In this document: positions 1 to 64,000 of the stretch, piece after piece
Layout: the number at the start of each line of letters is the position of its first letter
Position numbering within the stretch: position 1 is the first letter of the stretch
DNA from: Zootoca vivipara
Lineage: Eukaryota
Assembly (NCBI RefSeq): GCF_963506605.1
Contig: NC_083277.1
Location: 5,518,001-5,582,000 of the forward strand
Length of the DNA stretch: 64,000 nucleotides
Reading direction: 5' to 3'
Notes under the pieces: generated by a model
The model's input: the letters and a program-made list of their open reading frames with translations, nothing else
What the model was told of the DNA's origin: nothing
The model's database searches: none
Made by a program: the position numbers and the translations under genes

Positions 1-601
1 TTTATTCCCAAGTGCTACATTATCATACTCAGGCCTGATCTGAACACAAAAGCACACCAAACTACAAAAAGTGAAGTTGGTAGAGTCTGATTTTTAGCTT
101 CTTTGAAGAGTCTTAGCAAAACACCATTTTGTTAAGGTAGACCCAGCTCTGGTTTGTGGCAGGACAATTACAAAAGCTCCAAGCTCATAGAATCTATGTT
201 CGCAAATGTTCTGCCACAATCCTCTCCATCATCTACACTTCCCAAACAACCGGTACTAGCTATCACTTAGTAGTAGTCATCATAAACCAATTGGCTCATA
301 TTGGAAATTTTCAGGAGCGATAAAGCCACCACAAATTTCAAGACAACTAGGACTACCCTTTTCCATGAGGATGCATTGACAACTCCTGAATCCACCCACT
401 CATACCCCTTGGCAAGCTAATATGTTGACCCATTTCAATCTGGGATCAGAACTTGTTCGGCATGGAGTCAAAGAAGCATTAATAAAAAATAAAATTGTGA
501 AAGGAAGTAGTAATGAATGATGAAAGTAAATGTAGAGTTTGCTTCATTTCAAAAGTCAATCTTTATTTTACGGTTTATTAATGTTTATTTTTGGGGGGTC
601 A

Positions 602-2099
602 GGCTTTTAAAACGAGCCCCCCTGAACTGCTCTGGCTTTTAAAGCGAGCCACCCTGAACTGCTCTGGCTATTAAAACGAGCCCCCCCCTGAACTGCTCTG
701 GCTATTAAAGCGAGCCCCCCTGAACTGCTCTGGATTTTAAAGCGAGCCCCCTGAACTGCTCTGGCTTTCAAAGCGAGCCCCTCTGAACTGCTCTGGCTGT
801 CAAAGCGAGCCCCCCTGAACTGCTCTGGCTTTTGAAGCGAGCCCCCCTGGAATGCTCTGGATTTTACAGCGAGCCCCCCCCCTGAACTGCTCTGGCTTTT
901 AAAGCGACCCCCCCTGAACGGCTCTGGCTTTTAAAGCGAGCCCCCCTGAACTGCTCTGGCTTTTAAAGCGAGCCCCCCTGAACTGCTCTGGCTTTTAAAG
1001 TGAGCCCCCCCTGAACTGCTCTGGCTTTTAAAGCGAGCCCCCCCTGAACTGCTCTGGCTTTTAAAGCGAGCCCCCCTGAACTGCTCTGGCTTTTAAAGCG
1101 AGCCCCCCCCTGAACTGCTCTGGCTTTCAAAGCGAGCCCCCCTGAACTGCTCTGGCTTTTAAAGCGAGCCCCCCTGAACTGCTCTGGCTTTCAAAGCGAG
1201 CCCCCCTGAACTGCTCTGGGTTTTAAAGCGAGCCCCCCTGAACTGCTCTGGCTTTTAAAGCGAGCCCCCCTGAACTGCTCTGGCTTTTAAAGCGACCCCC
1301 CCTGAATGACTGGCTTTTAAAGCGAGCCCCCCTGAACTGCTCTGGCTTTCAAAGCGAGCCCCCCTGAACTGCTCTGGCTTTTACAGTGAGCCCCCCTGAA
1401 CTGCTCTGGCTTTTAAAGCGAGCCCCCCTGAACTGCTCTGGCTTTTAACGCGAGCCCCCCCTGAACTGCTCTGGCTTTTAAAGCGAGCCCCCCCTGAACT
1501 GCTCTGGCTTTTAAAGCGAGCCCCCCCTGAACTGCTCTGGCTTTTAAAGCGAGCCCCCCCTCAAATGCTCTGGCTTTTAAAGTGAGCCCCCCCTGAACTG
1601 CTCTGGCTTTTAAAGCGAGCCCCCCTGAACGGCTCTGGCTTTTAAAGCGACCTCCCTGAACGGCTCTGGCTTTTAAAGCGAGCCCCCCTGAACTGCTCTG
1701 GCTTTTAAAGCGAGCCCCCCTGAACTGCTCTGGCTTCTAAAGCGAGCCCCCCCTGAACTGCTCTGGCTTTTAAAGCGAGCCCCCCCTGAAATGCTCTGGA
1801 TTTTCAAGCGAGCCCCCTGAACTGCTCTGGCTTTTAAAGCGAGCCCCCCTGAACTGCTCTGGCTTTCAAAGCGAGCCCCCATGAACTGCTCTGGCTTTTA
1901 AAGCGAGCCCCCCTGAACTGCTCTGGATTTTAAAGCGAGCCCCCCCCCTGAACTGCTCTGGATTTTAAAGCGAGCCCCCCCCCTGAACTGCTCTGGATTT
2001 TAAAGCGACCCCCCCTGAACGGCTCTGGCTTTTAAAGCGAGCCCCCCTGAACTGCTCTGGCTTTTAAAGCGAGCCCCCCTGAACTGCTCTGGCTTTTAA
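602..2099. repeat. 32-bp minisatellite, ~46 copies, consensus CTGAACTGCTCTGGCTTTTAAAGCGAGCCCCC
   Basis: Directly visible tandem array; period 32 (e.g. TTAAAGCGAG at 931 and 963), varying with C-run length. Confidence 0.97.
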
Positions 2100-2579
2100 T
2101 GCCTACCTTGACCCAGAATCTTGTGTGAATTGTGAATTTGTTTGTGCACTTATGTGAATCTGAGCCTGTTCAATGAGTCAGCTGTTCCTTAAAAGGAGAC
2201 TGTTCCTTAAAAGGTCTCTACAGTGATGGGCCTTTGTATTGTGTGTGTGTGTGTGTGCGCGCGCGCAGTGGGGGTGTGTGCAGGGTACCACCTTCACCCT
2301 CACGCACGCACGCACCCTCCCCTCTCCTCTCCATCCACCCCCCTCCCCTCTGGGAGCAAATGGAGGGGGCACCCCTAAAGTGTGTGTGTGTAATCCCTTT
2401 GTTCTCTGACTAGCAGTATGAATTGTATCATATTTTGTTCTCTTCCACTGCTTATGGCCAAGGTGGGGGGAAGAGAAGTATGTGTGTTGTTGCATTGCTT
2501 TCTCATGTCACCAGACTCAGACCTCCTGCTCTTATTGGATACTTACTAGTTTTTACTGAATTGTCATTTACCTGTTCAC

Positions 2580-3000
2580 CTATTTCACATTTTTAAAGGT
2601 TTCAGAATGACATGTAGTTTCCTGCACCCAGTATTTACTGTTTTAACACAAATAGATATTTTTTAAGAGTTTCTCTGCAGTTCTGCCCTTGCTTTTGACA
2701 GCTGGCTGAACTGTAATTTTGAACTGTAGTTTCCTGCAGCCTTGTATTTCGTTTTTTAACACATTTTCACGTTTTATTCAGGTTTTCAACAGTTCTGACC
2801 TTGCCTTTACAACTGGCTGAACTGAAGTTGTGACCTGTAGTTTTCATGCACCCTGTATTTCATTTTTTAAAACACATTTTCATGTTTTATTCAGGTTTTC
2901 AGCAGTTCTGGCCTTGCCTTTACAACTGGCTGAACTGAAGTTGTGACCTGTAGTTTTCATGCACCCTGTATTTTATTTTTTTAACACATTTTCACGTTTT
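2580..3000. repeat. ~112-bp tandem repeat, ~4 diverged copies
   Basis: Repeated CAGTTCTG.CCTTGC...CTGGCTGAACTG...TGTAGTTT...CACATTTTCA.GTTTTATTCAGG blocks. Confidence 0.85.
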
Positions 3001-4751
3001 GTGAGGGGAGAGTGGTGTGCAGGCAGTGGATGAATTTTGAAATGGGCTAGGAAAAGAATGGAGGAAGGATATTGGTTTGTCATAAGCCCCTCTTGCACAA
3101 CATTCTAAGCAAGTGGGATGAAAGGGGGTCTCACAGCTCCCAATGATCAGTGAACATGTGAGAAGAGTACTGATCAGTGAACATGTGAGAAGAGTACTGC
3201 TGTTATGTGTGGGAATGTACATGAAGGTTTATGTGATGAGGTATGAGGGTGGCAAATGAAGAATGGGATGTTGGGGTTGGAAAAGGTGGGGCTCTTGGAA
3301 GCAGCAGCTACAGTAGTAGACCTGACATTGTGAGGACGTGGGGTACTTTTGAACCTCAGGAGCAAAAGGGGGATAGTGGGATGCAACTGGAGGACAGGCG
3401 GGGGGCAGAAATTTGGAATAATTGGAAGAAAAAGGATGGAAAAGGAATGTGTACACATTTTTAGGGCAATGTCTATCTTCTACACAGATTTGGAGTGTGC
3501 TTTCACAACCCTCCGTGCCCATGTTGCAGAGCACATCTGAGGGGTGACTCCGTCGGCCAAACAGAACGCTGTGGGGCAGGGTTGACGGCCCACCAAGGGG
3601 TTGGCGGCCCGCCAAGCTGCCTGTCATGGCAGAAACAGAGGACGATGAGAGGAGCCTGAAGGTGGCTCTGGTTTGGGGGTATTGGAGGAGTGGACAAAGC
3701 AAACACTTCAGAGGCTGTCATAAAATAGACAGTGGTACTCCCTATTGCCCTGTCCAGAATTTGTTGTTACCCAAAAGCAACCCTGAAAATTGTCACCTTT
3801 TGAAAGAGCACATCAAAGGGTTAACTCCATTGTCCAAGCGAAACACCGTAGAGTGGAGTTGGCAAACATGCCAAGCTGGCCCCCACGGCAGTGTAGAACA
3901 ATGAGAGTTGCCAACCGATGGCTCTAAACCTAATTAAATGACTTGGCTCTGTCAAGCAACCTAGCTCTGTCTGAGCTTTTCCCTATTGCCCTGTTTGCAG
4001 ATATTCCCTAGACCCTCCAATTTTCTCCTGTGGGTCAACAGTGGGCTGGTGGTTGTTGGGGGACATGCATTACATCACCATGTGCAGTCTCTCTGTCGTG
4101 TTTTGTTTCTTTTTCTCCCCAGGTGTGTCCTTGGGCATACCCCTTTGATGGCCTCTGCACCAGCGCACCAGTACACATCTGGCTGAATCTGTGGGTGGAT
4201 GAGCCATTGACACCGCGCTGGCGAGGACTGTTTGCTGTTTTTGCTGACCACAGACTGCAATAGCTGGGGGGTTTGTTCCTTGGATTCATCTTTGGTCTGT
4301 GAGCACCAGGACGTGTGCTTAGGACCAAGACTTTGACTTAGAATTGACTTTGTACCAACAGGATCCCTACGTCACACTCCGGAAGCTGGTTTGCTCTATG
4401 CAGAAGGGGAAGCTTGAGGATTCTTCAATCCTAATCTCCAAATCTAAAAGACTCCCTTATTTTTAGCACCCTCATCCAAATAGGGCAATGGCAATTCTAT
4501 ACATTTTTGGATGTTAGTAGGGGGATTGGCACTGGTCTTATTGGCTAAAAGAAATGGTGCCAACCTTCTACCAAATTTTGATGACTATCTGTATTTAAAT
4601 CCTTCCCAACATAGTCCAAAAACATGGCCCAAAAGCAGTTACTTTTGCAATATCACCAATTGCCTCAGGAGGATCTAACTGAGTTACATAAGTGTCAAGC
4701 TGATCGGTGCGAGTAGTCTCGCACCTTTTAGCTTGAAGTCAAAGTGAGGAA

Positions 4752-5325
4752 TGTAGCAGGGGCCCAAAGGGCCCCAATTAAGTTAATGATGTAATTCCCT
4801 GAAAATCCTGGAATATGCTTATATTAGTGAATTATGGTAACCTGTTGCTTTAGAGAAACTGATGATTCAGCAAGAAGCCGTCCCTACTAGGATAGGTCAG
4901 CTAATACGTAAATCACAAAGAAGCAATTCATAAACTAGAACATAAATTGTTACATCCACACGTAACACAGGTTCCCATACATGCAAACTAACAATATGTA
5001 ACAGATCACAGTAAGAATCAAAGTTTAGTTAGCAACGCTTATTGCGCATGCGTATTAGATTAGGTAATGACGTACGTATTAAATATGAAATGAGGTGATG
5101 AATATTAAATATTAAATGATGTAATGATTTATGTGATTGGTTAAATTGAAATCCTTTGTCTGAAATGTTATAAATACCCCTGCCTGGCCTTTGGGCGGGG
5201 TTCCAGTATTCCGAAAAGATTCGACTGTAACCTTATTGCTTTGCAATAAACATAATGGACTCCTAACTCCTCTTGTCTCTGAGTTTTATTGGCTAACTCA
5301 GAAGATAAGTCATTTTTGGCTTACA
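4752..5325 (+). mobile_element. 3' LTR (574 bp)
   Basis: TGTA...TACA termini, preceded by a purine tract. Internal ATTGG (5136), TATAAA (5169), GC box (~5193) and AATAAA (5245) are in U3-R-U5 order. No TGG primer-binding site follows, so it is the 3' LTR. Confidence 0.8.
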
Positions 5326-5537
5326 GCAAGACAACTGTAACCTTTGGGTCTGACTGTTACCTGTCTCTCACTTTGCTGGTGTTTGAAGCTCATTCTGTCT
5401 GTGACATCATACACTGATGTCACAATGATACATCTGCATTCATCCACGGTAACATCACTGGCCAATAAACTCCTGCGACTAGATCACCAGCAGCCTGGCT
5501 CTCCAGCAAGCTTGATGTTTTAGTTCATAGCCTGAGC

Positions 5538-6266
5538 ATGAAGAATAATATGGAGATCATCAGGGGGGTTGGGCTGAGTGTTCACCAGTGTGCAGATGAC
5601 ACCCAGCTCTACCTCTCTTTTAAATCGGAACCATTGAAGGGGGTGAATGTCCTGTGTGAGTGTCTCGAGGCATTTATTGGATGGATGACAGCTAACGGAT
5701 TGAGGATGAATCCTGACAAGGCAGAAGTACTGTTTTTGGGAGACAGGAGTGCGGGTGAGGGCGGGGCTGGTCTTGAATGGGGTAACTGTGCCCCTGAAGG
5801 ACCAGCTGCGCAGCTTGGGAGTCATTTTGGACTGACAGCTGTCCATGGAGGCACTGGTTAATCCTGCCTACCAGCTGCATCTGGTACACAAGCTGAGATC
5901 TTACCTGCCTGCAATTCAAAGTGTTGGTTTGGACCTTTAAAGCCCTAAACGACTTTGGCCCAGTAAATCTGAAGGAGTGCCTCCACTCCCATTCCTCAGC
6001 TCCAGCTCTGAGGGCCTTCTGGCAGTTCCCTCACTGCGAGAAGCAAAGTTACATGGTACTAGGCAGAGGGCCTTCTCGGTAGTGGCACCCTCCCTGTGGA
6101 TCGCCCTCCTTTCAGATGTCAAGGAGATAATGAACTATATAACTTTTAGAAGATATCTGAAGGCAGCCCTGTATTGGGAAGTTTTTAATATTTGATGTTT
6201 TACTATGCTTTTATATATACTGTAAGTCACCCTGAGTTGCTGGGGAACCAAATGGGCAGGGTTATA
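5538..6266 (+). mobile_element. L2-clade LINE, 5'-truncated and decayed (RT C-terminal part and 3' tail)
   Basis: HQCADDTQLYLSF (YADD-like RT motif), WMTANGLRMNPDK and RAFSVVAPSLW are typical of L2 ORF2. Confidence 0.85.
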
Positions 6267-6490
6267 CAGTGGTCCCTCGACTTACGAAATTAATCCGTTC
6301 CGAATGCACATTCGTAGGTCAAAAAGTTTGTAAGTTGAAAAAGCGGTTTTTCCCATAGGAATGCATTGGGGGGGGGAAATATTCGGAAAAATTTGTAAGT
6401 CGAGGAAACCGCAACTAAAACCGCTAATTGTTTCCATTCGGATGTCGTAACTTTCGGATGTCGAGTAGTTCGTAAGTCGAGGGACCACTG
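6267..6490. mobile_element. Tc1/mariner (Tigger-like) MITE
   Basis: TIRs CAGTGGTCCCTCGACTTACGAA / TTCGTAAGTCGAGGGACCACTG with TA target duplication; inserted into the L2 tail. Confidence 0.9.
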
Positions 6491-7140
6491 TAAATATTAA
6501 AATTGTTGTTGTTGTGTTTATAAAATCTGCTCTTAGTATTTAAGAAAATCAAGGAAAACCCAGGTGCTGTTTCATTTATTTTAGACTTCCAGTGGGTCTA
6601 TAATCTTGTTTTGTTTTTAATGTGCTCCTGAAGCTTTAGCATGAGAGACAGAATTACCAGTCGGAAAGCTTCTACCAGCATGCAAATATAGTGATGGTGG
6701 TGGAATATTTGCTTGCTGCAACTGGCTCCTTTCATGAAGCAGAATGTGTATATTGGATGCAGACACTGTTTAACTATCCAGCAACTCCATTTAAGGCTTG
6801 GTTAGGTTTATAAACTCTGTAGCGTCCCACTAAAAAAATCCAAATCACTTGCTTTCAGACTCCTGCCTGGCTAATTCCATGCTTCAATTGGAGTCATGGC
6901 CCTGCCCTAGAGCATAGAAACAAATTACAAGTATGTAAACATGTGCAGAGTGCTTATAGCCTGAAGTGAGAACAGCTTGGAATAGGTATCACTCCCAGAA
7001 GGTACACTTATTCTGCCCCCCTGCGATTTATTCTCCTGCATGTATGGAAAAAGGATCACTGTTTCCTGTCTGCATTAGGAGTGAGAGGGTTTATCTCACA
7101 GGTCTTTCCTCAGCAGAAATGGGCAATGTAACATAAAAGG

Positions 7141-7440
7141 ATTCTGAAGGAAATCAGCCCTGAGTGCTCACTGGAAGGACAGATCGTGAAGCTGAGGCTC
7201 CAATACTTTGGCCACATCATGAGAAGAGAAGACTCCCTGGAAAAGACCCTGATGTTGGGAAAGATTGAGGGCACAAGGAGAAGGGGACGACAGAGGATGA
7301 GATGGTTGGACAGTGTTCTCGAAGCTACCAACATGAGTTTGACCAAACTGTGGGAGGCAGTGCAAGACAGGAGTGCCTGGCGTGCTATGGTCCATGGGGT
7401 CACGAAGAGTCGGACACGACTAAACGACTAAACAACAACA
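7141..7440 (+). mobile_element. BovB (RTE) LINE 3' fragment
   Basis: ORF LRLQYFGHIMRREDSLEKTLMLGKIEG...HGVTKSRTRLND, (CAA)n tail, flanking AACATAAAA duplication. Confidence 0.92.
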
Positions 7441-7504
7441 TAAAAACATGTTGGACTTAATGTATGTGGGTTGTTTTGTCAGCGTTCTTGGGGTTGGCTT
7501 AGGC

Positions 7505-8523
7505 CAGTGTTTTTCAACCTTTTTTGGGCAAAGGCACACTTGTTTCATGAAAAAAAATCACGAGGCACACCACCATTAGAAAATGTTAAAAAATTTAACT
7601 CTGTGCCTATATTATTGAGGTTATTAGCTGCTTGAGGTTATTATTGAGGTTATTATTGAGGTTTTAGCTGCTTGTCCACACACTGGAATCCCCAAATAGC
7701 TGCAGCTTCCTAGCATGTGCCCGCAACAGTGGTATTTCCATTTATAATAAGGTCAGGGGACTTCAACTCAAACCCAAAATGGGAGGGGCTTCCCAAGGTG
7801 TAAAGTGACCCTCAACAGCATCAAGACTGACCGGGGGTGTGTGTTGCAATATACATTTCTGATACCTTTAATATTTTGAAGAATTTTGTCTGCTTATGAA
7901 AACTGAAATTAGCAATTGGGGGTGGCTGGGACTGGGTGCAAGTAATTATCTTTGCCTGGGGCACAAGATAGCCTGGCACTGGGGCACTACACCCATACAC
8001 AAAGCTGGATGCATGTGCGCCATGGCTGGCAGCATCTTCCTGCCTCATAAACATAACGATCCGAGATCACTCATGAACTCCCCCACCCCACAACTCCACG
8101 GCCTCCCTCCCCGCCTGTCACTTTCGCACGACATCGGGGCTGTAAGGCGACAAGGTCAGGCAAGAGCAGCCTAGCTGCGCCCAAAGACCCGCCCGTCGCT
8201 CGGGCGGCGGATGGGCATCGTTTCTCGCTGCCAGGGGCCCACGCTCGCTCCTCGAGGTGCCCTCGATGACCCTGCGCGCTGGGAGGTTCGGAGGGGCCTT
8301 CCCGTCGGAGGTCACGCAGGGTCTTCCCGCTCCACGCTGGCCCATTAGGCAGCCCTGCCCGCAAAGCCAGCGCCCGCCGCCCGCGCTCAGCCAGCCAGCC
8401 AGCCAGGGATCCTGCAGGTGCGACGCGGCGGCTTGCCGCCCCACCGCCATCTTTTCTTCACGCACACCAGGCAACATCTCGCGGCACACTAGTGTGCCGC
8501 GAAACAGTGGTTGAAAAACACTG
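7505..8523. mobile_element. Non-autonomous hAT (Charlie-like) DNA transposon
   Basis: TIRs CAGTGTTTTTCAACC / GGTTGAAAAACACTG; 8-bp TSD GCTTAGGC/GCTTAGGG; subterminal palindrome GCGGCACACTAGTGTGCCGC (8481-8500). Confidence 0.88.
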
Positions 8524-9639
8524 GCTTAGGGTATGGTTGTTCATTTGTGCTTGGCTGTGGTGGTCTTTGTTTCGTGTGTGAGTGTGCAATGTCTCAACAA
8601 AAGAAACTGACTTGTAAAAATGGTATGAGAGACATTGCACATATTTTTGTAAATCAAGAAAATCTTTAATTAAAAAAAACATGTTGGACACAGTAAGGCA
8701 ACCGAAAGGTTTTCAAAACTTTATTGTGTCCATTCAAAAGTTAAAAAGAAAGTTTAAAAGAGAGATCGATCTATATATATATGCATGCTTAATCATTATT
8801 GGCATTTTAATCCTGCTCCACAAGTAAGCTCCCAAGATTGACTCACAAATATCAAGAAGACAGATGCTGCCCTCGGCTCACAATCTAAGAGACGCAACAC
8901 AAAGGTGGACTGGGAGGGAAAAGGGAAACAGCAAGTTCAGGCACCCACCCATTCTTAGTCTCTCAGGAGAGCCAATGTAAAGGCCATGTAGTCTCACCTC
9001 TCCTATACCCTGATGAAACAGCTGCTGAGTAAGTCCATTTATTAGGAATATCAAGTGCCGATAAACGTAGGTTATTTGTGTTTCAAAGACCAGCTGGACT
9101 TGGGCACCTAACAAGCTCATCAGCTGCATATTCCTGCGTTGCAGAAGGTTGGACTAGATGATCCTCAGGGTCCCTTCAAACTCTACGATTCAATGATTCT
9201 ATTGCAAGCAGTGACAGTCCCATCTAATCAGAAGATCCTTGAGAAATGGAACACCAGGTTCCTCCCACAGGATCATCTGCAGACACCAGAACATCTGATG
9301 ATCCTTCAGTCTCTTTTCACTTTCACATTAGATCGTTGCAGTAAGTTGCTTTGTAGGTGGCGAGGAGGCGTCCTCCCAGCCCTTTTTGGCTGCAATCCAA
9401 AAGCCCCACTAAACTGAAGGGGAATTCTGAGTACACATGCTAGGATTGCTTTGTTGGCACCACATGAAACTTTTATCCATACACAGATCCTCTCCCTATG
9501 CTAAATGCATAATGACTCTACGGGGGGGCGGGGATGCAGAAATGTTTAAATAGGAGGAAGGACTGCTTTTTCTCTGCCTACATAATATGGACTCCTCTGC
9601 TGGCAGCCCCCTTACCCCGAGCGTAAACCTATTATATTA

Positions 9640-9881
9640 CAGTGGAACCTCAGTTTTCGAACATCTCCCTTGACAAATGTTTCTGTTTGCGGACGCCGTA
9701 AACCTGGAAATAAATGCTTCGATTTTCTAACACGCCTTGGAAGTCGAACATGCCACTCAGCTTCCACTGAGTGCAAGATCCTGAGGCCTAGCTGTTGACT
9801 GCCGAGTGTTCGGTTTTCGAACGTTTCAGAACTCAAATGGTATTCTGGAACGGATTACATTTGAAAACCAAGGTACCACTG
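9640..9881. mobile_element. Tc1/mariner (Tigger-like) MITE
   Basis: TA|CAGTGGAACCTC ... AGGTACCACTG|TA termini. Confidence 0.8.
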
Positions 9882-10235
9882 TATCTTCTTTTCTAGCATA
9901 ATTGTGTCCTGCCCCTCCTTGTGGTATTGGGAAATGGCGTCACATGGTAGTATTGAGGTTTATCTCTTGCTGTGAGGAGGTGACATTAATATTTTAATGT
10001 GTTGCAAAACACTTTGATTTTCTTTTCCCCTTAAAACTATAAAGCGGCATAGAAATGAAATTAATAATAATAATAATAACAATAATAATAATAAGAGCTG
10101 CATTAAAGTTTAACAATATTTGTGCATCGATATAGCTAACAGTGACAGAAGCTCTTTCCGCACCCCAAGTATTTATCGGGGAAGGGAGGGGAAGCGCCTG
10201 TCCAATGTGAATTCTCTAGTGCTCCCAAGGTTCGA

Positions 10236-10580
10236 TTAGTCGTTTAGTCATGTCCGACTCTTTGTGACCCCATGGACCAGAGCACGCCAGGCACTCCTGT
10301 CTTCCACCGCCTCCCGCAGTTTGGTCAAACTCATGTTCGTAGCTTCAAGAACACTGTCCAACCATCTCATCCTCTGTCGCCCCTTCTCCTTGTGCCCTCA
10401 ATCTTTCCCAACATCAGGGTCTTTTCCAGGGAGTCTTCTCTTCTCATGAGGTGGCCAAAGTATTGGAGCCTCAGCTTCACGATCTGTCCTTCCAGTGAGC
10501 ACTCAGGGCTGATTTCCTTCAGAATGGATCAGTTTGATCTTCTTGCAGTCCATGGGACTCTCAAGAGTCTCCTCCAGCAC
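10236..10580 (-). mobile_element. BovB LINE 3' fragment in the gene 1 3' UTR
   Basis: Reverse complement of the BovB 3' sequence seen at 7141-7440. Confidence 0.9.
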
Positions 10581-10598
10581 ATAATTGGTTACTCAGTC

Positions 10599-16717
<6,119 letters not shown>

Positions 16718-17599
16718 TGCAGGACTGGGCACAGAAGTCCTTTCTTCAAACTTCACAGGGAGTCGCTCTTGGATCCTGTATCACATGTTCCTTGCAGTCT
16801 TCCCCCCCCCCCCCTGCAGATAAAAGAAAACAACACATTGGGAATCAGAAGCAGGCTTCGATCAAAACATTTTACTGAGAAACATTCCTCAAGTCTCCAA
16901 TGGATTTAACAAAAAAATCATTCTAGGTGGAAAACACTGGTTGAGTCCTGGAAAGGCTTCATTTTATTAGCTGCATTTTTATTCATGCCAGGGGCTAATA
17001 CTGTATGAAGCTTTCTTCACTTGCTTTTTGAAAAAGGGATTTATTAACAAAGAAACAAAAAACAAACGTGCCAACATAACAAGGCAAAAGAAAAAAACAA
17101 AGAATCAAAAATTCTGGAAGCCCTTTAATATTAACAATTTGGATCATTGGTATTCAAGCTTTTGCCAAATTGCCCTTCTTGAAATCAAGATATATCATAA
17201 ACTAAAAGTATCTAAAAGGCAAAGCTCGAATGACTGAGGTTGTTTTTTCCCCATATCGTATATGGTATGTTTTTATATCTTATACAAATATAAAGACACA
17301 TTGTCTATCAGTGCCAACAATATATGCAAAATGCCTGGCTAATTTAAGACAGTATCCAATCTTTCAAACTCACAGGTGGAGATTTTATGAATCTTTTTTA
17401 TTTGTAAATATTTGTATGCATTAAAACTTTGTTATCCTTTTGGAGCTGTGCTGTACAGCATCTTTGTACTTTTGTCCTTCCTGGCTGTGACACTTTACAG
17501 TTTAATTTTTTTTATTTTCGGGGGGGGGGTTATTTCTCATTGTTTTTTTGTGGGGGGTAGGGGTTACTTGCTGCATTCTCCACAAGCTCACAAACAAGA

Positions 17600-18800
17600 T
17601 CAGTAAAATCCTGGAGAGCTGTTTCCAGTGCTAAGCCGCATGTACTGATGGGACTGACTCGGTGAAAGGCAGAGCTACCTACGACTTTGCTTTGCGGATC
17701 CGGAGCATCCTTGCCCCTCCAAAGTCTGTCGCCCAAGTAATTTCGGGTTTGAATGCGACAAGGACTGAATCCGGATCCCTTTGCGTACTGGAGGCCTTTT
17801 TTTTTTTGCTCTGCCGCTAAGATTTTGGCCAAAAGCTGGACTTGGGGAGGGTTACTTTTGCATGAAGAGTCACGAAGGGGTCACGAAGAGTCGGATACGA
17901 CTAAACGACTAAACAACAACAACACTTTTGCATGCAGGCAAAGCAGCAAACTACAAGCGGAGACGCGTCGATCCTGGGAAGCGCTTTCCCAGCCCCAGTC
18001 TCCTGCCCCCGTGGGGAAGGGCGCTCTTTGCAAGCCAGATAAGGCAGATCCAATCTGGGGGACCTTGTGTGCATGCAAAGCAGGCAACCTGCCCCCTGAT
18101 CCATTGCACCCACAAAACACTTCCGGGGGGGCCAGCTTGGCCCTGCGATCGTGGGTCCCCGGGGCCGTGGGTGCCATGCGGCGTGCAGCATGGCCCTGGC
18201 ACCTAAATTTGTGGGTGCCCGTTCCCCTCCATGTTAAATTTTGTTGTGGGTGCTCGGGCACCCAGGGCCCCAGGGAGCTGGCACCCACCCACCTTGCTCC
18301 TGTGCCACCCTGGAGGGATTCCTCACCCACCCACCCCATTCTTACCAGTAGGGGAAAACCAGCACCCTCCTCCTACTCCAGGCACAGACCCCTCCCAGGT
18401 TTTTCCCCAATGTAGGAGGAAGTGACACCTTCTCTCCCCCCGCACACACAGAGTAAGTGCCCTTTCTAGGAATAAAAGCAAAGTGTTTTAACCCTTTATC
18501 ACCTGGAGGGGCAGCTGCGTTGCTGCAGTTGTTGCTGGACACGCAAACACACGCGCCCTCCAGCAGCCTGCGCGGATTTAGTTTGCCAGGAGTCTTGCAA
18601 AGTCCAAAGAGTGGTGCCGTCGGCTTTACATTACAAGGGCAGCTTCTGCGGGCATGATCCCCATCCATGATTGCTGGGGGGGGGGGGTTAGACTACAACT
18701 CCCATCAGCTCCCAGCCAGCACGTGGTGCCTAGGGGCTGATGGGAGCTGCAGTCCAAAAACTATATTCGAAGGGGAGCGCGCTCTTGCATTGTCTCCCAA
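17600..18800. promoter_or_regulatory. GC/CpG-rich putative promoter region between divergent genes 1 and 2
   Basis: Elevated CpG, GGAAGT ETS-like site (~18417), donor-like AGA|GTAAGT (~18451); lies between head-to-head genes. Confidence 0.4.
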
Positions 18801-19289
18801 GACAGAAGGAGCTTCGTGCCCGCGCCCCTAAACCCTTTAATTAAGCGAGCTTTGGATGATGTAGGTAGAAGAGGGTGGGGTGGGGATGGAGGGTTAAGGC
18901 AAGAGAGTGCCCCGCTTCCTAGAGAGGCTCATTAAAGAGTGTGGGCATTCACTTCCTGCTTGCCAAACCCACCGCCCCACACTTCTCCTGGAGGAGCAGC
19001 ATTTGGTGAGTGCAGAATGGGCGGGGGGGTCGTGGGTGGAAGGGAGAAAAGGACAGTGCAAGTCTAGGCAGTGGGCTTTTGTAGGGAGAAACCTCCCCAG
19101 CTAGTAAAGGGAGAGTGTAAAAGGCAGGCAGGTGAGGAGCAGCTGGTAGGGGGGTCCCTCTCCCCCCACCATCCCAACCCCCCCCTGGTCAAATGGGGCC
19201 ACGGCCACGCAGCCGACCAGAGTTTCTCCACGACACCCATCGTGGGGGAGAAACGTCCCCCTTTGGGCTGTTAATCTGGGAATTCCTGA

Positions 19290-19655
19290 GGTCATAGACT
19301 CAGTTGGAAGGGACCCCAAGAGCCATCTAGTCCAACCCTCTGCAATGCAGGAATCTCAGCTAAAGCATCCCTGACAGATGACCCTCCAACCTCTGCTTTA
19401 AAACCTCCAAGGAAGGAGAGTCCACCACCTCTCGTGGGAATCCGTTTCGGTGGGTCAGAAAGTTTTTTTCCTGATGTTGAGTCGCAATCTCTTTTCTTGT
19501 AGCTTGAAGCCATGGGTTCGAGTCCTACTCTCCGGAGCAGGAGAAAACAAGCATGCTCCCTCTTCCATGTGACAGCCCTTCAGATATTTGGAGGTGGCTA
19601 TCCTATCTCCTCCCCGCCTCCTCTTTTCCAGGCTAAACATACCCAGCTCCTTCAA
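19290..19655 (-). mobile_element. CR1 LINE 3' fragment
   Basis: Minus-strand [16 protein letters not shown]...KYLKGCH...GFKLQEKRLRLNIRK (CR1 ORF2 C-terminus). Confidence 0.85.
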
Positions 19656-19762
19656 GGGGCGTAAATCAAAACCCCAGGCCAGGAGTGCCTCTGGCACTCT
19701 GCCATAGTCAGCTTTGCAGGGACACCCAACTGCTTTTGTGGAGGGGGAGTGGCTGGCGGTTC

Positions 19763-19962
19763 NNNNNNNNNNNNNNNNNNNNNNNNNNNNNNNNNNNNNN
19801 NNNNNNNNNNNNNNNNNNNNNNNNNNNNNNNNNNNNNNNNNNNNNNNNNNNNNNNNNNNNNNNNNNNNNNNNNNNNNNNNNNNNNNNNNNNNNNNNNNNN
19901 NNNNNNNNNNNNNNNNNNNNNNNNNNNNNNNNNNNNNNNNNNNNNNNNNNNNNNNNNNNNNN
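19763..19962. other. Assembly gap (200 N)
   Basis: Run of N. Confidence 1.
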
Positions 19963-20115
19963 TGTGGTGGAGTCTCCTTCTTTGGAGGTCTTTAAGCAGA
20001 GACTTGGCAGGCATATGTCAAGAATGCTTTGATGGTGTTTCCTGCTCGGCAGGGGGATGGACTGGATGGCCCTGGTGGTTTCTGCCAACTCTACGATTCT
20101 CTGATTCTATGATTA
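19963..20115 (+). mobile_element. CR1 LINE 3' end
   Basis: VVESPSLEVFKQRL... followed by a GATTCTAT-type tail. Confidence 0.85.
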
Positions 20116-20310
20116 TTGCCATGGGTCTAGGGCGGGGGCAGCTGCCCCTCCCGATCAAGTAAATAAATAAAAACATTTAACTCAAGGCTGTCTTAAGCAT
20201 ATGCGGCGCCGGGGTGCAAAGATCCGGCCGGCACCCCTAGGTTCCCCAGAGTTGTCAGCTTTTTTTAGGGAGAGAACCCTCAAAGTTGTTGACTTTTTTT
20301 TAGGAAATAG

Positions 20311-20562
20311 AGAGCCAGTGTGGTGTAGTGGTTACCGGTAAGAGTGGTGGTCTCATAATCTGGTGAACCGGGTTCGCTTCCCCGCTCCTCCACATGCAGC
20401 TGCTGGGTGACCTTGGGCCAATCACACTTCTCTGAAGTCTCTCAGCCTCACTCACCTCACAGAGTGTTTGTTGTGGGGGAGGAAGGGAAAGGAGATTGTG
20501 AGCCGCTTTGAGACTCCATAGGGTAGTGATGAACTGGAATATCAAATCCAAACTACTACTAC

Positions 20563-20605
<43 letters not shown>
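20311..20605 (+). mobile_element. tRNA-derived SINE (Squam3-like)
   Basis: GCCAGTGTGGTGTAGTGGTT A-box, GGTTCGCTTCCC B-box, microsatellite tail; further copies at 24996, 38570, 53450 and 57353. Confidence 0.8.
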
Positions 20606-21020
20606 TATTGAATGTATATACCGCCATATACCCAGGTGTTTCAGGGTGGTTCACAGAATAAAATCAAGATATAAAACCGCAAAATACTCCATAAAAACAA
20701 AAACAATCCAATACCCCACCCCCTCAGAAAACACATTTTCAAAGGGTATAGGATGTAAATCAGGTCACCAAAGGCCTGGTTCAAAGGGAACGTTTTTGCC
20801 TGGCGCCTAAAGGTGTATAATGAAGGCACCAGGTGAACTTCCCTGGGAAGAGCATTCCATAGATGGGGAGCCACTACAGAGAAGGCCCTGTTCTCGTGTT
20901 GCCACCCTTCCGAACCTCTTGAGGAGAAGGCACACAAAGAAGGGCCTCAGACGTTTATCTTAGGGTCCGGGTAGGTTCATATGGAAAGAGTCCTTGAGGT
21001 ATTGCAGTCCTGAGCCGTTT
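20606..21020 (-). mobile_element. L2 LINE 3' fragment
   Basis: Minus-strand ORF RAFSVVAPHLWNALPREV...TFRRQAKT. Confidence 0.8.
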
Positions 21021-21332
21021 CTTCTTCTTACTATTGTTGTTATTATTATTCCATCCATCTGACTAGGTTGCCCCAGCCACACTGGGCAGCTTCTACTGTA
21101 GTTTAAAACAACTTACAGAGTCTGGGCTGGTACTATCTAGCCCTGGTTCCTAGCAAGGTGCATCTATGCTTGCTCGGGGAGCATTTTGCTTCTCCTGACA
21201 GTGTATCAATTTTACAACAGAATTATGTATTTGCTCTGTAGGTTTGGTCGCGCCTCAAATTAGGACAGACAGAACTCGGCATACGGCAAAAGGGATTCCT
21301 TCTGACCCTTTGGAGGCTTCCTGAGAGCACAG

Positions 21333-24300
21333 ATGAATGAACAAGACTCAGCTGACCCTGAAGCAGGAAGGGGCAATGCCATCGAAACGGGGAACAGTGG
21401 TGGATTCTGGGAAAACTCTGTGCAGAAGATCCTAGGCGAGGAGGACACCCCCAGCTCAAATGTCCAGAGCCAGCAGTTCAGGCAGTTCTGCTACCAGGAG
21501 GCTGAGGGACCCCGAGAGGTTTGCAGCCGACTCTACCACCTTTACCGCCAGTGGCTGAAGCCAGAAAGGCATACGAAAGCTCAGATGCTGGACCTGGTGA
21601 TCTTGGAGCAGTTCTTGGCTATCCTTCCACCAGAGATGGAGAGCTGGGTGAGGGAATGTGGAGCGGAGACCAGTTCCCAGGCGGTGGCTCTGGCCGAAGG
21701 TTTCCTCCTGAGTCAGGCTGAGCAGCAGGTGAGAGAGACTTTCCTCTGGATCCTCCCAAGGGGCTTAGAACATGAGGGAGAGTCTCCCAAAATTCTCTAC
21801 TAATTGCCCATCCCTTTTTTGAAAAGCATCCTGATACCCTTAAAGTTTCTGCTTCTTGCCGTTCCTTTTCTAATCCTTCTCCCCATTCTCTGTTTTGAAT
21901 CCTCGTTGCCCCTACAGAAAAAGGATTTATTTGCAGAAATGGGCACTGGCTACTCGGAGGTGAAGAAAACTCAGTTGGAAACCAGAGAAAGGCCACTTGG
22001 TAAGAATGAATGCTTTTTTCTCTCTCCATTTGGTCACATCCTGCTGATTTTGAAACTAACCTGTGAGTCCTTTTACACTTCGGTCCAAAAGCCCAAGGGA
22101 CGCGGGTGGCGCTGTGGGTTAAACCACAGAGCCTAGGGCTTGCCGATCAGAAGGTTGGCAGTTCGAATCCCCGCGACGGGGTGAGCTCCCATTGCTCGGT
22201 CCCAGCTCCTGCCAACCTAGCCGTTCGAAAGCACGTCAAAGTGCAAGTAGATAAATAGGTACCGCTCCAAGCAGGAAGGTAAACAGCGTTTCTGTGTGCT
22301 GCTCTGGTTCGCCAGTAGCGGCTTTGTCATGCTGGCCACATGACCTGGAAGCTGTACGCCGGCTCCCTCGACCAATAACTCAAGATGAGCGCCACAGCCC
22401 CAGAGTCTGTCACGACTGGACCTAATGGTCAAGGGTCCTTTTACCAAAAGCCCAAGGGAGATTTATTTTTACACAACTAAAGTATGAAATGAGTGTAAAC
22501 ATGCACATGCACTCAGCAGGTGAGACTTTTTCGAAGGCCCACCTGTAGTTAGAGATGCACTGCTTAACCTCTGAGAGAACGGCTTCCCATATTACCTTTG
22601 TCTCTCACAGGTGACAGAATGATGCCAGCAAGACCCCCTCATCCATCATTTCATGGTGGCCGAGGGGAAGCAGTGGCTGTGGAACCAGGTCAGGTAAGAG
22701 GAAGGAGCATTGTGGGGAAAGAGGCTGAAGAGAGGGGCAGTTTGGTGCCTCTGGGCTCGAACGAATTTCTCTCCTCTTTGCTTCTGTCGAAGCTGTCCTT
22801 AACAAAAGCTGGGAAAGCTATCCAATAAGGTTTATGTGGTGAGAATAACAGCCGCCTCACCTTAACTAGCCTTCTGAATATCATTAGTATCATTTATCGG
22901 TACCTGGAGTTTTCTTTATATAGTCATCGTTTAATGCTAACATAGGCTTCTAAGTAGTTTGCAAACCACAGCAAGCAGTGACCAAGATTCACCGAACCAC
23001 CCCATCAGTCGCACCATAGGACTTTCGCCACTTTCCTTGTGCCCCCTTGTGCCCCTTGAAGTTGGCTTTCGGGCGTCACACCAAAAAGAACAGCACTTGG
23101 GGAGAGTAGAGAGGGGATCCTTCCATCTTGCAAACTTGAATGCCCACGCAGACAGAATGATTTGAAGAGCAGAATGTTGAGTTCCACCCATTTATACAAC
23201 GATTAATGCCCACCATTAAAATGCACAATAAAAAACTCATTAAAACGTTAAAATAAGCATCCAATTAAAATGTGCAGCAAAACAATTCCATTAAAACAAC
23301 AAACTATCTATCTATCATCTATCATTTTTATTAAATTTTCTGTTTTGCATTTTAAGATACTCATTTTTACATCCTTAAGATATCAGTGATTTCCCTTGTA
23401 GTCTTTCCATGGTTCATATCACATATCATAAACCCCTGCATATTTTACAAAAACTATACCATTCAGTATTCCATTATTGCATCCATCAAAGCTTATTTAC
23501 GCTGTTGAATTTATCTTAATGCTTCCAGCATCTTCAGCTGTAAGCAATTATTTCCCATATCTAGATATATAAAAATGTAAAAATCGTGAAAGTGTGGGCT
23601 CCACTTTTCTCCGTAACCGCTTGACCGATCGTCCTGAAATTTTGACACAACGATCCAGCCCACTCCCCGGGTGTTCCTAGAAAAAAATCCCTCAGAACTC
23701 ACACCTGCGCAGGTACAGACCTCTTTTTCAACAAAGTAAAACAGCACCCTCAAGTGCATTTCTTCCCACAGTACACCCACTCCCTTCCTGTGAAATCTAC
23801 ACCACACCCACAAACCCCGCCTCCACCACGAGATCCACCACTCACATACATCCATCCGGCAGAGGTATTGAAGTCCTCAGCAGAACTGAAAACAGGCCTT
23901 TTACAGCAACAAGGCCCAACATTGCCAAGTGGAAGTAGGGGCCTGTCGGGGGGGGATGGGGGCCCGAATAGAGGGCAGGGATAGGTAATGGGCCGCAACA
24001 GGGTGGGGGGAGACACAGGGATCAAACCTGCCCTCTCCACAGTATCTCGCCTCGGCTCAGGGGGACTCTGAGGCTCAGGGGGATCTGAAGGGGGGCTATT
24101 ACCCTCCATCTCACAGACTAACACACAGCAACGCGTGCAGAACCAGCTAGTATTCAATAAACATTTTCCAATCTTCTCCAAACGTATGTTCTTCTTGTTC
24201 TCTTATTCTATATGTTAAGTCTGTAAGCTGCGCATATTCTGTCAACAACAAACAATTAACAGGCAGAAAACAACAGGGCGATGTGTAAATAATACTTATG

Positions 24301-26287
24301 CTAAGAGGAGGACATTTTTCTTTTTCTTTAGGGTCCAGTTTGCTTTGAAGAAGTAGCAGTTTATTTCACAGATGATGAGTGGGCGTTGCTGGATGCTGAC
24401 CAGAGAGCTCTGCATAACGAAGTCATGGAGGAGAATTGTGGGCTCATGGCTTTTCTCAGTAAGGCTCCCTGTTGGATCATAATATCTTTTGTGAAATTCA
24501 GTACCTATCTCTGAGACGACCCTCCCAATATTTTGATGTAGCTCAGCCGCGCCACCTACAGCATCTGGCGTTCTAACACCCCAACAGATAACCTTGAGTT
24601 TGTTGTTTGGTCTGTGAATAATCTTTCTCCAGTTATGCCATGTTAAACAATGATCAGGCTGGTCTGAACTGCCCAGGACTTTTTAAACGTAAGCTTCAGA
24701 GTTGTTAGGGAAGTGGATTCTGTCAGGTTTGTCGTTTTTTTCTTTTTTCTTCTGTCAGTGTTTGGTTGGCAAAAGAGACTACTGACTTTGGAGATGGAGT
24801 GGATTCCATGACTGGGCCAAACAAAATCCATCCCAGGTTTCTTGAATCTCAGGTTCCCATAANNNNNNNNNNNNNNNNNNNNNNNNNNNNNNNNNNNNNN
24901 NNNNNNNNNNNNNNNNNNNNNNNNNNNNNNNNNNNNNNNNNNNNNNNNNNNNNNNNNNNNNNNNNNNNNNNNNNNNNNNNNNNNNNNNNNNNNNNCCCAC
25001 TTTATCACTACCCTAAGGAGTCTCAAAGCAGCTAACATTCTCCTTTCCCTTCCTCCCCCACAACAAACACTCTGTGAGGTGAGTGGGGCTGAGAGACTTC
25101 AGAGAAGTGTGACTAGCCCAAGGTCACCCAGCAGCTGCATGTGGAGGAGCGGAGACGCGAACCCGGTTCCCCAGATTACGAGTCTACCGCTCTTAAACAC
25201 TACACCACACTGGCTCTGTGAACCCTGTAGTAAGACCTCACATCAAACTCCCTTCTGTTATTTCCCCAGCACAAATTTTAATTTGGATTGTTCAATAATT
25301 TGGGGCTCCATTTCTTCCTGAGGCTCTGATCTATTTCTCTCTTTATTTACAGGTGGTGATAAATCAGAAATTAAGAACAAGGGAGACAACAACAAAATCC
25401 CTTATGAACGTTTGGGGTGTAGAGATGGCTTCAGCCAGAGGTTCCACTCCACTTCCCATCAAAGAAATCCCACTGGGAAGAAATTATATCAGTGCTCAGA
25501 ATGTGGAAAGAGCTTCAGTCAGAGCTCAAATCTCACTTCCCATCAAAGAATCCATACTGGAGAGAAACCCTATCAGTGCCTGGAATGTGGAAAGAGCTTT
25601 AATCGGAACTCACATCTCACGTCCCATCAAAGAATCCACACCAAGGAGAAGCCATATTACTGCTTGGAATGTGGAAAGAGCTTCACTCGGAACTCCAATC
25701 TTACTTTACATGAAAGGATTCACAGAGGGGAGGAACCATTTAAATGTATGGAATGTGGAAATAGCTTCAATTCCAAGAGAAGTCTCACTTCGCATCAAAG
25801 AGTTCATAGTGGGAAGAAACCATATCAGTGCTTAGAATGTGGAAAGTGCTTCACCTGGAAGGAAAGTCTCACTTCCCATCAAAGAATTCATACAGGGGAG
25901 AAACCATATCAGTGCTTGGAATGTGGTAAGAGCTTTAATACAAGCACAAACTTCCGTCGACATCAGAGAATTCATAGTGGGGAGAAGCCATATCAATGCT
26001 TGGAATGTGGGAAATGCTTTAATACAAGCACAAACTTCCATAGTCATCAAAGTATTCACCGTGGGGAGAAACCATTTCAATGTCAAGAGTGTGGAAAAAG
26101 TTTCAGTCGGAAGGAAAGTCTCACTTCCCACCAAAGGATCCATACTGGCGAGAAGCCATATCAGTGCATGGAATGCGGAAAGAGATTCAGCCAGAGTTCC
26201 AATCTCACTTCCCATCAAAGAACTCACAGTGGGGAGAAACCGTATCAATGGTTGTATACAAATTTATTTTTAGGAGATTTTATTTAG
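21333..26287 (+). CDS. Gene 2: SCAN-KRAB-C2H2 zinc finger protein, ~540 aa, 9 fingers. Exons 21333-21728 (SCAN), 21918-21999, 22611-22693, 24332-24458 (KRAB-A), 25353-26287 (ZF)
   Basis: SCAN motif; [26 protein letters not shown]; 9 intact fingers; GT-AG junctions in frame (82/83/127-nt exons). An N gap lies in the last intron. Confidence 0.88.
22097..22443 (+). mobile_element. Full-length Sauria SINE (Squam1, lacertid type)
   Basis: GGGACGCGGGTGGCGCTGTGG head, GTTCGAATCCC B-box, ACCTTT-type tail, TSD CCAAAAGCCCAA(GGGA). Confidence 0.92.
23325..24245 (-). mobile_element. L1/Tx1-like LINE 3' fragment interrupted by a Helitron
   Basis: Minus strand reads [30 protein letters not shown], resembling an L1-clade ORF2 C-terminus; the sequence rejoins across 23559/24151. 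Confidence 0.6.
23560..24150 (+). mobile_element. Complete non-autonomous Helitron (591 bp)
   Basis: A|TCTAGATATATAAAAATG 5' end, CACAGCAACGCGTG...CAGCTAG|T 3' end, inserted at an A|T site with no TSD. Confidence 0.82.
24863..24995. other. Assembly gap (133 N)
   Basis: Run of N. Confidence 1.
24996..25216 (-). mobile_element. Squam3-like SINE
   Basis: Reverse complement of the SINE at 20311. Confidence 0.8.
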
Positions 26288-27740
26288 TACGTGGGTGAGG
26301 ATAGCAACAAGATATTGTCATTTGCCATTGCAGCTAAAAGTTGCTCTTCTTGTCTCTCAAAACCACGGACTGCACTTTTAGTGCCCATAATTAAATTCAT
26401 ACCACATGCCCAGCCCTTCTTCACATCAGATCTGGAGAGAGGCTAAAGAGAGATTCGGAAACACTGATGAGGTAGCCATCACCGCAGAGGTTTCCTTTGG
26501 AGAACTTGACCAGCAATTCATGTACTCCAAGAGCCTCCAAGTTGCAATTTTGTGGTGCTCCTGATTGCCACTGCCATCCTCAGCATGTCTGGGTGGTGGT
26601 GGTGGCATATTGTAGCTCTTCCTCATGTCTGCTGAAAACACACAGGACATCTGCCAGAAAAGCCACAGGTTTTAGGTGTTCCTCTGTGAGAAGGGTTTTG
26701 AAAGGGTTCCCTTCCATAAGGAAGAAAACGTCCTCTGTTCATCATACCTCAGAGGTGGTTGGGTGCAACAACAAGCAACATTTATTTCCTTCAGCAACTA
26801 CAGTTATCATCTGCACCTGTATTGTACATGGAAGAAGGCTCCGATTGAACCGAGATTCTGAATAACATGGCTCAGCCCAGGGCCAGTGTCTTACACCTTA
26901 TTCCATGCCACATGGACAGAGCACCAGATCTTCGCCAGTGGGGCATTTTTGTAAGTGTCTCACATGCTTTCCTTGAGCAGCTGACACTGTTCTACTTCCT
27001 CCCCGGTGTTAACTTGAGATTCAGTCAGTCATAACAGACAGCGTATTTTTGAAACCGTGCTGGGTGGCCGTGTCTCCAGTCAAGGCCTTCACCTGAGACC
27101 TTGCACCCCACGGATTGTCAAGTCTCGCATGACCAAGAAGGCTTGTTCTTCTTCCTCAAGATGTGTATCCTGCCTACCAATCTGTCACCTGCGGACCCTT
27201 CCCCTCAGCTATTATTGAATCCAAATGTATCTATTATAACATGAAATGTACTGTAAATTAAGTTGACGTAAATACGTTCTGTTTACAAAGTGTTACGGTA
27301 TACTAGGGTGTGACACCCTCATGCGCCCCCCCCCCAAACCTGGTTCCCAAAGATCCTCAGGAGAGAATGAAGTCTCTAGAGATTCCTGATGGTCCCTGTT
27401 CTCAGAGCGAGTTGCAATTCTTGTGATAGGATCACTTCTAAGCTAAAATTCCTCTCTGCATATTGATATCAGGCAGGCAGTTTTGCTGTACTCTTTTCGG
27501 TGCCAGCTTAACATATGTTTGTTCAGGCAAACCTTTCCAGGTGCATAGATGTTGATGTGTTTCAATCTTAACATTGTTAATGTTGACATTTTTACGGTTT
27601 TAACTTAGCTGTTTAATTTAAATGTTTTTTATTGTTTTCAGTGTTTTTTACCGGTAATTGATAACTTTGACACTTTGGGTAAACCGTCTAAGAGGTTTTG
27701 TTACCATCCGGTGGCATATAAAGTTTTGTTGAATGTTGTT

Positions 27741-28392
27741 TTGTTGTTTAGTCGTTTAGTCGTGTCCAACTCTTCGTGACCCCATGGACCATAGCACGCC
27801 AGGCACTCCTGTCTTCCACTGCCTCCTGCAGTTTGGTCAAACTCATGTTTGTAGCTTCGAGAACACTGTCCAACCATCTCGTCCTCTGTCGCCCCCTTCT
27901 CCTTGTGCCCTCAATCTTTCCCAACATCAAGGTCTTTTCCAAGGATTCTTCTCTTCTCATGAGGTGGCCAAAGTATTGGAGCCTCAGCTTCACGATCTGT
28001 CCTTCCAGTGAGCACTCAGGGCTGATTTCCTTAAGAATGGATAGGTTTGATCTTCTTGCAGTCCATGGGACTCTCAAGAGTCTCCTCCAGCACCATAACT
28101 CAAAAGCATCAATTCTTCGGCGATCAGCCTTCTTTATGGTCCAGCTCTCACTTCCATACATTACTACTGGGAAAACCATAGCTTTAACTATACGGACCTT
28201 TGTAGGCAAGGTGATGTCTCTGCTTTTTAAGATGCTGTCTAGGTTTGTCATTGCTTTTCTCCCAAGAAGCAGGCGTCTTTTAATTTCGTGACTGCTGTCA
28301 CCATCTGCAGTGATCAAGGAGCCCAAGAAAGTAAAATCTCTCACTGCCTCCATTTCTTCCCCTTCTATTTGCCAGGAGGTGATGGGACCAGT
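27741..28392 (-). mobile_element. BovB LINE 3' fragment (~650 bp, reading frame still open)
   Basis: ORF GPITSWQIEGEEMEAVRDFTFLGS...MYGSESWT...HGVTKSWTRLND. Confidence 0.93.
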
Positions 28393-29599
28393 GAATATAA
28401 ATAATATATTTGTTGAATATAAATAAATAAATCCCACCCACTCCAATGTGTGTATGGGGGAAGGGCTTAGAAACCTGTTTTGCTTTGTTTTCCTGAACAC
28501 TTGCAATAGGGACTTATTTCGCAGCCGAAGTGTGAAAACAATAAATACTGCTTTCTTTGGTTCTGTGTACCTGTTGCCTGCTGTAAGCATAGCAGCTCAA
28601 TACAACCTTTGATTTGGATCACAACTGAATTTGGGAGTTCCGTATGATGAGATAAGAGAGACCTGGTCTGAATAGAGACATAGGATTCTTATCTCATTAT
28701 ATTGTACATGATAAAGCTATTTTTAGCCATCTCACCCCTTGCTTTTTTCTGTAAGACCAATTGCAGTCCTTAACAGTCATCAACAGGTTTACCACACCTA
28801 TCGGCCAATCACCTAATGACAAACTTAGTTGGTCTCTAAGGTGCTACTGGAAGGAATTTTTTTATTTTGGTGATAATTATGTTCCTGGCAGAGTCTATTC
28901 ATGCATACACAATGCAGTTGTCAATAACACAAATATCCTAGCACCGGGGTATCAAGTTTAACTTGTCCCATTGCTGATGGTGAGCATATTCCTCAAAACC
29001 ATCGCATGAAATAAAAATAAAATTTTCTAGTTCTTCATGAAGCAATAATTCAAAGAGTGTGGTAACGTGGATGGTGTTGTCTTCTTCCAATTAGGAGCCT
29101 TCTAATTGGGTCATGGTTCCTGTGCTGAAATAGTCTGTTCCGCCAAGAAATCAAAAATGTAAAGACCTGCCTCCCTCAAATACCAAGAGCTGCAGTTTAC
29201 CCTTTACTGTATAGATAGACCTACAATTTCCAGCACCCTTCGCAAACTTCAGTTCCAGGGATTCTCGTGCAGGGAGTATGTGTGTAAAAACGTAATGTAA
29301 ATATACTTGGCTGTGCAAAACACCCATCTCAACCCCTAAACTGGAAACGGGAAATCGCCCCGCACCCTTTCACCTGCTTTGTTGGGAGCAGTCCTGTGTG
29401 CTCCGCCAAGAAATTGGAACTTTGGAGGGACCTGGGGTGTCACTGGGTCTGTGTACACACAAGCCTGCATCTAAAGACCTGCCTTCCCACCCACATCCCG
29501 CCTCATCCACCCAATACTGAGTTCACCCCTTTGCAGAACTACAGTTCCCAGCACCCTTTGCAAACTGTATTTCCCAGGGGTTGGAATGTGCTGGGCAGC

Positions 29600-29994
29600 G
29601 CAAGAAGGGGGAGGCGGTTGGATCTGCTGCTTGGATCTGATTGAGCGGAGGCGCCCAGGAGTGGAACCCGGGGACCATCTGCACGCCCAGCAAGCGCCCT
29701 GTGACCAACGATGTTGCACCCTAGAGGGGACAGGAAGTGGTCGGGCGGAGGCAGGACGGAACCGCGCTGGCAAAACATCCTGCTTCCGAAGCCTCTTCCT
29801 TCCTGGCTTAACCTGGACCAACGATGTTGCTCCCTAGAGGGGACAGGAAGTGGTCGGGCGGAGGCAGGGCGGAAGCGCGCCGGCAAAACATCCGGCCTCC
29901 GAAGCTTCTTCCTTCCTGGCTTCACACTCGGGCTGGAGAAAGTGGCCTTTGTCTCTCCTGGAGGCCGCGTCCTCGCTCGCCCTTCCGGCAACCG
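29600..29994 (+). promoter_or_regulatory. CpG-rich promoter and non-coding first exon of gene 3, with a ~113-bp tandem duplication
   Basis: CpG-rich; duplicated GGAAGTGGTCGGGCGG (ETS and GC boxes); donor CCG|GTGAGC at 29994; homologous to 59680-59886. Confidence 0.6.
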
Positions 29995-30172
29995 GTGAGC
30001 CCCCTCTCTGTGACGCGCGTTTTTGTGAAGTGGGGTCCCTGGGTTGTGGGGGGGTGTTTTTTGGTGCCGAGGGGGTCAGGGACACACACACCGAGTCCCC
30101 GGATCAGGTGGTGGAAATTCTCTCCCTCCCTCCCTGTCTCTGCAAAGCCAAGCCAGGTTTATAGATAAATGT

Positions 30173-30498
30173 TATTGTTGTTGTTTAGTCGTGTCCGACT
30201 CTTCGTGACCCCATGGACCATAGCACGCCAGGCACTCCTGTCTTCCACTGCCTCCCGCAGTTTGGTCAGGCTCATGTTCGTAGCTTCGAGAACATTTATC
30301 CCCTTCATGGATCAATGCCTTGTCGTGGCGAAGGGGCTTGAATAACTCAGAAAAGCTATGAGCTACGCCATGCAGGGCCACCCAAGATGGACAGGTCGTA
30401 GTGGAGAGTTTTGACTAAACGTGATCCACGTGGAGAAGGAACTGGCAAGCCACTCCAGTATCCCTGCCAAGAAAACTCCATGGACAAAGACAACAGGC
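30173..30498 (-). mobile_element. BovB insertion: minus-strand 3' end fused to an inverted 5'-region fragment
   Basis: 12-bp TSD ATAGATAAATGT (30161-30172 and 30499-30510); 30173-30293 is the BovB 3' end (minus); ~30300-30498 resembles the BovB 5' region (plus). Confidence 0.8.
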
Positions 30499-31726
30499 AT
30501 AGATAAATGTAGAGATAGATAAATAGATAGATTAGATGTCAGCATTAAGTTACTAGGTTGCCAGATGCTCAAGTTGGCCACAGTGCTTCTGCCCATCAAA
30601 GGAGGTCATAGAATCACAGACTTGTAGAGTTGGAAGGGACCCCAAAGGGCCAACTAGCCTTCAGGGTTAAGCCTTATCTCAGGCTACACATCCTGTGCCC
30701 TCCTCACATTGCCCTCAGCTGTTTCATCACAGTTCCCAAATCCTGCTCCCCCAAACCATTGCTCCAGAATGAAAGGCAGAAGAGCAAAAAAACAAAAAAC
30801 TGCAAAGCAAGTTTCTCCCCGCCCTCCTCTGTGCTTGGATGGCTCCGTTTGGCTCTTCTTGTTCTCCTTTTGCAGCAGAAGGAAAGACACAACCCGTTTT
30901 TGCCAGTCTTGAGAAGCGGCATCAAAAAAATCCCCGTGAGTCTGGACAGTTTCACATTTTGAACTTGCCTTATTGTGTTTGCTCACGGAGTGCCTTGCTC
31001 CAGTCACTGATGCGACAAGATAAACCTACCTCATATGGTGGGTGTGAAACTAGAGAAAAGACGGTAAAATGGCTGCAGAAGGGCTTCTGCTTCCTTTAAG
31101 CAGACGGATCTTCAAACGGCATTGAGCCGTGTTTTCCTGAGTGCCACTCACAAATTACGGTAGTACAGCGCCAAGGCTTTGACCAATCTTAATGTGGCCT
31201 GATTACTGCAATCCTGTGCCCACTTTAACTCTCATGTAAGACACATTCTGAGTACACATGCATGCCATTCTGATTCAATGTACGAAAGCCCCACATGATG
31301 CACTCAAGAGTCAAGCTGTACAGTATTTTCAGTAAGGCTTTATTCCAGTTGCAGTTTTCTATCATTATAAAGCAGTCTTCTTACATCCAGAAATCAGCAT
31401 ACACAGGTGGGACTACATACCGGGGAGAAGCCAGAGAGGGGAAGTCAGCCATACTTTTTAATACTAGGTGGCTATGGACCAATTAGGCAATGCCCCATGT
31501 CACATGATGCTGAGTCAGCATTTCCACTTAGCACAGAGTGTTAACTCCTTGATGCCGACAACACTCCTGCACATTCTGCTGTAAGTTAACTATACACTGA
31601 ATTCTCAATGAACGTATGGACAGCCTCTTTGTAGCTAGCTCTCTCTCTCCCCCCCCTCTCTTTGCATTTACCATTTTTTGGAGGGGAAGAGATTCTTTAG
31701 CACCCACCCACAAACACTCCCTAGAG

Positions 31727-31862
31727 CAGGCATGTCAAACCTGCGGCCCTCCAGATGTTTTGGCCTACAACTCCCATGATCCCTAGCTAGCAAGACCAGT
31801 GGTTGGGGAAGATGGGAATTGTAGTCCAAAACATCTGGAGGGCCGCAGGTTTGACATGCCTG
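31727..31862. mobile_element. hAT MITE (136 bp)
   Basis: Perfect 37-bp TIRs and perfect 8-bp TSD CCCTAGAG. Confidence 0.95.
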
Positions 31863-32337
31863 CCCTAGAGGTATTTGAAGAAAATAACCTGTTCCTAATC
31901 TAAGCTGTACAGGAAAGCTGCATTCTGGTTGCTAGGATGAAATGTGCATTAAATCATAGGAGGAAGTGGCAGCTTTTTAGGTCCCCACAGATGCCTAACT
32001 ATTGCCTGGCATCCAAACAACTCACCTGTCAATCACAGCTCCAACTTCAATCTTTTTTAAAAAAAACATGGTAAGGTAGTGAGAAACCAGACCAGCTCCT
32101 CTGGTGTCTCAGACTGAAACTACCTCACCTCACAGGGTGAGGTTAAGGGTCTATGACCCGCACTTTCAGAACTGCCTACTGCGTATTTTACTTGAAAAAG
32201 TTTCTTCCAGAAGGGCTATTACATCACTATAATACATCCCAGGTTACTAAAGATACTTCAGGGAGTATTTTCCTTCACCTTACAGCATAGCAATCCCATA
32301 ACAAAACAATGTCTTGGTTAATTAGGACAGACAGAAA

Positions 32338-37754
<5,417 letters not shown>

Positions 37755-37760
37755 AAACAA

Positions 37761-38565
37761 CTAGCTGGCCCTGCCACGCGTTGCTGTGGGTTATTTGTGT
37801 GATTTCCTCTACCCTGTGCCGATCCATGATGTATCCCTGTGATTCCCCCACTCCTCCCCTCACCCCCCCGGCTTAACCCTGTGATTCCCCCCTCATCCCC
37901 CTCCCTCATCCCTGTGAATCTCTAACTCTGTCCTGATCCATGACCTATGGGATGCCCCATGTGATTTCCCTCCTCTAGTCCGTCCAACCCCCCCCCCCCC
38001 GGGTTATCCCTGTCACCCATTCTTTTTGCACAAAATCATTCCCCCAATGTGCATGTTCTGTAAAATTTTGCCCTGTCCCAACCCTGACTCCCCTACCCAG
38101 GTGTTATGTGAAATAACATTTATTCTACCCAAAGGCACAGCCCTGTAAAAGGCCCATATTCAGTTGATTCTATGCTGCAGCCTATTTGCCCCCCCCCATG
38201 CCCCACCCAGACAGGCCCCTAAATCCACTCAGCCTAGTCTGCAAAGCCGAAGCAAGATACTGTGGAGAGGGCAGGTTTCATCCCTCTGTCTCCCCCACCA
38301 TGTTCTGACCCATTACCTATCCCTGCCCCCTATTTGGCCCCCCACCCCCAGGCAGCCCCTACCTCCACTTGGCAACGTTGGGCCTTGTTGCTGCAAAAGG
38401 CCTTTTTTTTGTTACATTACAGTTCAGCCCCACATCTCAGCCCCACATCTTCAGCCCCACATTTATTCTACCCAAAGGTATTCTACCTCCACTTGGCAAC
38501 GTTGGGCCTTGTTGCTGCAAAAGGCCTTTTTGTTACATTACAGTTCAGCCCCTACATCTCAGCCC
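37761..38565 (-). mobile_element. Helitron (same family as 23560-24150), inserted just after the gene 3 stop codon
   Basis: A|CTAGCTGGCCCTGCCACGCGTTGCTGTGG is the reverse complement of the 3' end; 38255-38400 matches the reverse complement of 23895-24047. The right boundary is approximate. Confidence 0.72.
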
Positions 38566-38569
38566 CACT

Positions 38570-38728
38570 CGCCTCACAGGGTGTCTGTTGTGGGGGAGGA
38601 GGGGAAAGGAGATTGTTAGCCGCTTTGAGACTCCTTCGGGTAGTGATAAAGCGGGATATCAAATCCAAACTCGTCTTCTTCTTCTTCTTCTTCTTCTTCT
38701 TCTTCTTCTTCTTCTTCTTCTTCTTCTC
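38570..38728 (+). mobile_element. Squam3-like SINE 3' part with (TTC)n tail
   Basis: GGGGGAGGAGGGGAAAGGAGATTGTTAGCCGCTTTGAGACTCC matches 20475-20550. Confidence 0.75.
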
Positions 38729-40619
38729 TATGAGCGTCTTTTACTGGAATTAAACATGCATCCATTATGAATACTTGTTTCTATCCTTAACCTTGTGCCC
38801 CATAAAGACATTGCACACACCAGAGAAATAAAAAAAATGATGGTTTTATTAAATGAAATAAAAATGACACAGAATACTGGAGGGGTATTATGTCTCTTCT
38901 TGTTGTTTTGACATTGTAAACAGCCCTGTGATCTTCAGATGCAAGGGCCGTATAGAAATGAAATAATATGGGTGTGGCTTTCGAAGAGTGGTTGCATTAT
39001 TAGGTGGGTAGCAAATTGCGCAGCATGCACACCACAATCTTGAGAGTAAAAATGATACCTTGCTATTCCAAAAGCCTAGAAAGTGTGTTAATTTGCCACA
39101 CTGCCCACACTTGAAATAAAGTGAGAAAGGAAGGGGGTGCACATATCTAGCCCAAAGTATGCAGAACCTAAGTCAGGGAGCAGAGTTCTGTGGCTTTGTG
39201 AGTTCTGCTCTCCCTGTCAGTAACCTCCACCAGCAAGGCTACCTCATCTCTCACAGTCCTCCTTTTGGTCTGTTTCCAGCAAGGCATGAAGAAGGAGCTT
39301 TGAGCTACCCAAGCATTGGCAATCTGGGATTTAAGTACTATTCTGAGTCAATGAATCCTTAAAGCGAAAGGGGGGAGGGGGTTGTCCTGGACGAGTGATG
39401 GTTATAACACCTTTGTTTCTGTGTGCTATTTATTTCCTACAAGTTCCTGTCTGTTTACTATTCTGTTCACTTTGCTAAGTTCGAAGTTGAAAGTACATGA
39501 CCCTGGTGAGAAATGACTGGTTATTATATAATATAGAATATATAGTAGACATATAATTGTGGGGTTTACTCATGAGTGTAGGGAAGAATAGGGAAAGGGG
39601 AAAAGAAAGACAGTCAGACACTTTGACCTGCAAAGCTCTGGTCCGAAGTGGGAGAGAGAGAGAAGGGAGCTCCTCCACCCTTCGCCCTGGCTCCTTTAAT
39701 CACACAAAAGAATTGCGTCATAGAATTCAAAAACAACCAATCAAACGCATCAGCACATCCCAAAAAGGTTTCACTTGGGAGAGGATCAGGTAGCAGAGAA
39801 TATGTGAGGAAAAACAGGAAGGCCTTTTCCAGGCTACAGATCTCTCTGCACTACAAAGCATGTTATAAACATTGAGGCTAAAATAAACAGGAAAGTAGAG
39901 CAGTAGAAACTCCTGAAAGGATTAGGCAGGAAAACAGGTTTTACCACCTCCAGAATCTAATACAAAGGCCAGGATGTTTAAGGAATGCAAATATTTGCCT
40001 GCCTGCAACAAATGGTTTAGACAAATGGCTTCCTGCCTATTTGAAGAAATGGAGACTGAACATCCTGTGGAATTTATATCGTAGACCATACATTCTATGA
40101 CCCAGGTGGAAGGAGTCTGATATGGTGAATTGTTAATTCAAATCATCCTCCTCAACCACACACATCAGATCATAAATCTATGATTTCTTTCAATAAATCC
40201 CCTGGGATGTTGCTACATATAATATTTTATAATGAACCAGCAACAATGAGAAGGTATCTCTTAAGTCTTCCCAATCCCTTACGCCCTCCTACGGTAGATA
40301 GTATGAGTAAAACATTTGTTTTGCGAATGAATACTATTGTGTTTGCTCACACACTAGGATCAAGTCTTGTCCTGTTTCTCCTCTGACACTCCCAGTTGAG
40401 CTTTTGAAAGCTTTCTTGACTAAATCACTAGCACTCCAATATGGATTTACATGTTACAAACAGCTGGTTCATGAGAACGCGTGGCAGCTCATAGCTGGAT
40501 GTCAATATTACAGTGACATCACAAAAGAACATGGCAACCTACTGAATATAAATGTGAGCCTTTTACTCTTTCCAAACAAAACACAGAAAGAAACAGCATT
40601 GCCCAGCCTGGGGAACCAG

Positions 40620-40886
40620 CCAGGGGGAGAGACAGAGGGGTCGGGGTGACGGGTGCCGTCACACAGGAGGAAGATGACGTTACGCAGAGGGGGGACCAGA
40701 GATGGGTGTCGTGGTGTCATGTGGCTGGGGTGGGGAACGGGGACGCCGAGTGGAGGAGGCCCATGGCTTTGGGGAGGAAGAATGAGTTGGGACGGGGTGG
40801 GGGGGATTTACCAGAACGTGCATGGGTGGGGGAGTCTTTTTTGGGATGAATGTCTGCCACAGCAATGCGTGGCCGGGTTCAGCTAA
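40620..40886 (+). mobile_element. Helitron-like 3' fragment
   Basis: Ends CCACAGCAATGCGTGGCCGGGTTCAGCTA; the left boundary is uncertain. Confidence 0.5.
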
Positions 40887-41362
40887 TAATAATAATAATT
40901 AATATTTATTAGGAGGACCCGTCCCTCTCCTCTCCTCCATATTCCCACACCTATTTCCCTTCTGCTCTTAAAATCCACTCTTATGAATGCCTCTGAGGCC
41001 CGTCCACAGGATGGATGTCCCCTTCTCCCAGTCTGGGGAGTCCGTCCTCTGTGCCACATCCCTTGCAGTCCCAGATCCCCCCACCCCAGCTCCCTAGGAA
41101 CCTTTCCATGGTCTTTCAATTCCAGTTCTTTAGCCTCCCCACACACTTTCAGGGAACTCATGGTAGGTCAGAGAAAGGAGAAGGCTGCTCAAGGAGCAAA
41201 CATGCTCTCTGAAAGTGTGGCCTTCAAGGAAACGGTTGAGTCACAACTCCACATGTCATTCAAATCATTTAATTCTCATTTAATCGGCCGCACCAGCAGT
41301 TGGGGAGCTAGTAAGGAATATGAAAAGAATATGAAAAGATAACCCAGGGTGTAGAGGGCAAA

Positions 41363-41436
41363 AGGAGGAGGAGGAGGAGGAGGAGGAGGAGGAGGAGGAG
41401 GAGGAGGAGGAGGAGGAGGAGGAGGAGGAGGAGGAG
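41363..41436. repeat. (GGA)n microsatellite
   Basis: Directly visible. Confidence 0.98.
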
Positions 41437-41464
41437 ACAAGGCATATCTTGTTGACTTTTGAGG

Positions 41465-41623
41465 TTACAGGTAGGTAGCCGTGTTGGTCTGAGTCGAAGC
41501 AAAATAAAAAAATTCCTTCAGTAGCACCTTAAAGACCAACTAAGTTTTTATTTTGGTACGAAAGCTCATACCAAAATAAAAACTTAGTTGGTCTTTAAGG
41601 TGCTACTGAAGGAATTTTTTTAT
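41465..41623. mobile_element. Penelope-like element terminal remnant (inverted repeat)
   Basis: Inverted arms around TTGGTA|CGAAAGCTCATACC; 13-bp flanking duplication TTGACTTTTGAGG. Confidence 0.78.
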
Positions 41624-41717
41624 TTGACTTTTGAGGGTTTGGCGACCCTCAGTTTTATGTTTACTCACGTTTTGGGGCAGAAGTTTTGTCAGCTGGATAA
41701 GGGAATGAAATGTGTTT

Positions 41718-41720
<3 letters not shown>

Positions 41721-41806
<86 letters not shown>
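41721..41806. repeat. (CA)n(GA)n compound microsatellite
   Basis: Directly visible. Confidence 0.98.
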
Positions 41807-41808
<2 letters not shown>

Positions 41809-42154
41809 CACTTATCCCATTGATGCCAAAGAGATCAAAATTTGACTACCTTTAGATCTAACCCATTATCTTTAAAACAGTATTTTTAACTGGAAAGTGA
41901 ACAGTTGGAAGAATATATTTTTGGAGCACAAGGACACATTTGTCATCTGAAAGCAAGACTGGTGTAGATCTGTGCTCCAGCACAATTCTCAAAACAATGA
42001 AATAAAATAAAAAAGAAATGTTTTGGAAGTTCATATAAGGATGTAGCATTGCTTCAAAGGGCGCAGCAACTTTGCTTCCCCGAAATTGTCAAAATAACAA
42101 ACAATCCTGGGGGGGGAAATCAACAGCGCCCCCTATTGGGTCTAGTAAACAACG

Positions 42155-42336
42155 TCAGCTGTGTGGCTTTCTAAGGGTTAAGGAGAACTGAACTGGCTTC
42201 CTAGAGAGGAAGGAACTTGGAGAGAAGGGAAGGGATCGGAGTCCTCCAGGGCAATACATGCCCCCACTCCATAGTCCTTCCTGCCTGGCTTCGGAGTTGG
42301 GGGTGGGAGATCATCAAGGGGCCCTTATGGGATTTG
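42155..42336 (+). promoter_or_regulatory. Putative non-coding first exon / promoter of gene 4
   Basis: TAAGGGTTAAG...TTCCTAGAGAG block ending in donor TTG|GTAAGT; paralogous blocks precede genes 5 and 6. Confidence 0.55.
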
Positions 42337-42870
42337 GTAAGTCTACCCCCCACTCTATTTTGTGCATTTGGGGGAGAGGGTGCAGCTGATCCATCCAGGG
42401 GACCCCAAAGCCCTCCAGTCAGCGAGTGCAGATTCCCTCCCTGCAAAGCCACATTTTGAAAGATTGGGAGAGGGTGCAAAGCGGGTTCGAAACATTTAGC
42501 TGACCTAAGCAGAATGCATTTTCAATTGCTGCTTGTTGGTGAGGACCAGATCCAAGACGGACGGTTCCCTTGTTGCTTCTTCCAGGGTCTGGGAAATAGG
42601 GTTGTCTCCATGGCAACGAACCTTACATTCTTGGCATCGGTTGAGCTCCAAGAGGTATCAGGGGTAAGGAGTTATTTAGCAGCACCCACAAATTACTCCA
42701 TAAAGGTGCTTGCAGAAAGCAGCTTCTTCCTGATCTCAGGCCAGAAGGAAATCGGCATTCTTGTTTGTAGGATGATATGTGCACTAAATCAGAGGAGGAG
42801 ACTGCGGCTCTTTAGGACCTCCAAGGATTCCTAAGGATTAGCTAGTGTCCAAACGCAGCCCTCATAATTT

Positions 42871-42910
<40 letters not shown>

Positions 42911-43520
42911 CTCTTTTAAACAAAACATATTATCAATCAATATAACCAATTACCCCTCCCCTCCCCCTTTTATTCCCTCCCATCCCTCCCTTTCCCACCC
43001 TCCAAAGACTTCCTTCAACTCCCCCTTCTGATTTGTTTACACATATTATTCTCTGCATGTTATAAAATTGTACATATCATTTACCTTATCTGTCATGTGT
43101 TCTACTAATAAATTTGTGGGTGTTTATTCAAAACCTGCCAAAGAGTCCAGATCCTTTTGATGTCTTTTTAGATAATTTGTAAAAAGTTCCCATTCTTCCT
43201 TGAAGTCACGGTTGTTCTTCTCATGTAATTCATGTGTTAACTTTGCCAGTTCCCCTCCACCGCCGCATTTTTTTTTATTCGTAAGCGCACGGCCATTACC
43301 CCCATTCGTAAGTCGAAAAATTCAGTTGTCGAGTCGTTTGTAAGTCGAGGTACCACTGTACTGAGACCCCCATCCACCTTTGCTCAGGGAACACTTTTCC
43401 TATTCTGACAATGAAGCAACTTTACAAAAGAACAATGTCTTGGCCTTCTAGGACTTGCTAGCACCTCACATTAGGACAGACAGAAATTGGCAGAAGAACA
43501 AAGACTTCCTGGGATCACCG

Positions 43521-47808
<4,288 letters not shown>

Positions 47809-48446
47809 AAGGACCTGTCATAGGTCCTGACAGGGTTGTGTTGCATGGTGTGCATCTGAATGGACAGGTGTGTCCAGCTCTCTCATATATCTCTGTACCT
47901 TTGGTTTGGAGTTCTGCTGTCCCCACAAATAACCTCTACCAGAAAGACTACAGCATTTCTCTCAGTCCTCCTTTTCGTCCATTTCCAGCAAGGCATGAAG
48001 AAGGGTATTCCATTGGAGCTTTGAGCTACCCCAACCAATACAAATCTGGGATTCAAGTACTATTTTGGGCCAATGTATCCTTACAGAGAAGGGAGGGGGT
48101 CTCCCTGCATGAGTGAGAGGCATAACGCCTTTATTTCATTGTACTGTACCATTATTTCCTACGAGTCCCTCTAGGTTTACTATTCTGTTCACATTTCTAA
48201 GTTTGAAGTTGAAAGGAGATGCCCCTTTTTAGAAATGACAGAATGGTTATCTTGTATTTTTCCTGTTTCTTGAGTTTTCCTTTGGAGAACGATAATACAG
48301 TATTGACCCTGGAGATCTCCATTCTTCCTTTTGATAGGAAAGATACAGTGCTGTATAGGGAAGCTTTTAAATGTGTAATGTTTTATATGTTGGAAGCCAC
48401 CCAGAGTGGCTGGGGCAACCCAATCAGATGGATGGGCTATAAATAA

Positions 48447-48516
<70 letters not shown>

Positions 48517-49165
48517 TTGCTGGTAATTAAACATTGCTGGTAACACAATTAAACATTACTGGTAGGTTCCAGGAGCCACCACAGGTCACGCTTTCTAGCG
48601 ATGGTTTGTGTCATGATAACTGTACATTTCTCAGAAAGAATCCTCAGTGAAATCAATGTAATCTACAGATAATTGTGTACAGAATTGCAGGCTGAATAGG
48701 CTAGTCACAGGAATTTTAACAAAGTACCCGTCCAATTCTAGGACTATGGGGAAAGAATTCCCCCCAGGACCCAGCTTACATGAAAGACTATGCAGTACTG
48801 TGTTATCCTTCTATTTGTTTATACCTCGCCTTTTCCCCTGATGGGACTCAAGGCAGTTTATGGATAAGAACAAGAACGGCTAAACACAGAAAAGAACCAT
48901 CTTTTCTTTTAAAAAAATGTTAAACCATAAAAAATAATGACAGCAAGAACAGCACAGCGCCAGCCCTTTCATTCAAAGCAGTCAGTTCCCCAAAGTGTCG
49001 GAACAAGAAAGTTTTCACCTGCTGGATGAAGGGAGTTGACTTTTTGAGTGTTTGGAGGGTTCTGCTTGCTTCTCTCTCCCCAATCCCAACCCCACAAATG
49101 TCCCTACAGCTGTTAGAATCCAGCTCAGTTCATTTTAAACCTTAGCATCCAGAGGAATAAAATTA

Positions 49166-49372
49166 CAGTGGACCGTTCGACTTCTGAAACATTTGACAGC
49201 CGAAGTACGATTGCCAGCCGGCAAATTCCTTTTAAAAAATGGAGAAATGCACCTCGGAAGCCGCTCAACTTCTGAGGCTCGTTCGAAAATGGAAGCATTC
49301 ACTTTTGGGTTGTTGGCATTCAGGTTCCGAATTGTTCGGCTTCCGAAGCCTTCGACAACTGAGGTTCCACTG
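49166..49372. mobile_element. Tc1/mariner MITE
   Basis: TA|CAGTGGA...TCCACTG|TA termini. Confidence 0.75.
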
Positions 49373-49971
49373 TATTTAGACATGCTGCAGCGCCACTGAA
49401 ATCCATCAGACTTAGAAGACATTCCTATGATTCTGTCAGAAACTTTTTGTGGCCTTCAGACCACTTCAACCGGTATGTGAAATGCTTCACTCGGCTCAGG
49501 GCCGTTCCATGGCATTTTGGCACCTGATGGCACCCAAACGCTTGCCAGGGGGGAAAAGGGGTCAGTGGGTATCTACATTGGGAACAAGAGGGGAATAAAT
49601 GTCTACATCGGGAAGAAGTGTGGTAGAATCAATCTCAACTGACAGTGCAAATGGTCATCAAAGTCCATCATGGGAGGTGGGGATAGGGTCCCACTCTAAA
49701 TCCTGCCGGCCCTTGCCATTTCCTCCCTAGGGGCGGGAGGAGACCAGCAGAGGAGACTCAGAAGCTGCTGTAGAAGCAGCATGGGGTGGGTACTACCAAG
49801 GAGGTGACAGATCCAACCTCCAAGGCCTGTGCTGCAGATTTTGATGCTGCTACCACCAGCAGCGAGATGCATTCCTTGAAGGGCAGATCTGCTGCCCATA
49901 TGAAAACTGCTGCCCAAGGCAGTCGCCTCACTTTGTCTCATGGGTGGGCCAGCCCTGCCTCAGTTGGATGT

Positions 49972-50036
49972 TAGGGTTGCCATATTTCAAAAAGCGAAAA
50001 TCCAGACACAAAAGCTGTTGAGCTTTTTCTGCAAAA

Positions 50037-50086
<50 letters not shown>

Positions 50087-50891
50087 TGTTGTTGTTGTCA
50101 TTTAGTCATGTCTGATTCTTTGTGACCCCATGGACCAGAGCACGCCAGGCACTCCTGTCTTCCACTGCCTCCCGCAGTTTGATCAAACATACACACTAGG
50201 GTGATGACTTTTTTACAACCTCATTTCCCTGTATCATAATTTGATGAGCTTTCATTAAAGATTAGATAAAATCTTACTTTCAAAGAGATTTGATTAAAAA
50301 AAAAACCTCACGCACAAAATGATTTTTAACAATTTTATCAGTTTTTTGACCATTTTTGAAGTCACTGTAAGCAGATATAAAATTGAACCCAAGCTTTAGA
50401 GTCACATATATACAACATTATATAGGGTCATCAAACACACAAGGAAGCTTTTTTTAGCTGCAGTAACAGTATAGACGCCGCTAGAGGACGATGTTTTGCT
50501 ACCGTACCTCTCCTGTAGGTTCATTTCCCAGCATGTCCGGCAGGGTCTGCTGGCTGAGTTTTGAGGTCCCCAAAAGGGGCTTTTACCTTGCGCAGATGTG
50601 ACATTTGTATACCCTATGTTCCTAAGAACACTCCGCATTGTGGAATGTGGTGTTGTGTCCAAATAAAAAAAACGGTTTGTGCGTGACCTTTTTTAATATT
50701 TCAATGGAATATACCTCATTTTAGTCATTAAGAGGCAAAAGTTCATCCATTTGTGCTACAGGAAATAATTTTTGAGGGGGGAGGATGAAAAAGTCCTCGC
50801 CCTAATACACATGGAGCAGTTACTTCCAAGTTTTCGGTGTTTGGAAGCGAAAACATTCCAAAATGAGGTTTTTCGGGAACCAAGGTTTGAC

Positions 50892-50932
<41 letters not shown>

Positions 50933-51089
50933 TGTTTTGGAGCTATTTATAAGGAAATTCACCAAAATCTAGACTTCTGACATTGATTGTTAGATTTTCC
51001 TGGACATTTGAGCAATTTCCACCCATACACTGTTCCGACGGCCGTATTCCAACAATGTTCGGAAAAATTCCATACATATGGCAACCCTA
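49972..51089. mobile_element. hAT-like non-autonomous element with nested insertions
   Basis: TIRs TAGGGTTGCCATAT / ATATGGCAACCCTA; TSD not clean. Confidence 0.6.
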
Positions 51090-51562
51090 TTATGTATACT
51101 CATGGTTTGGGGCAGAAGGGTTGTAAAATACAGAAAAGCACATATGGGGGGACGTGATGGTATGGTGAAAAGGTAAAGGACCCCTGGACAGATAAAGTGA
51201 CGGGTCAGGGTCTAATAATCCATACTCACACAAAACCCAGCTGCTGATGCCCCTGATATACTGGTATTAGTAAGTCAAGATTAATTTGCCCCATTGATGT
51301 CAATGGCACTAAAGTGTGATTGACTTCCTTTGAATTCAACCTGATCAGATATTACGGTAGAAGCAGCCCAGCCCTTTGGGACAAGAAATCTGAACCCTGA
51401 GAACCTGGAGTGTCACTCGGACGGTGAGTACACCCTGCATTTAAATCACATACCCCACCCACCCAAAATATTCTGGGAACTGTAGTTTACCCCTCCCAAA
51501 GGCACAACTCCCGGCACCCTCCAGAAACTACACTTCCCGGGTAAAAATGTGCTTTAAATGTA

Positions 51563-51736
51563 CAGTCATACCTCGGTTTAAGTATGCCTCGGTTTGAGTA
51601 CTCTTTCAGTTTAAGTACTCCGCGGACCCGTCTGGAACGGATTAATCCACTTTCCTTTACTTTCAATGGGAAAGTTCGCTTCAGGTTAAGTACAGACTTC
51701 CGGAACCAATTGTGTACTTAAACCGAGGTCCCACTG
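51563..51736. mobile_element. Tc1/mariner MITE
   Basis: TA|CAGTCATACCTCGGTTTAAGTA ... TACTTAAACCGAGGTCCCACTG|TA. Confidence 0.8.
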
Positions 51737-51944
51737 TATTTGGCGTGTGCCCAAAGGCTCCCCTGCGTGGTCAGAGCATGACCAACCCCCTTGAGAGGCA
51801 CAGAGGGAGCTGATCCTGCCCCTTGGCCTTTGCCCCCCACCTGGTTTTCCCAACAGGCAATGGCACGTATTGAACCCCTGGAGCTTCTGCATGCAAGCGA
51901 CTATCCCTTCCAGCTGCTGCTTAGCTACTGGTAGCCTTGTCTTC

Positions 51945-52144
51945 CTGTGTGGCTTTCTAAGGGTTAAGGGGAACCGAAGTGGTTTCCTAGAGAGGAAGGG
52001 AAAGGGGGCGGAGTCCTCCAGGGCAATGCCTTCCCCCCCCCCTTCCAAAGTCCTTCCTGCCTGGCTTTGAACTCGGGAGTGGGAGATGTGAAGGTGGATT
52101 CTGCTCTCCCCAAGATCCCCATCAAGGGACCCTTCTGAGATTTG
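51945..52144 (+). promoter_or_regulatory. Putative non-coding first exon / promoter of gene 5
   Basis: Homologous to 42155-42336; donor TTG|GTAAGT at 52144. Confidence 0.55.
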
Positions 52145-52179
52145 GTAAGTCAACCCCCCCCCCGCTCTGCATTGTGCAT

Positions 52180-52640
52180 TTGTTGTTGTTGTTTAGTCGT
52201 TTAGTCGTGTCCGACTCTTCGTGACCCCATGGACCAGAGCACGCCAGGCACTCCTGTCTTCCACTGCCTCCCGCAGTTTGGTCAAACTCATGTTCGCAGC
52301 TTCGAGAACACTGTCCAACCATCTTGTCCTCTGTCGTCCCCTTCTCCTAGTGCCCTCAATCTTTCCCAACATCAGGGTCTTTTCCAGGGAGTCTTCTCTT
52401 CTCATGAGGTGGCCAAAGTATTGGAGCCTCAGCTTCACGATCTGTCCTTCCAGTGAGCACTCAGGGCTGATTTCCTTAAGAATGGATAGGTTTGATCTTC
52501 TTGCAGTCCATGGGACTCTCAAGAGTCTCCTCCAGCACCATAATTCAAAAGCATCAATTCTTCGGCGATCAGCCTTCTTTATGGTCCAGCTCTCACTTCC
52601 ATACATCATTACTGGGAAAACCATAGCTTTAACTATACGA
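52180..52640 (-). mobile_element. BovB LINE 3' fragment
   Basis: ORF VRIVKAMVFPVMMYGSESWT...HGVTKSRTRLND. Confidence 0.92.
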
Positions 52641-53188
52641 ACTATGGGAGATGTAATCTGGGAATATTTTGGCAGGTGGGGGAAGGCACAGGTTCCCCAA
52701 CCTTGCTCCATGCAGGGGTTCAAAATAGCTTTGACCACTTACATTTATCATCATTTCCAGAATGCAAAGAGGGGGCCACCTTTGAGGACCTCCATGTCCT
52801 GCTTAAAACAATTCTATCCATGCAGAAAACTTTCCATTATATCTGCCTTTCTTAGACGCCACCTTCTGCAAGCTGTGCAAAGATCTGCTCTCCAGGGCAC
52901 GGGAGAAAAATTCCAGAAGGGAAGCCGGTTTGCTGTAATGTGTGCATTCACTGTCCAGAAGGGACTTTTTCTCACCAAACAGGTAGTTGAAACCTTGAAT
53001 CCTAGTCTACAATGCAGAGTTGCATGTGTCCAGGGAGTGTTTCTCCCATTTTTCTCCTGGAATTGTTGTTGTTTAGTCATTTAGTCGTGTCCGACTCTTC
53101 GTGACCCCATGGACCAGAGCATGCCAGGCACATTTAGGGGGAGAGTCCAAGGTCTTCAGGGGGCGGTGCAGCTGGTCCATCCTGGGCA

Positions 53189-53223
<35 letters not shown>

Positions 53224-53431
53224 AAAGTAAGGAGCTCAGATCCTGTCCCTCTCTGCAAAGTCTAGAAGCTCCCTACATTTAAGGTTCCTCCGCCATATTA
53301 GTTCAGCAATGGTCAAATGCATGTGCTCATTCAGACATGCAACACACACAGAGGGGGAGGGGGTGTTTTGTGATGGTGTGATGGAATGGAAAACAGCTGA
53401 GAACTACAGGCATTCTTTTAATGGAAGGACA

Positions 53432-53680
53432 TAGAAGAAGAAGAGAAGAGTTTGGATTTGATATCCCGCTTAACACTACCCGAAGGAGTCTCAAAGTGGT
53501 TAACAATCTCCTTTCCCTTCCTCCCCCACAACAAACACTCTGTGAGGCGAGTGGGGCTGAGAGATTTCAGAGAAGTGTAACTAGCCCAAGGTCACCCAGC
53601 AGCTGCATGTGGAGGAGCGGAGACGCGATCCCGATTCACCAGATTACGAGTCTACCGCTCTTAACCACTACACCACACGG
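53432..53680 (-). mobile_element. Squam3-like SINE
   Basis: Reverse complement of the SINE at 20311. Confidence 0.8.
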
Positions 53681-54657
53681 CAGGAGAGACACGGACTTAA
53701 AATAAACCTGTTGAATAGGGGCAGGAGTACATGTAACAGAGGCAGTCTGGCCAATACACCCAGCAATTTTAATTACAGTACTGTAGTACCTTATAATAAT
53801 AATTTATTATTTATATTTATTTATTTATTTATTATTTATACCCCGACCATCTGGCTGGGTTTCTCCAGCCACTGGGCTGCTCCCAACAGAATATTAAAAA
53901 CAGAATAAAACATTATAAACTTCCCTAAACAGGGCTGCATTCAGATGTTTTCTATAAAAAAAAACCCCAGCAAGAAGCTGACAGCTGACAGTTGACAATG
54001 CCTGTGCTTACTTGCCATTAGAACGTTCATCTGCCAACGCTTATATGATTGGTTGGAACGCGCGCCTGGCAACCAAAGATTTGTTAAACCCAATACATAA
54101 CACCTTATTACTCATACATTTCAACTCCCAAACTATCGAAACCCGGAATGAATGTTTTTGATTTTTTTTAAGCCAAACATCAAGGCTTCCAATTCAGTGC
54201 AGGAAGCTCCTGCAGCCAATTGGAAGCTGCACCTTGGTTTTCAAACAATTCTGAGAGTCAAACGGATTCCCAGAACACATTCTGTTCGAGAACCAAGGTA
54301 CACAGATTCCCAGCTTTCATTTCTCACAAGGAGGGGGAATAATGAGGCTTCAAGAACCACATGGAAGGATGCTAGGGCTCAGTAGAGGTCCAATACATTG
54401 ACAACTGCTGCCTTAGAAGATGGGGTGCACATTTAGTTTCTTAACTTTCCATCTAGAAGGGCTATTGCATCACTATAATCTGGCCCTGGCTACTAGTTGG
54501 ACTCATTCACCCTTACTCAAGGAACATTTTCCCTCTTCTGACAGTGTGGCAGTTTTACAATAGAACAATGTCTTGGCTTTTCAGGATTCAACATCACCTC
54601 TAAATAGACCAAATAGAAATTGGCAGAAGACCTCTCAAAAGCTTCCTTGGCGCAACA

Positions 54658-58486
<3,829 letters not shown>

Positions 58487-58602
58487 ATAAATAAATAAAT
58501 AAATAAATAAATTTTAAAAACACCATTCTACTTTTCCGATTTTGACACGTCTTTGCATAAATGCAAAACCTGGCATCTCCGGGCAGGTGAAATGAGCGGT
58601 AA

Positions 58603-58930
58603 GCCTAGAGAGCCCTTAGCAACCCTCTTGACAACAGAAGGGAGAGCAACAAGTCCACGCTGCCCAGAGAGCCCTTAGCGACCCTTCTTAACAACGGAAG
58701 GGGGAGCAACGAGTCCACGCTGCCCAGAGAGCCCTTAGCAACCCTTCTTAACAACGGAAGGGGGAGCAACGAGTCCACACTGTCCAGAGAGCCCTTAGCA
58801 ACCCTTCTTAATAACGGAAGGGGGAGCAACGAGTCTACGCTGCCCAGAGAGCCCTTAGCGACCCTTCTTAACAACGGAAGGGGGAGCAAGGAGTCCACTG
58901 CCCAGAAAGCGTCCTTAGCAACCCTTCTTA
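58603..58930. repeat. 60-bp minisatellite (~5.4 copies)
   Basis: Unit CCCAGAGAGCCCTTAGCAACCCTTCTTAACAACGGAAGGGGGAGCAACGAGTCCACGCTG. Confidence 0.95.
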
Positions 58931-59679
58931 CCGGTAATAAGAGACAGTCTGAGCCTCAAGGAGCAGGGAGGACGGGAAAATCTAAGCACAACCCCCCCTC
59001 AAAAAATGGGGCGGGGGGTGTTGTGGAGACCGTTACAGGGCAAAAATAAGGCAGTGCTGCAGAGATGACAAACTGAGCAAAGGAGCAAGTGTGGGTTGGC
59101 GCTTATAGATAAGAGCCAGCAGGGCTGGTGTTTGCAAGGCCTAAAGAGGAGCCTGGCCGACCAGGGTCCCTGCGCTGAAACGGGGCGCCCAGCCTCTGAG
59201 TTTGAAGTAGGCGACCAAGCCCATAAATCCTATGGCGTGCTTTAACCAGGCCAGTCCTATAGGTCAAGGAATCAGAAGTTTGAGACCCTGGAGCGCGTCC
59301 GCGCGCATCAATGCATTTAAAGGGCATCCCCACCCCCCAACCAATTTTTTCAAAATCATGCGAACTGTAGCTTCCCTCTCACAGAGGCACAATTCCCAGC
59401 AGCGCCTCTAACAAATTGCCGCTCCCAGGATCCTTTTGCAAGGATAACATGCGGTGTGAATGTGTTTGCGCGTGCCCAGAACCCTGTTCAAAACACCTCT
59501 CAGTGTTCAGGGGGTGGCTCCTCCTTGCCTCCTTCATGGACAGGCGCAGGAGGAGGTGGTCTTGCCCTTTGGTCTTCCCCAGGACTTGCCCCCTGCCTTT
59601 CATAATTGGGGAAATGCCACGGATTGAACCTGGGAGCTTCTGCCTGCAAAGAGCAGCCGCCCCGCCTCCTGCCTTTTTG

Positions 59680-59886
59680 GCTTTGTAAGGGTTAAAGCGA
59701 AGCGAAGTGGATTCCTAGAGAGAAAGGGAATAGACTCATCGAGATCAAGGGGGGGGGGCTTGCAGAGTCCTCCAGGAGAGAAAGCCCCTCCCTCCAAAGC
59801 TCAATCCTGCTTGGCTTTTCCCTGGGGGGAGGAACGTGGTCTTTGTCTCTCCCAGTGCTGCATTCGGGGGACCCTTCTGGGAGCCG
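59680..59886 (+). promoter_or_regulatory. Putative non-coding first exon / promoter of gene 6
   Basis: TAAGGGTTAA...TTCCTAGAGAG block, donor CCG|GTGAGT at 59886, CpG-rich sequence upstream (59100-59650). Confidence 0.55.
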
Positions 59887-61209
59887 GTGAGTTGTTCTCC
59901 CTTTATTTTGTGCATTTGGGCGAAGGGGAGTCCCAGGGCTGCAGGAAACAGACGGTGCAAAGGAGACCTGATCCATCCAGGATGCCCCCCAACCAAGGAG
60001 GGCAACCTTTTTTTCTCCCTCTGTGCAAAGGCAGGAGATGCGTTTTGAAATATTTAAAGTTGATCTCGGTGCGAGTGTATCTCTAATTGAGCTTTGATTA
60101 GATTTAGTGGCCCCTCGCCATTAATCATGTAGTGGCTTCACCAAGGGTTCTGGAGGACACGTATGTGCCCATTCAGACGTGCAATGCCTGTGAGACGGAG
60201 AGGATCGTTTCAGACTGAATGCAAAGCACTGCTGAGAATTACTGGAGGTCTAGTAATCAGAAGAATCAAATGCAGGAGAAAGCCTGGCTGTAATGGGGGA
60301 GGAGAAGTAATGGAGAGAGCCCCCCTCCACCTCCTGCAAATAACCATAACTCACAGATTTCCCTGTTATGGGGGAAGCTGGATGGTTACTAGCTTAGCAA
60401 GGGAAGGGAGGTTGGTGGTGGCCATTTCTTTTACTGCACCTTTTATGTCTCTTGTCTGAAGCCGAGATGCTACCAGTCACATGTGGACACTCCTGAGCAA
60501 GATATACCAGTGGTTTGATTGGCCATTTCTGCCCTTTACCTAGGATTAACCTCATCTTGGGCTACAGTGGCCATATTCTGTGCCCTCATGCTGTCCGTGG
60601 CTATTTCATGGCCCTTTTCTTTATTTAACACAGTGCACAAATCCCTCTCTCTGGAGGCCATGGTTAGAAGAATTAAAAATTGAACCAAATATTTGAAAAT
60701 TAAAAGCAAACTCCTGGAGCTGTGGAAGATAAGCAAAGCCCCAGAAATTAAGCACCACCCTCAAGCTTAGCTTGCTACATCCTACTCCCCCTTGAGAAAT
60801 AGCACCAAAAATACCCGAGTCCCTGCTGTTTCAATTTTTAAGCTTACGTTACTCATTATTGTTTTTTTCTCACTTGATTGCCTTGGTCTAATCAGGGGTG
60901 CCCAAACTTTTTTCAAAGAGGGCCGGATTTGATGAAGTGAACATGCGTGAGGGCCGACCTAAGTTGTTGACTTTTTTTTTATTGAAGTTGTTGAGCTTTC
61001 TAAGGGTTTTACCCCAGGAGATAAACTGCCCCAGGTGCTAGACTGAATGGACAGATGGGCCCAATTAAGCCCCCAAGACACACACTGGACATGATGATGA
61101 GCCACATTTTTCTGCCCCACTTGCAGATCGGTACAGCTTCAAACAATCTTAATGTTACCTGATTACTGCAATCCCGTCTGCATATAAATTTATGTGGGAG
61201 TAAGGCCCA

Positions 61210-61365
61210 CTGCTCTGGTTCGCCAGAAGCAGCTTTGTCATGCTGCCCACATGACTGGAAGCTGTAGGCCGGCTCCCTTGGCCAATAACGTGAGATGAGC
61301 GCCGCAACCCCAGAGTCGGTCACGACTGGACCTAATGGTCAGGAGTCCCTTTACCTTTACCTTTA
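61210..61365 (+). mobile_element. Sauria SINE 3' part
   Basis: Matches 22297-22443 with an (ACCTTT)n tail. Confidence 0.85.
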
Positions 61366-61390
61366 AGGCCCATAAACAAAAGGAGATGTA

Positions 61391-61636
61391 CAGTCGTATC
61401 TTGGTTTCAGAACAGCTTAGTTCTCGAACTTTTTGGCTCCTGAATGCCACAAACCCGGAAGTGAGTGTTCCAGTTTGCGAACTATTTTTGGAAGCCGAAC
61501 GTCTGACGGAGCTTCTACAGCTTCTGATTGGCTGCTGGAGCTTCCTGCAGCCAATCAGAAGCTGCGCTTTGGTTTCTGAACATTTTGGAAGTCGAACAGA
61601 CTTCTGGAATGGATTCCGTTCAACTTCCAAGGACTG
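61391..61636. mobile_element. Tc1/mariner MITE
   Basis: TA|CAGTC...GACTG|TA termini; internal palindrome TTCTGATTGGCTGC..GCAGCCAATCAGAA. Confidence 0.7.
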
Positions 61637-61888
61637 TACTTCTGAGTGGACATATACAAAATTGTTCTATAATTTCATTGTACAGTGAATGAATGGACAA
61701 CATGAGACATCTCTAAGCCTCCTTCCAGCATTTTTTTATTTGCCTTTTTTTGCTAGCAGCAATGAATCTACATATAATGACTGTGTACAAGTATTTTGAG
61801 ATGTACAGGAAAGCCACCTTGTGTTTGCTGGGATTAATCAATGTCTTGGCTTTGTAGGACTTGGTAGCACATCTCATTAGGACACACA

Positions 61889-63702
61889 ATGGCAGAAGAA
61901 CGAAGGAGTTCCCGTAGACCTCTTGGAGGTTTCCGTGGAGCGCAGATGGACGAGGAAGACTCAGCTGGCCCTGAAGCAGGAAGAGGCTGCAATGCCGCCA
62001 AGATTGGAAGCAGTTGGGCATCCTGGAGAACCTTGCTGCAGAAAGTCCTGATTGAGCAGCGTGCCCACAGCTCAGATGTACATCGCCAGCAGTTCAGAAA
62101 TGTTCACTACAAAGATGCACAGGGGCCCCGAGAGATTTGCAACAGACTCTACCGTATTTGCCATCGTTGGCTGAAGCCAGAGCAACACACAAAGAAGGAG
62201 ATCCTGGACCTGGTGATCCTGAAGCAGTTCATGAGTGTCCTTCCACCGGAGATGGAGACCTGGGTGAAAGAATGTGGAGCGGAGACCAGTTCCCAGGCAA
62301 TGGCTCTGGTTGAAGGTTACCTCCTGAGCCAGGCAGAGGAGAAGCAGCTAGCAGGGCAGCAGGTGAGAGTGTTTCATTTAGCCTAGATAGTCCCAAATGT
62401 TTTAGAATCTTCGACAGGGTATCCCAAAAGTCTCTACTAATTGCCCATTCTCTTTTGGAAAGCATCTAAGGAAGTTTCCCCACCTCCCCGTCATTCCTTT
62501 TCTAATCCTTCTTCCCATTCTGTGTTTTATAATAATAATGATAATAATAATAATATAATTTATTATTTATACCCCAGGCACTCTGGGCGGCTTCCAACAG
62601 ACATTAAAATACAATAATCTATTAAACATTAAAAGCTTCCCTAAACAGGGCTGCCTTCAGATGCCTCCTAAAAGTCTGGTAGTTGTTTATCTCTTTGACA
62701 TCTGGTGGGAGGGCATTCCATAGGGCGGGTGCCACTACCGAGAAGGCCCTCTGCCTGGTTCCCTGTAGCTTCACTTCTCGCAGGGAGGGAACCACCAGAA
62801 GGCCCTCCGGGCAGAACGATGGGGGTGGAGACGTTCCTTCAGGTATACTTTACTGTTCTTTACTGTTTCAGGGAGAGGATTTGGTTGTAGAAATGGACAC
62901 TGATTGCTCAGAGGCAGAGATGGCTGCATCGGACACCAGAGAGAGGCCACTTGGTAATATTTAATGGGATTTATCCCAATTTCATTGATCTTGGAAATAG
63001 GCTTTGGGCTCATTTAATCTTTTCTGGTTACAGGTAGGTAGCCGTGTTGGTCTGAGTCGAAGCAAAATAAAAAAATTCCTTCAGTAGCACCTTAAAGACC
63101 AACTAAGTTTTTATTTTGGTATGAGCTTTCGGTATCTGAAGAAGTGTGCATGCACACGAAAGCTCATACCAAAATAAAAACTTAGTTGGTCTTTAAGGTG
63201 CTACTGAAGGAATTTTTTTTATTAATCTTTTCTGGAATGACACTTCTCTCTAGTATTTTCCACCCCTGGGTAAATATTAATAGGATGTATCTCAAATTGG
63301 CCTCTTTCTGTTGAGTGTGAAATAAATCCGGAGGCTCCTTTAATTGTTTTTTGGCATGGAGGGGAAGACACTTGTTGCCAGTTTTTCCCACAGATGAAAA
63401 ATGTCCTTGCTTAAAACCACTCACTACTTTATGCATGGGGACCTGCACATTTTGCCCAAAGGAGGAGAGTCACATTTTTACACAACTGATATATTAAATG
63501 GTATAAACACTTTAATAAAATAAGTTTTTTCCCCCAAAGGCATGTGTATTCTTATGTATACATCACTTAACCTCTGAAAGGAGCAAGTTCAACTGTCTTC
63601 CCACTAACTTTGATTTTCGCAGGTGACAGAATGATGCTGACAAGACCTCAGCCATCTGCTCTTCACAATGGAGGGGAAGCAGCTTCTTTGGCACAAGATC
63701 AG
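61889..63702 (+). CDS. Gene 6 (5' partial): SCAN(-KRAB-ZF) paralog. Exons 61889-62362 (SCAN), 62872-62953, 63623-63702; KRAB and ZF exons expected beyond the window
   Basis: SCAN motif plus 82- and 80-nt linker exons homologous to genes 2-5, with GT-AG junctions in frame. Confidence 0.82.
62530..62848 (-). mobile_element. L2 LINE 3' fragment
   Basis: Same sequence family as 12975-13262. Confidence 0.78.
63029..63221. mobile_element. Penelope-like element terminal remnant (inverted repeat)
   Basis: ~65-bp inverted arms (63067-63131 and 63157-63223); flanking duplication TTAATCTTT(T)TCTGG. Confidence 0.82.
63131..63170 (+). ncRNA. Minimal type I hammerhead ribozyme motif (Penelope-associated)
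   Basis: GGTAT-CTGAAGA-A-GTGTG(CATG)CACAC-GAAA-GCTC-ATACC: stem I GGUAU/AUACC, core CUGANGA and GAAA, stem II hairpin, palindromic AGCU stem III, predicted UC cleavage site at 63165. Confidence 0.75.
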
Positions 63703-64000
63703 GTAGAGGGGGCAGATCAGTGGGAGAGAGGGACTGGGGGTAGCCAGGGTGCCTCTGTCCCCTCACCTGCCTGGGCCTGGATGAATCTCTCTTCCGCTTT
63801 GCCTCCTTAAAATCTGTCTTCAGCAAAGGCTTTGAAAGCCACTCAAAGAAGGTTTAAATTCTGACAATAATGACCAGCCACCTCTTATTAACAAGCCCTT
63901 CGGGTATAACTAGAATTATTTCTTAAGTGGTTGCAAACCAGCTGTCTTATTACAAAATAATTTGAGAAACAGACTTGAAAGAAAAGTTGCTGAATTACAA

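What the first reader, a model, noticed from the sequence alone, without database searches (positions are those of the whole stretch)
63067..63223. Intact hammerhead ribozyme motif in a ZNF intron, in sense orientation and overlapped by its own antisense arm
Seen: 63131-63170 has all hammerhead core nucleotides (CUGAAGA, GAAA, UC), a 5-bp stem I, a 5-bp stem II, an extra A after A9 and a palindromic AGCU stem III. It lies on the transcribed strand of gene 6. The upstream inverted arm (GGTATGAGCTTTCG, 63118-63131) is complementary to the ribozyme 3' half as part of a ~65-bp hairpin. Related copies at 33595 and 41465 have broken cores. Known: Penelope-like elements carry minimal hammerheads that cleave best as dimers. 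Inference: the inverted pLTR structure may auto-inhibit cleavage and make the insertion tolerable, or act as a conformational switch or dsRNA (ADAR/Dicer) substrate in the pre-mRNA.
Basis: partly seen in the sequence, partly recalled or inferred. Interest (0 to 1): 0.7.

Follow-up and report, generated by a model that had tools for sequence, protein, structure and literature searches.

The report
Hairpin-locked Penelope retrotransposon hammerhead stub
This self-cutting RNA motif in a zinc-finger gene's intron is one of about 16,000 identical copies spread by a Penelope-type jumping gene; it sits behind its own mirror image, a known insertion footprint, so it is predicted to stay zipped in a long hairpin and likely does nothing for the host.

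Summary
The motif is real: a minimal type I hammerhead at 63131-63170, on the gene's strand, behind a perfect 63-bp antisense arm. It is the pseudo-LTR end of a Neptune-type Penelope-like element (PLE): 16,387 exact copies of the core 36-mer and 842 junctions like this one in the genome. The insertion is 63028-63221, with a 14-bp target duplication and a one-sided tail, the published head-to-head layout. The arm is predicted to abolish the ribozyme fold (+21.7 kcal/mol): a lock, not a switch. No sign of selection: cores are intact in 31 of 34 unprotected and 37 of 39 protected arms; bias among intronic copies could not be tested. Family statistics suggest how such stubs arise: 5' ends pile up about 30 nt below a TATA-like box, often with an extra G, not at the cut site; 81 of 90 hairpins have one tailed arm, usually the shorter (64:17). 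Likely two reverse transcriptions of uncleaved, capped RNA. This scan noted the same kind of insertion in other lizard genomes, and the extra G in this genome. Ordinary as a locus; modestly useful for PLE mechanism.

The parts
63014..63027 (+). Left target-site duplication, 14 bp
63028..63068 (-). Tail of the antisense arm (element positions about +85 to +126, counting hammerhead C3 = 0); unpaired in the hairpin because the other arm has no tail
   Evidence: tail ends just before the ORF start in a tandem unit
63069..63131 (-). Antisense arm, 5'-truncated at element position +21 (inside the hammerhead); pairs perfectly with 63157-63219
63131..63131 (+). Junction G: last letter of the antisense arm and/or a cap-derived G; supplies the fifth pair of stem I
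   Evidence: origin inferred
63132..63223 (+). Sense arm, element positions -4 to +87, no tail, 100% identical to another genomic copy; begins at the inferred transcription start
63131..63170 (+). Minimal type I hammerhead: stem I, CUGAAGA, extra A, stem II, GAAA, palindromic AGCU, C17; expected cut 63165/63166
63222..63235 (+). Right target-site duplication, 14 bp
62954..63622 (+). Host intron 2 of a SCAN-domain zinc-finger gene (exons 61889-62362, 62872-62953, 63623-63702)
   Evidence: weak exon 1 reads fit + transcription
41464..41630 (.). Second head-to-head stub of the family: tailed arm from +31, tail-less arm from +20, 13-bp duplication, no CUGAAGA
33582..33781 (.). Older head-to-head stub of another subfamily; core letters on the minus strand, stem I lost

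Best explanation
The feature is a young, 194-bp head-to-head insertion of two end pieces of a very abundant Neptune-type Penelope-like retrotransposon, whose standard minimal hammerhead is predicted to be locked in a 63-bp hairpin and is likely a neutral passenger in the intron. Shown: family, copy number, target duplication, one-sided tail, and the statistics of ends. Inferred mechanism: the element's promoter starts a capped RNA at about -7 to -4, just ahead of stem I; the endonuclease nicks both target strands about 12-15 bp apart; each end primes reverse transcription at one of two internal sites (about +89 and +128); the +89 copy runs off the RNA's 5' end, the +128 copy mostly stops inside the hammerhead, and the two cDNA ends are joined. 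The template was uncleaved. On either strand of such an insert the antisense arm comes first, so blocking follows from geometry and needs no selection.
For: 16,387 exact core copies; 842 junctions of this type. Upstream of longer copies lies a GIY-YIG domain above Pfam cut-off in a 3.0-kb tandem unit with an RT match. 3' ends are bimodal, near +83-94 and +123-130, as for the two RT start sites of the Anolis element, which extends both strands (PMC11167929). Exactly one tailed arm in 24 of 25 pairs and 81 of 90 hairpins; the truncated arm is the tailed one in 64 against 17. Both arms of an insertion are alike: 38 of 88 pairs identical over 40 nt against 7.5 expected. 5' ends: 24 of 98 arms at -11..0, 7 at -45..-12, 0 at +28..+32; 16,884 copies reach -4 but 8,446 reach -11; a TATA-like box starts at -35 in 10 of 12 long copies. 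Non-native letter before -4: G 3,167, A or C 1,598; only 32 G copies have native upstream. Junctions exactly at the cut site: 75, against 46 at a control position. Predicted blocking 21.7 kcal/mol. Core intactness equal with and without arm.
Against: No cleavage assay and no 5'-end RNA data. The G excess is not purely cap-derived: of 42 G junctions read, 17 abut an inverted arm that often itself ends in G, 7 have G as last letter of the duplication, and only 3 show a clean single extra G. 17 of 81 one-tailed hairpins have the reverse asymmetry, and several long pairs have the longer arm tailed. The cut site has a small excess over the control (75 vs 46), which I ascribe to stem I microhomology without testing. 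The core-intactness test is small (73 arms), young and mostly of unknown genic position, so it has little power. In three RNA runs, family reads over the ribozyme bin run mostly antisense to it (first mate +/-: 1486/383, 674/187, 286/221), which would fit loss of sense copies or sense RNA, though a few loci dominate these reads.
Confidence: 0.82

Rival explanations
1. Tolerated by filtering: unprotected sense hammerheads cut pre-mRNA (in trans, or helped by the element's protein) and are purged, so arm-locked copies such as this one are enriched in sense introns. The arm still arises mechanically.
For: Arm predicted to block the fold; Xenopus retrozymes are depleted from introns (bioRxiv 10.64898/2026.07.22.740005); family RNA reads are mostly antisense over the ribozyme; the Anolis hammerhead cleaves with protein present (PMC11167929).
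Against: Unprotected arms keep intact cores (31 of 34); monomeric minimal motifs did not cleave in vitro (PMC4209133); no pile-up of read ends (fragmented libraries, weak).
Confidence: 0.12
2. Host-used switch or dsRNA substrate: the hairpin is edited or diced, or opens to release the ribozyme, and so regulates this zinc-finger gene.
For: A perfect 63-bp duplex in a pre-mRNA is the kind of structure ADAR and Dicer accept (general knowledge); the gene is weakly transcribed.
Against: Insertion is young (sense arm 100% identical to another copy), absent from the matching introns of paralogues, one of 842 alike; 21.7 kcal/mol barrier; A>G places (10, 10, 11) do not exceed T>C (11, 13, 11) or C>T in three runs, though these reads come from other copies.
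Confidence: 0.04
3. Other origin of the arm: fold-back self-priming, on the cDNA or on an antisense template (proposed in PMC3846280), or use of a spliced RNA whose 3' splice site lies just ahead of stem I.
For: Palindromes at inverted junctions led to the self-priming proposal; short templated inserts occur at junctions here; one subfamily has a pyrimidine run and AG before -5, and in D. virilis the intron end maps to helix I.
Against: Fold-back of a cDNA predicts that the complete arm holds the tail; the reverse is seen 64:17. Solo copies joined to target DNA also start at -7..-3. No shared first exon precedes the junctions, and the youngest subfamily lacks the AG.
Confidence: 0.15

Closest known systems
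Minimal hammerheads (min-HHR) in pLTRs of metazoan PLEs (Cervera and de la Pena 2014, PMC4209133)
   Same: Type I, stem I 4-5 bp, long stem II, extra base between 9 and 10.1, G10.1-C11.1, palindromic 15.2-16.2 without loop 3; thousands per genome; pairs on opposite strands reported; reported in turtle and snakes.
   Different: Here both arms overlap the ribozyme itself, and the copy begins on stem I; activity not tested.
EN+ PLE insertions with inverted, 5'-truncated pLTR, one-sided tail and target duplication (Pen2a_Av, PMC3846280; general scheme PMC8557442)
   Same: Head-to-head arms, 30-40-bp tail on one arm, 9-15-bp duplication, TATA plus initiator-like motif in the pLTR.
   Different: No ORF: the insert is only about 194 bp. 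The rule that the tail-less arm reaches the inferred start while the tailed arm stops short was not in the passages I read.
PAc, Poseidon element of Anolis carolinensis (Frangieh et al. 2024, PMC11167929)
   Same: Two internal RT start sites bounding the tail, both strands extended, unprocessed RNA used, no reads ending at the cut site.
   Different: This family has the CX4CxxC linker of Neptune/Nematis type; its ORF starts after the tail, not inside stem II.
Non-LTR retrozymes (bioRxiv 10.64898/2026.07.22.740005)
   Same: Non-coding, hammerhead-bearing, derived from PLE pLTRs.
   Different: Retrozymes are head-to-tail tandem arrays that allow dimers; this is a single head-to-head insert.
L1 twin priming and cap-derived extra G (PMC3287187 passage; twin priming recalled, seen only as a reference title)
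   Same: Two priming events from the two target ends; extra G at complete 5' ends.
   Different: In L1 the two pieces do not overlap (recalled); here both arms copy the same RNA stretch.

Membership tests
Minimal type I hammerhead of metazoan PLEs | Conserved core C3-A9, G12-A14, A15.1-U16.1, H17 in type I order | tested here: met
Minimal type I hammerhead of metazoan PLEs | Short stem I, long stem II with G10.1-C11.1, extra base after A9, palindromic stem III without loop | tested here: met
   features from PMC4209133
Minimal type I hammerhead of metazoan PLEs | Lies in the pLTR of a PLE | tested here: met
Minimal type I hammerhead of metazoan PLEs | Self-cleavage as dimer or with protein help | not testable with these tools
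   needs an assay; no end pile-up in fragmented RNA-seq is not a test
Rfam hammerhead families | Match to a covariance model | tested here: not met
   no hammerhead family at E<=1
EN+ Penelope-like elements | RT followed by C-terminal GIY-YIG with two cysteines inside the motif | tested here: met
   GIY-YIG 24.7-25.4 bits over cut-off 22.6; RVT_1 29.3 bits, just under cut-off 29.6, on a frameshifted copy
EN+ Penelope-like elements | Tandem pLTRs, inverted truncated copy, one-sided tail, variable target duplication | tested here: met
Neptune clade | CX2-5CxxC linker between RT and endonuclease (shared with Nematis) | tested here: met
   CX4CxxC; definition
Neptune clade | RT phylogeny | not tested
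   no reference set was fetched
Non-LTR retrozyme | Two or more head-to-tail units, each with a complete hammerhead | tested here: not met
   one hammerhead, head-to-head arms
Domesticated intronic hammerhead or regulatory switch | Conservation across species and active monomer fold | tested here: inconclusive
   fold predicted blocked; other species not available; young age argues against

The most novel reading that the evidence does not exclude
The stubs record the PLE insertion reaction: one capped, uncleaved sense RNA that starts on the hammerhead's first bases is copied twice from the two nicked target strands, the leading copy (from +89) running off the cap and the trailing copy (from +128) stalling in the ribozyme. 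That would replace the antisense self-priming model of head-to-head PLE inserts and make the hammerhead a self-decapping brake on the element's own message rather than a template-processing step.
Probability: 0.35. Interest if true: 0.55.

Novelty: new member of a known kind. Interest (0 to 1): 0.22.

Why it matters
As a locus it matters little: it shows that an intact, sense, intronic hammerhead can be a passenger. As a class, hundreds of such short inserts give countable footprints of the still unexplained PLE insertion reaction (start site, two priming sites, uncleaved template), and put many perfect 60-130-bp duplexes into lizard pre-mRNAs, whose editing or silencing is open.

Tried and rejected
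DNA search of the own genome with the 92-bp arm gave nothing because common words are skipped; patterns were used. Rfam: microRNA matches are generic hairpin scores below threshold. Run search: no RNA holder listed on record. RNA reads (3 raw runs, about 6% of each, plus 1 contig set): 94-96% of raw reads run on into other loci, unique intron flanks and exons 2-3 have almost no cover, no place where many molecules begin or end; not usable for cleavage, editing or splicing of this locus. Contigs of 4 runs (2 studies, kind not on record): each has a contig from 63201 to 63500, only 23 letters inside the element (under the 31 asked for bridging), left flank uncovered, no empty-site joint among those shown (202 not shown): fixation or polymorphism undecided. 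Cleaved RNA as main template: rejected. G at -5 as a native variant: rejected. RT stalling at stem I as cause of the -4 pile-up: rejected by reasoning, RT meets the 3' strand (+33) first. Orientation bias in introns: not attempted, no annotation. Lunse et al. 2016 is not held; seen only through a review passage. Searches for prior reports: Penelope + Neptune + squamate + palindrome + hairpin 0 papers; Penelope-like + twin priming 3, none on PLEs by title or abstract start; five-term search on capped starts 1, on plant retrozymes; searches added nothing beyond PMC3846280. Subscription journals, Repbase and supplements (for example the reptile alignments of PMC4209133) were not seen and may hold this family.

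Full report
Numbering: hammerhead C3 (window 63136) = 0; the expected cut lies between +29 and +30.

1. Observation. The window shows every feature named. A descriptor for minimal type I hammerheads hits once in 64 kb, here, and never in 20 shuffles. 63069-63131 pairs perfectly with 63157-63219; the region folds at z = -16.2. The host is a SCAN-domain gene on + (Pfam SCAN E 8.6e-35); the three exons read in frame across GT-AG introns and match paralogues. In one RNA run exon 1 has up to 12-fold cover, all with first mate on minus, which fits + transcription in a usual stranded library; no read confirms the intron. Rfam has no hammerhead match.

2. What it is. The insertion is 63028-63221 between 14-bp duplications: a tailed antisense arm (+21 to about +126) joined to a tail-less sense arm (-4 to +87). 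The core 36-mer occurs 16,387 times in the genome, reversed control 0; the downstream 37-mer 16,472 times; the same junction type 842 times. Longer copies continue upstream into a GIY-YIG domain. L118 holds a 3.0-kb tandem unit whose ORF, broken across frames, starts just after the tail and has RT, a CX4CxxC linker and GIY-YIG: an endonuclease-bearing PLE of Neptune/Nematis linker type (definition in PMC8557442). The organism is a lizard by my recall of such repeats and by the scan's notes; no call names it. G63131 is junctional, so the native stem I has 4 bp.

3. Would it cut? Alone, stems I and II form (hammerhead-shaped fold about 0.17), but stem III has no loop and needs a partner. With 13 nt of arm the fold costs 14.4 kcal/mol, with the whole insertion or intron 21.7; prefix folding shows the arm taking the 3' half as it is made. 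Published minimal motifs did not cleave as monomers and weakly as dimers (PMC4209133, parts 1-2 of 4 read); the Anolis motif needed protein (PMC11167929, parts 1-2 of 4). So it is predicted inactive with the arm and probably near-inactive without.

4. Is the arm selected? Sample: 98 arms on the first 4 Mb of contig C1, anchored on a downstream 37-mer that ignores the ribozyme (the anchor was shifted one base, so 98 rather than the 100 listed). 59 have an inverted partner. Of 73 arms with a complete ribozyme region, 39 are protected and 34 solo; cores are intact in 37 and 31 (p 0.66). This gives no sign of selection but has little power, since genic position is unknown. Against my reading: family RNA reads over the ribozyme bin are mostly antisense to it in 3 of 3 raw runs, and Xenopus retrozymes are depleted from introns (bioRxiv 10.64898/2026.07.22.740005, parts 1-3 of 5 read). 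Neither speaks to arms.

5. How the stub arises. 3' ends of 169 arms fall in two groups, about +83-94 and +123-130. Pairs have exactly one tail in 24 of 25. In 90 hairpins of the finding's type (89 from the first 100 of 842 listed plus the window's own; one duplicate dropped, one second match in the same locus, 8 not fetched), 81 have one tail, 7 none, 2 both; the truncated arm is tailed in 64, the ribozyme arm in 17; 53 have 12-17-bp duplications. Arms of one insert are alike beyond chance (38 of 88 identical, 7.5 expected; 2 of 90 dropped as unalignable), which fits one event but does not tell one RNA from two of one source. 5' ends of the 98 arms: 36 at or beyond -100, 12 at -99..-46, 7 at -45..-12, 24 at -11..0, 13 at +1..+12, 5 at +13..+27, 0 at +28..+32, 1 beyond. 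Genome-wide, 16,884 copies reach -4 and 8,446 reach -11 (part of the drop may be subfamily variation). A TATA-like box starts at -35 in 10 of 12 long copies. The non-native letter before -4 is G in 3,167 and A or C in 1,598, with native upstream in only 32 G copies; an extra G at complete 5' ends has been ascribed to the cap for L1 and SVA (PMC3287187 passage). Of 42 G junctions read in 40 loci, 17 abut an inverted arm, 11 show no duplication, 7 have G as last duplicated letter, 3 a single extra G, 4 a short insert, so the cap reading is likely, not shown. Junctions exactly at the cut site number 75 against 46 at +26 (one subfamily group, two non-native letters required), far below the thousands at -4: cleaved RNA is rarely the template. 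Inference: a capped, uncleaved RNA is copied from both nicked strands at two internal sites; the inner copy runs off the 5' end, the outer one mostly stops in the ribozyme. Fold-back predicts the opposite tail asymmetry. The antisense self-priming model (PMC3846280 passages) does not account for ends at a sense start site.

6. Comparison. Minimal hammerheads in pLTRs, inverted truncated copies, one-sided tails and duplications are published (passages for PMC8557442, PMC6765202, PMC3846280, PMC2377424). It is not a retrozyme. My searches found no report of the start-site pile-up or the tail asymmetry (open literature only). These are unchecked AI notes and no support.

7. Verdict. Observation confirmed; blocking predicted; adaptive reading unsupported. 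New member of a known kind, interest 0.22; the mechanistic reading of the family would deserve 0.55 if shown.

Noticed in passing
L088 5436-7742 (G000:C1 about 2,777,400-2,779,750): Four head-to-tail 598-bp copies of the element's 3' end, each with an intact hammerhead and tail, 99.4% alike: a retrozyme-like array where dimers could form.
   Followed up: partly
L118 4231-8141: Tandem 3.0-kb unit of the parent element with a third, inverted copy upstream; ORF broken across frames.
   Followed up: partly
window 10700-63700: Cluster of SCAN-domain zinc-finger genes: five SCAN exons on + (21288, 32338, 43506, 54625, 61889) and one on - (16687), with C2H2 arrays near 10.8-11.9, 25-26, 36-37, 46-47 and 58 kb.
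   Followed up: partly
window 28700-28869: Fourth copy of the family, + strand, with an internal gap that removes the hammerhead region between upstream pLTR sequence and +32.
   Followed up: no
junctions in L121-L250: Many junctions carry short templated inserts copied from the ribozyme's antisense strand, suggesting repeated template jumps before joining.
   Followed up: no
L240, L241, L244: Three unlinked loci share the same 40-letter complex junction, so a whole hairpin stub may itself have been re-copied.
   Followed up: no
one search list, for example G000:C2:95928549-95928612: Four pairs of matches face each other around a perfect palindrome centred at the cut site: hairpins with both arms starting at +30.
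   Followed up: no
window 62572-62850: Another interspersed repeat in intron 1 of the same gene, heavily covered by reads from other loci.
   Followed up: no
window 19763-19962 and 24863-24995: Two runs of N, far from the finding.
   Followed up: no
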